DNA of 59,389 nt from an uncultured archaeon. Lineage in GTDB: Archaea; EX4484-52; JAADEF01. The notes under the pieces are model-generated. The model did not search any database. It was not told the DNA's origin and saw nothing but the letters and a program-made list of their open reading frames with translations. The position numbers and the translations under genes are program-made. Positions 1-59,389 of the stretch are shown piece after piece. How positions within the stretch are numbered: position 1 is the stretch's first letter; each line of letters starts with the position of its first letter. The stretch is taken from assembly GCA_964407715.1 (NCBI GenBank), contig CAYOWP010000002.1, positions 53,838-113,226 of the forward strand, written 5' to 3'.

Positions 1-37
1 CGAGCCATGGCCCCGGGTTCAAATCCCGGCCGGAGCA
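1..37 (+). tRNA. 3' portion of a tRNA truncated by the window edge (T-arm plus 3' acceptor strand)
   Basis: T-stem/loop CCGGG-TTCAAAT-CCCGG followed by a 7-nt acceptor 3' strand and a discriminator base. It sits in tandem with the next tRNA. The anticodon is not in the window. Confidence 0.55.
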
Positions 38-49
38 TTAGATTTTTGG

Positions 50-121
50 AGCCCCGTGGTGTAGCGGTAATCATGCAGGGCTTTGGACCCTGCGACCCAG
101 GTTCGAATCCTGGCGGGGCTA
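50..121 (+). tRNA. tRNA-Gln (anticodon TTG)
   Basis: Cloverleaf: acceptor AGCCCCG/CGGGGCT, anticodon stem GCAGGG/CCCTGC with 7-nt loop CTTTGGA (anticodon TTG), T-arm CCAGG-TTCGAAT-CCTGG. It closely resembles known archaeal tRNA-Gln. No intron; CCA not encoded. Confidence 0.85.
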
Positions 122-622
122 TAAGAATTTTTCATATAATATCTCATATATAGGCCCTTGTGAAGTTAACGTGCTATTAAATAAACATACACTCTTCAAT
201 TTTATTTTTAATTCTATATCTCTATTATAGAATATTCTATTGTGTTTTATTCTAAAGAGAGTTATGTGAGCATGAAATTTCTCATCGCGATGATTTAACT
301 TTTTGTTAATTTCATTGTTCATATTTTTAAATGCTTCTTGTTGAGCGACATTTAGAAATATTATTCTTCCATTGAAATTATCTATTTTATTTATTTCAAT
401 TTTATTAGGTATTTTATCTGTAGACAATGTTTTTACAATTTTTTTTAATTTTTCTTCATCCTCATATTCTCCAATGAACTTAATAGTTAGATGAATATTT
501 TCCTTTTTCACTTCTGTAAATCTTATTCCCCTGGATATTAACTCTTTTTTTATTTCATTTTGGATTTTTATTATTTCATTTAAATCTTTTTCATCAATTC
601 TTATACCTATAAAATATCTCAT
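119..622 (-). CDS. 2H phosphoesterase, 2'-5' RNA ligase family (LigT/ThpR)
   Basis: 167-aa ORF with two H-x-T-x motifs (HLTIKFIG and HITLFR) at the spacing typical of the LigT/2H family. Its 3' end abuts the tRNA-Gln 3' end. Confidence 0.75.
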   Translation of the reverse strand: MRYFIGIRIDEKDLNEIIKIQNEIKKELISRGIRFTEVKKENIHLTIKFIGEYEDEEKLKKIVKTLSTDKIPNKIEINKIDNFNGRIIFLNVAQQEAFKNMNNEINKKLNHRDEKFHAHITLFRIKHNRIFYNRDIELKIKLKSVCLFNSTLTSQGPIYEILYEKFL

Positions 623-713
623 TTAATAATAACTGAGAATAAATATTTAAAAAAATAATTTAAATTTAATATTAATGAATTAATTTAAATTAACAAAATG
701 TAGGTGTATAAAA

Positions 714-1685
714 ATGGGAAATCCCTTTGTATTAAATGTATATCCAGATATCTTTGTTGGATATGACAATCAAAAGAAAGAATTATTATCTGCTATTAAT
801 TCTGATGAAAAATATTTATTGCTTATAGGAGAGATTGGGGTTGGAAAAACAACAATGGTGAGATGGCTATTAATGAACAAGAAAGGAATATATTTTCCAA
901 GACCTCCAAAAAATATATCAGAGTTCATCAAAAAAATAAAAAGAAATGCTTTTTCACATATACTTAATATGATCCTAAAAAGATCCAATAAAAGAATTAT
1001 TGTAATTGATGAATTTCATGAGGCAAATGAAGAATTTATAGAAAATTTAAGAAGTTATTTAGATTTAATTAATGATGTTATTGTCATATTTGTTATTTTA
1101 CCTAAATTCGAAGATGAATTAATGAGAAAACATGCTTCTTTATATAGCAGAATTACCACAAAGATATATTTAACAAAATTAAATAAAAATGAAACATTTC
1201 AATTAATTAAACAAAGAATTTGTAAATTTGGCGGAACAGGAATAGAGCCATTTACATCAGATGCAATAGATATAATTTTTGATAAATCTGGAGGAATACC
1301 AAGAGAAATCTTAAAATTAAGTTCTTACTATTATAAATTAGCATCTGAAAAGGGAATAGAGATTATTGATAAAAGTTTTATCCTTTCACATGAAAAACAA
1401 GAAATTTCATCTTATAAAAAAATAACAGATGAATATAAACGAGCAGAGAGACATAAGCAAGAGAATATTTCATCAACTTTTACACCAAAACAAAAGGAAA
1501 TAATGAATTTAATTAAAAAGCATGGTGCTTTGTCACCTCCAGAGATAATCTCATTAATTGATAAAAAAGATTATTCATCTGATCTTCATGCTTTGAGAGC
1601 AGTAAACAATATCTTAAGAAAGTTGGAGTCAGAAGGTTTTCTAAAAAGAAAGAGAGAAGGTAGGAGATATGTTTATTACATATAA
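714..1685 (+). CDS. AAA+/P-loop ATPase with a C-terminal winged-helix DNA-binding domain (divergent Orc1/Cdc6-like or archaeal-ATPase family)
   Basis: Walker A GEIGVGKTT near the N-terminus, Walker B-like IVIDEFH, and a C-terminal wHTH-like segment (LSPPEIISLID...LRKLESEGFLKRK). Family assignment beyond P-loop plus wH is uncertain. Confidence 0.45.
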   Translation: MGNPFVLNVYPDIFVGYDNQKKELLSAINSDEKYLLLIGEIGVGKTTMVRWLLMNKKGIYFPRPPKNISEFIKKIKRNAFSHILNMILKRSNKRIIVIDEFHEANEEFIENLRSYLDLINDVIVIFVILPKFEDELMRKHASLYSRITTKIYLTKLNKNETFQLIKQRICKFGGTGIEPFTSDAIDIIFDKSGGIPREILKLSSYYYKLASEKGIEIIDKSFILSHEKQEISSYKKITDEYKRAERHKQENISSTFTPKQKEIMNLIKKHGALSPPEIISLIDKKDYSSDLHALRAVNNILRKLESEGFLKRKREGRRYVYYI

Positions 1686-1706
1686 GGTATTATAAAGTGA
1701 TTTTTT

Positions 1707-2762
1707 ATGAGAGCGAATATATATGTTCTTGGAGGAAATGGTAATGTTGGATCAGAATTTGTGAGGCAGGTTGTAAATAAAGATCTTGATAAATTGAGAA
1801 TTATTGGATTGGCATCAATTGAAGGATATATTTATAATCCAAAAGGCATAAAAAAGGAAGATGCCTTAAAATTTACAAAAAATGAGATACCTATTAAAGA
1901 ACATCCAGGTTTAGATGAACTTTTGAACGAGGTTATTAATGATTTCTCAGAAGAAGAAATTATTTTTGTAGATATTACAGCAGGAAAGGGACTTTTTCTT
2001 GAATTACATAAAAGAATTATAAAAGAGACAAATTTTAAGATTGTTACTGCGAATAAGAATCCTCTTTCATTTTGTAATTTTGAAACGTTTAACTTTCTAA
2101 CACATGACTTAAGAAGATATGGATATAGAGTGACTGTGATGGCGGGGGCTGAGAGTATTTATTTTTTACGGGATTTACGAGAATTAAAAGAAGATGTATA
2201 TGAGATTCAGGGATGCTTCTCTGGTACATTAGGATATATAACCTCTGAATTAGAAAAAGGGAGAAAGCTTTCAGAGGTTGTAAAAGAAGCAAAGATGAAG
2301 GGATATAGTGAACCACATCCGCGTGATGATCTTAATGGTTTGGATGTGGCAAGAAAACTTTTAATATTAGCACGGACATTAGGTATGAAAGTGGATCTTG
2401 ATGACATCATTATTGAACCTTTTATTCCATACGAGTATTTGCAAGAGGAAGATGATTCTTCTTTTCTAAATAATTTAAGGGAACTAAATGGAGTTTTTGA
2501 AGAAAAATTTCAAGATGCTATGAAGAAAGGAAATGTTTTGAGATACATTGCCTCCTATAAAAATAATAAATTTGAGGTCTCTTTAAGAGAGATACCAAAA
2601 GAGAGCCCCTTGGGAATATTAAAAGGTACGCGTAACAAATTTGTTGTATATAGCGAATCTTATAATAAAGAGAATTATTATTGTGTGGAAGCTCCCGGAG
2701 CAGGTCCAAGAATTGCTGCCATGAATTTAAGAAGAGATATAATCAACATTTTAAATTTATGA
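1707..2762 (+). CDS. hom: homoserine dehydrogenase
   Basis: N-terminal Rossmann motif VLGGNGNVGSEF. The segment HPRDDLNGLDVARKLLILAR and C-terminal GAGAGPRIAAMNLRRDI match conserved homoserine dehydrogenase blocks. Confidence 0.8.
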   Translation: MRANIYVLGGNGNVGSEFVRQVVNKDLDKLRIIGLASIEGYIYNPKGIKKEDALKFTKNEIPIKEHPGLDELLNEVINDFSEEEIIFVDITAGKGLFLELHKRIIKETNFKIVTANKNPLSFCNFETFNFLTHDLRRYGYRVTVMAGAESIYFLRDLRELKEDVYEIQGCFSGTLGYITSELEKGRKLSEVVKEAKMKGYSEPHPRDDLNGLDVARKLLILARTLGMKVDLDDIIIEPFIPYEYLQEEDDSSFLNNLRELNGVFEEKFQDAMKKGNVLRYIASYKNNKFEVSLREIPKESPLGILKGTRNKFVVYSESYNKENYYCVEAPGAGPRIAAMNLRRDIINILNL

Positions 2763-2791
2763 GAGATATTTTAATTTATCTATGTATCTTT

Positions 2792-2875
2792 GCCGGGGTC
2801 GCCTAGCCTGGTATGGCGCAGGTCTGGAGAACCTGTTCCCGCAAGGGAGCGAGGGTTCAAATCCCTCCCCCGGCG
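2792..2875 (+). tRNA. tRNA-Ser (anticodon GGA), class II with a long variable arm
   Basis: Acceptor GCCGGGG/CCCCGGC, anticodon stem CAGGT/ACCTG with loop CTGGAGA (anticodon GGA), long variable arm TTCCCGCAAGGGAGC, T-arm GAGGG-TTCAAAT-CCCTC. A GC-rich island in AT-rich DNA. Confidence 0.85.
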
Positions 2876-2906
2876 TAAAGCATGTGTTGTGAGTATGTGA
2901 TAAGAT

Positions 2907-3260
2907 ATGAGATTAAAAGAACAAACATTTTTCAGATTTTTTTATTGTCTAATATTCTTTTGCATCTTTTTATCTTTTATGTATTTGATTTACTATTTGC
3001 TTTATGAAAACAAATTTCATTTTTATGAAATTAATGAAATTAATGTTAACTTAATTGGAGAAAAAGTAGAAACATGCGGCGTGATTGATTACATAAGAAG
3101 AACAGAGGAGGTCTTGTTTATTAAATTAACAAACTATAATCATTCTATAGATGTTGTAGATTTCAACTTTAAATATCTCAACTTTTCTAAAGGAGATTTC
3201 ATTTGTGTGAGAGGAGTTGTCAAACAATACAAAGGAAAATTGGAGATTATTGCTCAATAA
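2907..3260 (+). CDS. membrane-anchored OB-fold (nucleic-acid-binding type) protein
   Basis: N-terminal hydrophobic segment, then an OB-fold-like C-terminal region (VETCGVIDYIRR...GDFICVRGVVKQYKGKLEI) resembling anticodon-binding/RPA-type OB domains. Confidence 0.4.
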   Translation: MRLKEQTFFRFFYCLIFFCIFLSFMYLIYYLLYENKFHFYEINEINVNLIGEKVETCGVIDYIRRTEEVLFIKLTNYNHSIDVVDFNFKYLNFSKGDFICVRGVVKQYKGKLEIIAQ

Positions 3261-3275
3261 TTAAAAGAGAATATC

Positions 3276-3332
3276 GGAGCGGGTACGCCGCGGAGATACC
3301 CGCTCCTATCACCCCAGCCAGAAAGGGGTGAT
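3276..3332 (+). other. GC-rich twin-hairpin element downstream of the OB-fold gene (candidate small structured RNA or terminator)
   Basis: Perfect 10-bp stem GGAGCGGGTA/TACCCGCTCC with an 11-nt loop, immediately followed by an 8-bp stem ATCACCCC/GGGGTGAT with a 9-nt loop. The GC content is far above the surroundings. Confidence 0.35.
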
Positions 3333-3399
3333 CATGAGCACATACAAAAATAAATATATTAAGAAAAATTTTAAAATATTTCAATTAAGTTAAGGTTTT

Positions 3400-3816
3400 A
3401 TGAAAAAAAGATATTCTTTTTGTTTGATACCTGGATGCTTTCTTTGTATCCATCCTGGACATATATTTTTATTTGAAAAAGCAAAAGAAATGTGCGAATC
3501 TCTTATTGTAGTTTTGGCGCATGACAAAAAAATAAAAGAAAAGTACAATATCAAAGATAACACAATGAAAGATAGAAAAAAGATGTTAGAGGCAATAAAA
3601 TATATAGATCATGTGATAGAGGGTTATGAGAAAAAAGAGGATTTTTTAAAGGTGTTAGATTTATTTCCTTTTGATGCCATTATCTTCTGTAAGTCGCATG
3701 ACATACCAAAAGAAGTGTTAGATACCTTAAAAAATATCAAAAAAGATATAGATATAGTTGTTTTGGATTGTTATAAAAAAGAGATATTTTCTACAAGGAA
3801 GGTGTTGGACATATGA
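3400..3816 (+). CDS. cytidylyltransferase-fold nucleotidyltransferase (archaeal FAD synthase RibL / PPAT-like)
   Basis: 138-aa protein with the nucleotidyltransferase signature GxFxxxHPGH (PGCFLCIHPGHIFLF). Size and layout match archaeal RibL-like enzymes. Confidence 0.55.
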   Translation: MKKRYSFCLIPGCFLCIHPGHIFLFEKAKEMCESLIVVLAHDKKIKEKYNIKDNTMKDRKKMLEAIKYIDHVIEGYEKKEDFLKVLDLFPFDAIIFCKSHDIPKEVLDTLKNIKKDIDIVVLDCYKKEIFSTRKVLDI

Positions 3817-4628
3817 GAAGAATCATAATTTTGAAATATGGTGAATTATGGTTAAAATCCAGAAGAACAAAAAAGAGATTTATTAAGTTATTAAGAAGAC
3901 ATCTAACATCACTATTTCCAAAAGATATTTTTTATTTTAAAAGGGATAGAGTAGAGGTTATAACAAACAATTTTGATCTCATGAGATTTAAGTATATTCC
4001 TGGCATTGAGTATGCACATCTATGCTATAAAACATCATCTATTATAGATGACATCATAGCGGTGGTTGAAAAAATTTTAAATGAAGAAAAACTGAAGTTT
4101 GAATCTTTTGCTGTGAGATGCAAGAGAACAGGAAAGCACAATTTTAGAAGCAAAGATATTGAGGAGATAGTAGGCAATTTAATAAAAGAGAAAACACATG
4201 CAAAAGTGGATTTAAATAATCCTGGTTTCACTTTGAAAATAGATATAATAAGCAACGAAACTTATATCTCTCTTTCCTCCCTTGAATGTATTGGTGGATT
4301 ACCATATGCTAGTGAGGGAATATGCAAGGTTAACAATCCAAATAACCTCTTCTTAATCATAGAATTATTAAAAAGAGGGATGTATATTGAAAACCTACCC
4401 GATAAATTGAGAAAATACTTTCCTAAGATAAAGGAAGAGCTTTATCAAAGGCAGGATTTCAAGGTTATAGTTTATGATTATACCTTTGAGGACATAAATG
4501 AGATTCTGAATATCAAAAAAGAAAGAGATTTGGTTTTATTTCCACTCATTGTATATTCTAAAGATGAGATAGAAAGAAAAAATGAAATAATAACAAAAGA
4601 TATTAAAAATCTTTTTAAATCTCTATGA
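3813..4628 (+). CDS. THUMP-domain RNA-binding protein (ThiI/Tan1-like N-terminal architecture, no PP-loop)
   Basis: N-terminal ILKYGELWLKS matches the KxGEIxLKG start of THUMP/ThiI-type proteins. It overlaps the upstream gene by 4 nt (ATGA), consistent with an operon. Confidence 0.45.
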   Translation: MRRIIILKYGELWLKSRRTKKRFIKLLRRHLTSLFPKDIFYFKRDRVEVITNNFDLMRFKYIPGIEYAHLCYKTSSIIDDIIAVVEKILNEEKLKFESFAVRCKRTGKHNFRSKDIEEIVGNLIKEKTHAKVDLNNPGFTLKIDIISNETYISLSSLECIGGLPYASEGICKVNNPNNLFLIIELLKRGMYIENLPDKLRKYFPKIKEELYQRQDFKVIVYDYTFEDINEILNIKKERDLVLFPLIVYSKDEIERKNEIITKDIKNLFKSL

Positions 4629-4644
4629 TGATAGCAATTTATTG

Positions 4645-4937
4645 GGGAAGATGCTAAGAAGCGATGCTGCCTTTGGCAGCAGGAAAGTCCCCTCCCCAAT
4701 CACGGCAACCTCTCGCAAGAGAGGGTCCCGAGAGGGACGGCTCTGCCACAGAAAATAACCTCTAAAAAGCAAGCAATGATTTGATTTGAGCAATGCACTT
4801 TTTAGAGGATGAAATGGCATCCTTGCCGGGGCAACCTCACAATAGAGGGCTTAGACGGATGCTTCACATCCATCACCGCTTATATTTTGAAAGCGGGATG
4901 ACGGATGCACAGAAAGGGGCTTATTAGCATCATCCCC
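4645..4937 (+). ncRNA. rnpB: RNase P RNA (archaeal)
   Basis: GC-rich ~290-nt island containing the universally conserved P4 5' strand AGGAAAGTCC and the CR-IV-like ACAGAAAGGGGCTTA near the 3' end. The 5' end GGGGAAGATGCTAA is complementary to the 3' end TTAGCATCATCCCC (P1). Only short, compositionally odd ORFs occur here. Confidence 0.85.
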
Positions 4938-4945
4938 ATAAAATT

Positions 4946-5446
4946 TTATGATTTAACAAGCAAATAGAAAATACCTATTAATCCTCCTATTACTACAATT
5001 ATAGAGATTATTTCATTTAAACCATAAAAAGATAACTTATCTAAACCAAAATATCCATAGTTTTCAGTCACGATTAATGCAGCAATTACTGATATAAATG
5101 CAAGCCCTATACCTATGTACACTATCCAAGTTTTTTCTTTAAGAATATCTGTAATGTTTACACCAACTAATGCAGAGATTAAACTACCTAAAAGAAAGAT
5201 TAATATGAAAATGCTAAATATCCAGAATACATTTGCCATAAACATTCCTCTTCCAAAGTATGAAATCAAGAAAGCAACAGACAATGCAATAGCACCATTT
5301 ACAGATGCTTCATCACTAATATATTTTCTATTTTGTAACACTCCATATATCAATGCTGTAAATAGCAACCAAGGAAAAAAGAAATCAAACATGTCCAATC
5401 TTTTCATAAACTCAAACAAATCTCCAAAAGTTATCATAATAACCAC
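4946..5446 (-). CDS. integral membrane protein, unknown function
   Basis: 166 aa with four to five hydrophobic helices. No recognisable motifs. Confidence 0.4.
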   Translation of the reverse strand: MVIMITFGDLFEFMKRLDMFDFFFPWLLFTALIYGVLQNRKYISDEASVNGAIALSVAFLISYFGRGMFMANVFWIFSIFILIFLLGSLISALVGVNITDILKEKTWIVYIGIGLAFISVIAALIVTENYGYFGLDKLSFYGLNEIISIIVVIGGLIGIFYLLVKS

Positions 5447-5506
5447 AAATATTTATTATAAAAACAAATATTTATATTTTTTAAATGACATTTGTAAGGG
5501 ATTCAC

Positions 5507-6337
5507 ATGTATGCCGTATTATTTGCTTTTATTTCCGCATTGATATATAGTATTGAAAATGTTCTTCCTAAATATCTTAAAAGGATGGACGCCATAGATA
5601 TTATAATTTTAAGAGAACTGTTAATGCTGATACCTCTTACTCCATTTTTTATAGAAAAGTTTAGCTCTATCTCATTACTTTTAATACTTTTTGGCTTTTT
5701 ATTAGGTTTTATACCTTACTTTGCATTTCTAAAAGCAGTAAAAATGGGCAAGGCAGGTGTGGTTATTGCGCTCTCACAAACACATAACATATTTTCTATA
5801 TTTTTCTCCTTATTGCTTTTTTCTATATTACCTCCTAAAACATATATTATTCCCTTGATGCTTATGCTTCTTGCAATAGGAATTCTTTATTTATCTAAAC
5901 CTTATTCTTTTGATTTTTTACCTATTATGTACTCTTTAATAGCCGCAATACTTTGGGGTTTGCAAGCAGTAATAATTAAACATTATTTTGCTAATATCTC
6001 CCCATGGGATTTAGTTTATTTTACAGAACTTGGCTTATTCCTTACAGCCTTATTTTATGTGATATTCAAGAAGAAGAAAATCACAAAACCTGTCTTTAAA
6101 GGAGAATATATATGCTTGATCATTATGGCTTATGGAGCTTTAATAGCACTTTATTTTTATATTAAATCTCTACAACTTAGTGAACACCCTTCATTACCAT
6201 TGATAATTCTTCCATCATCCACAATTCTTAGCTGTCTATGGGCTTATCTTCTTTTTAAAGAAAAATTAAAACTGCGAGAGATATTTGCAGTTATTTTATC
6301 AATTATAGCAGTAATTATTGCAAGCATAAAGATATAA
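5507..6337 (+). CDS. EamA/DMT-superfamily-like transporter (10 predicted TM helices)
   Basis: 276 aa, hydrophobic throughout, with a two-fold internal repeat of ~5 TM segments typical of drug/metabolite transporters. Confidence 0.45.
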   Translation: MYAVLFAFISALIYSIENVLPKYLKRMDAIDIIILRELLMLIPLTPFFIEKFSSISLLLILFGFLLGFIPYFAFLKAVKMGKAGVVIALSQTHNIFSIFFSLLLFSILPPKTYIIPLMLMLLAIGILYLSKPYSFDFLPIMYSLIAAILWGLQAVIIKHYFANISPWDLVYFTELGLFLTALFYVIFKKKKITKPVFKGEYICLIIMAYGALIALYFYIKSLQLSEHPSLPLIILPSSTILSCLWAYLLFKEKLKLREIFAVILSIIAVIIASIKI

Positions 6338-6360
6338 TTTTAACTTTGATGTGACACATG

Positions 6361-6657
6361 TCACATAATAGAAAAGTTTACTAAAAAAATCAATGTCCCA
6401 AAATACCAAGCAAGAAAATTCAATATCATATAAGATCTCAGATTCCTCTTAAGAATCTCAAATTTTTTATCATTAAAATAAGCTTTTAACAATAAAATAT
6501 ATTTGATCATAAGAACAAGAAGAATAATGATAGTGCAATATCTAATATTAATGATATTTAGTTTATCAATTTGGAATGCAGCATAGCCTGTGATGATCCC
6601 TAATAATGTTGAAATATAAAACATCTTGTTTGAATTTATAAGTATTTCTCTTACCAT
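6361..6657 (-). CDS. small membrane protein (3 TM), last gene of an envelope-protein operon
   Basis: 98 aa and hydrophobic. Co-oriented and tightly spaced with three upstream secreted-protein genes. Confidence 0.35.
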   Translation of the reverse strand: MVREILINSNKMFYISTLLGIITGYAAFQIDKLNIINIRYCTIIILLVLMIKYILLLKAYFNDKKFEILKRNLRSYMILNFLAWYFGTLIFLVNFSIM

Positions 6658-6670
6658 ATAAATATAAGTA

Positions 6671-7546
6671 CTATGCTCTTTTGATTTTATAAAGATTTGT
6701 GAGAATCCATACTAAGAGCACCACATTCAAAATTATTGAGAAAAATAATACGATATCCTTAAAAGAGTATGCTTTTTCGTGAGATAAAGTGGTGTGGGTT
6801 AGATTTATATTATGTGAGACATAAAAATATTGATCTTCAGAATCTTTCAAAACAAATAAAAAGTCAGTACAGCAAGGGGTTCTTTCTGGCTTATAAAAGG
6901 AGTAAGTTAAATTAATAAAACTTTGATTTTTATTAAGGATAATCTTCTTTGTAGGCAATATCCATCCACGAGGAGAATTAGGAATGATATAAAGCTCTTT
7001 AAATGAAATGTTGTTTGGTGATTGATTTATCTTAAATTTAAAGATTGCTTTGTTTTTATCTAATACAACATAAGATATATTTATTTTTTCCTTAATTCCT
7101 GTAACGTTTGAATTTGCAATATGTTTTCCTGTTGAATTATAATTGATTAAAGAGATATTTCTAAGTTTTTTTATCTCATTGCAATAATAAAAATATGGAA
7201 TTATCGTTATGTTATTCATATCTTCCTTAGGTAGGAAAGAATAAACTCTTAATATCCCAACACCACCAGGAGGAACATTTACTTTTTCACTCCAGAAATC
7301 TCTTTCTAAATCCTTGGAGATAATCTTTAATCTTAGATATGTATCGCATGTAATAGAGCCTATGTTCTCCCATACAGCTTCTATAGAGATTATATCTCCT
7401 CCAATGGTATAATTGAAATATGGAAAATAGCCTTCTAAGCTCTCTTTTATATTTACCAGAATTGGAATCTGTAAAGAGACAGGTATTATCAAAAGACTTA
7501 TCAATATACTATACAAAAAAACACTTTTAATAGTATCCTTTCTCAT
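6671..7546 (-). CDS. type-I-like surface protein with signal peptide, C-terminal TM anchor and many N-glycosylation sequons
   Basis: N-terminal and C-terminal hydrophobic segments. At least 10 N-x-S/T sequons (NYT, NIT, NIS, NST, NVT, NQS, NLT...). It overlaps the upstream gene by 20 nt. Confidence 0.5.
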   Translation of the reverse strand: MRKDTIKSVFLYSILISLLIIPVSLQIPILVNIKESLEGYFPYFNYTIGGDIISIEAVWENIGSITCDTYLRLKIISKDLERDFWSEKVNVPPGGVGILRVYSFLPKEDMNNITIIPYFYYCNEIKKLRNISLINYNSTGKHIANSNVTGIKEKINISYVVLDKNKAIFKFKINQSPNNISFKELYIIPNSPRGWILPTKKIILNKNQSFINLTYSFYKPERTPCCTDFLFVLKDSEDQYFYVSHNINLTHTTLSHEKAYSFKDIVLFFSIILNVVLLVWILTNLYKIKRA

Positions 7547-7997
7547 ACATCTTCACCATGAACCACTCCGAAATCTTGTTTTTTGGATATCTTATATAAA
7601 TGCTCAGATTACCTGTATAATTTCCTTCTTTTTTAGCATGAAATTTTATATAGATTGATTTTTTAGAATTACTTTCTAACATAAATTTATCTTTTAGAAT
7701 TAAGAAAGGAGTTGCATTTCCATTAACAAAAAGATAACAAATAACTTTATAAGGCAAAGGATTGTTTATATCTAATATTTTTGTAGTATTTGTTTTGTTT
7801 ACAATCATTCTACCAAAATTTAATACATCTAAATCAACAGCCACACCAATTTTTGTTATGTTTCCAGTCTTATTTGTAACTTCTGCTTTTATAATATAAG
7901 AGGTTACATATCTATACTTTGTGCTTATAAAACTGAACATCGAGAAAAACAAAAATAATAAAAAAATGAAAAGCATAATTAAATTCTCTTTTCTCAA
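7527..7997 (-). CDS. secreted/membrane-anchored protein with sequon-rich ectodomain
   Basis: Signal/anchor MLFIFLLFLFFSMFSFI, several N-x-T/S sequons. Operon partner of the flanking genes. Confidence 0.45.
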   Translation of the reverse strand: MRKENLIMLFIFLLFLFFSMFSFISTKYRYVTSYIIKAEVTNKTGNITKIGVAVDLDVLNFGRMIVNKTNTTKILDINNPLPYKVICYLFVNGNATPFLILKDKFMLESNSKKSIYIKFHAKKEGNYTGNLSIYIRYPKNKISEWFMVKMYEKGYY

Positions 7998-8016
7998 TTA
8001 TATCACCTTTACTCCC

Positions 8017-9033
8017 TCACATTTTCCAGTATATGTATAGCGCAATCAATCCCATAATAATAAGTAAGAACCACCATGGAATCTTACGAGGTTTCTTTTC
8101 AATAACCTTTCCTTCAGAAGGCACATATATTTTATCAACTACTTTGATATATCCTGTATATTCTGCCTTATCTGTAATATAATCCACTACTGCATCCACA
8201 TGATAACTACCTGATTTTATTCCTTTCTTATTTCTCCATATAGCGCTTAACACTACAGTCTCACCAGGCTTAACCTTTGAAGATGTTCTCAATGCTATAT
8301 TTCCTGTTCTATACCCATAATCATCATAAACTACAAGATTTATAAGTCTTCCAGTAATTGTAACGGTTCCTTCATTTTTAAAGAGCACATCTACTCGCAC
8401 AGTATTTTTATCTAATCTTTTGGCATCCACATATATTATTCTCCCTTTCCTTATTGCATTCCCAGCAACCTTAAAAACAAATAGAGGTCTCACAATTCCT
8501 ATGGTGGAAATAGAGGTTCCTTGTCCTCTTTCTCTTCCTAATGTTGGTACAAGATTTATGCTCCCTGCATGATACCCGGGCTCTGCATCTTCTGGTATCT
8601 TTACAATAAATCTAAATTCAGAATTATACTTTATTGTTCCTTGCTTGGTGTTTATAGTGTGTACTTCCTTTGGATTTATTAACACTGTACTCTTTGGAAA
8701 TTCCACCCATTCCCTTATGCTTTCTTCTGATGCTTCTGCAGGAATAAAATCATATCCATTAACACTTCTTCTTTTCTCTTTATAATATATAGTTGTATGA
8801 GGATCCCTATACTCCAAAGCTATCTTCATAGGTCTATTTAAGGTTGATGTTATATAAAAAGTGCCTATTATCTCTTGCCCTCTTTTAACCTCTCCTAAAT
8901 CAAGTACTCCTGGTATGGTTCCTATTCCTATAGGAAAAGATATGTTGATTATCAACATGCAAAAAAACATAATTCCAAAAATAAGTTTGATGTATTTTAA
9001 GTTCTGAAGCATAATATTATTATTTGCCTTCAT
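8017..9033 (-). CDS. large surface protein with N-terminal signal-anchor and C-terminal TM segment (IPWWFLLIIMGLIALYIYW)
   Basis: 338 aa, beta-rich ectodomain composition. First gene of a four-gene minus-strand operon (9033 to 6361). Confidence 0.45.
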   Translation of the reverse strand: MKANNNIMLQNLKYIKLIFGIMFFCMLIINISFPIGIGTIPGVLDLGEVKRGQEIIGTFYITSTLNRPMKIALEYRDPHTTIYYKEKRRSVNGYDFIPAEASEESIREWVEFPKSTVLINPKEVHTINTKQGTIKYNSEFRFIVKIPEDAEPGYHAGSINLVPTLGRERGQGTSISTIGIVRPLFVFKVAGNAIRKGRIIYVDAKRLDKNTVRVDVLFKNEGTVTITGRLINLVVYDDYGYRTGNIALRTSSKVKPGETVVLSAIWRNKKGIKSGSYHVDAVVDYITDKAEYTGYIKVVDKIYVPSEGKVIEKKPRKIPWWFLLIIMGLIALYIYWKM

Positions 9034-9088
9034 ACATTCAAAATAATATAAATTAAATATTTAAATATTTGGCTTATATATTTCCTCT

Positions 9089-9379
9089 ATGCCAACTGAA
9101 ATAACACAAGAAGAAATTAAAAAAATCTGCGAAATTGCAAGGTTAAATTTAACAGAAGATGAAATTAAAGAGTTTTCCAGAGATTTAATAAATATCCTGA
9201 AATCCTTTAGTGTCATTAATAAGGTCAATACAGATAATGTAAAGCCTACATTTAGACCCATAGATGTTATTAACAAATATAGAGAAGATAAAATAAAAGA
9301 GAGTCTCAATAGAATAGAGGTTATGAAAAACATAAAAAATAAAGAGAAGTTCTATTATAAAGGGCCAAAAGTAGTGTAA
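9089..9379 (+). CDS. gatC: Asp-tRNA(Asn)/Glu-tRNA(Gln) amidotransferase subunit C
   Basis: 96-aa acidic helical protein (EEIKKICEIARLNLTEDEIKEF...) immediately upstream of gatA with a 1-nt gap. Confidence 0.75.
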   Translation: MPTEITQEEIKKICEIARLNLTEDEIKEFSRDLINILKSFSVINKVNTDNVKPTFRPIDVINKYREDKIKESLNRIEVMKNIKNKEKFYYKGPKVV

Positions 9380-9380
9380 G

Positions 9381-10790
9381 GTGAAGATAATGAATGCAAA
9401 AGAATATATACAGAACATCTCAAAAAAAGAAGAGATAGAGGAATATCACGAAAGAGCATATTCTTTTTTTGAGGAAAAAAATAAGGAGTACAATTTTATT
9501 GTAACATTCTCAAATCATGCTCATGGTGATTTGGAAAATACATCTTTAAAAGGACTTATATTTACGGTTAAGGATTGTTTTACAACAAAAAACCTCACAA
9601 CCACAGCAGGGAGCAAGATATTGGAAAACTATGTCCCTCCATTTGATGCTACTGTTGTCAAAAGAATAAAAGAAAATGGAGGATTTATAATCGCAAAAAC
9701 AGCAATGGATGAATTTGGTTTTGGAAGCTTTAGTACTAACTATTTTAGAGGTCCTGTAAGGAATGCTATAGATAAGGAATATGTGGCTGGTGGTAGCAGT
9801 GGCGGAAGTGCTGTTGCTACTGCTTTAGCAAAGTTTCCACATATCTCTATAGCTGAATCAACAGGGGGAAGTATATCAAATCCAGCTGTATTTAATGGAG
9901 TATTTAGCCTTACACCAACATACGGATTGTTATCAAGGTATGGATTGATAGATTATGCCTCTTCCTTAGATAAACCTGGAATAATGGCAAAATGCATAGA
10001 TGATATTGCAATGACCTTAGATATCTTAGCTGGAATTGATATGAATGACTCAACAACTATTGAGAAGCCTGTAGAATCCTTTGAAAAAGAGATTAAAAAA
10101 GAGAACATTAAATCATATAAAATAGCTTATATAGAGAACTATGCGGAGTTAGCAGATGAAAAAATAAAAGAGGCATTTTTTAAAGTAATAGATTTCTTGG
10201 GAGAAGAGGGATTTAATATAGATAAAATAAGGATATCATATACAGAAGAAGCATTAGCAGCATATTATATAATAGCAACTTCAGAAGCCTCTACTAATTT
10301 AGCAAAATTTTGTGGGATGAGATATGGATATGAAAAAAGCGTTGATGGAAAGTATTATAACGATTATTTCTCAGAGGTTAGAGCATATGGGTTTGGAAAA
10401 GAAGCAAAGAGGAGAATATTGCTTGGTACCTTTGCTAGGATGTCTGGATTTAGAGATGCATATTATCTAAAAGCCCAAAAGATTCGTACTTTAGTAATTG
10501 AGGAATTCAAAAAATATTTTAAAAGATACGACATTCTTTTAGCACCTACAATGCCGATCTTTCCAATAAAAATTCAGGATGCTCATAAATTAAGACCGGA
10601 AGAGATATATGCTATGGACATACTAACAGTAGGGATAAATCTTGCCTCCGTGCCCCATGTTAATATTCCAATAAAATCAAAGAACAAATTCCCAGCGGGA
10701 TTACATATCATTGCTGATCATCTAAAAGAGGTAAAAGCATTATCATTTGGAAGGTTTATTGAGAAAGAATATAAAGGCTTATGGAGGTAA
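9381..10790 (+). CDS. gatA: Glu-tRNA(Gln) amidotransferase subunit A (amidase signature family)
   Basis: Amidase signature GGSSGGSAVATALA with the catalytic Ser-cisSer-Lys context. 469 aa, adjacent to gatC. Confidence 0.85.
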   Translation: MKIMNAKEYIQNISKKEEIEEYHERAYSFFEEKNKEYNFIVTFSNHAHGDLENTSLKGLIFTVKDCFTTKNLTTTAGSKILENYVPPFDATVVKRIKENGGFIIAKTAMDEFGFGSFSTNYFRGPVRNAIDKEYVAGGSSGGSAVATALAKFPHISIAESTGGSISNPAVFNGVFSLTPTYGLLSRYGLIDYASSLDKPGIMAKCIDDIAMTLDILAGIDMNDSTTIEKPVESFEKEIKKENIKSYKIAYIENYAELADEKIKEAFFKVIDFLGEEGFNIDKIRISYTEEALAAYYIIATSEASTNLAKFCGMRYGYEKSVDGKYYNDYFSEVRAYGFGKEAKRRILLGTFARMSGFRDAYYLKAQKIRTLVIEEFKKYFKRYDILLAPTMPIFPIKIQDAHKLRPEEIYAMDILTVGINLASVPHVNIPIKSKNKFPAGLHIIADHLKEVKALSFGRFIEKEYKGLWR

Positions 10791-11558
10791 TTATAAGAGC
10801 TTTATTTGTCCTGGTCTTGGCTCATAGCAGCTTCCTTCTGATAATAGCTCTACAATAATTTCCTCGAGTATCTCCTCATTATAGGGGAGATCCTTTATTA
10901 TTTGTGTGTACTCTACTCCTTCATCTCCTTGTTGTGCTTTAATATATTCAATTACTTGTGCTTTTATATCTTCCTTTTTTATTTCCTCCTTTTCTTCGCT
11001 TTTCATCACATTTATATATGATTTTTCTATTGCTCCTGTTATCAAAGAGGATTCTATCTCGCTTAAATTATAATTATCAACAATATGCTTCACTGCTTCC
11101 TTTCCATCTAAATTTCTCTCAGAAAGCTCCTTTATTATTTTCTTAAATGTTTCTACTTCCTTCATGAATTCCAATCTATGCAAAATAAAATAATTAAGAT
11201 TCTCTATTTTAACAAAATCCTCATTTATTATGTGAATCTCATCATTATATCTACTTACCCTCCCAAATATTGCTACGCAATCTCCTTCCATAATCTCATT
11301 AATTCTCAGCGCATCCTTAAAGAATTTTACCATCACAATGCCAGTTCCATCATCCACATTTACAAACCCATATTTTCTGTCAGGACTTAAATATGTATTT
11401 GTAACAAATCCAACAACCTTCACTCTCTTAAAAGGAGTTAGATATCTCTTGCTCATTCCCCATAATGTTAAATATTCTCCTTCTTGAAGCTCATAATACT
11501 CTGAATTGAAAAGCACATCAATAACCACAGGTCTATAAGTGGAAGTATATTTTCCCAT
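10791..11558 (-). CDS. OB-fold nucleic-acid-binding protein with an acidic C-terminal helical/wH-like region (RPA-like)
   Basis: N-terminal OB-fold-like block (VKVVGFVTNTY...GIVMVKFF...GDCVAIFGRVSRYNDEIHI) and an acidic C-terminal half. Exact family not resolvable by eye. Confidence 0.4.
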   Translation of the reverse strand: MGKYTSTYRPVVIDVLFNSEYYELQEGEYLTLWGMSKRYLTPFKRVKVVGFVTNTYLSPDRKYGFVNVDDGTGIVMVKFFKDALRINEIMEGDCVAIFGRVSRYNDEIHIINEDFVKIENLNYFILHRLEFMKEVETFKKIIKELSERNLDGKEAVKHIVDNYNLSEIESSLITGAIEKSYINVMKSEEKEEIKKEDIKAQVIEYIKAQQGDEGVEYTQIIKDLPYNEEILEEIIVELLSEGSCYEPRPGQIKLL

Positions 11559-11632
11559 ATTAAGGATATATAAATCATTAAGTTTTAAAAATTTGTTAAA
11601 TTAATTTAAAATCAACATTCTTGAAATAATTT

Positions 11633-12970
11633 ATGCTTGAAAGAATTAAGGAAGCAATTATTAATTTCAGATCACAAAAAAAGATTGATAAAAAAGACCT
11701 TGAGGTTCTTTTAAAGGAAATTCAAAGAGCTCTTATTTTGGCAGATGTCAATGTTAAGATTGTATTGGATATTACTGAAAAAATTAAAAGAAAGATATAT
11801 GAAGAAAAGCCAGAAAACATTCCGCTTAGGGATTATGCCATAAAAGCTATATACGAGGTTCTAACAGATTACTTAGGTAAAGAAAAAAGAGAATTAAATC
11901 TAAAAAGGCAAAGAATATTGGTTATAGGATTGTATGGTGCAGGAAAAACAACTACTGCAGCAAAAATAGCATATTACTTTAAAAAAAGAAACTTATCTGT
12001 TTGTTTGGTTTGTGCTGATATTCATAGACCAGCGGCATATGATCAATTAGAATCATTAGCAAAAAAGATAAATGTCTCCTTTTATGGAGAAAGAAATTCT
12101 AAGAACGTAATAGAGATTATAAAAAATGCGATTGAAAAATGTAAGGAAGATGTTATGATAATAGATTCTGCAGGGCGTGATAGCATAAATGAGGAATTAT
12201 TAAATGAAATAAAAAAGATTTATGAAATTTCAAAACCTGAAGAGGTTTTCTTGGTGATGGGAGGAGATATTGGAAGTAGCGCTAAAGATCTAGTTGAGAA
12301 ATTCAAAGAAACAATTCCAATAACAGGTATTGTGTTGACGAAAATGGATTCCTCTGCTAAAGGAGGTGGTGCATTGGTTGCGAGTTATCTCTCTGGTGCA
12401 AATGTTGTATTTTTAGGTACAGGAGAAAAGATAGAGGATCTTGAATGCTATGATCCAAAGGGATTTGTCTCAAGATTATTAGGATTGGGAGATTTGAATG
12501 CCCTTCTTGAAAGAATAAAGGAGTTGGAGGAGGAATATAAGGAAATTAAGCATTATATTGAAAGAGGAGAATACAATATGTATGTTTTTTACGAGCAGAT
12601 TAGAGCAACACAAAAAATGGGAAGCTTTCAAAAGATTTTGGACATGATTCCTGGAGCAAGCATGATTGGTATAAAGAAGGATGAACTTGAAAATCAAGAA
12701 AGAAAAATTAGGAAATGGAAATATATTATAGATAGCATGACTAAGGAAGAAAGATTGCATCCTGAAATAATTAATGCTTCTCGCATAAAAAGAATTGCAA
12801 GAGGTTCTGGTACAAAGGAGGAAGAGGTGCGTGAGCTTTTAAAGGCATATAAGACAAGCGAAAAAATATTTAGAGGATTAAGAACAGGAAAATTCTTAAA
12901 GGATCCAAGATTAAAGAAATTCTTGAAAGCAATACCTAAGGAAGCCCTTCAGAGCCTTCAAGGATTTTAA
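11633..12970 (+). CDS. srp54: signal recognition particle protein SRP54
   Basis: N domain, G domain with GLYGAGKTTTAAKIA (G1), DSAGR (G3) and TKMD (G4), and a C-terminal Met-rich M domain. Confidence 0.9.
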   Translation: MLERIKEAIINFRSQKKIDKKDLEVLLKEIQRALILADVNVKIVLDITEKIKRKIYEEKPENIPLRDYAIKAIYEVLTDYLGKEKRELNLKRQRILVIGLYGAGKTTTAAKIAYYFKKRNLSVCLVCADIHRPAAYDQLESLAKKINVSFYGERNSKNVIEIIKNAIEKCKEDVMIIDSAGRDSINEELLNEIKKIYEISKPEEVFLVMGGDIGSSAKDLVEKFKETIPITGIVLTKMDSSAKGGGALVASYLSGANVVFLGTGEKIEDLECYDPKGFVSRLLGLGDLNALLERIKELEEEYKEIKHYIERGEYNMYVFYEQIRATQKMGSFQKILDMIPGASMIGIKKDELENQERKIRKWKYIIDSMTKEERLHPEIINASRIKRIARGSGTKEEEVRELLKAYKTSEKIFRGLRTGKFLKDPRLKKFLKAIPKEALQSLQGF

Positions 12971-13565
12971 CCCATTGACATCTTCCATTAACACATTTAC
13001 ATGCGACTTTATATTTTTTTGCATCATAGCAATCAAGCCATTCACATGTTGTGATCAAAGGTTTCTCAAACCTTGATTGACAAATCTCTCCAGAGCAACC
13101 AGATTTTATGCAATCCTTATCGCTATTACATTTTCCATATGTTGACCATCCACAAAACTCTGCTGAAGGTGTTAAAACAAAAGAATTACCATCCTTATCT
13201 AAAAACACAATCTTTGTGTTTTTGGGAACATTGAATATAGTTACTCTCTTTTTGCACATGCATCTACAAAGCTCTCCATATTGCCTTTCTATAATCTTAT
13301 AAGTTGAATCTTCTTTCTCAACCTCTACTTTGACCCCACAACAATTGACCCAAATATCAGCACTTAAAGTTTTATTTTTTTCATCATAGTTTATCAAGAA
13401 TTTTTCAGAACTTGGCATTCCTACTTTGCAATCTTCAACATTATAGTTTATCATCTGGGAATTATCTTTTGTTAAGTAATAAACTCCAAGCAAAAACAAT
13501 ATCACTATTCCCACAACAATCTTTGATTTTATGGTTTTCATTTTATTACCTATTCTATCTCCCAC
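12936..13565 (-). CDS. secreted cysteine-rich protein (signal-anchor plus ~18 Cys)
   Basis: Hydrophobic N-terminus (IVVGIVILFLLGVYY) followed by Cys clusters (CCGVKV, CRCMC, CGWSTYGKCNSDKDCIKSGCSGEICQ, CEWLDC, CKCVNGRCQW). The true start is probably the internal Met (MKTIK...). Confidence 0.45.
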   Translation of the reverse strand: MGDRIGNKMKTIKSKIVVGIVILFLLGVYYLTKDNSQMINYNVEDCKVGMPSSEKFLINYDEKNKTLSADIWVNCCGVKVEVEKEDSTYKIIERQYGELCRCMCKKRVTIFNVPKNTKIVFLDKDGNSFVLTPSAEFCGWSTYGKCNSDKDCIKSGCSGEICQSRFEKPLITTCEWLDCYDAKKYKVACKCVNGRCQWVKILEGSEGLP

Positions 13566-13780
13566 GCATCTTCCAAAACAGAAAAATATCTTATAAGAGA
13601 ATTTACGGCTATTTTAAAAGCCATTATATCCTTTGCTTCTATATAAATCTTTTCATCTTTAAAACATACCTTAGCGCGATTTTTTATCTCCCCTTCAGAG
13701 TGTCTCCTCAGAATATCATAGAAAATTTGCTTTTTATGTTTATCCTTAATGTTAAGAGATATGGAGCATGCTATTTTCAT
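13550..13780 (-). CDS. small protein, Pcc1-like (KEOPS complex subunit) candidate
   Basis: 76 aa. The C-terminal block IEAKDIMAFKIAVNSLIRYFSVLEDAWE resembles the conserved Pcc1 dimerisation helix (ieaeDlsalRaslnsylr). It overlaps glyS by 4 nt. Confidence 0.45.
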   Translation of the reverse strand: MKIACSISLNIKDKHKKQIFYDILRRHSEGEIKNRAKVCFKDEKIYIEAKDIMAFKIAVNSLIRYFSVLEDAWEIE

Positions 13781-15261
13781 TCTTTCACCATATTATTTTT
13801 CAAAAAATCTACCAAATCCCTTATTTTTATTCTATCCTGATGTGTTGTATCTCTATATCTTATTGTAACTGTATCATCCTCCAATGTTTGATAATCTATA
13901 GTAATACAATAAGGAGTGCCTATCTCATCCATGCGTGCATATCTTTTGCCTATACTCCCAGAAGAATCAAAGAAGACACAATCTATTTCTTTTTTCAAAA
14001 AAGCATATACCTCATATGCTTTTTCATAAAGACCATCCTTATTAACTAATGGGAACACAGCAACCTTTATTGGTGCTAAAAATGGTTTAAGTTTAAGATA
14101 GATTCTCTTACCTTCCTTGGTATATGCGCTATCTATAATAGCCATAAATACCCTATCAATGCCTATAGAAGGCTCTATCACATAAGGCACAACCTTTCCT
14201 TTTATGTTTTCATCATATACACACAAATCCTTATTGCTATATTTCATATGCTGTCTTAAATCATAATCTCCTCTATTTGCTATTCCCACTATTTCCTTCC
14301 ATCCAAAATCAAAAGCATATTCAATATCCCAAGTATCCTTAGAATAATGACTCAATTCATCCGGTAGGTGTTGCCTTAATCGAAGTTTCTTAGAAGGAAT
14401 GCCCAAATCTATTAAGAATTTATAGATTTCATATAGCCAATATACATGCCAGTTATCTTTAATAATAGATAGAAGATCTTCCCATGTACCTTCAAAAGGC
14501 TCTTTCATGGCTATTTGATCCTCTTTTGTATAGATTATGATTTTCTCTGAGAGATTTATATCTTTGATATAAGGACATTTGTTCTCCATTTCAGGATGTA
14601 TAAAATATTCTATCTCAGCCAATTCAAATTCCCTGCTCCTAAGCAAAAGATTTCTTGGAGAAATCTCATTTCTATAAACCCTTCCTATCTGCGCTATACC
14701 TAAAGGAAGCTTTTTTCTCATAACCTCAAAGGTATTCCTGAAGTTAATGAAAATGTTCTGTGCTGTTTCTGGTCTAAGATATGCCTCTAAAGCTCTTTCT
14801 TTTTTTACACCTATATAAGTTTTGAACATTAAATTGAAGATTTCTATGCTCCTCAAAGATTCTTTTCCGCATACAGGACATCTTATTTTGTTCTCAACAA
14901 TGATTTTCTCGAGTTCTTCTATAGTTTTACCCTCTACATTAATACCTAAAACTTCTTGAATAAGATGATCAGCTCTAATCTCTGTATTACATTCTGTGCA
15001 TATTACAACAGGATCAAAAAAGTTTTCTACATGACCAGAAGCATACCATGTTTTTGGATGTGTAATAATTGCTCCATCTATACCCACAATATCCTCTCTT
15101 CTAAGCACAAATCTTCTCCAAAAAGCCTCTCTAATGGATCTTTTAATCTCAACACCTCTTGGACCATAATCCCAGAAGCCAGCTAAACACCCGTAGATTT
15201 CTCCAGATGGATATATCATACCTGTCTTCTTACAAAATCTTGCCATCTCCTCTATGTTCAT
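13777..15261 (-). CDS. glyS: glycine--tRNA ligase (archaeal/eukaryal-type class II)
   Basis: Class II motifs (GIAQIGRVYRNEISPR, RSREFELAEIEYF) and an anticodon-binding C-terminus. Start placed at the internal Met (MNIEEMARFCKKTGMIYPSGEIYG) matching the canonical GlyRS N-terminus. The track ORF extends to 15309. Confidence 0.85.
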   Translation of the reverse strand: MNIEEMARFCKKTGMIYPSGEIYGCLAGFWDYGPRGVEIKRSIREAFWRRFVLRREDIVGIDGAIITHPKTWYASGHVENFFDPVVICTECNTEIRADHLIQEVLGINVEGKTIEELEKIIVENKIRCPVCGKESLRSIEIFNLMFKTYIGVKKERALEAYLRPETAQNIFINFRNTFEVMRKKLPLGIAQIGRVYRNEISPRNLLLRSREFELAEIEYFIHPEMENKCPYIKDINLSEKIIIYTKEDQIAMKEPFEGTWEDLLSIIKDNWHVYWLYEIYKFLIDLGIPSKKLRLRQHLPDELSHYSKDTWDIEYAFDFGWKEIVGIANRGDYDLRQHMKYSNKDLCVYDENIKGKVVPYVIEPSIGIDRVFMAIIDSAYTKEGKRIYLKLKPFLAPIKVAVFPLVNKDGLYEKAYEVYAFLKKEIDCVFFDSSGSIGKRYARMDEIGTPYCITIDYQTLEDDTVTIRYRDTTHQDRIKIRDLVDFLKNNMVKE

Positions 15262-15271
15262 GATGAACACC

Positions 15272-16528
15272 TTAAACATAATCAAAAATGTTTCTTTGCT
15301 TTTTTTCATTTTCTTTATTGTTTATTTCTTCTTTATTGATCACGGGAACTCCATACATCCCATCACATCCTGGCTTAATAAAAATTTTTCCTTTTCTATT
15401 TTTAATAATTAACTCCTCTAATTTTTTATCTTCTAATGAAAGATTTGCAAATAATAAAACTTGGTATTCGTTTCCATATTTATTAATGAGATCATTATAT
15501 ACGCTCCATACTTCTTTACTATTAATATTTTTATTATATCTTAAACTTAGTATCTCATGTAGCGGGAGTATCTTATAAAATTTTTGTTGATGTTTTCGAT
15601 TCCTATTGTTTTTGTTGGAGAGATCATATACTCTATGTAACACCCCTAACGTCATCTTTTTTCCGCAATATGGGCAGAGATTATTTAATTTCATAGCCTC
15701 CAATGGATGCATACAGATATTGCACTTTCTATGCCCATCATAATGATATTTCCCATAAGCAGGATCCACCTCTATTGTTTCCAATTTCTTGTTTTTTATT
15801 CTCTCAATGATTTCATCAAATGATAAATCCTTTTCATAAAAGATGTTTGCTTCTCTTCCCAATCTCCATGGCCAATAAGAATGGGCATCAGAATTGGAGA
15901 GAAGAGAGAAAGAGTATGTCTCATCTACTAATGCATTCATATCTGGATCGCTACTTAGTCCTGTTTCAATAGTTGAGATGTATCTTGAATATTTTCCAAA
16001 GCATTCTTTCATACTATCAAATCCTGATTTTGAGCCATAAACCCCAAACCAGGGAGTCCAAGCATGTGCAGGAAAAACAAAGATATCTTTAAAGATGTCT
16101 CTCTCTAAGAGAATTTCCATCATCTCCTCACATGATAGCATAAGCGTTGGCCTTCCATCCTCTTCTAAATTACCATATTTTGAAAAGATTTCATTTAATA
16201 TGTCAACAACATCAAAAGATTTTGCTAAAATCACATTATGGACTTTCCTTATTTTGCCATCCTTTTCAAATACATTGTTAATCTCTGTCTCCAATATATA
16301 TTTCATATCCTCATATTCATAAATTCCATCTCTAATTTCTTTAAGGTTTTCTTTAAGTTCTTTTAACCATAAAGGATGTGTGAAATCTCCAGTACCTAAG
16401 ATAGTAAGCCCTTTAATTTTAGCCCAATAGCTCAATTTCTTAAGAGAGATATCATGAGATGTTGCACGACTATAACGAGAATGTATATGCAAATCCGCTA
16501 TTTCCATCTCAAGTTCATTTGAGGACAT
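15272..16528 (-). CDS. PHP-domain metal-dependent nuclease, endonuclease Q (EndoQ)-like, with zinc ribbon
   Basis: N-terminal PHP signature ADLHIHSRYSRATS, more His/Asp metal ligands, and a zinc ribbon (CNIC...CPYC). This architecture and size match archaeal EndoQ. The assignment is from memory of the family, not a search. Confidence 0.5.
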   Translation of the reverse strand: MSSNELEMEIADLHIHSRYSRATSHDISLKKLSYWAKIKGLTILGTGDFTHPLWLKELKENLKEIRDGIYEYEDMKYILETEINNVFEKDGKIRKVHNVILAKSFDVVDILNEIFSKYGNLEEDGRPTLMLSCEEMMEILLERDIFKDIFVFPAHAWTPWFGVYGSKSGFDSMKECFGKYSRYISTIETGLSSDPDMNALVDETYSFSLLSNSDAHSYWPWRLGREANIFYEKDLSFDEIIERIKNKKLETIEVDPAYGKYHYDGHRKCNICMHPLEAMKLNNLCPYCGKKMTLGVLHRVYDLSNKNNRNRKHQQKFYKILPLHEILSLRYNKNINSKEVWSVYNDLINKYGNEYQVLLFANLSLEDKKLEELIIKNRKGKIFIKPGCDGMYGVPVINKEEINNKENEKKQRNIFDYV

Positions 16529-16720
16529 AAAGATAAAAAGAACAGAATAATTTTAAATTTTTTAAAGATAAAGGGAACATGTTTTTGAGAGCATAAAGAT
16601 TTCGTAGAATGCTAACATTTTTAATTGGGTAAATGATTTCAAACTTCCTTAAAAAAGATAGATACTTGAAAACTTTCTCTTTATTGCCTAAATTAAAACT
16701 TCTGAGTTAATAGCTTTACA

Positions 16721-17686
16721 TTAAACAGCCTCTATTGTTGAGGGCGGTTTCTTTGTTATGTTATATGTAACGCTTACAACACCAGGCACTTCTTGCGTTA
16801 ATCTCTCTGCCAGTTTTTCTAAAGTTTCATAAGGAAGCTTTGTTGGAGAAGCTACTTTTGCATCTTCGCTATCCCAACATCTTACTTCTATTTGCAATCC
16901 ATATTCTCTTTTTCCATTCTTTATTCCAGTAACTTTGTCCTCATGCAAAATGGCAAAATATTGAAAAGCCCCTGTTCTTGATAACTCTTCTTCCACAATC
17001 TTTGTTGCCTTTCTTATAATTTCTACCCTTTCTGGCGTAACCTCTCCTATTATCCTTGTTGCCAAAGCAGGCCCGGGAAAGGGAGGTCTATTGTATATTT
17101 CTTCTGGCAAACCAAGAGCCTTTGCTACCTTTCTTATTGCTGGTTTTCTTAGTTGAAGCAGAGGTTCTATAACTTTATAGCCGTATGCTTGCTCAGTATC
17201 AATTCCGAGTTGTTCAAGTATATTATGCTGTCTTTTAATTCCCGCAACGGTTTCTTCTATATCTGTATAGTTTGTGCCTTGGAGAATGTATTTAACCTCA
17301 AGTTTTCTTACCAATGGTCCAAAAACATCTTTGTAAAATGCTTGTGTAATTGCTTCTCTTTTTTCCTCTGGATCTTTAACTCCTTTTAATCTATCAAAGA
17401 AAATTTTTCGAGCATCTATAAGCTCAACATTCACGCCAAGGTCTTTAAACAATGAAACAATATGTTCTGGTTCGCCTTCCCGCATTAAACCATTATCAAT
17501 GAAATAGATCTTGAGCCTATCACCTAAAGCCCTGTGAGCTAGCATTGTCACAGTTGAAGAATCAACACCGCCAGATAATGCGCTGATAGCTTGTTCATCA
17601 CCAACAATTGAGGAAATTTCTTGAACCTTTTCTTCAATAAACCTTTCAGGATCCAATTCTTCCACCGTTATTTCTTTGATTTTCAT
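16721..17686 (-). CDS. guaA: GMP synthase [glutamine-hydrolysing] subunit B (ATP pyrophosphatase)
   Basis: PP-loop SGGVDSS near the N-terminus. ~320 aa, the size of archaeal split GuaA subunit B. Its GC content and amino-acid usage differ from neighbouring genes (see findings). Confidence 0.85.
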   Translation of the reverse strand: MKIKEITVEELDPERFIEEKVQEISSIVGDEQAISALSGGVDSSTVTMLAHRALGDRLKIYFIDNGLMREGEPEHIVSLFKDLGVNVELIDARKIFFDRLKGVKDPEEKREAITQAFYKDVFGPLVRKLEVKYILQGTNYTDIEETVAGIKRQHNILEQLGIDTEQAYGYKVIEPLLQLRKPAIRKVAKALGLPEEIYNRPPFPGPALATRIIGEVTPERVEIIRKATKIVEEELSRTGAFQYFAILHEDKVTGIKNGKREYGLQIEVRCWDSEDAKVASPTKLPYETLEKLAERLTQEVPGVVSVTYNITKKPPSTIEAV

Positions 17687-17742
17687 AATTTTTTATTTCT
17701 TTGATTTAAAATTTATAAAATTTGCTCCTTAGAAAGGTTAGC

Positions 17743-17990
17743 GGCATTGTCCAATAATTCTCTATTTGTTAAGCGGAAAAGTATCCTCTTAAAAAACCGC
17801 ATCAGAGCAGCAAACCTTGTAGAGCTAATGCGATCGTAAGAGCAAATTTTTAGTTAACAACTTCTCATCAAAAATTATTGGACAATTTGTTAACAGGAAG
17901 CATAGCCATATTCAAAGGCTTAACTGTTCTCATGCGCTTCTTTAAGATGTTATTTTTCTGCTTAACAATAAGGAATTATTGGACAATGCC
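17743..17990. repeat. dispersed repeat family, locus A: one complete TIR-bounded unit (17743-17886) abutting a second core plus TIR (17887-17990)
   Basis: GGCATTGTCCAATAAT at 17743, internal ATTATTGGACAAT at 17874, ATTATTGGACAATGCC ending 17990. Core sequences (GTTAACAGGAAGCATAGCCATATTCAAAGGCTTAACTGTTCTCATGCGCTTCTTTAAGATG...CTGCTTAAC) match the other loci. Confidence 0.8.
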
Positions 17991-18242
17991 AAGGATAGCT
18001 GATTATGTGTTATTTTTAAACACGATAACTTTAAAAAATTAACGGTAAGATACCGAAAAATTTAAATATAGATTTGAATTATAATCATTTAAGTGGTGAA
18101 AATGAAAACTTTAAATTTTAAAAAGAACATTTATGATATTTTTATCAGAGATAAGAATATAAAAAATAAGCATAATTTATCTTTTTCTTGTACAAGGTAT
18201 TATATAGTAGTAGCTATGAAGGTGCTTCCATTCTGGATATAA

Positions 18243-18303
18243 TGCGCATCACATACAGCATTTGTATTATATCATGATATTTTTTTGCTGTATGTGATGC
18301 GTA
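18243..18303. repeat. long near-perfect hairpin (16-18 bp stem, ~25-nt AT loop) in the large intergenic region
   Basis: TGCGCATCACATACAGCA ... TGCTGTATGTGATGCGTA are reverse complements of each other. Confidence 0.7.
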
Positions 18304-18357
18304 TAGGAGGACAATCTTATCATAATAATTATAATTTTTAATTCCGAGCCCAACCCT

Positions 18358-18379
18358 CCCGTAAAATGCGGGTTTTTTT
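18358..18379 (+). terminator. short hairpin followed by a T7 tract (intrinsic-terminator-like)
   Basis: CCCGTAAAATGCGGG followed by TTTTTTT. Archaeal termination uses oligo-T tracts. Function not established. Confidence 0.3.
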
Positions 18380-18489
18380 GTTTTCCTTTACTTTTATATT
18401 ATTTTTCATCATGATTATCACCACCTAAATGTTGGGAAAATAACATTTAAATATGTATGTATGAAATAATATTATATAAGAGGATTCAT

Positions 18490-18655
18490 GATGGGCTTTA
18501 TAGGTGAGTTAAGGGCATGAGTAGGGATGAGGAGCAGAGGCTCTGACCTAAATTGTAGAGGAGATTAATAATAACCGGCAGGCAGACACATAACCCCTGC
18601 CAGGGTAGGTGGCAAGTAAGAGCATCTGTGCGTGTCTGCCTGTCCGGGCCCAATC
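18490..18655 (+). ncRNA. GC-rich structured RNA candidate (unclassified; weak SRP-RNA-helix-8-like words)
   Basis: A 15-bp helix CCGGCAGGCAGACACA (18575-18590) / TGTGTCTGCCTG-CCGG (about 18630-18646, one bulge) encloses GCCAGGGTAGGTGGCAAGTAAGAGCA. The outer closure is GATGGGC / GCCCAATC, then an oligo-T. GC content is far above the surroundings and there is no plausible ORF. Confidence 0.35.
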
Positions 18656-18678
18656 TTTTTTATATGGATGTGACATGT

Positions 18679-19191
18679 ATGAAAAAAACAAGATATGTAT
18701 GTGAAATTTGTGGAGCATCTACAGATACCTTATTTAAGATTATGTTGGAAGGTAGTATTGTTAATGTATGTCCTTCTTGCAGAGTTCTTGGTAAGGAAAT
18801 AAACGTTGATAAATCAAAAAAAGAAAGAAAGCAAAGTTTTGATATCGAGAGATCTCAAGATTTTGAGATGGTTGAGGAAGTAATGGATAATTATGGTGAA
18901 ATTATCAAAAATAAGATATTAGAGAAATATGGAGACATAAAATCGTTCTGCAAGAAATATAACATCTCATATAATTACCTTATTGGGATTATTAGAGAGG
19001 ATTTTAAACCTACTTTGGAGGAATGTAAAAAATTTGAAAAATTGCTAAATGTTAGGTTAATAGTTTATGAAAAAAGAGAATATTTTATGGAAAATGAAGA
19101 AAAGGAGAATGAAAAAAATTTCCAATCACTTCAATTAGGCATGTTCATTAAAGATGAGAGATTAAAAAAATTACTTAATAATGATTTATAA
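18679..19191 (+). CDS. archaeal MBF1-like transcription factor (N-terminal C4 zinc ribbon plus HTH)
   Basis: Start placed at MKKTRYVCEICGASTD...VCPSCR (C4 ribbon) with a central HTH-like segment (KSFCKKYNISYNYLIGIIRE). This layout is that of aMBF1. The track ORF starts at 18628 inside the GC-rich structured element. Confidence 0.6.
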   Translation: MKKTRYVCEICGASTDTLFKIMLEGSIVNVCPSCRVLGKEINVDKSKKERKQSFDIERSQDFEMVEEVMDNYGEIIKNKILEKYGDIKSFCKKYNISYNYLIGIIREDFKPTLEECKKFEKLLNVRLIVYEKREYFMENEEKENEKNFQSLQLGMFIKDERLKKLLNNDL

Positions 19192-19249
19192 ACCTTTATA
19201 AAGAATATTTAAATATGTGAAGATTTAATTCTAAAGATTAGGTGATAAT

Positions 19250-20539
19250 ATGATGCAAATTAAAGATAAAATGGTAAGGCTTTTTGTATTGTTTATTTCT
19301 GCTATGTTTCTAATATCTATCTTTGGAATATCGCAGGTATTTGCAGTCGAGAATGTGGTCAGCGAGATCAATGTGAATAAAGAAATTCAAATATCTCCTG
19401 AGCCAAAAGATGAAAATGCTAAAAGCGAGATAGGAGAAAGAATAAGTGAGAGAGCTAAGAGAATAAAAGAAAAGAGAGAACTTCTTAAAACAGTTTTTAA
19501 AGATTTAACACCTGAGCAAAGAAGAGCATTATTGTTAATGAATAAAGATGAGATATCAAAGATGATTAGAGAAGGAAAAAAGGAGGAGATAAAAAAGAGA
19601 ATTGAGGAGAAAATAAGAGGAAGAATGATGTTAGAGAAAAGAAAATGGAAGAAAAGGATTGTTGATGTGAGGGAGAAAGAAAGAAGAATAAACAAGATTA
19701 AAGCAAGATTAAAGAAGGTTCAGATAAGGATAAAGAAGCACCATGAAATGGAAATGAAACTAAGAATATTAAGAAATAAATACAAGCAATGTTTAGCATC
19801 AAACAATACACTTGAAAATGAATCTTGTGATGAGATAATAAATGAATTTATTGAAAAATCTAAGGCATATCTTATGAATGGTATCAATGTAAGTATTGAG
19901 AATCTTGAGGCTCTTAAGGACAAAGTAGAATCTTCAGAATACTTGAATGAGACACAGATACAGAACATTGTTATAAAGATAGATAATGAAATAGAGATTT
20001 TGAAATCTATTGAAGATGAGATTGCTGCATGCAATGAGATATCTTGTCTAAGAGATGCTGCAGAACGTTTAAAGAGAAATATTATAAGAATAAAATTTTT
20101 GCTCAAATTGCGTATATTTGAAGAAGAGATGGAAAGGATTGGATTGATAAATGAGAGAGCAAATGCAATACTTGCAAGATTAGAATTGCTCATGGAAAGA
20201 GCAGAAAAGATGAATCTATCTCAAGATAAGATAGAGTTGTTGGAAGAGAATGTAAATGAGATCAGAGAGGATATTGATTTAGCATGTGCTAAGAAAGACG
20301 AGGCTCAAGAGAACTTTGAAAAAGCAAAAGAAGCATTCAGGGAAGGAGATATAGAAGCTGGAAAGGCATATTTGGAGATGTCTAAGGATGCGCTTGAAGA
20401 AGCAAGAAGAGCATTAAGAGATGCAAATAGCAAACTCCAAAGAATTTGGAATTATATAAAATTGAGGAAGAAATTGAGAATCTTTTTAGTTGAAAAAACA
20501 GAAGCGTTAGAGGCACAAACACAAATAGAAATAGAATAG
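19250..20539 (+). CDS. secreted, highly charged coiled-coil protein
   Basis: Signal peptide (LFVLFISAMFLISIFGISQVFA) then ~400 aa of K/E/R-rich heptad-like sequence. Confidence 0.5.
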   Translation: MMQIKDKMVRLFVLFISAMFLISIFGISQVFAVENVVSEINVNKEIQISPEPKDENAKSEIGERISERAKRIKEKRELLKTVFKDLTPEQRRALLLMNKDEISKMIREGKKEEIKKRIEEKIRGRMMLEKRKWKKRIVDVREKERRINKIKARLKKVQIRIKKHHEMEMKLRILRNKYKQCLASNNTLENESCDEIINEFIEKSKAYLMNGINVSIENLEALKDKVESSEYLNETQIQNIVIKIDNEIEILKSIEDEIAACNEISCLRDAAERLKRNIIRIKFLLKLRIFEEEMERIGLINERANAILARLELLMERAEKMNLSQDKIELLEENVNEIREDIDLACAKKDEAQENFEKAKEAFREGDIEAGKAYLEMSKDALEEARRALRDANSKLQRIWNYIKLRKKLRIFLVEKTEALEAQTQIEIE

Positions 20540-20562
20540 CCTTAGTTTTTTCTTTTTCTTTT

Positions 20563-22044
20563 TTATCCTTTAACAACACCTAATGGAATTAGCCTAGCAA
20601 CCAATGTACCAATACCAACCTCATGACTTACTTTTGCAACTTCATCTATATCTTTATATACTTGAGGTGCCTCTTCAACAATCCCTCTCCAAGAAGTTGA
20701 TCTAACATAGATGCCTTTTGTGGATAGCATCTTCTCTATCTGATTTCTATTAAAAGTCTCTATAGCTTTTTTTCTTGACATCAATCTTCCAGCGCCATGT
20801 GCTGTTGATGAGAAACTTACTTCCTCTGCCTTAGAGCTTCCTAATAGAACATAACTTGCAGTTCCCATACTCCCAGGAATTATCACAGGTTGTCCTATGT
20901 TATAATATGCCTTAGGCAACATCTTATTTCCTTTTCCTAAGCTCCTCGTTGCTCCTTTTCTATGTACTATTAACTTTATCTTTTCACCATCTATCTTATG
21001 CTCCTCTAATTTTGCCATGTTATGTGCTACATCATATATTATACCTATATCCATATCCTCTGCACGTGTTTCCATTATCTTCTCAAAGCTTTGTCTGACC
21101 CAATGTGTGATTAATTGCCTATTAGTAAAAGCAAAATTTGCAGCAGCATTCATGCTTAGAAAATACTGTTGTCCAATCTCTGATGTGAACTCAACACTCA
21201 CTAATTCTCTATCTGGTAATGATTTTATATCAACATGATGTTCCATGATTCTTAGAAAATCGCTTGCAACTTGATGCCCAAAACCTCTGCTTCCTGTATG
21301 TATCATTATCATTATTTGATCCTCTTTTTCGATTCCCATTGCTTTTGCAGCTTTTTCATCAAATATTTTCTCAACCTTTTGAATCTCCAAGAAATGATTT
21401 CCGCTCCCTAAGGATCCTATTTGCACTTTTCCTCTATCTATGGCTTTTTGAGAAATATATTCATATGAAGCTTCCTTTAATCTTCCATTTTCCTCTATAA
21501 ATTCCTTATCCTCTTTCCATCCAAAGCCGTTCTGTATCGCGAAATCAACCCCTTTAATAAGTATTTCTAATAATTCATCTTTTGTAAATTTTATCTTTGC
21601 TTCTCCACCAAGACCTGCAGGAACATTTCTGAAGATCTCATCAACCAATTCTCTTATCTTATCCTTTATCTCATCATAAAACAAGTTTGTTCTTAATAGC
21701 CTTACTCCACAGTTTATATCAAATCCAACACCGCCAGGGCTAATTATTCCTTCTTCTTTTATATTAAAAGCTGCTACTCCTCCTATTGGAAATCCATATC
21801 CCTCATGTCCATCCGGCATTAGTATGGCATTTTTTACAATGCCCTTAAGTGATGCGACATTGCTTAATTGCCATAGCGTCTTATCTCTGCTCATATCTTC
21901 AAGTATTCTATCTGAGGCATATATTATTCCATCAACTTTCATTTTCTCTGTTTTCTTTAATTTCCATATATTTTCCTTTAGTTTTACAATTTTTAGATCC
22001 TCATTATTTATCTTTAACATATATTCCTTTTTCATAATTTTCAA
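20563..22044 (-). CDS. rtcB: tRNA-splicing ligase RtcB
   Basis: Conserved RtcB blocks: GGVGFDINCGVR, HTGSRGFGHQ, HNMA, HGAGR, with Cys/His metal ligands. 493 aa. Confidence 0.9.
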   Translation of the reverse strand: MKIMKKEYMLKINNEDLKIVKLKENIWKLKKTEKMKVDGIIYASDRILEDMSRDKTLWQLSNVASLKGIVKNAILMPDGHEGYGFPIGGVAAFNIKEEGIISPGGVGFDINCGVRLLRTNLFYDEIKDKIRELVDEIFRNVPAGLGGEAKIKFTKDELLEILIKGVDFAIQNGFGWKEDKEFIEENGRLKEASYEYISQKAIDRGKVQIGSLGSGNHFLEIQKVEKIFDEKAAKAMGIEKEDQIMIMIHTGSRGFGHQVASDFLRIMEHHVDIKSLPDRELVSVEFTSEIGQQYFLSMNAAANFAFTNRQLITHWVRQSFEKIMETRAEDMDIGIIYDVAHNMAKLEEHKIDGEKIKLIVHRKGATRSLGKGNKMLPKAYYNIGQPVIIPGSMGTASYVLLGSSKAEEVSFSSTAHGAGRLMSRKKAIETFNRNQIEKMLSTKGIYVRSTSWRGIVEEAPQVYKDIDEVAKVSHEVGIGTLVARLIPLGVVKG

Positions 22045-22092
22045 TATACATCATAGAAATTTAAAATAATTCAAATTGTTTTTGAAAAACCA

Positions 22093-22227
22093 GCATTGTC
22101 CAATAATATATTTTTGAAAAATTTGGTTAACGGGAAACATAGCCCTATTCAAAGGGTTAACTGCTCTCATGTGCTTCTTTAAGAGGTTATGGTTCCGCTT
22201 AACAAATAGAGAATTATTGGACAATGC
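22093..22227. repeat. dispersed repeat family, locus B: single complete 135-bp unit with 15/16-bp terminal inverted repeats
   Basis: GCATTGTCCAATAAT (22093-22107) ... core GGTTAACGGGAAACATAGCCCTATTCAAAGGGTTAACTGCTCTCATGTGCTTCTTTAAGAGGTTATGGTTCCGCTTAAC ... ATTATTGGACAATGC (22213-22227). It lies in the divergent rtcB/gyrB intergenic region. Confidence 0.8.
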
Positions 22228-22266
22228 CTGAAAACCCTTTTAAAATCCTGTCTCTTTTAATAATCT

Positions 22267-24192
22267 ATGGTTGAAAAAAAGGATTCTAAGACAAGATATA
22301 CTGCTCAAGATATAAAGGTGCTTGAAGGTTTAGAAGCTGTAAGAAAGAGACCTGCAATGTACATAGGGGATACTTCATTTAGAGGATTTCACCATCTCTT
22401 ATGGGAAGTCATTGATAATAGCATAGATGAAGCCTTAGCAGGTTATGCAACAAAGATAGAAGTTATACTTCATAATGATGGTTCAGCAGAGGTTAGAGAT
22501 AATGGTAGGGGAATTCCTGTAGATATTCATCCATCATATAATATCTCTGCCCTTGAATTGGTATTAACAAAACTTCATGCTGGTGGAAAATTTGATACAA
22601 AAGCATATAAGGTTTCTGGAGGTTTGCATGGGGTTGGGATAAGTGTTGTAAATGCTCTTAGCGAGTATTTGGATGTTAAAATAAAAAGAGATGGCAAAAT
22701 ATGGCATATGAGATTTAAAAAAGGAGAAAAAGAGAAGGATTTAGAGATAATTGGAGAAACAAAGGAGATAGGAACTATTATAAGGTTTAAGCCAGATAAA
22801 GATATATTTAAAAATTTGGAGTTTGATTATAAATACATAAAAGGCCGAGCAAAGGAACTTGCATATCTTAATAAAAATCTTCAGATTACATTAGAGGATA
22901 GAAGAACAGGAAAAAAGGAGACTTTTGTATATAATGAAGGAATTGTGCAATATTTGGATGAGTTGGTAAAATATAAACAGAAGGTTATAGAGAGGCCAAT
23001 ATATTTTAGCGAGCGCCAAGAAGGGGCAGAGGTTGAGATAGCTTTTTTATATGTTCTTGAGGATTATAACATAATAAGAGGATATGTAAATAATATTCAT
23101 ACAATTGAAGGAGGCACGCACATAACTGGTTTTCTCCAAGCATTAACAAAGACAATAAAATCTTATATCAATCATCTGAAAATAAAGACAAAATATGAGA
23201 TAGAGGGAGATGATATAAAGGAAGGCTTGGTAGCCATAATTTCTTTAAAACTTCCTCAACCAGAGTTTGAAGGACAAACTAAGACAAAGTTGGGAAGTAG
23301 AGAAGGAAGAACCATAGTTTATAATGCAACATCAAAGCATTTGGAGGAATACTTTGATAGGCATAATGATGATTTGAAAAAGATCATTGAGAGAGTATTG
23401 AAGGCTGCTGAGGCAAGAATAGCAGCAAAAAAGGCAAGGGAACTTGTTAAAAGAAAATCTGCATTAGAATCGTTTGATCTTCCAGGTAAGCTCTCTGATT
23501 GTTCAACAAAAGATAAAGAAAAGGCAGAATTGTTCATTGTTGAGGGAGAGAGCGCAGGTGGTTCTGCAAAATTGGCAAGAGATAGAAATTTTCAAGCAGT
23601 TTTACCTTTAAAGGGTAAAATAATAAATGTAGAGAAAAACACTATGTTAAAAGTACTGAAGAATGAGGAAATAAGGACATTGATTTCAGCAATAGGTACC
23701 GGGATAGGTGAAAACTTTGATATTAATAAACTTCGATATGGAAAGATAATAATAATGACAGATGCTGATGTTGATGGGGCACATATAAGAACTTTAATAT
23801 TAACATTTTTCTATAGATATCTACCAAAGCTAATAGAAGAGGGGAGAGTATATTTGGCATTACCTCCTTTATATAAAATAAAAACATCAAACAACGAGAT
23901 TTATTATGTTTATAGCGATAAGGAAAAGGAGGAGCTAATTAAAAGATTAGAGAAGAGCAATAAAAAGATTTCAGAGGTTCAGAGATATAAGGGTCTTGGA
24001 GAAATGAATCCAGAGCAATTGTGGGAAACCACAATGGATCCAAAAAGAAGGAAACTTAAAAGAGTGGAGATTGAGGATGCCATAGAAGCTGAAAAGATGT
24101 TTACAATATTAATGGGAGAAAAGGTTGAGCCAAGGAAAGAGTTTATCTTAGAAAATGCGCCATTGCTCAAAATAGAAGAATTGGATATTTAA
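22267..24192 (+). CDS. gyrB: DNA gyrase subunit B
   Basis: GHKL ATPase blocks (GLHGVGISVVNALS), Toprim (LFIVEGESAGGSA), C-terminal YKGLGEMNPEQLWETTMDP. No gyrA follows in this window. Confidence 0.9.
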   Translation: MVEKKDSKTRYTAQDIKVLEGLEAVRKRPAMYIGDTSFRGFHHLLWEVIDNSIDEALAGYATKIEVILHNDGSAEVRDNGRGIPVDIHPSYNISALELVLTKLHAGGKFDTKAYKVSGGLHGVGISVVNALSEYLDVKIKRDGKIWHMRFKKGEKEKDLEIIGETKEIGTIIRFKPDKDIFKNLEFDYKYIKGRAKELAYLNKNLQITLEDRRTGKKETFVYNEGIVQYLDELVKYKQKVIERPIYFSERQEGAEVEIAFLYVLEDYNIIRGYVNNIHTIEGGTHITGFLQALTKTIKSYINHLKIKTKYEIEGDDIKEGLVAIISLKLPQPEFEGQTKTKLGSREGRTIVYNATSKHLEEYFDRHNDDLKKIIERVLKAAEARIAAKKARELVKRKSALESFDLPGKLSDCSTKDKEKAELFIVEGESAGGSAKLARDRNFQAVLPLKGKIINVEKNTMLKVLKNEEIRTLISAIGTGIGENFDINKLRYGKIIIMTDADVDGAHIRTLILTFFYRYLPKLIEEGRVYLALPPLYKIKTSNNEIYYVYSDKEKEELIKRLEKSNKKISEVQRYKGLGEMNPEQLWETTMDPKRRKLKRVEIEDAIEAEKMFTILMGEKVEPRKEFILENAPLLKIEELDI

Positions 24193-24212
24193 TATCATAA
24201 AGGGATGATAAA

Positions 24213-25193
24213 ATGAAATATCAAAATATACTTGTTACAGGTAGTGCAGGATTTATAGGTTTTCATTTATGTAAAAAGCTTTTGGAGGAGTTTTCTCATA
24301 TTAATGTTTATGGTTTGGATAACATGAATAACTATTATTCTCCTCTATTAAAACAAAAAAGAAACGAGATATTGAAAAAGGACAAGAGATATTTTTTCTT
24401 TAAGATAGATTTTTCTGATTGGAATGCTTTAATAGATAGCTTTAAAGATAAAGAGATTGACTTGATTATTCATCTTGGTGCTCAAGCAGGGGTAAGGTAT
24501 TCCTTAGAGAACCCATTTGCTTATGAGACATCCAATGTTAGAGGCACTTTAAATATCTTTGAATTGGCAAGGAAAAAAGATATCTCAAAGGTAATTTATG
24601 CCTCATCATCATCTGTATATGGAGCAAATAGCAAGATTCCTTTTAGCGAGCAGGATCCTGTAGAGAAGCCAATTTCTTTATATGCTGTAACAAAAAGAGC
24701 AGATGAGCTTATGGCATATACATATCATCATCTGTATGATATTGAGATGATTGGTCTACGTTTTTTTACTGTCTATGGGGAATATGGAAGACCTGATATG
24801 GCATATTGGAAATTCGCAAAAAAAATAATGAATAATGAGCCTATCGAAATATACAATTATGGAAATATGATGAGAGACTTTACATATATAGAAGATGCAA
24901 TAAAAGGCATTTTGCTATCTATAGAGAAATCATTTGATTATGAAATTTTCAATATTGGAAATGATAACCCAATTAAATTGGAATATATGATTTCTTTGTT
25001 AGAGAAATACTTGGGAAGAAAGGCAATAAAAAATTATTTACCAATGCAACCTGGAGAAGTAGAGAAAACGTGGGCTGATCTCACTAAATCAAGAAAGATG
25101 CTTGGATATAATCCAGAAACATCTATTGAAGAGGGTCTAAAAAGATTCTCTAAGTGGTTTTTGGATAATTGGAACTGGCTAAAAGATATCTAA
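24213..25193 (+). CDS. NAD-dependent nucleotide-sugar epimerase/dehydratase (SDR family)
   Basis: GSAGFIGFHL Rossmann motif, catalytic YAVTK (YxxxK). 326 aa, typical UDP-sugar 4-epimerase size. Confidence 0.7.
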   Translation: MKYQNILVTGSAGFIGFHLCKKLLEEFSHINVYGLDNMNNYYSPLLKQKRNEILKKDKRYFFFKIDFSDWNALIDSFKDKEIDLIIHLGAQAGVRYSLENPFAYETSNVRGTLNIFELARKKDISKVIYASSSSVYGANSKIPFSEQDPVEKPISLYAVTKRADELMAYTYHHLYDIEMIGLRFFTVYGEYGRPDMAYWKFAKKIMNNEPIEIYNYGNMMRDFTYIEDAIKGILLSIEKSFDYEIFNIGNDNPIKLEYMISLLEKYLGRKAIKNYLPMQPGEVEKTWADLTKSRKMLGYNPETSIEEGLKRFSKWFLDNWNWLKDI

Positions 25194-25213
25194 ATGTTCC
25201 TTGGGTGTATAAG

Positions 25214-27100
25214 GTGTGCGGCATAAATGGCATTGTAAAAAGAGGAAAAAAGATATCTCAGCATGAGATTATATCAATGAATAAAGCAATAAAACATCGA
25301 GGCCCAGATGATGAAGGAATTTTCATTAATTCTTTGAATAAATTTGGAATTGGATTTGGACATGTAAGATTATCAATTTTGGATTTAAGTGAGAAAGGAC
25401 ATCAGCCAATGGGATATAGTATAGAGAATGACAAAATTATCTATAAGGATAAAGAATTAGAGAAAGCGGATATAATAATAGTGCACAATGGAGAAGTTTA
25501 TAATTATCTTGAATTAGCTGAGAAGTATAATCTTAATAGAGAAACAAATACAGATACAGAGGTTATCTTAAAGTTATATTGTCTTAAAGGTATTGATTTT
25601 GTGAGGGAGCTTAATGGAATGTGGGCTTTCTGCATATATGATAAAAGAACATCCAAAATATTTTGCTCAAGAGATAGAGTTGGAAAAAAGCCGTTTTATT
25701 ATCTTATCAATGATAAGGAATTCGTATTTTCTTCTGAGTTAAAGGGAATATTGAGCATAAGAAACATTAATAAAAAAGAAAATATTTCAAAGGAGGCTGT
25801 AGAATTGTATTTCTCTTTAGGTTTTATTCCTTCTCCTTATACAATCTATAAGAACATATTTAAATTGCCTGCCTCACATATCTTGATCTTTGATATTAAT
25901 AAGTGGAAGATTTCATTAAGAAGATATTGGAAACTTCCAAAATATGCTCCTTCTTATGAGAACAAAGAAGCGCTTAAAAGAAAATTTTTGTCATTGTTGG
26001 AGGATGCTGTAAGGATAAGGCTGAGGTCAGAGGTTCCAATAGGTTGTTTTTTGAGCAGTGGATTGGATAGTTCTGTGGTTACTTATTTTATGAAAAAATT
26101 CGTAGGCAAGTCAAAATTACATTCCTTCTCTGTAGGATTTGAAGGAAAATATGATGAATCTCCTCATATAAAAAAGATAGTTAAGGTTTTTGATACTATT
26201 CATCATCACATATACTTTAATAAAAGGGATTTCGATAGTGTTTTAGATATAATCCCATATGTGTTTGATGAACCATATGGTGATCATTCTATTTTCCCTA
26301 CTTATAAGATATCTGAATTTGCTAAAAAAGAAGTTGGTGTGGTGTTATCTGGAGATGGAGGTGATGAAATACTTGGCGGATATGAGATTTACGTCTATGC
26401 CAAAATCATTGATATATTAAGGAAACTTCCTTTCTTTTTACGTAAAATACTTGCGAGAATTCCTATGAAAAATAAAAGCGAGATTATATATAGGATTGGT
26501 GAGGCATTTAGATTGTCTCTTTTACCTTCTGAAAAAATATGGTCTGAGGCATATGCAGATATAATGTATAAACCTGAGATATATAAAAAATGGACAGAAA
26601 AAAGGATGAGGGAGGCACTTAAACTTGGAGGTTCCTTAGATGAGAGCATGAGAATCTTTGATTTGCTTTATAGAACTTTGGGAGATAACTATCTAACAAA
26701 GATGGATAGAGCATCAATGTATCATTCTTTAGAGGTTAGATGTCCTTTTTTGGATTATAGATTGATTGAATTTTGTCAGAATATTCCTTCTGAATTGAGA
26801 GTAGGAATCTTTAAGACAAAAAAATTTATGCGTGATGCTCTAAGTGGAATCTTGCCAAAAGAGATTATAAAAAAGAAGAAGCGTGGATTCACACCACCAA
26901 TTGATAAGTGGATTGTTGATGAAAAATATATAAAGGAGATAAAAAAGAAAGATAAAATTCTAAAGGAAATCTCTGAGGATTTATATAGATTTTATAGGGA
27001 AAAAGTCTATCCTAATGCAAAAGATATCTTATATCATAGAATTTATCTTATAAGGTTGTATATATTCATAAAATGGTGGGAGAAATGGATAAGAGATTAA
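25214..27100 (+). CDS. asnB: asparagine synthetase (glutamine-hydrolysing), class II amidotransferase
   Basis: In-frame GTG at 25214 gives the N-terminus (M)CGINGIV, with the mandatory Cys2 nucleophile. Synthetase-domain PP-loop SGGLDSS. The track ORF starts at an upstream ATG (25169), which would bury the Cys. Confidence 0.8.
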   Translation: MCGINGIVKRGKKISQHEIISMNKAIKHRGPDDEGIFINSLNKFGIGFGHVRLSILDLSEKGHQPMGYSIENDKIIYKDKELEKADIIIVHNGEVYNYLELAEKYNLNRETNTDTEVILKLYCLKGIDFVRELNGMWAFCIYDKRTSKIFCSRDRVGKKPFYYLINDKEFVFSSELKGILSIRNINKKENISKEAVELYFSLGFIPSPYTIYKNIFKLPASHILIFDINKWKISLRRYWKLPKYAPSYENKEALKRKFLSLLEDAVRIRLRSEVPIGCFLSSGLDSSVVTYFMKKFVGKSKLHSFSVGFEGKYDESPHIKKIVKVFDTIHHHIYFNKRDFDSVLDIIPYVFDEPYGDHSIFPTYKISEFAKKEVGVVLSGDGGDEILGGYEIYVYAKIIDILRKLPFFLRKILARIPMKNKSEIIYRIGEAFRLSLLPSEKIWSEAYADIMYKPEIYKKWTEKRMREALKLGGSLDESMRIFDLLYRTLGDNYLTKMDRASMYHSLEVRCPFLDYRLIEFCQNIPSELRVGIFKTKKFMRDALSGILPKEIIKKKKRGFTPPIDKWIVDEKYIKEIKKKDKILKEISEDLYRFYREKVYPNAKDILYHRIYLIRLYIFIKWWEKWIRD

Positions 27101-27121
27101 AAGTTTTCTACATCGCATTTT

Positions 27122-28210
27122 CTATCTTGTAATTTCATAAGATTTTATTTCCTCAAACAATTTCCTTGCCTTTTTATTCTTCTCAAAATGCTCTCTTATA
27201 GGTGCTATCATCTCATTCAAATATTTTGCAAGAGTATCCTTTAAATCTAATGGGTGAATTTCTCCTTTAATATATCTTGATTCCAACTCATCATATGAAA
27301 GCACCTCTAAGTTTCCTCCATATTTTGCTGGTCTCTCTATAATAACTCTATCATATCTTCTGAAAACAATTTCTTTAAAGTATTGAAGAATAGGATTATC
27401 ATTAGCCTCTTTTTGTGGACAATAAGCTCCTCTTAATTTTCTTTTTATTTCATCATAAGAATCATGAACAAATATTGCAGTATCTGGCTTTGATTTGCTC
27501 ATTTTTGAGGTGATAATAACATCTTTTCTTAAATCCTCATCCATATGCTGTGGCTTTATAGGTCCTTTTAATCCCATAAGGAGATTATGATGCACAGCAA
27601 TAGGCTTTTTCCATTTTAATTTTTCTGCTATCTCTCTGGCAAGCACATTGACTTTTCTTTGATCCAAACCAAGCTGACAGATATCCACATCCAAATGAAA
27701 TATATCAGCACATTGCATGCTTGGATAGAAAATGATAGAGGTCGAGTTTTCCATGCTCTCAACTCTACCAGCAATTGTTAATGCTCTCAAAGTTCTCCTT
27801 AAAGTATGATTCTGCGCAATCAAAATGACCTTTCTCCAATACTCTTCATCTGAGATAAAATCCTTATGCCAGCATACCTCTACCTTACTAAAATCAACAC
27901 CTGCTGCCTTCCAAACCTCTATAAAATATTCTCCTACTTTTCTTATTTTTTCTATGTCTCCTCCAAATTTCAGATTTATCCATGCGAATGTATCAGCTAA
28001 AAGAAGTTTGAATTTAATGCCTGTCTTCAGCAATTCATTTATTAAAAGAGGTCTATATATACCAAAAGGTAAATGTGCAATACCTGAGGGCTCAAATCCA
28101 TCATAAGCTACAGGATGTGTTTTAGTTTCAAACAGCTCTTTTAGATCTTTTTCAGTGATTATTTCATACGATATGCTCTTAAATATAGATATCTTTTCCT
28201 CAATATCCAT
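27122..28210 (-). CDS. tyrS: tyrosine--tRNA ligase (archaeal type)
   Basis: Class I motifs (YDGFEPSG...HLPFG region, KMSKS) and a C-terminal block (KRKLRGAYCP...SYDELESRYIKGEIHPLDLKD) closely resembling archaeal TyrRS. Start placed at internal MDIEEK (28210). The track ORF extends to 28492 through a hydrophobic low-complexity stretch overlapping the next gene. Confidence 0.75.
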   Translation of the reverse strand: MDIEEKISIFKSISYEIITEKDLKELFETKTHPVAYDGFEPSGIAHLPFGIYRPLLINELLKTGIKFKLLLADTFAWINLKFGGDIEKIRKVGEYFIEVWKAAGVDFSKVEVCWHKDFISDEEYWRKVILIAQNHTLRRTLRALTIAGRVESMENSTSIIFYPSMQCADIFHLDVDICQLGLDQRKVNVLAREIAEKLKWKKPIAVHHNLLMGLKGPIKPQHMDEDLRKDVIITSKMSKSKPDTAIFVHDSYDEIKRKLRGAYCPQKEANDNPILQYFKEIVFRRYDRVIIERPAKYGGNLEVLSYDELESRYIKGEIHPLDLKDTLAKYLNEMIAPIREHFEKNKKARKLFEEIKSYEITR

Positions 28211-28265
28211 AAAAATTCTAAAAGAAATTAAATTTAAAAAATAATCACATAAAAATACATAAGAT

Positions 28266-29183
28266 ATGGTACTATCCTCTAAAGAGATTGAGTTTTTAAA
28301 CTCAAGAATAAAAATAAGGAGAGATGATTTTTTAGAGATAACATCACGTATATCTCCAAAAAGGAGGGAAAGACATATATTCAGATATGCTGAAAAAGGA
28401 GAAAAAGGAATATGCATATTCTGCAAGGAAAATTTGAGGAGATATGTAAAAATTGAAATTAATGGAAAGATATATAGAAGAGGAGAAAGCATAATTTTTT
28501 ATAATAAATATCCTTTTGCATCACACCATCTTGTGGGATTGCTATGTGAAAAACATAACTTAGAAATGAGTGAGTTCTCTAAGGAGATGTTTGAAAACCT
28601 ATTGTTATTGACAAGAGAATACTATAAAGATGAAGGTCTCGACAATTTTTATGTATATTTTAACATGAACTTTTCTCCAGAGGCAGGGGCATCACAACAA
28701 CACCCTCATGTGCAAATATATATAGAAGATGCAAAAAGCACGCTTCATAGAACAATTGAAAAGAACAAAAATCTTTTTGCTATGTGGTTAGAGCAACATA
28801 AAGAAAAAGGATTACTTATAAACAAGAAAGATATCAAATATATATTTAACTATGCTCCTCTGGGCAATAATAACATAACCATACACCTTCCTTTCTCATC
28901 TTCCAAAGAGATGTTAAGGCTGAAAAGCATAAAGTTATTAAGTAATGGAATTATAAATATTATTCATCTCTATGATACTCTAAATGAGAGATGTTTTAAT
29001 TTTAGCATATTTCCAACAAAGATTGGCACATTTGGATTTTTTATAACTCGAAATCAAGCGCGAGAAAGATATGTCAATGATAGAGGATTCATGGAAACAA
29101 TATTGCGTGAAATTGTGGTTAACACAGACCCTAAGGAGATATCAAAAGCCTTCAATTCTTTTTTAAGAGAACACGAGGCTTAG
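28266..29183 (+). CDS. GalT-like HIT-superfamily nucleotidyltransferase/phosphorylase (Gal-1-P uridylyltransferase family)
   Basis: His-phi-His-phi-Gln motif (QQHPHVQIY) characteristic of the GalT branch of the HIT superfamily, plus an N-terminal Cys pair (CIFC) like the GalT zinc site. Confidence 0.5.
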   Translation: MVLSSKEIEFLNSRIKIRRDDFLEITSRISPKRRERHIFRYAEKGEKGICIFCKENLRRYVKIEINGKIYRRGESIIFYNKYPFASHHLVGLLCEKHNLEMSEFSKEMFENLLLLTREYYKDEGLDNFYVYFNMNFSPEAGASQQHPHVQIYIEDAKSTLHRTIEKNKNLFAMWLEQHKEKGLLINKKDIKYIFNYAPLGNNNITIHLPFSSSKEMLRLKSIKLLSNGIINIIHLYDTLNERCFNFSIFPTKIGTFGFFITRNQARERYVNDRGFMETILREIVVNTDPKEISKAFNSFLREHEA

Positions 29184-29199
29184 TTCAACAATTATACAC

Positions 29200-29446
29200 T
29201 TCTTTAAAAGGCTACTTTTTAACAAGGAATTATACCCCATCAATGAGCAGCAGTAGAGCAGCTAACCTTAAAGATGACATGCTACAAAACCTATAGTAAT
29301 AGCGATTTCTTCCAGTTAACAAAATCATTTAAAATGGTTAACAGGAAGCATAGCCTTATTCAAAGGGTTAAATCGCTATAAGTGCTATTTGCGTGTTAAG
29401 TTTCCGCTTAACAAAATTTTGTTAATAAGGGATTATTGGACAACGC
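29200..29446. repeat. dispersed repeat family, locus C: extended copy ending in a TIR variant (ATTATTGGACAACGCC)
   Basis: 29213-29443 is the near-exact reverse complement of part of locus F (48250-48470). It includes the core GGTTAACAGGAAGCATAGCCTTATTCAAAGGGTTAAATCGCTATAAGTGCTATTTGCGTGTTAAGTTTCCGCTTAAC. Confidence 0.75.
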
Positions 29447-29502
29447 CAGAACACAAGAATTAAACGCAAAAAATATATCCTATAATGAGAAAAATATAAT
29501 AT

Positions 29503-30321
29503 ATGGTCTTAGATATTATTTTTAAACCACAAGATTTGGAGACCCATCCTTTGGAGATGTTCATTTATAGTTTTCTTGTTACATCATTAAGCAGTATCTT
29601 TGCTTTAATCATTTTCAGTGAGCATTCCTCTGTTGTTTTTCCATTTCTTGTTACGTTGGCATTGTTGCCAGCGATGCATAAGATATTGAAGGATCAGGAA
29701 AGGATAGAGGAAAGATTTGAGAATCTCTCGTTTTTTGAAAGATATAAAAAGATATTGGAAATATATACTTTTTTCTTTTTGGGTGTAGTGTTTTCTGTTA
29801 TCTTCACAATGGCTTTTTTGCCAAACAATTTTTGTGAAAAATTATTTTCTGATCAAATCTCAACCATAAATGCCATACGCAACGAGAATATTGAGATTCA
29901 GGGAAAATATTATAGCACATATGAAGACTTCTTAAGCATCTCTTATAATAACATTAAGGTTTTGGTTATTGCATTTCTTCTCAGTTTCTTTTTTGGTAGC
30001 GGTGCTTTGTTTATTTTATCATGGAATGCATCTGTTGTGGGAGTATTCATCTCGCTATATGCAAAGATATTGTCAGATGCATATGATAAGCATATCTTAA
30101 TATCACATATTGAAGCATTTTTGAGCATTTCTTTACATGGCATTCCTGAGGTCTTTGGATATTTTCTTGGTGGAATTGCAGGTGCTGTGCTATCTTTTGG
30201 TCTTGTTGAAGGAGAAAATAGAAAGATTATTTTATGTGATTCTTTTAAGACATTGTTAGTTGCTATTTTCTTTATTTTATTAGGTGCTTTCTTAGAAAGT
30301 TTTATTGTTGCTTCACTATAA
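29503..30321 (+). CDS. integral membrane protein (6 TM; SpoIIM/DUF95-like topology)
   Basis: 272 aa and hydrophobic. Family call is tentative. Confidence 0.35.
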   Translation: MVLDIIFKPQDLETHPLEMFIYSFLVTSLSSIFALIIFSEHSSVVFPFLVTLALLPAMHKILKDQERIEERFENLSFFERYKKILEIYTFFFLGVVFSVIFTMAFLPNNFCEKLFSDQISTINAIRNENIEIQGKYYSTYEDFLSISYNNIKVLVIAFLLSFFFGSGALFILSWNASVVGVFISLYAKILSDAYDKHILISHIEAFLSISLHGIPEVFGYFLGGIAGAVLSFGLVEGENRKIILCDSFKTLLVAIFFILLGAFLESFIVASL

Positions 30322-31299
30322 AATATTGTTTAACACATCCTTTAATATTTCTCGTATTTCATTCATTTCCTTTTTGTTCTCATATGCACATCCTATCACA
30401 GATTCGTGTCCTCCACAAACAAATCCCTTTTCCTTTAATCCCTTAGATATTCCCTTATCAAACAATCTCAATTTTCTATCATATCTAATGCTTATCCTTT
30501 TGCTTTTATAATTTACACATATTGCAATATCAAAACCTAATTGTGTAAGTAGATTTGCTATCTTGCTTTCCTCACTGCCTACAAAGGTATAGGCACACCA
30601 ATAATCCTTTATCTTAAATACCTTTAATCTCTTCAATGCTTTCATCTTTATCTTTTTATCAATATCCTCAAATGATTTATATAAAAATGAGAAGTCTTTC
30701 AAATCTATATTATATTTATTTATTAAAAAAGAGATGATATTAAGATCCTCTTTTGATGCATATCTTAAATATCCAGTATCAGATAATATTCCCGCAATTG
30801 TATATACCGCAATACTCTTATTGATATCAAATAAAAGAGAATATATTTCATATAGCATTCTTGTTAAGGATGAATATCTTTTGATAATATGAAGATCAGC
30901 AATCTCTTCTATCTCGTTCTCTGCATGATGATCAAATAACATAATCTTAATCTTTTTTCTTTTTGATATTTTTTCTCTTATTTTTTTTGGTATTTTATGA
31001 AAATTTGCTGTATCTACAATTAGAAACACCACCTCTTCATTTTTTTCTATTTCAAACTCTGAGGCATCTCTATATAAAAAAGGAAACCTCTCCAACAATT
31101 TTTTTGCTTGAGAATTCATTTTCTCAATTATGATCTCTGATCTAATATTGAATCTCATTAATAAATCCTGAATAATTAACGCGCTACATATTGCATCCAC
31201 ATCTGCATGTTCATGAGGAACTATAAAAAATTTGCTTTTCTTATGCTTCTTTAAAAAATCTTTTAAATTCCTTGTGAAATCAACAATTTCAACATCCAT
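30316..31299 (-). CDS. DHH-family phosphoesterase (NrnA/RecJ-like core)
   Basis: Motifs HEHADVDAICSA (DHH motif I-II region), LIVDTAN, and LFDHH (motif III). 327 aa. Confidence 0.7.
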   Translation of the reverse strand: MDVEIVDFTRNLKDFLKKHKKSKFFIVPHEHADVDAICSALIIQDLLMRFNIRSEIIIEKMNSQAKKLLERFPFLYRDASEFEIEKNEEVVFLIVDTANFHKIPKKIREKISKRKKIKIMLFDHHAENEIEEIADLHIIKRYSSLTRMLYEIYSLLFDINKSIAVYTIAGILSDTGYLRYASKEDLNIISFLINKYNIDLKDFSFLYKSFEDIDKKIKMKALKRLKVFKIKDYWCAYTFVGSEESKIANLLTQLGFDIAICVNYKSKRISIRYDRKLRLFDKGISKGLKEKGFVCGGHESVIGCAYENKKEMNEIREILKDVLNNIL

Positions 31300-31331
31300 A
31301 AATCTTAAGGAGATTTCAATCTTTTAAAAAG

Positions 31332-32777
31332 TTGGAACATATTAAAATTAGAATTATGAACCAGACAGATAGCGAAATACTATATGAGAAATATAAAGAA
31401 AAGATAAAAGAGTATTATTTACAGGATAATTTGCTAAAATATTATCAGCTTTTTGGACAAGACAGGGAGGTGGTTCCTGTAATAAAAGCAAAACATTATG
31501 CTAAAAGACCATCTATGCTATTATATGATACAGATTATAAATTGCATATTCTTGAAGGAGCAACTTCTTTCCATACTTCTGTTGAGAGATGGAAAAATGT
31601 TATGAAACTAAAAGAGATTGGTGAAGATAAGGACAAGATGAATGAGATAAGAAGCGGTTGGGATATTATAATAGATATTGATTCAAAAAGAGGAATAAAT
31701 GATGCAAAAATTGTTGCTAAAACAATTATAGATTTCTTAAGAGATATCTTTGAGATTCATCCTATTTATATTAAATTCTCAGGAAGTAGAGGATTTCATA
31801 TAGGAATAAGCGGCGCTTCTTTACCTCAAAAAATAGATGATGTGCCTATACAATACTTATATCCTGACTTATTACATAAAATATCCATCTATATAAAGGA
31901 AAAGCTTTTGAATACATTTAAGGCTCTTTTAAATTCCAATAATCCTCAAGATATAGTAGAGATAGAAAGCAATTGGTCTTATAGACATCTATTTAGAATG
32001 CCATATTCAATCAATGAGAAAACATATCTAATTAGCGAAGTAATACCTTGTGATGAATTAATGGATTTTGAGCCAGAAAATGCAAGAATAAGGTTCTTAG
32101 ACAAACTTCAACCTTTCTTAGAGAAACCTTCAAAAGGAGATTTAGAGGGTTTATGTTACGAGGCTATAGAATATTATGAAAATAGCGAATATAAAAAAAT
32201 GTTAAAGAACAAAGTAATTGAAAACTTAGAAAAAAGAAAAAAAGGATTCTTTTATGATATAAACTTGGACGAGATATTACAGGAAATCAATACAGCTAAA
32301 GAAGAGCTTATAAGAGAATATGGATCAAAGAGGTTTAATATAAGAGTTGAGGAAGAATTTTTTCCACAAACAATAAAAAACATACTTAAAGGATTGAGTG
32401 ATGGAAGAAAAAGAGGCATATTTATTCTTCTTAATTTCCTTAGAAAGATGAACTGGACCTGGGATGAAATTGAAAAGAAGATAGAGGAATGGAACAATAA
32501 AAATCAGCAACCTTTAAGGGAAAGTTATATAAGAACGCAGATAAGATATTTTAAGAAAAATGAGGAGAAGATAAAGCATATTCCTCCTCCAAATTTTGAG
32601 ACCCAAGGATATTATGATGATATGGGAGTGCTTGATAGGGAAGATTTAAAATTAGGAGTGAAGAACCCTATTACTTATGCATATAAAAAGAAGATGTTGT
32701 ATTTAAAAACAAAGAAAAAACAAAAAAGAAGGGGAAAATATGAGAATATTAATAACAGGAACGCCAGGAACAGGTAA
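31332..32777 (+). CDS. DNA primase, PriS catalytic core fused to a PriL-CTD-like helical domain (Nanoarchaeota-type compact primase)
   Basis: PriS signatures IIIDIDSK (metal-binding DxD) and FSGSRGFHIGI (SGxRGxH). The C-terminal FFPQTIKNILKGLSDGRKRGIFILLNFLRKMNWTWDEI resembles the PriL-CTD FPPCM...GR..FL block, but no cysteines remain for a 4Fe-4S cluster. Confidence 0.6.
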   Translation: MEHIKIRIMNQTDSEILYEKYKEKIKEYYLQDNLLKYYQLFGQDREVVPVIKAKHYAKRPSMLLYDTDYKLHILEGATSFHTSVERWKNVMKLKEIGEDKDKMNEIRSGWDIIIDIDSKRGINDAKIVAKTIIDFLRDIFEIHPIYIKFSGSRGFHIGISGASLPQKIDDVPIQYLYPDLLHKISIYIKEKLLNTFKALLNSNNPQDIVEIESNWSYRHLFRMPYSINEKTYLISEVIPCDELMDFEPENARIRFLDKLQPFLEKPSKGDLEGLCYEAIEYYENSEYKKMLKNKVIENLEKRKKGFFYDINLDEILQEINTAKEELIREYGSKRFNIRVEEEFFPQTIKNILKGLSDGRKRGIFILLNFLRKMNWTWDEIEKKIEEWNNKNQQPLRESYIRTQIRYFKKNEEKIKHIPPPNFETQGYYDDMGVLDREDLKLGVKNPITYAYKKKMLYLKTKKKQKRRGKYENINNRNARNR

Positions 32778-33288
32778 AACTTCAGTAAGTAAAAGATTAA
32801 GTCAACTAATAAAGATGGAGGTTGTTCATCTAAATGATATTATTTTTGAAAAAAATATCTATAAAGAGTATGATAAGGAAAGAGAAAGCTATGTGGTTGA
32901 TTTGGAAAAAATGGAGAGAATATGTAAGGCATATGAAAATGTGATTATTGAGGGACACCTCGCACATTATTGTATGAGAGATGGAGATATAATAATAATC
33001 CTCCGCGCTAATCCTTTAACACTCAAAAAAAGATTAAAAAGAAGAGGATATAATATTAAAAAGATAGAGGAGAATGTTGAAGCAGAGATTGTAGATGCTA
33101 TAACACAAGAGGTCTTAGATTTATCAGAGAGATATGATGTGGAGATATATGAGATAGACACATCTGACAAAAAGATTGATAGAATCGCGATAATAATAAA
33201 GAAGATATTGGAAAACAAAGAATATGGAAGACACTTTTTACCTGGAAATATTGATTATACAGATTATTTACTTGAAGGAAAAATTTAG
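32740..33288 (+). CDS. Fap7/AK6-like P-loop kinase (archaeal adenylate-kinase-like NTPase)
   Basis: MRILITGTPGTGKTS start, 182 aa, typical Fap7/hCINAP-like size and motif. It overlaps the primase 3' end by 38 nt in a different frame. Confidence 0.6.
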   Translation: MRILITGTPGTGKTSVSKRLSQLIKMEVVHLNDIIFEKNIYKEYDKERESYVVDLEKMERICKAYENVIIEGHLAHYCMRDGDIIIILRANPLTLKKRLKRRGYNIKKIEENVEAEIVDAITQEVLDLSERYDVEIYEIDTSDKKIDRIAIIIKKILENKEYGRHFLPGNIDYTDYLLEGKI

Positions 33289-33297
33289 GAGGTTTTT

Positions 33298-33378
33298 TTG
33301 TTAACTGGAAACATAACCTTTCAAAGAAGCGCATGAGAGCAGTTAACCCTTTGAATAGGGCTATGCTTTTCCTTTAAC
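33298..33378. repeat. dispersed repeat family, locus D: core-only copy in reverse orientation, no TIRs
   Basis: Reverse complement reads GGTTAAAGGAAAAGCATAGCCCTATTCAAAGGGTTAACTGCTCTCATGCGCTTCTTTGAAAGGTTATGTTTCCAGTTAACAA. Its two ~19-nt termini (GTTAACTGGAAACATAACC) form a perfect inverted repeat. Confidence 0.75.
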
Positions 33379-33431
33379 CAAATCTCTCAATTCTAAAATT
33401 ATATATGCCAGAAAACCTCATTTAATATATT

Positions 33432-34364
33432 ATGATTCTCTCAAGGAGGAAAGGCATATATTTGATGAATAGATATGTTTTTGATGGAAATCCTACAAGG
33501 GAGAGTGATCTCCTATTTGTGTCTCACGCGCATGAGGATCATTTACCAAATAAAAAAAGCAGAGCCTTGGCATCTTCACTTACAATAGATATTGCCAATA
33601 TTAGAAAAAATAGAGCTTTATTAGATGATGGCTTGTCTCTTTGGACTAATGAGAATTTCTCTCTCTATAATGCGGGTCATGTTCCAGGAAGCAAGATGAT
33701 AAAATTAAAGATTGATAATACAACTATCTTATATACTGGAGATTTCTCTCTTCATGAGAATCCCTTAGTAAAATTTGATTTGCCTTCATGTAGGATTGAT
33801 GTTTTGATTATGGATGCCACATATTTTAGTCCATACTATTCTCTACCAGAACCTAAAAGTGTCATTGATGAAATAATAGATTTTATTCATAGAAATTATA
33901 AAAGTTCAATTTATTTCTTTGTTTATCCCTATGGAAAAAGCCAAATATTAGGAAGTTATTTTGATAAATATGGGATAGATTATACATTTTATATAGGATT
34001 TAAAAAATTAAATGAAACCTTAGAAAGACATCTTAATTATAAGTTTAATGGCAAGTATTTATCATTGGAGGATATAAGAAGAAAAAGCCATGGAATTTTT
34101 ATTTTGCCATTAAAGTATAGACATATGATAAGAGGAGGAATTAAAGTTGGTATAAGCGGATGGGGTAAAAATCCATATTATGCAAAGATGCTAAACCTGG
34201 ATAGGGTTTTTCCATATTCTGATCATGCTGATTTTGATGATCTATTATATTTTATTGAGAAAATTAAACCTGACATAGTTTATGGTTTTCAACTTAATGG
34301 AAATAAAGAATTCTTTGAAAAATATCTTCGGGAAGAATATGAAATCTATGCTCAGGCAATTTGA
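33432..34364 (+). CDS. metallo-beta-lactamase-fold hydrolase
   Basis: HxHxDH motif (SHAHEDH) near the N-terminus and downstream His/Asp ligands. The likely start is the internal MNRYVFDG. Confidence 0.55.
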   Translation: MILSRRKGIYLMNRYVFDGNPTRESDLLFVSHAHEDHLPNKKSRALASSLTIDIANIRKNRALLDDGLSLWTNENFSLYNAGHVPGSKMIKLKIDNTTILYTGDFSLHENPLVKFDLPSCRIDVLIMDATYFSPYYSLPEPKSVIDEIIDFIHRNYKSSIYFFVYPYGKSQILGSYFDKYGIDYTFYIGFKKLNETLERHLNYKFNGKYLSLEDIRRKSHGIFILPLKYRHMIRGGIKVGISGWGKNPYYAKMLNLDRVFPYSDHADFDDLLYFIEKIKPDIVYGFQLNGNKEFFEKYLREEYEIYAQAI

Positions 34365-34369
34365 TATGA

Positions 34370-34440
34370 TGCGCCGGCCGGGAATTGAACCCGGGCCACC
34401 GCCGTGGGAGGGCGGGATCATACCACTAGACCACCGGCGC
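34370..34440 (-). tRNA. tRNA-Gly (anticodon CCC)
   Basis: Reverse complement GCGCCGGTGGTCTAGTGGTATGATCCCGCCCTCCCACGGCGGTGGCCCGGGTTCAATTCCCGGCCGGCGC(A): 7-bp acceptor, anticodon loop CTCCCAC (CCC), T-arm CCGGG-TTCAATT-CCCGG. No intron. Confidence 0.85.
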
Positions 34441-34515
34441 ATTTCTTTGATAATATATTATATCTCCACTTTATTTTTAAAAATAATATAAACCAAAACA
34501 ATAATTTTATTTTTT

Positions 34516-35658
34516 ATGGAAAGGATACACATAATCCATATGCTATATAGATTACCAGAAGAACTCAAGCATTTTGCAATGCTCACAATATTGCGGTATC
34601 TTATCTATTCAGCGATAAACATCTTCTTACCCGCATATCTAATCTACAAATATGATTTAAAAACATCTTTGATGTTCTTGGCGTTTCAATATTTCTTTAT
34701 ATATACCTTTATATCTATTTCCTTTTTCAAAAGGTTAACCTCAAAATGCTCTGCTGAAATGATACAGATACTCTCCACTATATTTGGAGTTTTAGGTATT
34801 GTAGTGGTTTTCCTTATAAAGAATCTCCTTGGGATAATATTTGGAGCGTTTTTGCTAAATCTGAATTTTACTTTATATTGGCTTTCAAAACATTATGTAA
34901 TAGTAAAATATGCAAAAAAAGAAGAGGAGATAGAAGAGTCTGTTATTATTGATAGTATAGGTAGAATAGTATATTTTGTGACACCTCTAATCTCTTCTTA
35001 TATTATCTATAAACTTGGCTATCCAATATATTATGCCATAACCATATTTATTATATTTTCTATAATAGCATACATAATAACAAGAACAAAGAAGAAGAAA
35101 ACATATTTTTATACAAAGGAAAGAGCATTATTTAAATACAAATTATTGTTCTTTTTAGAAGGAGTTATAGGAAGCGGATGGATATTATCAACAACTGCTC
35201 TTTTATTTTATAATATACATACAGATATAAAATTTTATGGTATATTAAAAGGACTTTCGCAGATTCTCATTATAGCCCTTTCTTTTTATATTGCACGAAT
35301 GATAGATAAAAAGCACAATCTTAAGATAAGCATACTCTCTCTTATCTTTTTGGCAATATCCTTCTATCTTTATATTTTGTTTAAAGATAATATTTACGCT
35401 CTATCTATTATTGTAACATTAATATCTTTATTTTATAATCTTGGATCCATTTCTCCATCAGCATTTTTATATGAGTATGCAAAAGCAATAGATTCTGGCA
35501 TAATCTTAGGTAGAGAAATATTACTGACGTTTGGCAGATCCATAATCTTATTTTTAAGTGTTTATTGTCAACAGATAATTTATGTAATTGCTTTTCTTAC
35601 ATCCATTTATGTATTCATATTCTATGAGATTGCCATCAAGCATAGAGATTTGCTATAG
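34516..35658 (+). CDS. polytopic membrane protein (about 10-12 TM; transporter-like)
   Basis: 380 aa and hydrophobic throughout. No diagnostic motif identified. Confidence 0.35.
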   Translation: MERIHIIHMLYRLPEELKHFAMLTILRYLIYSAINIFLPAYLIYKYDLKTSLMFLAFQYFFIYTFISISFFKRLTSKCSAEMIQILSTIFGVLGIVVVFLIKNLLGIIFGAFLLNLNFTLYWLSKHYVIVKYAKKEEEIEESVIIDSIGRIVYFVTPLISSYIIYKLGYPIYYAITIFIIFSIIAYIITRTKKKKTYFYTKERALFKYKLLFFLEGVIGSGWILSTTALLFYNIHTDIKFYGILKGLSQILIIALSFYIARMIDKKHNLKISILSLIFLAISFYLYILFKDNIYALSIIVTLISLFYNLGSISPSAFLYEYAKAIDSGIILGREILLTFGRSIILFLSVYCQQIIYVIAFLTSIYVFIFYEIAIKHRDLL

Positions 35659-35663
35659 CTCTT

Positions 35664-37028
35664 CTATTTCTCATATCTTTTGATTTTTTCATTTATCTTT
35701 TCTATCATATTTTGTAGAAGTATATCATCACAATATGCTCCTTTAAGGCTTTTTATGCTCTCATATCTCTTCCTATCTAAGACATAAAAGTACTTATCTT
35801 TTAGTCCTAAGTCATTTATAGCAATTTCCAAAGCCCTTAAGCTTTCGCTTTCAGGTTTAAGATATGCAAAAATAATATCATAATCCTTATTATTTAAATA
35901 TTCTTCTATTCTTTTTGCATTAATCTCTATGTATGCTTTTTTAATCTCTTCTGTTTCCTCATACTCGGGCCAGTCATATGCATTAAAAGGATACTTATTC
36001 TCAAACTCCCTTGGTATTACTCCAGGATTTGAGATTATAAGTTGGTGTATCTTGGCATAATATGGGGATCTCACAAGATATGATAATATCTTTCTATGTG
36101 TTTTAGAACTGGAATATGGTTTCTTATATGAACAATGTAAAAATAAGGCATACCTTTTTATAGCGGGTTTTTCATAAAAATATGATATATATTCTTGCCA
36201 GATATTATAATAGGGATGAATCAAATTTGAGATCTTTGCTCCTTTAAGTTCATTTTTTGCTTTTTCTTTATATTCCTTAGGAAAATGAGGGTAAATAACA
36301 TAATCCTTTCCATAAATCTCAACTTTTGGATGGTATTTATATTCTCCAACAATTCTATAGAATTCTTTTAGCGTTATAGGCTTCCATCTTCCTTCTAACC
36401 ACCAATCAAAAAGCTCGGCATATCCAGAATATGCAAAGGTATTCATAATGGCTATGCTATCAGAATATTTTAAAGCAAATTCCATTGTATTTTTAAAATC
36501 ATCTTTGACATCTCTTACTCCTGGTAGGTTAACCATAACATATGTTCTTATTTTAAATCCATACTTTTTTGCTATATTCACTGCCCTTAAGAATATTTCT
36601 TTTGTTATACCTTTATTTATTATCTTGAGCACCTCATTATTTGCGCTCTCCAAACCCAATGCTAGATACACCTCTAACCCTTCTGAGTCTTTTTTTAATT
36701 CTTTCATTTTTTTCTCTGTAACAAAAGGGGGCCAAGTTTCAATTACAACCTTTTTAATATTTCTTTTTTTTAATTCATCAAAGATAAATTTCCTAACCTC
36801 TCTCGGTATCTGATTATCATCTATAAAACTGCCAGAATTATAGATCTTCACTACCTCTATTCCTTCTTTTTCCACATTTTTTATCTTTCTCAGAAATTCC
36901 TCTTTTAATTGTTTTTCTGTTTTGTTATAAAATCTTCGTTTTTTACTTAGAACACAAAAAATGCACTTTCTCCATGCACATTTTCCATTTTCTAGAATAA
37001 TAACTTTGCTTTTTAGCCCTTTTAGCAT
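35664..37028 (-). CDS. radical-SAM-like protein with an atypical CX4CX2C cluster motif and a C-terminal domain of unknown function (tRNA-modification-type enzyme suspected)
   Basis: N-terminal CAWRKCIFC (CX4CX2C rather than canonical CX3CX2C), followed by a TIM-barrel-like radical SAM core (YNSGSFID..., GLESANNEVL). The ~200-aa C-terminal extension has no recognisable motif. Confidence 0.45.
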   Translation of the reverse strand: MLKGLKSKVIILENGKCAWRKCIFCVLSKKRRFYNKTEKQLKEEFLRKIKNVEKEGIEVVKIYNSGSFIDDNQIPREVRKFIFDELKKRNIKKVVIETWPPFVTEKKMKELKKDSEGLEVYLALGLESANNEVLKIINKGITKEIFLRAVNIAKKYGFKIRTYVMVNLPGVRDVKDDFKNTMEFALKYSDSIAIMNTFAYSGYAELFDWWLEGRWKPITLKEFYRIVGEYKYHPKVEIYGKDYVIYPHFPKEYKEKAKNELKGAKISNLIHPYYNIWQEYISYFYEKPAIKRYALFLHCSYKKPYSSSKTHRKILSYLVRSPYYAKIHQLIISNPGVIPREFENKYPFNAYDWPEYEETEEIKKAYIEINAKRIEEYLNNKDYDIIFAYLKPESESLRALEIAINDLGLKDKYFYVLDRKRYESIKSLKGAYCDDILLQNMIEKINEKIKRYEK

Positions 37029-37084
37029 AAAGATGATTTACAAAACAAAATTTTTAAAGGTTCAAGATAATTTAGATAAGAATT

Positions 37085-37759
37085 ATGAATAAAGAAGAAT
37101 ACAAAATAATCGCTTTTTGGTTGAGTTTATTTATGCTATTTGTTCATATTCTTCAAATCTTATTTCCAAGCATTAATGAGAAACTCATTCTAAATAATCT
37201 CGCTTATGTTGAGATATACAGATTCGTAACCTCAATATTTTTGCATTCAAGTATGGAGCATCTATTACAGAATGTTATTGGTCTTATGATATTTGGTTTA
37301 ATTTTGGAGGGAGTAGTAGGTTGGAAAAACTTTCTAAAAATCTTTTTACTTAGCGGAATAATAGGTAATATAGCTATGTTAATCTATGATCCTAACATTA
37401 ATGGATTAGGAAGTAGCGGTGGAGTGATGGGAATCATTGGAGCATTGGCATATTTAAGACCATGGATGCCTGTTTATTTCTTTGCACCACTTCCTGTTAT
37501 TTCTCTTGCGATAATATACTTTATAATTGATCTCATAGGCTTAATACATCCTACTGAGAACATAGGATATGCTGCACATATTGGTGGATTTATTACAGGA
37601 GTAATATGGGCACATTTAAATAGAGAAAAATATAAGGATATTAAAACCTTAGAGGAGGATTCAGAAGATATAGATGATGAGGAAGCATATTCTATAATTA
37701 AAAATATAAATTTTAGGATAGAAAAATATTTAAATAAATACTACAATATATTACTATAG
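37085..37759 (+). CDS. rhomboid-family intramembrane serine protease
   Basis: GxSG catalytic serine motif (GSSGGVMGIIGA) in one TM helix and the catalytic His (AHIGGFITG) in the last helix. 6 TM topology. Confidence 0.75.
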   Translation: MNKEEYKIIAFWLSLFMLFVHILQILFPSINEKLILNNLAYVEIYRFVTSIFLHSSMEHLLQNVIGLMIFGLILEGVVGWKNFLKIFLLSGIIGNIAMLIYDPNINGLGSSGGVMGIIGALAYLRPWMPVYFFAPLPVISLAIIYFIIDLIGLIHPTENIGYAAHIGGFITGVIWAHLNREKYKDIKTLEEDSEDIDDEEAYSIIKNINFRIEKYLNKYYNILL

Positions 37760-37827
37760 TGTTTCTGTATATGTACAATATATAGTATCGCTATATATTG
37801 GCATATCTTGAAATAGGAGGGAGAAAT

Positions 37828-39921
37828 ATGTTCAAAAAAATAAGAAAAAGAGATGGAACAATTGTTGATTTCGATGCTGAGAAAATCACAAATGCTATTG
37901 CAAAAGCAGGAGAAGCAACAGGAGAATTTGATAGGCGCATTGCTAAGAGATTAACATTAAAAGTGCTAAATTTAGCACAACAAGTTATTAAAGATGACAT
38001 TCCAAGCGTGGAGGAAATTCAAGATATTGTTGAAGAGGTCTTGTTGAATTCTCCTTATAAAAAGACGGCGAAGGCATATATAATTTATAGAGATGAGCAT
38101 GCTAAAATAAGGGAACTTGTTTCTAAGGCAAATTCAGAATTAGTTGATCAATATCTCAATAATCTTGATTGGCAAGTTAATGAAAATAGCAACATGTCTT
38201 TTTCATTACAAGGGTTAAACAATTATATTTCCTCTGAAATAAGCAAGATTTATTGGTTGAATAGAATTTATCCAAGAGAGATAAGGAGAGCACATATAAA
38301 TGGAGATTTTCATATCCATGATTTAGGTATGCTATCTGTATATTGTGTAGGATGGGATTTGATGGATCTTCTAATAGAAGGTTTTAAAGGAGCATCTGGG
38401 AAGATTGAGAGTAAACCAGCAAAACATTTCCGCAGCGCTCTTGGACAGGTGGTTAATTTCTTTTATACATTGCAAGGAGAAGCAGCGGGAGCTCAAGCAT
38501 TTTCAAATTTTGACACTTTCTTAGCTCCGTTTATAAGATATGATGGCTTATCATATAAAGAAGTAAAGCAGGCAATTCAGGAATTTATTTTTAATGTAAA
38601 TGTCCCTACACGTGTTGGTTTCCAAACACCTTTCACAAACATAACATTAGATCTTGCTCCTCCTAAACATTTAGCAAATCAACAGGTTATAATAGGAGGA
38701 AAATTGCAAGATGAAGTGTATGGAGATTTTCAACACGAAATAGATATGTTTAATCGAGCCTTTCTTGAGGTTATGATGGAAGGGGATGCAAAAGGAAGGA
38801 TATTCACCTTCCCTATCCCTACATATAACATAACAAAGGATTTTGATTGGGACAATCCTAATTTTGATTTACTTTGGAAGGTTACATCAAAGTATGGTAT
38901 TCCATACTTCTCAAATTTCATTAATTCTGATATGGATCCAGCGGATGTGAGATCAATGTGCTGTAGATTAAGATTAGATAATAGAGAGCTTAGAAGAAAG
39001 GGAGGAGGTTTATTTGGGGCAAATCCATTAACTGGGAGTATTGGTGTAGTAACAATAAATATGCCAAGAATAGGATATCTCTCTAAGGATGAAACTGAAT
39101 TTTTAGAGAGATTGGAAGCATTAATGATATTAGCAAAAAACAGTTTAGAGATTAAAAGGAAGGTATTGGAAAAATTTACAGATAAAGGGTTATATCCTTA
39201 CACAAGATATTATTTGAGAAACATTAAACAAAGCCTAGGAGAATACTGGAAAAATCACTTCTCTACAATTGGTTTGGTAGGGATGAACGAGGCATGTCTA
39301 AATCTTTTAGGAGTGACTATAGGGGATAAAGAAGGCAGAAAGTTTGCAATTAAAGTTTTAGATTTTATGAGAGAAAAGCTTATTGAGTTTCAAGAGGAGA
39401 CAGGGAATAATTATAATTTGGAAGCAACACCAGCTGAAAGTACAAGTTATAGATTGGCAATGATTGATAAAAGAAAATATCCTGATATTATATGCGCAAA
39501 TGAGGAAGGGTATAGAAAAGGTGCTGAACCATTTTACACAAATTCTACGCAATTACCAGTGAATTTTACTGATGATATTTTTGAGGCATTGGATTTACAA
39601 GATGAATTGCAGATAAGGTATACAGGAGGCACAGTATTCCATATCTATATAGGAGAAAAGATAGATAACCCGAATATAATAAAATTATTAGTAAAGAAAA
39701 TATGTGAAAACTATCGATTGCCATATTTTACAATAACACCTACATTTAGCATATGTCCATTTCATGGATATATTGCTGGAGAACATCATCTCTGCCCTGT
39801 TTGTGGCTCAGAATGCGAGGTATATTCCCGTATAGTGGGCTATTTCAGACCCGTAAAGCAATGGAATAAAGGTAAAAGAGAAGAATTTAAGATGAGAAGT
39901 AGTTTTAAGGTGAGTGTGTGA
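37828..39921 (+). CDS. nrdD: anaerobic ribonucleoside-triphosphate reductase (class III)
   Basis: N-terminal ATP-cone (MFKKIRKRDGTIVDFDAEKITNAI), large barrel domain, C-terminal Zn ribbon CPVCG and glycyl-radical motif (RIVGYF). Start placed at the internal Met preceding the ATP-cone. Confidence 0.85.
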   Translation: MFKKIRKRDGTIVDFDAEKITNAIAKAGEATGEFDRRIAKRLTLKVLNLAQQVIKDDIPSVEEIQDIVEEVLLNSPYKKTAKAYIIYRDEHAKIRELVSKANSELVDQYLNNLDWQVNENSNMSFSLQGLNNYISSEISKIYWLNRIYPREIRRAHINGDFHIHDLGMLSVYCVGWDLMDLLIEGFKGASGKIESKPAKHFRSALGQVVNFFYTLQGEAAGAQAFSNFDTFLAPFIRYDGLSYKEVKQAIQEFIFNVNVPTRVGFQTPFTNITLDLAPPKHLANQQVIIGGKLQDEVYGDFQHEIDMFNRAFLEVMMEGDAKGRIFTFPIPTYNITKDFDWDNPNFDLLWKVTSKYGIPYFSNFINSDMDPADVRSMCCRLRLDNRELRRKGGGLFGANPLTGSIGVVTINMPRIGYLSKDETEFLERLEALMILAKNSLEIKRKVLEKFTDKGLYPYTRYYLRNIKQSLGEYWKNHFSTIGLVGMNEACLNLLGVTIGDKEGRKFAIKVLDFMREKLIEFQEETGNNYNLEATPAESTSYRLAMIDKRKYPDIICANEEGYRKGAEPFYTNSTQLPVNFTDDIFEALDLQDELQIRYTGGTVFHIYIGEKIDNPNIIKLLVKKICENYRLPYFTITPTFSICPFHGYIAGEHHLCPVCGSECEVYSRIVGYFRPVKQWNKGKREEFKMRSSFKVSV

Positions 39922-40607
39922 GAATTGGAGGACTTCAAAAGGTTTCTTTTATTGATTATCCTGGTAAGATTAGTGCTATTATTTTTACACAAGGATGTAA
40001 TTTTAGATGTCCTTATTGTCATAATCCAGAATTGGTTGATTCATCTTTATTTGATGAGCCTTTGGATATAGAAGAAATCTTCTCTTTTTTAAAATCAAGA
40101 AAGGGAAAAATAGATGGAGTAGTAATCACAGGAGGAGAGCCAACAATACAACCTGATCTCAAGGAATTTATAAAGGAAATAAAGCAAATGGGATTCTTCG
40201 TGAAATTAGATACCAATGGAACAAATCCAGATGTTGTCCGTGAGTTATTAAGAGATAGAATGATAGATTATATTGCAATGGATATAAAAGCGCCTTTAGA
40301 AAAATACAAAGATGTTGTTAGAGTTAATCTTAACATTGATGATATAAAAGAAAGCATCTCTTTAATTATGTCTTCCTCTATTGATTATGAATTTAGAACA
40401 ACTATATGCAAAAAACTACTTGATAAAGATGATATCATCAGAATTGCAAAGCAGATTAAAGGAGCTAAACTTTATGTTTTACAAAAATTTGTAAAATCTA
40501 AGACATTAGATCCTTTTTTTGATGATGAAATTCCTTATTCTGATGAGGAATTATTAGAACTAAAAAAAGAGATTGAGAGATATGTTAACAAGTGTGCTAT
40601 TCGTTGA
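39918..40607 (+). CDS. nrdG: anaerobic RNR activating enzyme (radical SAM)
   Basis: CNFRCPYCHN (CX3CX2C) near the N-terminus. Overlaps nrdD by 4 nt. Confidence 0.8.
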   Translation: MRIGGLQKVSFIDYPGKISAIIFTQGCNFRCPYCHNPELVDSSLFDEPLDIEEIFSFLKSRKGKIDGVVITGGEPTIQPDLKEFIKEIKQMGFFVKLDTNGTNPDVVRELLRDRMIDYIAMDIKAPLEKYKDVVRVNLNIDDIKESISLIMSSSIDYEFRTTICKKLLDKDDIIRIAKQIKGAKLYVLQKFVKSKTLDPFFDDEIPYSDEELLELKKEIERYVNKCAIR

Positions 40608-40658
40608 TACAATGATATATCTTTAAAAATTTTACTAAATTCTTATTATAAGTAATAT

Positions 40659-41369
40659 ATGGATATTGAATTGGAAGATATGATAATAAATAATGATAGA
40701 TATAATATAAGGAATAAAAATGAAAAAAAGCTTTTTGATGTATATAGAAGATGGGCTATGAATTTTTATTCTAAGATTTATGGGGATCCAATCTATTTAA
40801 CTCAAGAGGAACTTAAAACAATATTCAAAAAAACACTCAATACAGTATTGAACTTCTCAAAAGAGGTTTATAAAAAGTTAGATAGTAGGGTAATTTATGA
40901 TATAGGATGTGGTAGCGGTATCGCTGAATTCTATGTGAATTATATAAATAGAAAGAAATTCAATAACGAACTTCTCATTATTGGAATAGATAATGAATTA
41001 TATAATGAAGGAATATCAGAACTTAAACAAAAGTTTAATGTTCAAAATAATTACTTCTTAAAAATCTCTAATCTTGAGAGTTTCTTTTATCAACTTAAGA
41101 AGTATGGGGGAGAGATGGTTGGGTTCTCAAGTAATTTTGGAGACCCTCTTTATCTTACTAATATGATTTTTTCATCAAAAATTTTCTCACATTTCCTTTA
41201 TTTTGATATAAATACATACGTTGATCCATCAAAAATAAGGGACATTTCAAAAATATCCAAAGAAAATAAAGAATATGAGATAAAAATTATATGCGATGCA
41301 TCTGGACATCCAAAGAGCATTCCTCTCATAGGAGATTTATATATCTATCTTGAGAAGAAAAAGAGATAA
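40659..41369 (+). CDS. class I SAM-dependent methyltransferase-like protein
   Basis: Motif I-like DIGCGSGIAEF. Otherwise unrecognised. Confidence 0.35.
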   Translation: MDIELEDMIINNDRYNIRNKNEKKLFDVYRRWAMNFYSKIYGDPIYLTQEELKTIFKKTLNTVLNFSKEVYKKLDSRVIYDIGCGSGIAEFYVNYINRKKFNNELLIIGIDNELYNEGISELKQKFNVQNNYFLKISNLESFFYQLKKYGGEMVGFSSNFGDPLYLTNMIFSSKIFSHFLYFDINTYVDPSKIRDISKISKENKEYEIKIICDASGHPKSIPLIGDLYIYLEKKKR

Positions 41370-41374
41370 AGAGA

Positions 41375-42091
41375 TTAATATGCCTCAAACAATATATTTT
41401 CCTTATTTATTCCTCTTTCTATAAGTTTTGAATTTACATCTTGAACCATTGCAGGCATTCCACAAAGAAAGTATGTTCTATCATTTGATATCAATTTTCT
41501 ATTATCATCAAATAAGATATCTTGCACATGACCTTTATAAAAATCTTTATATTCTCTCTCATCCCTACTCAATATCGAATAATACTCAAAATTTTTTATC
41601 TCATTAGAAAGTTTTAAGAAGAGATCATGATATGCTACATCCTCCCTATATTTATTTCCATAAATCAAAACAATAGAATTGTACTTTCCTGTTTCTGCTA
41701 ACTCAAGTATCATGCTTCTAAAAGGAGTAATGCCAGAACCTGCTGCTATAAATACAAAATCTCTTGTTGGAGCATTATCTAATATCATATGCCCTTTACT
41801 TTGGCTTATCTCTACTTCCTCTCCAACTTTTAGTTTCTCATATACATAACTTGACACCTTCCCATTTTGCTTTCTTTTTATTCCAAATTCTAATATTCCT
41901 TCTTTTCTTACTAATGATGGGGGAGATGCAAAAGAATATGCCCTTGTTTCCTTTTCACCATTAATAAAGAATGATAGTAAAGCGAACTGACCTGCCTTGA
42001 AATCATAGCTTTCTTGTACCTTAATTCTTAGATGGCAAAAATCTCTTGCAATAATTTCCTTACTTATTACTTTACCTTTTATTGTTTCCAT
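41375..42091 (-). CDS. FNR-like FAD/NAD(P)-binding oxidoreductase (PyrK/sulfide-dehydrogenase-like two-domain reductase, without C-terminal Fe-S cysteines)
   Basis: FAD-binding RAYSFAS (RxYS), NAD-binding FIAAGSGITPF, C-terminal CGMPAMV. Confidence 0.55.
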   Translation of the reverse strand: METIKGKVISKEIIARDFCHLRIKVQESYDFKAGQFALLSFFINGEKETRAYSFASPPSLVRKEGILEFGIKRKQNGKVSSYVYEKLKVGEEVEISQSKGHMILDNAPTRDFVFIAAGSGITPFRSMILELAETGKYNSIVLIYGNKYREDVAYHDLFLKLSNEIKNFEYYSILSRDEREYKDFYKGHVQDILFDDNRKLISNDRTYFLCGMPAMVQDVNSKLIERGINKENILFEAY

Positions 42092-42102
42092 TTCAATCGC
42101 CT

Positions 42103-42711
42103 CTATTTGAAATCCATGCTTATTCTGCTTGGAGTTGCGCCATCTTCGTGAATATATTTGCTATTTTTCTTTTTATCATAAGGTATACTTGCAGGTGAGC
42201 ACATTTTTTCAAATACCAATTGGCATATTCTCATATTAGGATAGACCTTTATTGGAAGCTTTCCAACATTCCCTATCTCTAATGTTAACTTTCCCTTAAA
42301 ACCAGGATCAACATATCCCGCTGTCGCATGAATTATTAATCCCAATCTTCCCAAACTACTTCTTCCTTCTAATCTTCCAACAATGTCATGGGGAATTTCA
42401 ACCCTCTCTAAGGTTGAAGCTAATATGAACTCTCCAGGATGAATAACAAAAGAATCAACGTTCTCATAAAGTATGCTGTTCTCATATTCCCTAACCCTTA
42501 TTTTACCTATGTTATATGTTACCAATTCCTTATCATCAAAATTTTTTGTATCAATATATTCAATAGCACTTTGTTTAAATACCCTAAACTTGTTATCTAA
42601 TCTTAAATCAATAGAACTTGGACCAAGTTGTTCCTCTATATTTATAGGCTCAACAATAATCTTTTTTTGCTCTAACATCTCTTTTATTTCTCTATCTGAG
42701 AGGATGCACAT
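42103..42711 (-). CDS. dcd: dCTP deaminase (possibly bifunctional dCTP deaminase/dUTPase)
   Basis: N-terminal MCILSDREI and dUTPase-fold blocks (IDLRL, GRSSLGRLGL, GYVDPGFKG). 202 aa. Confidence 0.8.
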   Translation of the reverse strand: MCILSDREIKEMLEQKKIIVEPINIEEQLGPSSIDLRLDNKFRVFKQSAIEYIDTKNFDDKELVTYNIGKIRVREYENSILYENVDSFVIHPGEFILASTLERVEIPHDIVGRLEGRSSLGRLGLIIHATAGYVDPGFKGKLTLEIGNVGKLPIKVYPNMRICQLVFEKMCSPASIPYDKKKNSKYIHEDGATPSRISMDFK

Positions 42712-43902
42712 TTATATCCCCCAATCAAAGAAAGATTTTCTTTTTTCTTCTCCAAAGTAATCTTCCCATTCCTTATCTTTCTTTATTCTATTCCAAAAAT
42801 CTTTTAATTTCTTTTCAGTTTTATCTATTGTGCTTTTTGTATTTCCAATGCCACATGTATTTCCAACTCCTATTATCAATACTTTCTCAGATTTCTCCAC
42901 GACCTCTTCCAACATCTTTTCTAAAACTTTTATAGCATTATCTTTAGCATTATATATTTCTTTTTTCATAGGTATTGATGCCTCCTCAGACGACATCTTT
43001 ATAATGATACCATCCAGAGGTATATTATATTTTACTGCCAATTCCTCTATTTGATGTCTCTCAACACCAATACCTCCCATCATAACCCCAACCCCTTCAA
43101 CTACACTGCCTGTTTTTTCTCCTTCTAATTTTGCTGCAGCATCTATTGTTATGATATGATTTATCTTGTATTTCTTTATGGCTTTCTCTACACCTTCCCC
43201 TACTTTACCTAACTCAGCACCAGGCCCTTTTGCTTTCATTACATATACGCTTCTTTTCCCTATTTTCTCTTTACTAATTACAACGCCTTTTGCTATTTCT
43301 TTACCTTCTCTTGTTTTTATTTGGGCAGCAATTAGAGGTCCAATTCCATCACCAACAGGGATATTGTTTGCGAATGATTCAACTGCCCTCGCATTTGCTT
43401 TTGCGATTTTTGTTATCATTGGCATTGTCATTTGAAGAATCAATGCTAATTGTATGTTATTTGTTTTTTTAATCAATATTATGTAATGTTTCAAAGTTTT
43501 ATAAAGCTGATTAAGCCCTGTTGTGCCTATTAATGCGTACTTCATATCTTTTTTATGCTCCTCGCCTTCCCCTCTCATAAATTTATTTATGAAATAATCA
43601 AATCTTTGCTCATATCTGTTAAGGATATGCTCAATTTTTTTCACAAGATTTATTGGCTCTATATCAACTGGAAATGCAACTACAAAATCCAAGAAATTAT
43701 TTATTAACTGTTTTGTTTTTTTATCTTTTGTTTTGAAGTGCTTAAAAAGAATCCTTTTTGATTTGTTCAAATAATTTTCTATTTCTCTTAAATCGCTTTC
43801 CAATTTCCATGTGATTTGCATCATATATAACTTTGGATATAAAAAGAAAAAAAGTATAAAAATTAACCAACCTATCCAATTATCAAATAAAAGTTCCTTC
43901 AC
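42712..43902 (-). CDS. membrane-anchored conserved hypothetical protein (possibly the archaeal DUF1512-like family)
   Basis: N-terminal TM (WIGWLIFILFFFLY), glycine-rich blocks VGDGIGP and GVMMGGIGV. Family name is a recollection, not verified. Confidence 0.3.
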   Translation of the reverse strand: MKELLFDNWIGWLIFILFFFLYPKLYMMQITWKLESDLREIENYLNKSKRILFKHFKTKDKKTKQLINNFLDFVVAFPVDIEPINLVKKIEHILNRYEQRFDYFINKFMRGEGEEHKKDMKYALIGTTGLNQLYKTLKHYIILIKKTNNIQLALILQMTMPMITKIAKANARAVESFANNIPVGDGIGPLIAAQIKTREGKEIAKGVVISKEKIGKRSVYVMKAKGPGAELGKVGEGVEKAIKKYKINHIITIDAAAKLEGEKTGSVVEGVGVMMGGIGVERHQIEELAVKYNIPLDGIIIKMSSEEASIPMKKEIYNAKDNAIKVLEKMLEEVVEKSEKVLIIGVGNTCGIGNTKSTIDKTEKKLKDFWNRIKKDKEWEDYFGEEKRKSFFDWGI

Positions 43903-43906
43903 CTTA

Positions 43907-44398
43907 TCACCTTTTTATAAATCTTGGAATTTGAAGAATTGGCGGTAAAGATAGAACTTCTGTTAAATACATGAATTTTGGAATTCCTCTTTTTATTATG
44001 GCATTGAGTATCTCTACTTCTTTTCCTTTTAAATTCCCCTCTTTTTTCCAATTTTTTTCCAAATCCCTTGCTTCTTTTTCATCTTTTGTCGCATACAAAA
44101 TATCGCCATTCATGCTCAATAATGCAACTTCATTATTATTTTGAATATATCTTATCATAAAAGAATATTTTATATTTAACGCAGATATCTTAATTTCTTT
44201 TTCCAATAATGAATTAATTATCTTTGTTTCTTTAACATCTTCTATTTTTGGATTGTGCTCTATTTTTACTTTTCCAATTATAGGTTTTTTAACCTCTCCT
44301 TTTATCTCCTTAATTGTTATTCCTACTATAGACATATTTTCACCCTTATAGAAAAATTTCATTATTAAATATTTAAAAGTTTTACTATAATGTAGCAT
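43907..44398 (-). CDS. hypothetical protein
   Basis: 163-aa ORF. The likely start is the internal MSIVGITIKE. No motifs. Confidence 0.3.
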   Translation of the reverse strand: MLHYSKTFKYLIMKFFYKGENMSIVGITIKEIKGEVKKPIIGKVKIEHNPKIEDVKETKIINSLLEKEIKISALNIKYSFMIRYIQNNNEVALLSMNGDILYATKDEKEARDLEKNWKKEGNLKGKEVEILNAIIKRGIPKFMYLTEVLSLPPILQIPRFIKR

Positions 44399-44900
44399 GC
44401 TAACTTTAAAGAGAGGTTAACTGCTTCAATGTGCTTCATTAAGAGCATATTTTTCCCTTAACCAATTTTTATTTAAAAAATTTTGGTTAAGGGAAAGCAT
44501 AACCCCTTCTCGAGGCATATCACAGCAGGTAATCTCTCCGAGCGTTTAGGAAGCAGCTAACCTTTCTTCAGGTTAGCATGCTGTAATATGGTCGCGAATA
44601 TGATATCATCCCGTTAACCATATTATTCAAAATTAAATAAAATTTGGTTAAGGGGAACTATGCCTTACATCTATACCTTCATTGCAGCAGTTAACCTGAA
44701 GAAAGGTTACCTGCTCAAATGTGTTTTTGAGATGGTATGTTTCCCCTTAACCATTTTTATTCAAAATAATTGGTTAACGAGCAGAAATCGCTTTTCTAAA
44801 GCATACTGTAGCATGATAATCTTCTTTTTAGGTTATCTGCTTCTAATGTGTTTTCTTGGTTATGTGTATTTTCCTTTAACAAAATTATTTAAAATGCGAG
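44395..44900. repeat. dispersed repeat family, locus E: ~500-bp tandem array of at least five degenerate core copies, no TIRs
   Basis: Successive units beginning GGTTAACTGCTTCAATGTGCTTCATTAAGAG..., TTGGTTAAGGGAAAGCATAACCCC..., AGCAGCTAACCTTTCTTCAGGTTAGCATGCTGTAATATGG...CCGTTAACC, TTGGTTAAGGGGAACTATGCC...GTTTCCCCTTAACC, TTGGTTAACGAGCAGAAATCGC...TTTCCTTTAAC. All are recognisably related to the cores at loci B, C and F. Confidence 0.7.
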
Positions 44901-44956
44901 AAAATTGCTTTTTAAGTTAAAAATTATATTAATCTTCTTCGATATAAATAATATTT

Positions 44957-45634
44957 ATGGTTGAGAAGATACCTACAGGGATTCCTGGTCTGGATGAATT
45001 GCTATATGGAGGAATACCAAAAGGTAGCGTAGTCTTGGTTTCTGGAGTGGCGGGATCAGGTAAAACTACTTTTCTATCTCAATTCTGTTGGTATGGGCTT
45101 GTAAGAGGAGAAAGATGTCTTTTCATAACCTTAGAAGAGATGCCGGAAGAGATAAAAGATGACATGTTACAATATGGATGGGATTTCAAAAGATACGAGT
45201 CAGAAGGAACATTTAGAATTGAATATTTTGATCCATTTGAGTTAAGTGATATGAGCCACAGATTAAATGATCTCATTGAAGTTAATAAGTTTGATAGGGT
45301 TGTAATAGATTCTTTATCTTTATTAGGAATGTATATAAAAGATGAGTTTGAAATAAGAAAAAAACTCTTTAAAATAATTCAGAATATAAAGAAATCAGGA
45401 GCAACTGCTTTACTTTCTGGTGAAATTCCTGAACATGAACCAAACAAGCTATCAAGATATGGTGTAGAGGAATTTGTTGTTGATGGAGTAATCGTGCTAT
45501 ATTATCATAGGATGAGTGATGGCAATTTTGGGAATATAGAGATTAGAAAGATGAGAAGGACAAAACATGCTCACGGAACATTTCCAACTTTTATAACCAA
45601 CAAAGGATACGAGGTGAGTACAGAAAAAATATAA
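44957..45634 (+). CDS. single-domain KaiC/RecA-superfamily ATPase (ArlH/FlaH-like)
   Basis: GIPGLDELLYGGIPKGSVVLVSGVAGSGKTTF (KaiC-type Walker A context), Walker B VVIDSLS. 225 aa. Confidence 0.65.
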   Translation: MVEKIPTGIPGLDELLYGGIPKGSVVLVSGVAGSGKTTFLSQFCWYGLVRGERCLFITLEEMPEEIKDDMLQYGWDFKRYESEGTFRIEYFDPFELSDMSHRLNDLIEVNKFDRVVIDSLSLLGMYIKDEFEIRKKLFKIIQNIKKSGATALLSGEIPEHEPNKLSRYGVEEFVVDGVIVLYYHRMSDGNFGNIEIRKMRRTKHAHGTFPTFITNKGYEVSTEKI

Positions 45635-45728
45635 AAGTATAGTGATATATAAAATATATTGAGACACCATAAAGTATATATAATACTAAGGAACAATAAT
45701 TAATTATAATATTTTGGAGGGTTATAAT

Positions 45729-46250
45729 ATGAGCGAGAAAAAAAGTATGGAGGACATGCTAAAAGAATTAGAAAAACTTGCAGGAGAAATAGAAACAAAA
45801 AAGAAAACTTCTTCTAAAAGAAAAAAATCTTCTTCAAAACAGAAAGAGATAAAAGATGAGAAAATAAAGGAAGATTTAAATAAAGTAAAGGAGATAAAGA
45901 AATCTTTGGAAGTTTTGGAAAAAGAGGTGTTTGTCAAGATAAATGATCCTGAGAAGATAATTAATAATCTTTTAGAGAGCAAAAAGAGGGTAAAAGACAT
46001 CACTACAAGTCTAATGGCTTTGATTAAGCTTAGCAAATTAAGAGAGGAAATCATTGAAAGATTAAATAAAGATATTTCAGCTTTAAGAGAATTATCAAAG
46101 GAGATAGAGCATGAACTCAATTTAGATGAATATACCAAAACATTAGGAAAAGAGATTGGTAAAATAGATGAGGACATCATTACTCAATACATCGATACTA
46201 TTGAAGAAGACATAGAGGAGATAAGGAGATACATGGGAATAGCAAAATGA
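45729..46250 (+). CDS. acidic/basic coiled-coil protein
   Basis: ~175 aa, K/E-rich heptad pattern, no TM. Start taken at MSEKKSMEDM. Confidence 0.4.
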   Translation: MSEKKSMEDMLKELEKLAGEIETKKKTSSKRKKSSSKQKEIKDEKIKEDLNKVKEIKKSLEVLEKEVFVKINDPEKIINNLLESKKRVKDITTSLMALIKLSKLREEIIERLNKDISALRELSKEIEHELNLDEYTKTLGKEIGKIDEDIITQYIDTIEEDIEEIRRYMGIAK

Positions 46251-46294
46251 TACTTTTATGATAAGAGATATTTGTTAAAGCAGAGGTGATTTAG

Positions 46295-46783
46295 ATGAAA
46301 TTAAAAATAAAGGCTCAGAGTGCCACAGAATATTTGATGACATATGGTTGGGCGCTTTTAGCTATTGCAATTGTTGGTGGATTATTGTATATGTATGTGT
46401 TTAGCAACAAGGAGTGTACAGAGGTAACAAAAGGATGGTCCCAGCAAGGTGTTGTAATCGTGCCAAATGAATACCAAGTGATGACGGATGGAAACATTAG
46501 TATGATAGTAAAAAACAATTTAGATAAGACAGTATATATAACCAAAATAGAAGTTGATGGTAATGTATGTGATCTTTCAACAACTAAGATTACTTTGGCA
46601 CCAGGAGAGCAAATTCAAATCTCTACAACAGGTACATCATGTGATAGTGGAACTGTAAAGGCAAATCCAAGAAATGAAAATGCATGCGAGCAGATAAATA
46701 TCAAATTCACATATGATGTTGAAGGAGGTTTATCAAATAAGATTTCTAGTGGTAGCATTATAGCAAGAATTGTGGCACCTTAA
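46295..46783 (+). CDS. type IV pilin-like protein with archaeal class III signal peptide (DUF361-like)
   Basis: N-terminus MKLKIKA|QSATEYLMTYGWALLAIAIVGGLLY: basic residues, Ala at -1, Gln at +1, Glu at +5, then a ~20-aa hydrophobic helix. A Cys-containing beta-rich globular domain follows. Confidence 0.55.
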   Translation: MKLKIKAQSATEYLMTYGWALLAIAIVGGLLYMYVFSNKECTEVTKGWSQQGVVIVPNEYQVMTDGNISMIVKNNLDKTVYITKIEVDGNVCDLSTTKITLAPGEQIQISTTGTSCDSGTVKANPRNENACEQINIKFTYDVEGGLSNKISSGSIIARIVAP

Positions 46784-46785
46784 AA

Positions 46786-47766
46786 TTAGAGTATTTTTTC
46801 TATTATTGAGCACAAATTCCTTGCCTTTTTTTCTTTTCTTATTAGATATGTGCTCTCTAATCTAATACCAAATTTTCCTTTAAAGTATACTGCAGGTTCA
46901 AGCGCGACAATCATGTTCTTTTTAAGTATTTCATTCTCATTAAAATTTGGTGATTCATGAATCTCTATCCCTACACCATGTCCAAGCATATGATATCTAC
47001 TAAAAATTCCTTTTTTATATTTCCTCAGACAATCCTCTGCAATCTTTTTAAGCTCCTGAACATCCATTCCTTCTTTTGCATAATCTTCTAAAATACCTAA
47101 GGTATAGTACACATCTTCAAATACCTCTCTATATATATTTTTTCTTGGAATTGTTATTGTAATGTCTGAGCAATAACCATTAAATTGGGAGCCAAAATCT
47201 ATCATAACTATATCCTTAGCTATGTATTTTTTTGGTATATGATGTATTGATGATGTATTTTTCCCATAACTTACAATAGTAGGAAAGGCGGCTCTTGCAT
47301 TATAGTCTATTATTCCTTTCTCAATTTCTTTGGCTAAATCTGTCTCGTTTATATCAAAGATTCTTTTAGAGATTATTTTTTCATAAACTCTCTCATTTAT
47401 TTTGCATGCTTTTTTTATATTTTCAATCTCATCTTTTGTTTTTACTTCTCTTTTTTTATCAATTTCTTTGCTTATATCTATTATCCTAAATTTCTTTCTT
47501 ATTTGTTTTATTTGAGCATGGTAGAGGTCATTTAAATATACACCCACCTTAACTTTATTTTTTATTATATCATTTACATCTTTAATTTCTCTATCTGAGA
47601 TTATCCAAAACCGTACATCATCTTTATTTCTCTCTTTATCTTTTATTAAATAATATGCAATTTTTTGATATGGAAAAACAATTAAAGTGTCTATTTTATT
47701 TTTAGAGAATATCTCTCTTATTATCTCTATCTTGCTTGATTTTAATATTTTACTTAGATTGGACAT
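46786..47766 (-). CDS. M24-family metallopeptidase (Xaa-Pro aminopeptidase/prolidase-like)
   Basis: Pita-bread fold metal ligands: DIVMIDFGSQFNGYCSDITIT (Asp-Asp), HGVGIEIHE (His, Glu), and a C-terminal Glu. 326 aa. Confidence 0.65.
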   Translation of the reverse strand: MSNLSKILKSSKIEIIREIFSKNKIDTLIVFPYQKIAYYLIKDKERNKDDVRFWIISDREIKDVNDIIKNKVKVGVYLNDLYHAQIKQIRKKFRIIDISKEIDKKREVKTKDEIENIKKACKINERVYEKIISKRIFDINETDLAKEIEKGIIDYNARAAFPTIVSYGKNTSSIHHIPKKYIAKDIVMIDFGSQFNGYCSDITITIPRKNIYREVFEDVYYTLGILEDYAKEGMDVQELKKIAEDCLRKYKKGIFSRYHMLGHGVGIEIHESPNFNENEILKKNMIVALEPAVYFKGKFGIRLESTYLIRKEKKARNLCSIIEKIL

Positions 47767-47819
47767 AAAAAGAAAAAAGAATAAAAATAAATTAAAAAAG
47801 TTATTTTAGTGCGTCAGGG

Positions 47820-48128
47820 TTATTTTTTCTTTTTCTTCTTTTTCTTCTTCTCTATTTTTTCTATTCCTATCTTTTTCACATTAGCCTTATAAATCTCGTC
47901 ACCCATCCAAGATGGCCTGTTTGCAGGTGCTTTAACCTTTGTTCTAGAACCTTCATATATATGTATTTTGTTTGTTCCTCTTTCCCTTAATCTTATTTTC
48001 TTATATCCTCTGTTTGCAGCCTTTAATGCTGCTTGTCTTGGTGTCCTTCCAGTGAATACACCGATTTCATTTCCTTTGTCATCTAGCAATACAAAATACC
48101 TTTTTCCTTTTTTACCTGCCATTTTCAC
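47820..48128 (-). CDS. chromosomal protein MC1 family, with C-terminal poly-lysine tail
   Basis: RYFVLLDDKGNEIGVFTGRTPRQAALKAANRGYKKIRLRERGTNKIHIYEG...NRPSWMGDEI is near-colinear with the MC1 consensus (NFVLRDE-GNE-GVFTGKQPRQAALKAANRG...RLRERGTKK). It ends in 11 consecutive Lys. Confidence 0.8.
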   Translation of the reverse strand: MKMAGKKGKRYFVLLDDKGNEIGVFTGRTPRQAALKAANRGYKKIRLRERGTNKIHIYEGSRTKVKAPANRPSWMGDEIYKANVKKIGIEKIEKKKKKKKKK

Positions 48129-48224
48129 CTACCTCCTTGACCTCTCCATATAGAATGTCACATGCTTATAATATATTATATATCCGAAAATATTTATATA
48201 TTTATCGGTTATCATTAGATTTTT

Positions 48225-48595
48225 GGCATTGTCCAATAATCCTCTATTAACAAAATTTTGTTAAGCGGAAACTTAACACGCAAATAGCACTTATAGCACT
48301 TAACCCTTTGAATAGGGCTATGCTTCTCGTTAACCATTTTAAATGATTTTGTTAATGGGAAGAAATCGCTATTACTACAGGTTTTGTAGCATGTTAACCT
48401 CATCTTTAAGGTTAGCTGCTTTACTGCTGCTCATTGACTGGGTATAATTCCTTGTTAAAAAGTAGCCTCTTAAAGAAGCGCATCAGAGCAGCAAATCTTA
48501 TAGAGCTAATGCAATTCAAAGGGTTAAACTGCTCTCATGCGCTTCTTTAAGAGGTTATATTTCCGCTTAACAATAGAGAATTATTGGACAATGCC
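48225..48595. repeat. dispersed repeat family, locus F: 371-bp composite bounded by perfect 16-bp TIRs, holding a reverse-orientation core, a long spacer shared with locus C, and a forward core
   Basis: GGCATTGTCCAATAAT at 48225 and ATTATTGGACAATGCC ending 48595. Internal 26-nt inverted repeat CCTCTTAAAGAAGCGCATCAGAGCAG / CTGCTCTCATGCGCTTCTTTAAGAGG. Confidence 0.8.
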
Positions 48596-48644
48596 TAGAT
48601 TTTTATAAGAAACTTTTAAAATACTTTATATATATCAAGAATTT

Positions 48645-49676
48645 ATGGGAGTAAATATAAGAGAGCTTGTGGATGATTGTAGAGAAGAGATTTCCTATGA
48701 GATGCTTAGCGGCAAGACAATAGCATTAGATGCATTTAATATTCTCTATCAGTTTTTGGCAGCAATAAGACAGCCTGATGGTACACCTCTTATGGATTCT
48801 AAAGGCAATATAACCTCTCATCTCTCTGGGATTTTTTATAGGAGCATATCCTTGATGGAATATAATATAAAATTGGTGTATGTTTTTGATGGAGAAAAGC
48901 CAAGTTTTAAGGAAGAGGAGATAAAAAAGAGATTACAGGCAAAGGAAGAGGCTGAGGAGAAATGGAGAAGAAGCATAGAGGAAGGTAACTTAGAGGAGGC
49001 AAAAAAATATGCTCAGGGAGCATCATATCTTACACCTCAAATGGTAGAGGAGGCAAAGAGACTGATAAAAGCTATGGGTATGTGCTATGTGGATGCTCCA
49101 TCAGAGGGAGAAGCACAAGCAGCATATTTAGCAAAGATTAATAAAGTATATGCCGCAGGATCTCAGGATTATGATTCATTGCTTTTTGGCTCTCCAATTT
49201 TGATAAGGAATCTTGGTGTTACTGGTAAAAGGAAGATTCCTGGAACGAATCAATATAAAGAGATAAATTTGGAGAGGATTTTTCTTGAGAAGATATTGGA
49301 AGAGTACAAACTTACACAGGATCAATTGATATGTTTAGGTATCTTGGTTGGTACAGATTATGCAGAGAACGGAGTAGAGGGTATAGGAGTAAAGAAGGCA
49401 TTAGAGATAGTAAGAATATACAAAACACCAGATAAAATATTTTCTGCCATAAAGGATAAGTGGGAACATGATGTTGATTTTATGAAAATATATGAGTTTT
49501 TTAAAGAGCCTCCCGTAAGAGATGTGGAGATATCTTTTGATAGATTGAATGAAGAAGAAATATATAAGATCCTTGTAGATGAGCACGATTTTTCTCAAGA
49601 AAGGGTCTCTAATGCTATAGAGAGATTAAAAAAAGCAAAGAGTAAAACATCCCAAAGGACACTTTTTAGTTTCTGA
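48645..49676 (+). CDS. fen: flap endonuclease 1
   Basis: N-domain MGVNIRELV..., I-domain acidic residues, H3TH motif (GIGVKKALEIV), C-terminal PIP-like tail. Confidence 0.9.
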   Translation: MGVNIRELVDDCREEISYEMLSGKTIALDAFNILYQFLAAIRQPDGTPLMDSKGNITSHLSGIFYRSISLMEYNIKLVYVFDGEKPSFKEEEIKKRLQAKEEAEEKWRRSIEEGNLEEAKKYAQGASYLTPQMVEEAKRLIKAMGMCYVDAPSEGEAQAAYLAKINKVYAAGSQDYDSLLFGSPILIRNLGVTGKRKIPGTNQYKEINLERIFLEKILEEYKLTQDQLICLGILVGTDYAENGVEGIGVKKALEIVRIYKTPDKIFSAIKDKWEHDVDFMKIYEFFKEPPVRDVEISFDRLNEEEIYKILVDEHDFSQERVSNAIERLKKAKSKTSQRTLFSF

Positions 49677-49690
49677 ATGAGAGGGAAGCT

Positions 49691-50857
49691 ATGAATTTTA
49701 AAATCACAGAAAATTATAAGATTGGAAAAATTGTAACATTTATTCCAAACAAAGCATTGCCTGTGTATAATTGGTTTTATTATAAGGAGGGATTTTCAAG
49801 ACAATTTGTGGAATATGCATATAAGAGATTAAATATAAGTGAAGATGATGTGATTCTTGATCCTTTTGTTGGATGTGGAACCTCTGCATTATATGCAAAA
49901 GAGATGGGAAATCTCTTTTATGGATTAGATGTTAATGATGTTGCCATATTAGCTGCGAATGTTAAAACTTATGATTATGATATTTCTATTCTTAAGAACT
50001 ATGCTAAGAAAATCTTAAAGAAGCCAACAGAACATGAGATAAAAGAGGCTGAGAAAGAGATTGAGAGGATAACTTTATCTATAGTAAAGAAAGCATATCC
50101 TTCACCTGTATTAAAGCAAATTTTGGCATATAAGCATAAGATTCTAAATAAGATAGAGGAGAAAAAATATCAGGAGTTTTTTATCTTAGGATTGATGAAA
50201 ACATCAACAATAACCACATACGCAAGAAAGGAAGGAGGGAGTATAAAGATAGATAAAAAAAGGAAATTTCCTCCTGTTAAAGTTGCATTTAAAAATATCA
50301 TCAAAAAAATGCTCTCAGATTTGCAAAAAATTAATTTTAAAATTGATGAAAACAAAATCATTATAATAAAGGGAGATGCAAGGGAGCTGAGCAGATATGT
50401 TAAGGATAAGATAGATGTTATTATCACATCTCCTCCATATTTAAATAAAATAGAATACACTAATGTCTATGCCTTAGAACAATATCTTTTTATTTCAAAA
50501 AGAATCTCAAGACCTGCTGTGAGGTCTTATATAGGAGAGATAATTGAGGAAGAAGAAGATGTGTTTTATGGTAAGTATCCTATGAACAATATAAGTAGAG
50601 CATATTTTCGTGATATGTATCAGGTTATCAAAGAAATCAAAAAAATTTCCTCTAATAAGATGAGAGGTGCTCTTGTGATAGGTGATGGATGCTTTCCTAA
50701 TGGAGTTGTAAAAAGCGATATTTTAATAAGTGAGCTTCTTGAAAGAGAAGGATTTGCTGTTGAGGAAATAGAAAGGGTTAATGTAAGGTGGTGTATGAGA
50801 AATCGCATATCAAAAGTTGGGCCAATGCATGAAAGCATAGTTTGGTTTAGAAAATAA
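49691..50857 (+). CDS. DNA (N6-adenine or N4-cytosine) methyltransferase, apparently orphan
   Basis: Motif I DPFVGCGTSALYA (FxGxG) at the N-terminus and motif IV DVIITSPPYLNKIEY (SPPY) ~200 aa later, an alpha-like motif order. No endonuclease-like ORF adjacent. Confidence 0.6.
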   Translation: MNFKITENYKIGKIVTFIPNKALPVYNWFYYKEGFSRQFVEYAYKRLNISEDDVILDPFVGCGTSALYAKEMGNLFYGLDVNDVAILAANVKTYDYDISILKNYAKKILKKPTEHEIKEAEKEIERITLSIVKKAYPSPVLKQILAYKHKILNKIEEKKYQEFFILGLMKTSTITTYARKEGGSIKIDKKRKFPPVKVAFKNIIKKMLSDLQKINFKIDENKIIIIKGDARELSRYVKDKIDVIITSPPYLNKIEYTNVYALEQYLFISKRISRPAVRSYIGEIIEEEEDVFYGKYPMNNISRAYFRDMYQVIKEIKKISSNKMRGALVIGDGCFPNGVVKSDILISELLEREGFAVEEIERVNVRWCMRNRISKVGPMHESIVWFRK

Positions 50858-50860
50858 ATA

Positions 50861-51679
50861 TCACTTCTTTTTATTACCCATAAATGCCTTCATTAGCTCT
50901 AATGGCAATACAAATACAAACTTCTCATTTGGATCAGAGGAAATCTCTGCTAATGTATGCAATGTTCTTAGATTTATGGCAGCGGGTTGTTTTGCGATTA
51001 GCTCTGCTGCCTTTGTAAGATTCTCTGCTGCCTTTATTTCTCCCTCTGATTTTATAATAACAGCCCTCCTCTCCCTTTCTGCCTCTGCTTGTCTTGCCAT
51101 TGCTCTCCTCATTTCTTCAGGTAACTCTATATCTTGCAACCTAACACCTGTAACATCAATACCCCAGTCATCTGTTATTTTGTCAACTATTTTGCGTATA
51201 TCCTCTGCTATCTTTTCTCTTTTCTGTAATAGGCCATCTAAATCCACTCCACCAATGACATCTCTCAAAACTGTTTGGGCATACATTATAGTTGCATAAG
51301 AGTAATTTTCGACATTAAGCACAGCTTTTTCAGGATGTTGAACTCTAAAGAATACAGTAGCATTTATTTTAACAGGAACATTGTCTTTTGTGATTACTTC
51401 CTGTTTTGGCAGATCAATGGTTTTTACTCTGATATCAATCTTTATTAATTTTTGGATGATGGGAAAGAACCACATTAATCCAGCATCATACTTCCCTGAG
51501 TACTTACCTAAGGTGAAGAGAATACCTTTTTCATATTGAAATATAACCCTTATACCTGAGATAGCGTATAATATTAGCAACACACCAATAATAACCCAAA
51601 CATAACTAAAGGATAACAACATCACAACTCCCAAAATGAAAATTAAACAACCAAAAAGCACATATATTGCTCTTTCCAT
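50861..51679 (-). CDS. SPFH/band-7 (stomatin/prohibitin-like) membrane protein
   Basis: N-terminal TM, SPFH core blocks (TKDNVPVKINATVFFRV, AQTVLRDVIGGVDLDGLL), C-terminal coiled coil (ARQAEAERERRA). Confidence 0.75.
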   Translation of the reverse strand: MERAIYVLFGCLIFILGVVMLLSFSYVWVIIGVLLILYAISGIRVIFQYEKGILFTLGKYSGKYDAGLMWFFPIIQKLIKIDIRVKTIDLPKQEVITKDNVPVKINATVFFRVQHPEKAVLNVENYSYATIMYAQTVLRDVIGGVDLDGLLQKREKIAEDIRKIVDKITDDWGIDVTGVRLQDIELPEEMRRAMARQAEAERERRAVIIKSEGEIKAAENLTKAAELIAKQPAAINLRTLHTLAEISSDPNEKFVFVLPLELMKAFMGNKKK

Positions 51680-51755
51680 ATACTTTATTCTTTCAAGAAT
51701 ATTTAAAAATTTTTTATAAAAATAAAAGAAAAGGAAAGGGATTAATTTTATGCTA

Positions 51756-52748
51756 TCACTCTGTGCTTGCCAATATTGTCAATGTACCTGTTGGCACATT
51801 TCCGTCAGGTACTCCATAAGGTACATGCAATTCTACATCTGCAATTAAACTATCTCCTGGATATATGGTATTGCCATTATTCAAAGTTAATCCTACCTGA
51901 CTACCACCAAATGCAGTACATGAACTTGCTCCTGGTGCATCTGCATTCCATCTAAAGATTCTTATTTTTGAACAGTCATAGTATACGGCAACACAATATG
52001 TAGTACCTCCTATTTCTATACCATTTATAAGACCCCAATCTGAATCTCCTGTAGCGCCAATATTTGCCCATTTAACATTTCCATCAATCAAATCAATTGT
52101 ACCTGTGTTTGTAGTGTTGTGAGGCTCCACTCCTATCACAATATCTGCATCTGTGCCTGTGGAACCATTACAATATGGTTCTGGATCTGTTGAAGTTGTT
52201 GCATTTATCACCCAGAAATATTCATGGTTAGCATCTCTTATTTTTCCAAAACTTACCCAATTGTCTGGTTTCTGGAGATATATGTAATCTGTGCTTGAAT
52301 TGAATTCTACTCTATCAACAAAACTCATGTTTGCACCTGTGTAATCTGTTGGCTTTAACAATAACCAGTTTCCTGAATCATAATTTTGTAAGTTACCTGT
52401 TCCGAACGGATTACTTGAAGGTTGTGATACATTTGCCCATACATATGTTATATCCGTAGAACCCATATTTTCTATCTGTATTTGGCTTAGTGTTACCCCA
52501 TCTTCAGTATCTGTATATTGCGTTAACACAGTTCCAGGATCCGCATTACCCCAATCCATTCCTGCAGGAGTAACATCTATTATTGTTTTATTGTTTACTG
52601 TTACTGTAACCTGAGAGCTATCTGTTGCATCTGCCGTATACGCGTTTGCAATACCATCAAAATCTAAAAATAATCCAGCAATTAAAGCACCTAAAATCGT
52701 CAACACAAAAGCCATTTTACTCATGCTCTTTAATTCTACCCTTTTCAT
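51756..52748 (-). CDS. secreted surface protein, paralogue 1 of a pair
   Basis: Signal peptide (MAFVLTILGALIAGLFL), beta-rich, T/N/G-rich. Shares colinear blocks with 53018-54016 (ITYVWANVSQPSSNPF / ITKIWLNNSYPSSRPF; RIFRWNAD / RIFFVRWNAD; GTLTILAS / GTLTVYAS; TYCVAV / TYCVFI). Confidence 0.5.
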   Translation of the reverse strand: MKRVELKSMSKMAFVLTILGALIAGLFLDFDGIANAYTADATDSSQVTVTVNNKTIIDVTPAGMDWGNADPGTVLTQYTDTEDGVTLSQIQIENMGSTDITYVWANVSQPSSNPFGTGNLQNYDSGNWLLLKPTDYTGANMSFVDRVEFNSSTDYIYLQKPDNWVSFGKIRDANHEYFWVINATTSTDPEPYCNGSTGTDADIVIGVEPHNTTNTGTIDLIDGNVKWANIGATGDSDWGLINGIEIGGTTYCVAVYYDCSKIRIFRWNADAPGASSCTAFGGSQVGLTLNNGNTIYPGDSLIADVELHVPYGVPDGNVPTGTLTILASTE

Positions 52749-52787
52749 TTCTCACCACCCCGTTCAAGCATGCTCATTTTATCATGA

Positions 52788-53018
52788 TTATTCTACCCAC
52801 CACATCATTTTTTTGCTCAATCCAACCCTTGCTGATTTTTCTTCTCCTTTGATAATGCCTTTATCTTTTAGTTTATAGCAATAGGTATTAGCAGTGCTCC
52901 ATGCAATGCCCAATTTTTTGGCTATTTGATATGTTGTTAGCGGTTTTTTCTCCTTCTTTAATATCTCTACAATTAATTTCTCAATGCTTTTCATATTCTC
53001 TACCATCAATCCCACCAT
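52788..53018 (-). CDS. small winged-HTH transcriptional regulator
   Basis: 76 aa. LTTYQIAKKLGIAWSTANTYCYKLKDKGII is a typical HTH recognition-helix pattern. It sits between the two paralogous secreted-protein genes, sharing a stop/start base with the upstream gene. Confidence 0.5.
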   Translation of the reverse strand: MVGLMVENMKSIEKLIVEILKKEKKPLTTYQIAKKLGIAWSTANTYCYKLKDKGIIKGEEKSARVGLSKKMMWWVE

Positions 53019-54016
53019 TATGCTGATGAAGCATATACTGTCAGCGTACCTGTGCTTAGATCACCACTTGCAGTACCAAATGGGACTCTTATATGAACCC
53101 ATGCCTTATAAAACCCTCCTGGTGGTATAGGTTCAGAGTTTATATAGCCACTGTTCATGATGTTGGTGCATATTGTTTGAACTGTTGAATCAGCAAGAAA
53201 ATCAGCATTCCATCTAACAAAGAAGATTCTTGCACCAGTTGCTGGGCAAGACACTGGTATAAATACACAATAAGTCTCACCATCTCCAAAATCAACTTCT
53301 CCTACATCATATTGCTGTCCATCTAATACTCCTCCTCCTGTGTTCAATGTTACTGGAGTAAATGGAATAGGTGTTTGATCCCTTAAATCCACATCACCAG
53401 TACTTGTCACTGTCTTTGGAGATGAAGTATTGATATAGAGCTGTCCATTTGAACAATTGTTTGAATATTGGCTTATATATTCAAAGAAGTATTCAGTACT
53501 ACCATTCCTAAATCTTCCAAAAATTATTCCAATATCGTTTAAATTTGTATTGGGAACTTTTATATATAATGGATCATCTTCCTCATATTCAACCCTATTT
53601 ATAAACATAAAATGACTATCAGGAGCATTTCCAGAGTTGTTAGCTATAACAACAAAGTTTGCTGGATCATAAGCTAAAGGATTAGCTGTGGCAAATGGTC
53701 TTGAGGAAGGATATGAGTTATTTAGCCAAATCTTTGTGATATTTACTGAACCTATATTTTCTATCCATATATTTTCATAGTTATTTGCCTCTGCACTTCC
53801 ATTATATTCTTTTCCAGGCTCAACATTATACCATGATAATGATGAAGGATTGATATCTACCATAGTTTTTTCAGAGACATTCACAAATATGGTGATGGTA
53901 TCATTTGCCTCTGAGATTGGAGCATATACTCTATGGATATTGAATATTGATAAAATAATTACAAAACAAACTATTAAGAACACAATACTTCCTATTTTTG
54001 TTCTTGTATGCTCCAT
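53018..54016 (-). CDS. secreted surface protein, paralogue 2 of a pair
   Basis: N-terminal signal/anchor (IGSIVFLIVCFVIILSIF). Colinear similarity to 51756-52748. Several N-x-S/T sequons. Confidence 0.5.
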   Translation of the reverse strand: MEHTRTKIGSIVFLIVCFVIILSIFNIHRVYAPISEANDTITIFVNVSEKTMVDINPSSLSWYNVEPGKEYNGSAEANNYENIWIENIGSVNITKIWLNNSYPSSRPFATANPLAYDPANFVVIANNSGNAPDSHFMFINRVEYEEDDPLYIKVPNTNLNDIGIIFGRFRNGSTEYFFEYISQYSNNCSNGQLYINTSSPKTVTSTGDVDLRDQTPIPFTPVTLNTGGGVLDGQQYDVGEVDFGDGETYCVFIPVSCPATGARIFFVRWNADFLADSTVQTICTNIMNSGYINSEPIPPGGFYKAWVHIRVPFGTASGDLSTGTLTVYASSA

Positions 54017-54190
54017 GTTTCCTCATCCCCTTCCATTAATCATGAAGGAATATGATGATATGTTGATATTTAGTTATCTCAAAGTTTTGATATATCAATA
54101 TAACAATATAATATAAAATTGGCTTTAGTAGGAATATATAGTTTTTGTAACTATTCAATAGTGAAATAAAAAGGGTATATATTATTTTAC

Positions 54191-55483
54191 GTGAGTAAAT
54201 TAAAGTTTATGTTAGAGAGTACGAAAAGGACATGCTTTATCCTTTTCTTTTTTTGGATAATGATTCTTTTGCCATGCTATAGCTTATATACTAATGTCTC
54301 AGGAAAACTCATTATAGAGGAGAAATTTTATATCAATAATAAGAATAACATAAAAAATATAACTTTTATAATTCCATTTAAACAACACTTTTCCAATTTC
54401 AAAGTTATTTCATGTGTTAATTGCACATGTAAATATAATGGAACACATATAACTGCTTATGTAAATCCTAATACACTTCATGATGGCATAAATATCATCA
54501 ACATAATAGGAAAGATAAGACAAAATCTTATATTACCTTATAAACCAAAAGATTTAGATGAAGTATCTAAATTTACAACCTCTACAAAAAACATTCAGAG
54601 CAATATAGAAAGCATAAAAGAAATATCCTCTTTAATTATGGATTCTTGTGATGGAGATAGAAGATGTTTTATAATAAGTTCTGTTAAGTGGGTAAATGAA
54701 TATCTAATATATGATACAAGATATAGTGATAGAAATTATGATACTCGATGGATATTAAAAAATAAGAGAGGAGTATGTGCAGAATATACAACACTTTTTA
54801 TAAGTTTGATGAGAAGCCAAGGAATTCCATCACGATATGTATCTGTTCTCTCTTATGATATTAAAAGAAAAGAACTAATACCACATGCATATGCAGAGGT
54901 ATATATAGATGGAGTATGGTATCCAGTTGATGTTTTATGGAAGCAGATTGGATATGCTGATGCATTGCACATATATAGATACTACTCCAATGACAATCAT
55001 GTTGAAAGCAATATTAACATCTCTTACTTGGATGAGATTGATTTTAAGTGGATTGATGAAAAGATAAACCTCATGAATGTAGGTATTGGGATTAACAACA
55101 GCTACTTTAACATTGCTAATACTTCCTTAAATATAGAGCCAAAAAAGATTGCTAATATATCCTTAAATATATCAAAACTCAAAGAAGTGAAAGATGCGTG
55201 CGTTTATATAAAGATAAATCCATGTGTTGGTGGCAACATTTCAGTTGCTCCTAAAGAGGATATTGCATGCGAAAATCTTAATTTTTTTATAATTTCATAT
55301 GATGAAGACATTATTTGCCCGATTACCATTCAATATGATACAAAATTTTCAGTTATAAATATGACTTCCTCAACACAATTGTTTGAGATAAATGCATCTC
55401 AATCAGAAGGTTTTATTTCTTCATTAATAGATTTGTTAAGGAAGTTGTTTAACATGATAATTTCTCTTATTAACTCACTGTGA
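54191..55483 (+). CDS. secreted transglutaminase-like (cysteine protease fold) domain protein
   Basis: Signal-anchor (CFILFFFWIMILLPCYSLY). Transglutaminase-core triad context GVCAEYTTLFISLMRSQGIPSRYVS (Cys) ... HAYAEVYIDGVWYPVD (His, Asp). Confidence 0.6.
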   Translation: MSKLKFMLESTKRTCFILFFFWIMILLPCYSLYTNVSGKLIIEEKFYINNKNNIKNITFIIPFKQHFSNFKVISCVNCTCKYNGTHITAYVNPNTLHDGINIINIIGKIRQNLILPYKPKDLDEVSKFTTSTKNIQSNIESIKEISSLIMDSCDGDRRCFIISSVKWVNEYLIYDTRYSDRNYDTRWILKNKRGVCAEYTTLFISLMRSQGIPSRYVSVLSYDIKRKELIPHAYAEVYIDGVWYPVDVLWKQIGYADALHIYRYYSNDNHVESNINISYLDEIDFKWIDEKINLMNVGIGINNSYFNIANTSLNIEPKKIANISLNISKLKEVKDACVYIKINPCVGGNISVAPKEDIACENLNFFIISYDEDIICPITIQYDTKFSVINMTSSTQLFEINASQSEGFISSLIDLLRKLFNMIISLINSL

Positions 55484-57315
55484 TGAATCACAGCAATATT
55501 GTTATACCTTGTTTTTATATATGAAAGATACGCTGGATAGGTGTATCTATTATCTATAAAAAAGATTATCCCTTTTTCCTTTTCACTTCTAATTATCCTT
55601 CCAGCGCTTTGAATTACCTTATTGATTGTTGGTATTATATAACCATATTCCTTTCCTTTACCATACATCTTTTCATAATATGAGATTATAGATTTTGCAT
55701 ATAAATCTGGTTTTTCAAATGGAATGCCTATTATCCCAACAATCTCTGCTGTTTTTTCTTTGAAATCTACTCCTTCATAAAAGTTTGCTCCGCTTATGGC
55801 TAATAATACAACATCATTGTTTTTCCTCATAGTTTCCAATATTTTGTCCTTCTCAGATTTTGTTATATCTTTTTTCTCCATGAGTATTATTTTTCGAGGT
55901 TCAAATGAAAGATAAGGAAGTATGTGGTCTCGTGTTTCATAGGAAGGGAAAAAGAATATAATATTGTTCTTAAAATTGTTTGCAATTATTGAGATGATTT
56001 CACCATATATCTTAAAGGTATTTTCATCCCTATACTCATATTTTGTTGTTACACCTTTTATAATATATACCTTCTGATTCTCGATTGGGAAAGGAGATGT
56101 CAATTCTAAAGCCTTGCTAATATGCTTTAATCCTGTGATATCTTGATACATATTTAATGGATAAAGAGTTGCAGACATAAATATTGCTCCTTTAACTTGA
56201 GAGATGATATCGTATATTTTTGAAGATACATCCATATCTATTATTCTTATGTTCCATGAGATGTTATCATTTTTGTTAATCTCACCAATTCTTACTATAC
56301 TTTCCATTTCATCTTCCCAAAATTCTAAAAATTTTCTTATACTATTTGCATAGGATCTATTATTATTGCGATATACTTTTTCTGCAATATCATATAAGAA
56401 ATCTAATAAACTTTGATATGAAATCTCTTTCTCTATAATAGACATGATTTCCTCTTTTGTTAGATATGCTTGAGAATCTTCCTTTTTTATTTTATTGAGC
56501 AACAAAGCCTCTATGTTCATTCCTATATTTAGCAGAATTTTTGCTATTTCAGGATAATGCTCTCTGCTCTCTTTGATTGCTCTCTTTAATATATATGATG
56601 AAAGTTTGATATCATTCATCCTTCTTATTCTATCTGGCAGATTATGTGCCTCATCCACTATTACTACTATATCCTCAAGTTTAAGATTGAGTTTTCCAAG
56701 AAATGTGTTACTTATAGATGGATGGAAGAGATAATAATAATCCGCTATTATAACATTTGAATCCTTCAATAATTCCAATATCATCTCATATGGACAAAAA
56801 TCTGAGAGATTTTCTTTTATCTTCTCAGATTCTGTTATAATGGCATCTTTATATTTTGCAAGTGCTATCCTTGCTTGAGATGTTAATGAGCCGTTTCTTA
56901 TTGTATTCTCATAAAAATAGCATAGGTGATCCTTACGTAATGTTTTGCAGTAATCATGAAAGTCCTCCATGTTTATCTTCTCAATTTTTTGATTGCACAA
57001 TGATTTCTTGTTCAATATATTTATTGCCTTAAAATTTTTGTTATATTTTTCATTTATTTTTCTAACTGTTTTGAACACTATCCTGTGATGTTCATGTCTG
57101 TTAGTCAAGAAAAAGACTTTTAAGTGGTTTTCTTCTGCAAATTTCATTGCTGCTCCTAAAGCTGAAGCTGTCTTGCCAATGCCAGTAGGTGCATGAACAA
57201 AACTAATAATCCCTTTCTCAAGATTTTCTTTTATAAACTCAAACATCTCCTTTTGACCCTTTCTAAATGTTTCATGTGGAAAATATGGGTAAAGAGTTTT
57301 GGTATGTTGTACCAT
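55399..57315 (-). CDS. XPD/Rad3-family (DEAD_2) Fe-S helicase
   Basis: Walker A HAPTGIGKTAS, DEAH box VVIVDEAHNL, and four Cys in the Fe-S insertion (C-NQK, DYC, HLC, DFC). C-terminal helicase motifs. The 3' end overlaps the convergent transglutaminase-like gene by 85 nt. Confidence 0.8.
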   Translation of the reverse strand: MVQHTKTLYPYFPHETFRKGQKEMFEFIKENLEKGIISFVHAPTGIGKTASALGAAMKFAEENHLKVFFLTNRHEHHRIVFKTVRKINEKYNKNFKAINILNKKSLCNQKIEKINMEDFHDYCKTLRKDHLCYFYENTIRNGSLTSQARIALAKYKDAIITESEKIKENLSDFCPYEMILELLKDSNVIIADYYYLFHPSISNTFLGKLNLKLEDIVVIVDEAHNLPDRIRRMNDIKLSSYILKRAIKESREHYPEIAKILLNIGMNIEALLLNKIKKEDSQAYLTKEEIMSIIEKEISYQSLLDFLYDIAEKVYRNNNRSYANSIRKFLEFWEDEMESIVRIGEINKNDNISWNIRIIDMDVSSKIYDIISQVKGAIFMSATLYPLNMYQDITGLKHISKALELTSPFPIENQKVYIIKGVTTKYEYRDENTFKIYGEIISIIANNFKNNIIFFFPSYETRDHILPYLSFEPRKIILMEKKDITKSEKDKILETMRKNNDVVLLAISGANFYEGVDFKEKTAEIVGIIGIPFEKPDLYAKSIISYYEKMYGKGKEYGYIIPTINKVIQSAGRIIRSEKEKGIIFFIDNRYTYPAYLSYIKTRYNNIAVIHHSELIREIIMLNNFLNKSINEEIKPSD

Positions 57316-57374
57316 ATTTTTATAATGATAAGACCGAAATCTTTATAAACCTTTACCACACATAATTACTCTTT

Positions 57375-57707
57375 ATGAGAACTAAAACAAAAAAAGCAGT
57401 ATCTATAACTATCTCGGCTGTGCTTCTTGTTGTGTTTGTTACTGCTATAGCTGCACTATATAGCGGATGGTTCAAATCATTCATAAGGAGCATCTCAGAA
57501 TCAGCAGAAAAACAGGACTTACCTGTTAACTGCGATAAAGTAAAAGTCTCCATCCAAAAAGTAACTTATGGAGTAGTAGACAAATTAGAGAGCTATATCA
57601 ACAAAACTTTTCTCCATGACAAAGCATATGAGGAAAGTACTTTCAATCTAACCCTAAACAATAGCAATGTTGAAGTCACCATAGATTTAACACCCATACC
57701 TTATTAA
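57375..57707 (+). CDS. small pilin-like protein (class III-type signal peptide candidate)
   Basis: MRTKTKKA|VSITISAVLLVVFVTAIAALYSG: basic N-terminus, Ala at -1, ~22-aa hydrophobic helix, then a short beta-rich domain. No Glu at +5. Confidence 0.4.
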   Translation: MRTKTKKAVSITISAVLLVVFVTAIAALYSGWFKSFIRSISESAEKQDLPVNCDKVKVSIQKVTYGVVDKLESYINKTFLHDKAYEESTFNLTLNNSNVEVTIDLTPIPY

Positions 57708-57716
57708 GGTGATAAC

Positions 57717-59389
57717 ATGAGATATCTATTGTTCATCGCGATGCTTTTACTCATACTTTTCACATTACCTTTTTCCTATGCAGCCACCTCTCTCAACTCC
57801 TGCACCACAATCTCATCTCCAGGAGTTTACTATCTCACCTCTGACATCACTGACTCAAGCAGTACTTGCTTTACTATCTCCTCTTCTGACGTAATTTTGG
57901 ATTGCCAAGGACATGTGATTGATGGTACTCAAGCCTCTGGTAGTTATGGCATATATGCCAGTGGCTCCTTAAGCAACATCACCATAAGAAACTGCAAAAT
58001 CCAAGAGTTTTATTATGGAATTTACTTCTATAATGGTGTTCATGATAGCAAGATAGAGAATGTTGTGAGTAATAGCAACAATGGATATGGCATCCGGCTT
58101 AATGGCGGTTCCTCCAACACATTAACAAACATCACTACTGAGAATAACAATTGGGGTGGCATCCTTCTTGATTCCTCATCCTCCAACACCTTAACAAACA
58201 TCACTGCTAAGAATAATCACGACGACGGTATTCATCTCTATTCCTCTTCTTCCAACACCTTAACAAACATCACTGCCAATAATAACGGTGAGGATGGCAT
58301 TTATCTCTCTTCCTCTTCCTCCAACATAATAGCAAATTCCACAATAAAATACAATGCTCAATATGGTATTTATCTTACTTATTCAGATAACAACAACATC
58401 ACATCCACAACAATCACATTCAATTCTCAAGGTATTTACTTTAATGGCAACTCAGACAACAACATCTTCAAAAACAATACCATACTCAAAAACAAATTTA
58501 ATGATATAAGAATAACATCCAGTGATAATAACAATCTCTTTTATAACAATCTATTATCTACAGCTAAATATAAAATCTCAGATGAATCATCAACAACAAA
58601 ATGGAACTATACGAATATAGGAAATCACTGGCTAGATTATGATGCTGAACATGAAGGATGCTATGATACTAACAATGACAATATATGTGATGATCCTTAT
58701 GCTATCAATGATAAATATGATTACTATCCAATCTATACAGGAACACCTCAAAAAACATTTACTTGCTCATCATGTAGCGAGTGTACATCTATAATACAAA
58801 ACAATGCAACTCCCAATGATATAGTGCAATTAACTGTTGATATTATTGATTCCACCACATCTAAATGCATATATTTTGATCCTTATACATATCCAGAAAT
58901 AATATTTGATTGTCAAAACCATTTAATAGATGGAGATGACAATGTTGATTATGGAATTTATATTGATTATACTCAAGGCATTACAATCAAAAACTGTCAA
59001 TTAACAGATTGGGATTCTGCAAATATCTACTTAACCAATGTTAAATATAATACCTTAAAGAATATAATCACTAAAAGTAGTCCAGATCGTGGCATCTATC
59101 TCCGTTCCTCTTCCTTCAACACATTAACAAACATCACTGCTAAGAATAACAATTGGGATGGCATTTTTCTCTATTCCTCTTCCAACTATAACACATTAAC
59201 CAACATCACTGCCAATAATAATAACTGTGGCATCTGGCTTCATTCCTCTTCCAACTATAACACATTAACCAACATCACTGCCAATAATAACAATCGGGAT
59301 GGCATCTATCTCCTTTCCTCTTCCTCCAACACATTAACAAACATCACTGCCAATAGTAACTCTCGTTATGGCATCTATCTTGATTCCTC
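57717..59389 (+). CDS. secreted right-handed parallel beta-helix repeat protein (adhesin/NosD-pectate-lyase-like), 3'-truncated by window end
   Basis: ATG at 57717. Signal peptide MRYLLFIAMLLLILFTLPFSYA, then repeated 22-aa units (SSNTLTNITANNN-xDGIYL-SSS) typical of PbH1 beta-helix repeats. The frame stays open to the end of the window. Confidence 0.65.
   Translation, partial: MRYLLFIAMLLLILFTLPFSYAATSLNSCTTISSPGVYYLTSDITDSSSTCFTISSSDVILDCQGHVIDGTQASGSYGIYASGSLSNITIRNCKIQEFYYGIYFYNGVHDSKIENVVSNSNNGYGIRLNGGSSNTLTNITTENNNWGGILLDSSSSNTLTNITAKNNHDDGIHLYSSSSNTLTNITANNNGEDGIYLSSSSSNIIANSTIKYNAQYGIYLTYSDNNNITSTTITFNSQGIYFNGNSDNNIFKNNTILKNKFNDIRITSSDNNNLFYNNLLSTAKYKISDESSTTKWNYTNIGNHWLDYDAEHEGCYDTNNDNICDDPYAINDKYDYYPIYTGTPQKTFTCSSCSECTSIIQNNATPNDIVQLTVDIIDSTTSKCIYFDPYTYPEIIFDCQNHLIDGDDNVDYGIYIDYTQGITIKNCQLTDWDSANIYLTNVKYNTLKNIITKSSPDRGIYLRSSSFNTLTNITAKNNNWDGIFLYSSSNYNTLTNITANNNNCGIWLHSSSNYNTLTNITANNNNRDGIYLLSSSSNTLTNITANSNSRYGIYLDS
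58108..58330 (+). repeat. intragenic ~66-nt tandem DNA repeats (block 1) encoding beta-helix rungs
   Basis: Units CCTCCAACAC(A/C)TTAACAAACATCACTGC(T/C)AA(G/T)AATAA...GGCAT...ATCTC..TTCCTCTTC repeated ~3.5 times. Confidence 0.7.
59095..59389 (+). repeat. intragenic ~66-69-nt tandem DNA repeats (block 2), continuing past the window end
   Basis: At least 4.5 copies of TCCTCTTCC(AACTAT)AACACATTAAC(A/C)AACATCACTGCCAATAATAA...GGCATCT..CT. Confidence 0.7.

What the first reader, a model, noticed from the sequence alone, without database searches (positions are those of the whole stretch)
48225..48595. Loci F and A are nested palindromic composites; the F spacer is shared with locus C in opposite orientation
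Locus F is bounded by perfect TIRs. It holds a reverse core, a ~120-nt spacer and a forward core, with an internal 26-nt inverted repeat (CCTCTTAAAGAAGCGCATCAGAGCAG / CTGCTCTCATGCGCTTCTTTAAGAGG). Its spacer plus reverse core is the near-exact reverse complement of locus C (29213-29443). Elements larger than the core have therefore been copied as a unit, which is evidence of recent mobility or recombination between copies. Locus A shows the same element-next-to-element structure.
Basis: seen in the sequence. Interest (0 to 1): 0.55.

Follow-up and report, generated by a model that had tools for sequence, protein, structure and literature searches.

The report
Modular hairpin MITEs in an archaeon
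Loci F, A and C are copies of one family of small, gene-less "jumping" DNA elements (MITEs) in an uncultured AT-rich archaeon, each with 24-bp inverted ends that resemble those of the bacterial insertion sequence IS903 and each flanked by a 9-bp duplication of its insertion site; the kind of element is ordinary, but this family has not been described.

Summary
F (48225-48595) has inverted ends that match 16/16 (23/24 over 24 nt) and an internal inverted repeat matching 25/26. Its left 259 nt are 91% identical to the reverse complement of locus C, and the "spacer" alone is 89% identical.

The interpretation, that composites are copied as units, is supported and can be made sharper. F, A, B and C are each flanked by 9-bp direct repeats: F 9/9, the others 8/9. 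Across the window and related metagenome contigs, 11 of 23 end-bounded copies show at least 8/9, against 0 of 506 mismatched control pairs. These are therefore MITEs.

Their ends (GGCATTGTCCAATAATTC) match the IS903 end at 14/18 positions. A 9-bp duplication plus GGC ends is the signature of the IS903 group of the IS5 family. No transposase gene was found in 217 kb.

The interiors are built from 80-136-nt palindromic units, which also occur as free head-to-tail arrays (locus E). A is the family's standard 250-nt form, with at least 9 copies at 81-89% identity. C is a complete 271-nt copy that supplies the stop codon of the gene it sits in.

There is no evidence for an RNA role. Verdict: a new member of a known kind, of modest interest.

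The parts
48216..48224 (.). F: left copy of the 9-bp target-site duplication, TAGATTTTT
   Evidence: Identical 9-mer at 48596-48604, directly abutting both ends
48225..48248 (+). F: left terminal inverted repeat, GGCATTGTCCAATAATCCTCTATT
   Evidence: 16/16 and 23/24 to the reverse complement of 48572-48595; 13/18 to the IS903 end
48258..48336 (-).
   Evidence: 93.8% to C 29335-29414; family D2/D6/I10; unit list
48349..48461 (+).
   Evidence: 89.4% to the reverse complement of C 29216-29322; best nhmmer hit of the 107-nt unit profile, E = 1.4e-22
48462..48573 (+). F: hybrid hairpin. Arm 48462-48491, loop 48492-48528, arm 48529-48558, then the unit terminus. It corresponds to the standard A-type interior with ~75 nt deleted.
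   Evidence: F 234-291 matches A 35-92 (89.7%) and F 290-371 matches A 168-248 (90.2%); I14 34-nt arms at 88%
48572..48595 (-). F: right terminal inverted repeat, AATAGAGAATTATTGGACAATGCC
   Evidence: 14/18 to the IS903 end; also present at the start of an independent Logan contig
48596..48604 (.). F: right copy of the 9-bp target-site duplication, TAGATTTTT
17734..17999 (.). Locus A: standard 250-nt MITE. Left end 17743-17766, module t3 17766-17860, internal partial end 17870-17886, module t1 17887-17968, right end 17967-17990. Duplication AAGGTTAGC (17734-17742) / AAGGATAGC (17991-17999).
   Evidence: 81-89% identical to at least 9 copies in contigs of metagenome Ga0190367
22083..22237 (.). 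Locus B: 137-nt one-module MITE (22092-22228) with duplication TGAAAAACC / TGAAAACCC, between the divergent genes for RtcB and gyrase B
   Evidence: 89.8% to L019 1041-1175
29168..29456 (.). Locus C: complete 271-nt MITE (29177-29447). Variant left end GGCTTAGTTCAACAATTA (29177-29194), stub of t3, t2 reversed (29216-29322), t1 (29335-29414), right end 29424-29447. Duplication AGAACACGA / AGAACACAA. Overlaps the last two codons and the stop codon of ORF 28266-29183.
33297..33381 (-). Locus D: solitary t1-type hairpin unit without recognisable outer ends (probably a decayed copy)
   Evidence: (I4, I6)
44389..44882 (+). Locus E: free array of one half unit and three full hairpin units (135, 107 and 110 nt) separated by AT-rich spacers of about 17-25 nt; a degenerate end-like sequence follows at about 44881-44897
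   Evidence: confirmed at 100% identity in an independent Logan contig

Best explanation
F, A, B and C are non-autonomous DNA transposons (MITEs) of a single family.

Anatomy: each copy is delimited by about 24-bp terminal inverted repeats (consensus GGCATTGTCCAATAATTCTCTATT). Each was inserted as a whole by a DDE transposase supplied from elsewhere, which cut the target with a 9-bp stagger and so left a 9-bp direct repeat on both sides.

Likely enzyme: the end sequence together with the 9-bp duplication points to a transposase of the IS903 group of the IS5 family.

Interior: the elements carry no gene. The interior is a variable string of one to three palindromic 'hairpin units' of 80-136 nt, bounded by TGGTTAACGGGAA / TTCCCSTTAACCA. 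Recombination, deletion and use of an internal end copy have reshuffled these units.
- A is the standard two-unit, 250-nt form.
- F is a three-unit form whose third unit carries a ~75-nt deletion.
- C is a shorter relative of F.

Location: surviving copies sit in the only free slot of a very compact genome, just upstream of the BRE/TATA core promoter (the archaeal core promoter elements) of the neighbouring gene.

Shown here: the inverted ends, the duplications, multiple copies at unrelated sites, homology ending exactly at the element ends, the absence of coding capacity, and one nested insertion.

Inferred: the identity and present activity of the transposase, and how the units were shuffled.
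For: - Inverted ends: 16/16 and 23/24 in F. The end motif occurs 9 times against 1.16 expected.
- 9-bp duplications at the exact ends: F 9/9; A, B and C 8/9. At least 8/9 in 11 of 23 end-bounded elements, against 0 of 506 mismatched left/right control pairs.
- Homology between C, F, L023 and L019 copies ends precisely at the element end, and the flanks are unrelated.
- 24 end-bounded copies of 89-390 nt lie in 217 kb (window plus 15 loci from contigs of metagenome Ga0190367), with a mode near 250 nt.
- A whole F-type composite recurs at L023 2456-2803 with a 9/9 duplication.
- One copy is inserted into the end of another, with the duplication AGACAATGC taken from that end (L015).
- Similarity to IS903: its 18-bp end GGCTTTGTTGAATAAATC was read from an annotated IS903 copy. 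The MITE end matches at 14/18. A match that good occurs about once per shuffled 59-kb window on both strands.
- All IS903-group elements in PMC3281130 Table 2 make 9-bp repeats. MITEAba12/ISAba12 have ends GGCTTTGTTGCACAAA and 9-bp duplications (PMC6382973).
- No ORF of 80 aa or more lies inside F.
- Relatives whose FEN-1 is 67-73% identical have fen-1 upstream regions of only 37-115 nt and no family members.
Against: - No transposase was found. There is none among 48 window ORFs scanned against Pfam. tblastn with the IS903 transposase found nothing in the window or loci. None appeared in a partial Pfam scan of 61 ORFs from the related contigs, which lists only the top 25 families.
- About half of the end-bounded copies lack a clear duplication.
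- Hairpin units also occur in long arrays without outer ends. Their termini and centre stay conserved despite ~35-40% divergence elsewhere, which the MITE model alone does not explain.
- F's interior (48275-48566) rests on one assembly. An independent Logan assembly breaks at 48274 and 48567.
- No empty-site allele or insertion polymorphism was observed.
- The IS903 comparison was chosen from memory because of the 9-bp/GGC signature, so its significance is somewhat overstated.
Confidence: 0.8

Rival explanations
1. The hairpin units are the primary entities. In this view they are self-propagating or host-functional palindromic repeats (REP/BIME-like or MJRE-like, or protein-binding site arrays), and the end-bounded MITEs merely captured them. 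The sharing between C and F would then reflect unit-level spread plus gene conversion.
For: - 79 units in four discrete size classes (~80, 94, 107, 136 nt), against 0 in a shuffled control.
- Head-to-tail arrays of up to 6 units without outer ends.
- Termini and centre are conserved, while the remainder of array units is only ~60-65% identical.
Against: - No duplication or other insertion signature was seen for single units.
- Some end-bounded copies with intact duplications carry array-type units (L022 11176-11565, 8/9), so arrays may be expanded or decayed MITE interiors.
- The C/F identity is continuous across linkers and the outer end, not unit by unit.
- No Y1/RAYT-type gene in the window.
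Confidence: 0.12
2. The units or the composites are genes for structured non-coding RNAs, and the palindromy reflects RNA secondary structure under selection.
For: - Several units fold far better than shuffles (z = -6.1 and -7.7).
- AT-rich spacers contain TATA-like and oligo-T stretches.
- Arrays have a consistent polarity.
Against: - No Rfam family at the gathering threshold or at E <= 1 apart from sub-threshold generic hairpin matches.
- RNAalifold supports only the conserved terminal stem.
- On a proposed full structure, pairing and covariation equal the shuffled controls: 75.0% against 75.0%, with 255 of 500 shuffles reaching the observed value.
- No significant strand asymmetry in folding energy or G-U content (p = 0.067).
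- Other units fold no better than shuffles (z = -1.3 and -1.4).
Confidence: 0.05
3. The composite structure of F, and its identity with C, is an assembly artefact: a short-read assembler joined repeat copies wrongly.
For: The independent Logan assembly of SRR7051321 stops at 48274 and restarts at 48567, so the interior of F is not independently confirmed.
Against: - Both ends of F, with their duplications, are present in the independent contigs.
- The same three-unit order (t1 reversed, t2, t3) occurs in L023 2456-2803, in a different assembly, with a 9/9 duplication.
- Locus E is reproduced at 100% identity.
Confidence: 0.04

Closest known systems
MITEAba12 and its parent ISAba12 (Acinetobacter; described in PMC6382973)
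   Same: A non-coding element with GGC-initiated inverted ends (GGCTTTGTTGCACAAA against GGCATTGTCCAATAAT here). It makes a 9-bp target duplication, occurs in many copies, and is mobilised by an enzyme supplied from elsewhere. In both cases identity with the presumed parent is confined to the ends.
   Different: MITEAba12 is a uniform 113 bp with a known co-resident parent IS, and it is bacterial. Here sizes range from 89 to 390 nt, the interior is mosaic and multi-hairpin, the host is an archaeon, and no parent IS was found.
IS903 (IS5 family, IS903 group)
   Same: The 18-bp end GGCTTTGTTGAATAAATC matches the MITE end at 14/18 positions. The group makes 9-bp duplications (PMC3281130 Table 2; also my own knowledge of the ISfinder family table).
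   Different: IS903 is 1057 bp and encodes a DDE transposase. The elements here encode nothing, and no IS903-like transposase was detected in 217 kb.
MJRE1-3, palindromic repetitive elements of Methanocaldococcus jannaschii (Suyama, Lathe & Bork 2005; known to me from the abstract and cited in PMC2229807)
   Same: About 100-nt palindromic repeats filling the intergenic DNA of an AT-rich archaeon, with some copies reaching into coding regions (compare locus C and the stop codon).
   Different: This organism is not a Methanococcales member: its FEN-1 is much closer to Pyrococcus than to M. jannaschii. Sequence relatedness to MJRE could not be tested. Whether MJRE have inverted ends plus duplications is unknown to me.
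Bacterial interspersed mosaic elements (BIMEs) / REP clusters
   Same: A mosaic, combinatorial arrangement of a few palindromic unit types in either orientation, separated by short linkers in intergenic DNA.
   Different: REP units are 20-40 nt, lack inverted ends and duplications, and are linked to RAYT (Y1) transposases. Here the composites have 24-bp inverted ends and 9-bp duplications.
Sulfolobus MITEs SM1-SM4 (Redder et al. 2001; from my own knowledge, cited in PMC2229807 and PMC10969869)
   Same: Archaeal MITEs matched to IS families through their ends and duplication length.
   Different: Different IS families, hosts and sequences, and a uniform interior.

Membership tests
Prokaryotic MITE | Terminal inverted repeats | tested here: met
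   F 16/16 and 23/24. The same ends bound 24 elements.
Prokaryotic MITE | Target-site duplication of fixed length directly abutting the ends | tested here: met
   9 bp. F 9/9; A, B and C 8/9. 11 of 23 elements at >=8/9 against 0 of 506 control pairs.
Prokaryotic MITE | Small size and no coding capacity | tested here: met
   89-390 nt. No ORF of 80 aa or more inside F, A, B or C apart from the host ORF end at C.
Prokaryotic MITE | Many copies at unrelated sites, with homology ending at the element ends | tested here: met
Prokaryotic MITE | A cognate autonomous IS with the same ends in the same genome | tested here: inconclusive
   None in the window or in 158 kb of related contigs.
IS5 family, IS903 group (as the source of the ends) | 9-bp duplication and ends beginning GGC | tested here: met
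   Group properties from PMC3281130 Table 2, PMC6382973 Table 2 and my own knowledge of ISfinder.
IS5 family, IS903 group (as the source of the ends) | End sequence similar to group members | tested here: met
   14/18 to the IS903 end read from NZ_CP031809.1. About 1 such match per shuffled window.
IS5 family, IS903 group (as the source of the ends) | A DDE transposase of the group encoded by the host | tested here: inconclusive
   No tblastn hit at E <= 10 in the family's contigs or the window; the only hit was a spurious one in unrelated viral contig L041. No transposase family among the window ORFs.
REP/BIME (RAYT-mobilised) | 20-40-nt palindromes with a conserved 5' tetranucleotide, no inverted ends or duplications, and an associated Y1 transposase | tested here: not met
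   Units are 80-136 nt. The composites have inverted ends plus a 9-bp duplication. No Y1 transposase domain in the window.
IS200/IS605-derived palindrome-associated elements | No inverted ends, no duplication, insertion 3' of a fixed tetra- or pentanucleotide | tested here: not met
   Inverted ends and 9-bp duplications are present, and the duplicated sequences share no consensus.
MJRE of M. jannaschii | Sequence similarity to the MJRE1-3 consensus | not testable with these tools
   The paper is not held.
Structured RNA family (Rfam or novel) | A covariance-model match, or covariation supporting a conserved fold | tested here: not met
   No Rfam match. Covariation equals the shuffled control. 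RNAalifold supports only the terminal stem.

The most novel reading that the evidence does not exclude
The 80-136-nt hairpin units may be more than passive MITE filling. They could be a previously undescribed class of archaeal repeat with a function or a mobility of its own, for example arrays of binding sites for one protein that recognises GGTTARC. That motif is present at both termini and twice at the centre of each unit, and unit sizes step by ~28 nt. Such units would seed head-to-tail arrays and be carried around by IS903-type ends. Alternatively, the family may be actively targeted to a fixed position 21-27 nt upstream of archaeal TATA boxes, which would be promoter-directed integration in an archaeon.
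Probability: 0.15. Interest if true: 0.6.

Novelty: new member of a known kind. Interest (0 to 1): 0.33.

Why it matters
- It explains the repeat loci of this window with one mechanism and gives exact element boundaries. That helps annotation: locus C changes the C-terminus and stop codon of a gene, and ORFs called across locus E are spurious. It also helps assembly, because contigs break inside these elements.
- It indicates that an IS903-type transposase, best known from enterobacterial plasmids, has been or still is active in a deep-branching, uncultured, AT-rich archaeon with a very compact genome.
- In that genome the surviving copies mark the narrow neutral slot just upstream of core promoters.
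- The family is dense: about 2.7% of this window, with 24 bounded copies and 79 units in 217 kb. It could serve as a strain marker.
- MITE pairs flanking a toxin-antitoxin cassette suggest that the family can move host genes.
- None of this changes what is known about how MITEs work.

Tried and rejected
- **Methanococcales/MJRE idea.** It was prompted by the archaeal RNase P RNA and 31% GC. It was dropped because FEN-1 is far closer to Pyrococcus (E = 4.5e-117) than to M. jannaschii (6.5e-75). The nearest genome-collection relative is a MAG at 60% identity.
- **Genome-collection scan** for 'unit terminus + outer end': 0 hits.
- **Viral-contig scan** for the 16-nt end: 18 hits, all chance. None extends beyond the 16-mer.
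- **Six non-Ga0190367 metagenome hits** were chance matches inside coding sequence.
- **Plasmid and phage collections**: no similarity to F.
- **CRISPR reading of the 69-72-nt tandem repeats at 58-59 kb**: rejected. They encode a beta-helix repeat protein.
- **Solo end at L021 3440** as the possible start of an autonomous IS: it is a remnant next to nucleotidyltransferase/HEPN-like gene pairs.
- **Multi-copy protein families as candidate transposases**: none found.
- **RNA hypothesis**: Rfam, RNAalifold, pair counting and the strand-asymmetry test were all negative.
- **Initial view that C is a one-ended truncated copy**: rejected once its variant left end and 8/9 duplication were found.
- **Empty-site search by exact-protein look-ups**: returned only the same strain or nothing.
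- **Papers**: Suyama 2005 and Filee 2007 are not held. A search for the sample accessions found nothing.

Full report
**Context.** The window is 31% G+C. It carries an archaeal RNase P RNA (4646-4935) and three tRNAs. Its genes are housekeeping ones: Orc1/Cdc6-like, SRP54, GatA, ProRS, GMP synthase, RtcB, gyrase B, primase, anaerobic ribonucleotide reductase, the chromatin protein MC1, FEN-1 and XPD. FEN-1 (48645-49676) is closest to Pyrococcus among solved structures and much further from M. jannaschii. The best hit in the genome collection is a MAG labelled Nanohaloarchaeota, at 60% identity. In the protein database the nearest relatives are 73% and 67% identical, all from metagenomes. The host is therefore an uncultured, deep-branching, AT-rich archaeon. 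I could not name it more closely.

**Checking the observation.** Every stated element is present.
- F spans 48225-48595 exactly. Its ends pair 16/16, and 23/24 over 24 nt.
- The internal inverted repeat is 25/26, or 34 nt at 88% in the repeat finder.
- A global alignment of C (29194-29447) with the reverse complement of F (48225-48483) gives 237 identities in 260 columns (91.2%).
- The alleged spacer is 89.4% identical. Its alignment scores 88, against -9.8 +/- 5 for shuffles, so low complexity is excluded.
- Similarity ends exactly at the outer end of the inverted repeat. Beyond it the flanks are unrelated.
- Folded as single strands, F and A form nested palindromes (z = -9.9 and -7.9).

**What the loci are.**
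- The outer motif ATTATTGGACAATGCC occurs nine times in the window, against about one expected. It always bounds the repeat loci A, B, C and F.
- Immediately outside each pair of ends lies a 9-bp direct repeat: F TAGATTTTT (9/9), A AAGGTTAGC/AAGGATAGC, B TGAAAAACC/TGAAAACCC.
- A metagenome scan for 'unit terminus + outer end' returned 22 loci. Sixteen of them come from contigs of one JGI metagenome (Ga0190367), have the same base composition and are full of the same elements. The other six were chance hits inside genes.
- The window plus 15 of these loci (217 kb; the 16th contributed no unit to the count) hold 24 end-bounded elements of 89-390 nt, with a mode near 250 nt.
- Eleven of 23 tested show at least 8/9 identity between the 9-mers abutting the ends. 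None of 506 mismatched left/right pairs does.
- Inverted ends, a fixed-length target duplication, no coding capacity, and many copies whose homology stops at the ends together define a MITE.

**Locus C revised.** C first looked one-ended. A scan for IS903-like 18-mers then revealed a variant left end, GGCTTAGTTCAACAATTA, at 29177-29194. The 9-mers outside the element are AGAACACGA and AGAACACAA, which match 8/9. C is therefore a complete 271-nt copy. It lies in the last two codons of ORF 28266-29183, and its end supplies the stop codon...REHEA* with the element, against ...REH(K/E)N* for the reconstructed empty site. Both versions are 305 aa.

**Which transposase.** A 9-bp duplication with ends beginning GGC is the signature of the IS903 group of the IS5 family. 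This rests on my own knowledge of the ISfinder table and is consistent with every IS903-group entry in PMC3281130 Table 2. I retrieved an annotated IS903 copy and read its ends. GGCTTTGTTGAATAAATC matches GGCATTGTCCAATAATTC at 14/18 positions, a level reached about once per shuffled window on both strands. MITEAba12/ISAba12 show the same signature, with ends GGCTTTGTTGCACAAA and a 9-bp duplication (PMC6382973). No transposase was found among the window ORFs. tblastn with the IS903 transposase found none in the loci, no multi-copy protein family exists, and a partial Pfam scan of 61 further ORFs showed none. The attribution therefore remains an inference, which I put at roughly 0.6 on its own.

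**Anatomy of the interior.**
- The interiors are made of palindromic units bounded by TGGTTAACGGGAA / TTCCCSTTAACCA. There are 79 such units in 217 kb and none in a shuffled control. They fall into four length classes: ~80, ~94, ~107 and ~136 nt.
- A is: end, t3 (94 nt), a 17-nt internal copy of the end, t1 (80 nt), end. This exact layout recurs at least nine times at 81-89% identity, so it is the family's standard form and not a chance juxtaposition.
- B is: end, linker, t1, end (137 nt), with a copy at 89.8% identity elsewhere.
- F is: end, t1 reversed, t2, then a hairpin that equals A positions 35-92 joined to A positions 168-248. In other words, it is the standard interior with ~75 nt deleted.
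- L023 2456-2803 has the same first 297 nt (83% identity) but ends at the internal end copy, and it has a 9/9 duplication. This shows that the internal end is functional and that F-type composites move as units.
- F has no internal duplication, so it is not demonstrably a nested insertion. A real nested insertion is seen in L015, where a copy sits inside the end of another with duplication AGACAATGC.

**Free arrays.** The same kind of unit, mainly the 107- and 136-nt classes, forms head-to-tail arrays without outer ends. These include locus E (44389-44882) and arrays of up to six units in L010, L018, L007 and L023. Array units are only ~60-65% alike, yet they keep their termini and a central GCAGCTAACCT..AGGTTAGCTGC palindrome. 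Some end-bounded copies with good duplications carry array-type units (L022, 390 nt), so arrays may be expanded or decayed MITE interiors. The conservation of termini and centre remains unexplained.

**Tests for an RNA role.** All were negative.
- No Rfam family matches.
- RNAalifold supports only the terminal stem.
- Pairing and covariation on a full model equal the shuffled controls.
- There is no significant strand bias.

**Position in the genome.** All 24 bounded copies lie outside long ORFs. At 16 of 24 gene-facing ends, a TATA-like heptamer starts 21-27 nt from the element end, while the distance from TATA to ATG varies from 14 to 81 nt. On the other side, the elements often abut a stop codon within 1-12 nt. 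Reconstructed empty intergenic regions are only about 60-160 nt. Survivorship in the one neutral slot upstream of BRE/TATA can therefore explain the pattern, although targeted insertion is not excluded. Relatives with 67-73% FEN-1 identity have 37-115-nt fen-1 upstream regions and no family members in ~36 kb. The family is also absent from the plasmid, phage and viral collections.

**Robustness.** An independent Logan assembly of SRR7051321 reproduces locus E and both ends of F at 100% identity. It breaks at 48274 and 48567, as expected for a repeat. The interior order of F therefore rests on this assembly plus the parallel L023 copy.

**Verdict.** The loci are members of a new, lineage-restricted MITE family with IS903-like ends, 9-bp duplications and a mosaic hairpin interior. 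As a kind of element this is well known. The family, its archaeal host and its modular units and arrays are new details. Interest is modest at 0.33. The open points are the parent transposase and what keeps the hairpin units conserved.

Noticed in passing
L019 1379-2295 and L006 2326-3334: Two MITE copies flank a ~511-nt cassette that encodes a RelE/ParE-type toxin (85 aa) and a small antitoxin. The inner flanks are TTTGATGTT on both sides. In L019 the outer flanks are AGAACTGA on both sides. This looks like a composite-transposon or the product of recombination between copies.
   Followed up: partly
L015 5339-5670: One MITE (5354-5655, 302 nt) is inserted into the right end of another copy, and the 9-bp duplication AGACAATGC is part of that end. 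This is a true nested insertion.
   Followed up: partly
window 29168-29194: Locus C sits in the last two codons of ORF 28266-29183 (DUF4931_N-like, 305 aa). Its variant end GGCTTAG supplies the stop codon, and the reconstructed empty site gives a protein of the same length.
   Followed up: yes
window 57717-59389: The tandem 69-72-nt repeats (repeat finder family D1) could be mistaken for CRISPR. They are the coding repeats of a beta-helix/NosD-like protein that runs off the window end and has paralogues in L004 and L023.
   Followed up: yes
window, and loci L003-L024: gene-facing ends of the MITEs: A TATA-like box starts 21-27 nt from the element end at 16 of 24 gene-facing ends. Many genes appear leaderless, with the TATA box about 22-33 nt before the ATG. 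Targeting and survivorship were not separated.
   Followed up: partly
window 48274 and 48567: The independent Logan assembly of SRR7051321 breaks at both positions inside F, which shows that these repeats fragment short-read assemblies.
   Followed up: yes
window 44389-44464 / ORF 43907-44398: The longest reading of this ORF starts inside a half hairpin unit. The public gene call uses a shorter 126-aa product, so the overlap may be an ORF-calling artefact. The 86-aa ORF 44660-44920 across units e3-e4 is probably spurious.
   Followed up: no
window 47820-48128: The gene next to F encodes the chromatin protein MC1 (PF05854). From my own knowledge this is an architectural protein that prefers bent or cruciform DNA. 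Its position beside a 371-nt palindrome is probably a coincidence.
   Followed up: no
window 51756-52748 and 53018-54016: Two adjacent paralogous ORFs (330 and 332 aa) without any Pfam family.
   Followed up: no
L021 2784-6328: A cluster of nucleotidyltransferase/HEPN-like gene pairs lies next to a solitary MITE end remnant at 3440. The assignment rests on sequence motifs only and was not scanned.
   Followed up: no

Follow-up and report, generated by a model that had tools for sequence, protein, structure and literature searches.

Which kind of surface structure may be served by two secreted paralogues that enclose the gene of a small DNA-binding protein in an uncultured archaeon? Little is understood of surface construction and host attachment in DPANN archaea, most of whose conserved genes are unannotated. 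The window analyzed here, i.e., the whole stretch of 59,389 nucleotides, had been attributed in a first-pass annotation to a small-genome, possibly host-associated archaeon, which agrees well with its DPANN-type origin. The paralogues were described there as a duplicated, locally regulated adhesin or S-layer-like module, which a divergently encoded secreted protein of transglutaminase type could cross-link or process. All four open reading frames were found again at their positions, and the features of the cassette are as follows:

51700..51755, minus strand: T-rich tract 3' of A, CCCTTTCCTTTTCTTTTATTTTTAT, read from the sequence
51756..52748, minus strand: paralogue A, beta-type subunit, ORF of 330 aa (family profile E=1.6e-135)
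52788..53018, minus strand: winged helix-turn-helix (wHTH) protein, 76 aa, pI 9.7, Pfam HTH_24, candidate autoregulator (gene hth)
53018..54016, minus strand: paralogue B, alpha-type subunit, ORF of 332 aa (family profile E=1.5e-93)
54017..54190, no strand: divergent promoter region common to B-hth-A and the transglutaminase gene
54191..55483, plus strand: exported transglutaminase-core protein, 430 aa, Pfam PF01841

Results

Layout of the cassette

The stop codon of B and the start codon of hth overlap in the motif TAATG (53016-53020), by which hth is, to judge from the reading frames, translationally coupled to B. The overlap had formerly been assigned to the hth stop codon, which was wrong; between that stop and A lie 39 nt, in which a ribosome-binding site, GGTGGTGA, is present. 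Downstream of A the T-rich tract CCCTTTCCTTTTCTTTTATTTTTAT is likely the archaeal transcription stop of the B-hth-A operon; a scan for bacterial-type promoters and terminators, which is uninformative for an archaeon, yielded no terminator. The term 'island' used in the first-pass annotation is inapt, because the cassette is flanked by housekeeping genes (FEN1-like, DNA methylase, SPFH, XPD helicase and MC1).

The family of A and B

The proposed paralogy of A and B proved to lie far beyond chance, both being colinear over 315 aa with 30% identity (E=3e-36). In a set of 1.84 billion proteins, the family containing them, here termed P, had 333 representatives (50% identity level), and labelled members belonged almost entirely to DPANN archaea. 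The public run SRR7051321 contains the locus of the window in identical form. Some members came from genomes labelled Altiarchaeota, which are not known as symbionts, and one copy was found in a haloarchaeon. The region around the Natronococcus copy looks mobile. An origin of P from viruses or proviruses was rejected, since IMG/VR contigs contained no relatives and the chromosomal context is conserved.

That the paralogues belong to no named family was borne out: neither searches of Pfam and NCBIfam, nor single-sequence and profile searches of PDB, nor a Pfam scan of each member gave a match above threshold, and the family as a whole matched nothing in Pfam, NCBIfam, PDB or viral structures. 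No catalytic family was matched in Pfam, NCBIfam or PDB. Weak matches concerned the Ig-like N-domains of GH123 glycosidases, that Ig domain being non-catalytic, and, at noise level, domains of class II fusion proteins, and matches to leukocidin, aerolysin or MACPF proteins were absent. Invariant or near-invariant in P are E93, N94, W104, E148, R171, E176, H210, W267, N268 and D270. A full-text search of the published literature found no description of this cluster or of any P-like DPANN protein.

P is divided into two subfamilies, of which alpha always stands first and beta always second in a pair. B clusters with members that invariably come first in a pair and is hence of alpha type, and A clusters with members always found in the second or post-HTH position and is of beta type. 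This order is fixed across many lineages; some lineages carry a single P, and genomes with two separate alpha/beta pairs were also recorded. As far as clustering and gene order tell, A and B belong to two ancient subfamilies and are no product of a recent local duplication, and the duplication assumed before is thus contradicted. Two candidates for a natural P-P fusion were dismissed: P0123, considered as a proxy for the interface, is a fusion of a LamG lectin domain with P, and the 460-aa ORF of locus L044 is an overlap produced by ORF calling.

Export, glycosylation and predicted structure

In both A and B a single hydrophobic segment lies at the N-terminus, and the C-terminus lacks an anchor. 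Cleavage of the predicted signal peptide of B was placed after VYA32, giving a mature protein of ~33 kDa with pI 4.2 and nine sequons, and that of A after ANA36, giving ~31.5 kDa, pI 4.05, seven sequons and four Cys. An AxA-type site for signal peptidase I is conserved C-terminal to the hydrophobic region, with alanine at -1 in 24 of 31 members. A class III (prepilin) signal peptide, suggested earlier as a point to check, found no support; the pattern of a [KR][GAS] cleavage site immediately before an uncharged hydrophobic helix that stays in the mature protein is absent in A and B and occurs in only nine of the 31 members. The expectation of N-glycosylation fared better, for sequons are enriched and conserved in both proteins, conserved ones corresponding to residues 99 and 106 of A, and cysteines are conserved as well. 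Composition (rich in T/N/G/D, poor in K/E), topology and AF2 models together support the exported, beta-rich and T/N/G-rich ectodomains described at first, and A and B may be regarded as glycoprotein-like. The model of A reached a pLDDT of 88 and a pTM of 0.79, that of B a pLDDT of 76 with the same strand order; the fold of P is confidently predicted and, as modelled, has no structural neighbour. In both models, which are monomer predictions, the segment following the cleavage site is of low confidence and unpaired, a state compatible with donor-strand exchange and not diagnostic of it.

The wHTH protein and its candidate operator

The 76-aa protein exceeded the Pfam cutoffs for HTH_24 (29.2 bits, cutoff 21.9) and HTH_11 (26.6 bits, cutoff 25), which together with the position of its gene between B and A upholds the earlier reading of a wHTH gene embedded in the operon. 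It was given no subfamily, because matches to the NCBIfam models of Lrs14, Sso10a and Sta1 stayed below threshold. An hth gene accompanies the P pair in 21 of 47 loci, with its orthologues co-oriented and placed between the P genes or directly 3' of them.

In the divergent promoter region a TATA-like box lies on the minus strand at ~54134-54141, and operator-like palindromes are present at 54050-54069 and 54092-54101. Sites of the type ATATC(N0-2)GATAT form a cluster of three only here (54017-54190) in the entire window. The palindrome recurs downstream of the TATA box in 15 of 21 alpha promoters, where its density amounts to 5.5 sites/kb as opposed to 1.56/kb in all non-ORF DNA (~1.2/kb when promoters of P genes are left out). 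An unbiased count of 8-mers against 125 control promoters likewise found TCGATATA (p=1.8e-5) and TTTAATAT (p=2.3e-6) enriched in alpha promoters. The palindrome is consequently considered a candidate operator, to which the wHTH protein may bind.

Neighbouring genes

The transglutaminase-core protein carries the fold signature (Transglut_core PF01841, 70.3 bits, cutoff 23, E=2e-19), the triad Cys196-His232-Asp247 in the motifs GVC196AEY, H232AYAEVY and PVD247, an N-terminal hydrophobic segment and 12 sequons. A secreted, divergently encoded protein with a Cys-His-Asp core had therefore been recognized correctly, whereas its link to the surface proteins turned out weak: among 47 loci such a gene lies near P in only two. 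One is that of the window, the other L016, where it stands beside hth and divergent from the P pair. As a conserved partner of P it was rejected, and it is probably peripheral and no core part of the system.

The conserved partners of P in the window are instead three genes outside the block described in the first-pass annotation, which lie at 6671-9033 and form an operon for Ig-like proteins with membrane anchors:

8017..9033, minus strand: u337, opens the companion operon; Ig-like ectodomain between signal peptide and C-terminal TM anchor
7527..7997, minus strand: u173, N-terminally anchored protein with a putative ASH/PapD-like Ig domain
6671..7546, minus strand: u277, signal peptide, beta-rich ectodomain, 11 sequons, C-terminal TM anchor

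The u337 family is encoded divergently from P-P pairs in 17 loci and has the same phyletic spread as P, and the u173 and u277 families are each neighbours of P in 17 loci. For u173 weak sub-threshold matches to Cep192_D4/ASH and choice-of-anchor-D were obtained. The idea that u337, u277 and u173 are divergent P paralogues serving as subunit-like anchors was rejected at sequence level (hhalign probability <8%). Further conserved partners of P, in other genomes, are a MinD/ParA ATPase, a Big-domain protein of ~830 aa and MoxR-DUF58-VWA genes, the latter flanking P cassettes in 15-18 loci; the window itself contains no member of the MoxR, DUF58 or VWA families. Its beta-helix protein showed no similarity to the giant proteins that flank other cassettes, and its role as their counterpart was rejected.

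Discussion

The reading preferred here, to which we grant a little less than an even chance, is that A and B are anchorless beta and alpha subunits of an extracellular assembly with a dedicated autoregulator. B and A would be obligate partners in an N-glycosylated, disulfide-stabilised structure found mainly in DPANN archaea. Both would leave the cell via Sec, be cut by signal peptidase I at the conserved AxA site and be released without a membrane anchor, whereupon they would most likely join in a heteromeric structure at the surface, preferably a polymer of filament or matrix type. At the membrane it may be held or nucleated by u337, u173 and u277, the Ig-like proteins with an anchor. By binding ATATC(N0-2)GATAT, which in the alpha promoter closely follows the TATA box, the wHTH protein would set the expression of B-hth-A and possibly also that of the divergent transglutaminase gene.

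Other explanations have to be weighed against this assembly. That A and B form the canopy on the outside of an S-layer or sheath with two components, in which a heterodimer lattice is tethered by u337 and u277 in the manner of SlaA/SlaB, is unlikely. In favor of it, anchorless acidic glycoproteins are encoded together with anchored Ig-like partners, A and B are conserved and not hypervariable, and the published S-layer proteins of DPANN are only candidates and unrelated between lineages. However, several Ig folds are ascribed to each of those candidates (NEQ300, Micr_00292, MJ1_0160), and P consists of one domain of ~300 aa; a dedicated repressor in the operon and two alpha/beta pairs per genome would be unusual for a constitutive layer, and lineages with a single P fit it poorly. 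Rather improbable, too, is that A and B are soluble secreted heterodimeric binding proteins or enzymes, e.g., glycan-binding or hydrolytic ones engaged in scavenging or in remodelling of the host envelope. The missing anchor, the polar and aromatic residues that vary little or not at all, the LamG-lectin fusion and the weak resemblance to GH123 N-domains would suit such a role, but this resemblance is confined to the non-catalytic Ig domain and no catalytic family was matched; an assembly is preferred because of the strict pairing and the co-localised membrane-anchored Ig-like proteins.

The original proposal of a duplicated adhesin module cross-linked or processed by the transglutaminase appears improbable to a clearly higher degree. 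It can draw on an exported protein with intact triad, on a common divergent promoter with operator-like sites, on the similar arrangement in L016 and on bacterial MoxR-DUF58-transglutaminase operons (PMC8430577), MoxR-DUF58-VWA genes flanking P elsewhere; against it stand the rarity of this neighbour, the age of the pair and an evolution of P slower than is usual for host-specific adhesins. The wider label 'adhesin or S-layer-like' may still apply, yet the pattern of a fast-diversifying adhesin is absent, P proteins evolving at about the rate of their neighbours. Least credible of all is a bi-component pore-forming or fusogenic effector that breaches or bridges the host membrane like the S/F leukocidin pairs. 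Tandem all-beta secreted paralogues of ~300 aa with ~30% identity, prevalent in symbiotic DPANN lineages and weakly matched by class II fusion-protein domains, call such pairs to mind; nevertheless, the fusion-protein matches are at noise level and leukocidin, aerolysin and MACPF proteins were not matched, P occurs also in genomes labelled Altiarchaeota and in a haloarchaeon, and heavy glycosylation and disulfides are better suited to a static structure.

Compared with known systems, the proposed assembly shares single traits with several. TasA/TapA of Bacillus subtilis and AbpA/AbpB of the bundling pili of Pyrobaculum calidifontis are homologous to each other. The structural likeness of P to them appeared at noise level, and P differs by a mature domain of ~295 aa and strict alpha/beta pairing; PF12389 (Peptidase_M73, TasA/camelysin) matched neither A nor B at E<=1 and none of 32 members at E<=0.05. 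Comparable in organization are the Sulfolobus threads, where an N-glycosylated subunit processed by signal peptidase I (Saci_0406) has a paralogous, structurally similar partner (Saci_0405, cap or nucleator) co-transcribed from one promoter, and type IV pilus machinery is not needed. Haloarchaeal tafi (subunits TafA/TafC/TafE, anchor TafF, peptidase TafD), compared by description only, likewise consist of several paralogous Ig-like subunits, one with a laminin-G-like domain reminiscent of P0123, and end in a TM-anchored terminator comparable to u337/u277; unlike P with its Sec/SPase-I signals they are exported via Tat and have a peptidase of their own. In profile comparison u337 and u277 are not P-like. 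SlaA/SlaB of the Sulfolobales are also two co-encoded Ig-fold-rich glycoproteins, forming outer layer and membrane stalk, but neither A nor B is membrane-anchored and neither matches solved structures in sequence. SlaA is moreover about four times larger. An archaeal S-layer protein would be expected to carry a membrane or lipid anchor (C-terminal TM, PGF-CTERM) or to have an anchored partner of its own; a C-terminal hydrophobic segment is lacking in A and B, and the anchored u337/u277 co-occur with them. In the bifidobacterial PFNA cluster, a surface protein with FN3 is encoded together with MoxR, DUF58 and a transglutaminase (PMC8430577); of such Bat-type MoxR-DUF58-VWA or MoxR-DUF58-transglutaminase sets, only the transglutaminase-core protein is present in the window.

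More tentatively, and with a probability we regard as distinctly below even, the P pair and u337-u173-u277, elsewhere with MinD/ParA, Big-domain and MoxR-DUF58-VWA proteins, may constitute an unrecognised, largely DPANN-specific extracellular assembly, whose subunit fold is unlike those of type IV pilins, TasA-like fibres, threads and known S-layer proteins, and which could serve as a filament or bridge for attachment to host cells. In any case, a block of 'hypothetical proteins' has become a specific target for study, i.e., a compact and well-conserved family whose two partners keep a fixed order, together with a dedicated regulator, its candidate operator, and recurrent membrane-anchored and ATPase partners. 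Should A and B turn out to build filaments or a lattice, archaeal surface structures would gain a new class; otherwise the pair would still be a useful marker module for the comparative genomics of DPANN.

Gene content and genomic setting of the locus

All four open reading frames (ORFs) proposed in the first-pass annotation were present:

51756-52748, minus strand: A, the beta-type paralogue, ORF of 330 aa
52788-53018, minus strand: winged helix-turn-helix (wHTH) gene, ORF of 76 aa, above the Pfam curated thresholds for HTH_24 and HTH_11
53018-54016, minus strand: B, the alpha-type paralogue, ORF of 332 aa
54191-55483, plus strand, divergent: transglutaminase-core gene, ORF of 430 aa, Transglut_core E=2e-19, Cys196/His232/Asp247 motifs

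The assignments as a small wHTH protein and as a transglutaminase fold with Cys-His-Asp core were thereby confirmed, and the paralogy of A and B was borne out by an end-to-end alignment (30% identity, 315 residues, E=3e-36). The reported stop/start overlap exists (TAATG), but belongs to the stop of B and the start of the wHTH gene; between the wHTH stop, to which it had been ascribed, and A there are 39 nt that include a strong ribosome-binding site. The window is archaeal, with an archaeal RNase P RNA and a GC content of ~31%. Since the flanks of the B-hth-A cassette consist of housekeeping genes (FEN1-like, DNA methylase, SPFH protein, XPD helicase, MC1), the locus is not an ‘island’ in the sense of horizontal transfer.

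The MC1-family chromatin protein (47820-48128, minus strand; Pfam E=7e-36) ends in nine lysines in a row. Further off, a cysteine-rich protein of 209 aa (12936-13565, minus strand), which carries a hydrophobic segment at its N-terminus and has no Pfam match, may be another secreted protein. A 110-aa protein with type-IV-pilin-like N-terminus (MRTKTKKA/VSITISAVLLVVFV; 57375-57707, plus strand) and a large secreted right-handed beta-helix/NosD-repeat protein, which extends past the window end (57717-59389, plus strand; Pfam Beta_helix E=1.4e-65), indicate more surface genes at that end; no relation was found between the latter and giant proteins flanking such cassettes elsewhere.

Position-specific subfamilies of the paralogues

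In total, 99 copies of P, the family containing A and B, were recorded over 47 non-redundant loci, almost always in tandem co-oriented sets. Clustering by identity separated two subfamilies: alpha, with B, comprised 26 members exclusively in first position of the pair, and beta, with A, 24 members exclusively in second or post-HTH position. Because the subfamilies sort by position across loci, the local duplication assumed earlier was refuted, and A and B are the beta and alpha partners of an ancient conserved couple, which favours a function as a heteromer. Two couples are present in many genomes, one with and one without the HTH gene between the partners. Mean identity of P was 42.5%, compared with 46.6% for neighbouring genes (164 locus pairs), and P was more conserved than several of these neighbours; the family is not hypervariable.

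Companion genes

Clustering of all genes from the fetched loci revealed a recurrent supercluster, in which an operon of three families, u337-u173-u277, lies divergent from the P-P pair, followed by a MinD/ParA-type ATPase and a ~830-aa protein with CarboxypepD_reg and MG4 domains. The operon accompanies P pairs in 17 other loci as a conserved element and is also present in the window:

8017-9033, minus strand: u337, signal peptide, Ig-like ectodomain, C-terminal transmembrane (TM) segment
7527-7997, minus strand: u173, ASH/PapD-like Ig protein, N-terminal anchor
6671-7546, minus strand: u277, signal peptide, beta-rich ectodomain, C-terminal TM segment

This copy of the operon is not linked to P: 43 kb separate it from the cassette, and gatC/gatA (9089-10790) lie beside it. 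Within the window no member of the ParA, BIG833 (~830-aa Big-domain protein), MoxR, DUF58 or VWA families was found. The phyletic spread of u337, all members of which are unnamed, equals that of P; profile-profile comparison showed no homology of u337, u277 or u173 to P.

The P-hth-P arrangement adjoins MoxR, DUF58 and VWA genes and a multi-TM HExxH protein, in some lineages also giant surface proteins. In 10 loci, a member of the multi-TM family u220 (L017, 16491-17171; L044, 1-593; HExxH motif HELFH/HELSH), which may be a membrane metalloprotease, is encoded downstream of the MoxR-DUF58-VWA genes. A KaiC-type ATPase (44957-45634, plus strand; Pfam E=3e-59) lies 6 kb from the cassette in the window, and homologues occur within the supercluster in L008, L027 and L044.

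Distribution of the family

Neither A nor B matched an entry of Pfam, NCBIfam or PDB in single-sequence and profile searches, and no curated family was matched in a per-member Pfam scan of P. A word-indexed search of 5.8 billion proteins retrieved 31 unnamed relatives, and an exhaustive search with the profile against 1.84 billion representatives yielded 333 (302 with E<=1e-10); among the 150 matches listed, nearly all are single-domain and 300-380 aa long. Scanning species-representative genomes yielded 43 loci, labelled Nanobdellati, “Nanohalarchaeota”, Aenigmatarchaeota, Altiarchaeota, Micrarchaeota and Woesearchaeota, with two contributed by one MAG labelled Methanosarcinales; no relative was found in IMG/VR viral contigs. 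Two outliers extend this range. One is a 1.03-Mb contig with acidic, halophile-type proteins, on which P has its usual neighbours. The MoxR ATPase gene of this contig, which carries the whole supercluster (L054, 12612-15392), harbours an intein with Intein_splicing and LAGLIDADG domains. The other is a single acidic copy in the cultivated haloarchaeon Natronococcus sp. A-GB1 (L052, 10001-11125; WP_278293401.1). Its neighbours are integrase, TnpB/Cas12f-like, primase-polymerase, SHOCT and DUF932 genes, and it may represent a mobile element or horizontal transfer from a nanohaloarchaeal partner.

The wHTH gene and a candidate operator

Orthologues of the wHTH gene were found in 21 loci, always co-oriented with P and located between alpha and beta or directly after the pair, with usually tiny or overlapping spacers. 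In alpha-gene promoters the TATA box is followed by variants of ATATC(N0-2)GATAT, e.g., AATATCTCGATAT and TTTAATATATCGATATA, with at least one site in 15 of 21. The palindrome was first spotted by eye, in evolutionarily related promoters of AT-rich genomes, and its density there was 5.5/kb versus 1.56/kb in all non-ORF DNA (~1.2/kb after removal of P-gene promoters) and 0.33/kb overall. An unbiased k-mer comparison showed enrichment of TCGATATA (8/19 alpha promoters vs 5/125 controls, p=1.8e-5) and TTTAATAT (9/19 vs 5/125, p=2.3e-6). The only three-site cluster of the window is located in the B-transglutaminase intergenic region (54050-54069 and 54092-54101). The palindrome is a good candidate for an operator, not a demonstrated one.

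Predicted export, glycosylation and structure

A and B each carry a single hydrophobic segment, at the N-terminus, and lack a C-terminal anchor; their mature forms have ~32 kDa and a pI of ~4.1. A conserved alignment column with Ala (24/31) or Gly (4/31) at -1 and A/V/S/T at -3 (28/31 members) is the predicted signal-peptidase-I site. A class III/prepilin-like signal peptide was rejected, its pattern occurring in 9/31 members only and in neither A nor B. Enrichment in N-x-S/T sequons was confirmed, with a mean of 10.1 per mature protein versus 4.5 in shuffled sequence; their density in A is ~3x that of the window's proteome, and two sequon columns are kept in >93% of members. Conservation is 72-96% for Cys193, Cys252 and Cys259. 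Sec export, SPase-I processing, N-glycosylation, disulfide stabilisation and lack of an anchor are shown or strongly indicated for alpha and beta.

AlphaFold2, with a 32-sequence alignment, gave a confident all-beta model of A (pLDDT 88, pTM 0.79); that of B was less confident (pLDDT 76) with the same strand order. Directly past the cleavage site, 10-14 residues are unpaired and of low confidence in either model, which is compatible with a donor strand, without demonstrating one. In the metagenomic member P0123 (672 aa), a LamG/concanavalin-like lectin domain at the N-terminus is naturally fused to a single P domain, an architecture that recalls tip subunits of fimbriae.

The transglutaminase-core protein

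This protein is genuine and probably exported, as it contains 12 sequons and a hydrophobic segment at the N-terminus. Its suggested role as partner of the surface proteins was not supported as a core feature, as a transglutaminase neighbours P in only 2/47 loci, the window and L016, where a 227-aa Transglut_core protein (6940-8074, minus strand; E=1.3e-10) lies directly beside the hth orthologue, divergent from the P-P pair. Since bacteria possess operons of the type MoxR-DUF58-transglutaminase (PFNA cluster; PMC8430577), a distant functional connection to the MoxR-DUF58-VWA module of other loci is conceivable by analogy. Database gene calls disagree on the start (430, 424, 407 aa), and the 3' end of the ORF overlaps that of the convergent XPD/Rad3-type helicase by 85 nt (55399-55483).

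Discussion

The observation made in the first-pass annotation was confirmed and its interpretation partly supported. Archaeal surface-protein operons with a local regulator are of a familiar general kind; what is new is a family of subunits with no neighbour in sequence or fold, together with its fixed alpha/beta scheme and the set of partners that recurs with it, and a full-text literature search found no description of the family or its cluster.

In the account with the best support, alpha and beta would co-assemble outside the cell, membrane-anchored Ig-like u337, u173 and u277 would tether or nucleate the assembly, and the embedded wHTH protein may autoregulate the operon via the promoter palindromes. 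That A and B form an S-layer-like lattice instead is considered unlikely, and a role as soluble heterodimer with a binding or enzymatic function slightly more so, while a membrane-active bi-component effector appears highly improbable. A filament or matrix-type polymer is favoured because of parallels to known systems. The operon of archaeal bundling pili likewise encodes a wHTH along with multi-TM proteins; in threads and TasA, the major subunit is accompanied by a paralogue; and tafi combine several paralogous subunits of Ig-like type with a tip carrying LamG and a TM-anchored terminator. Although its function is inferred, this piece of conserved DPANN ‘dark matter’ becomes a concrete, testable target.
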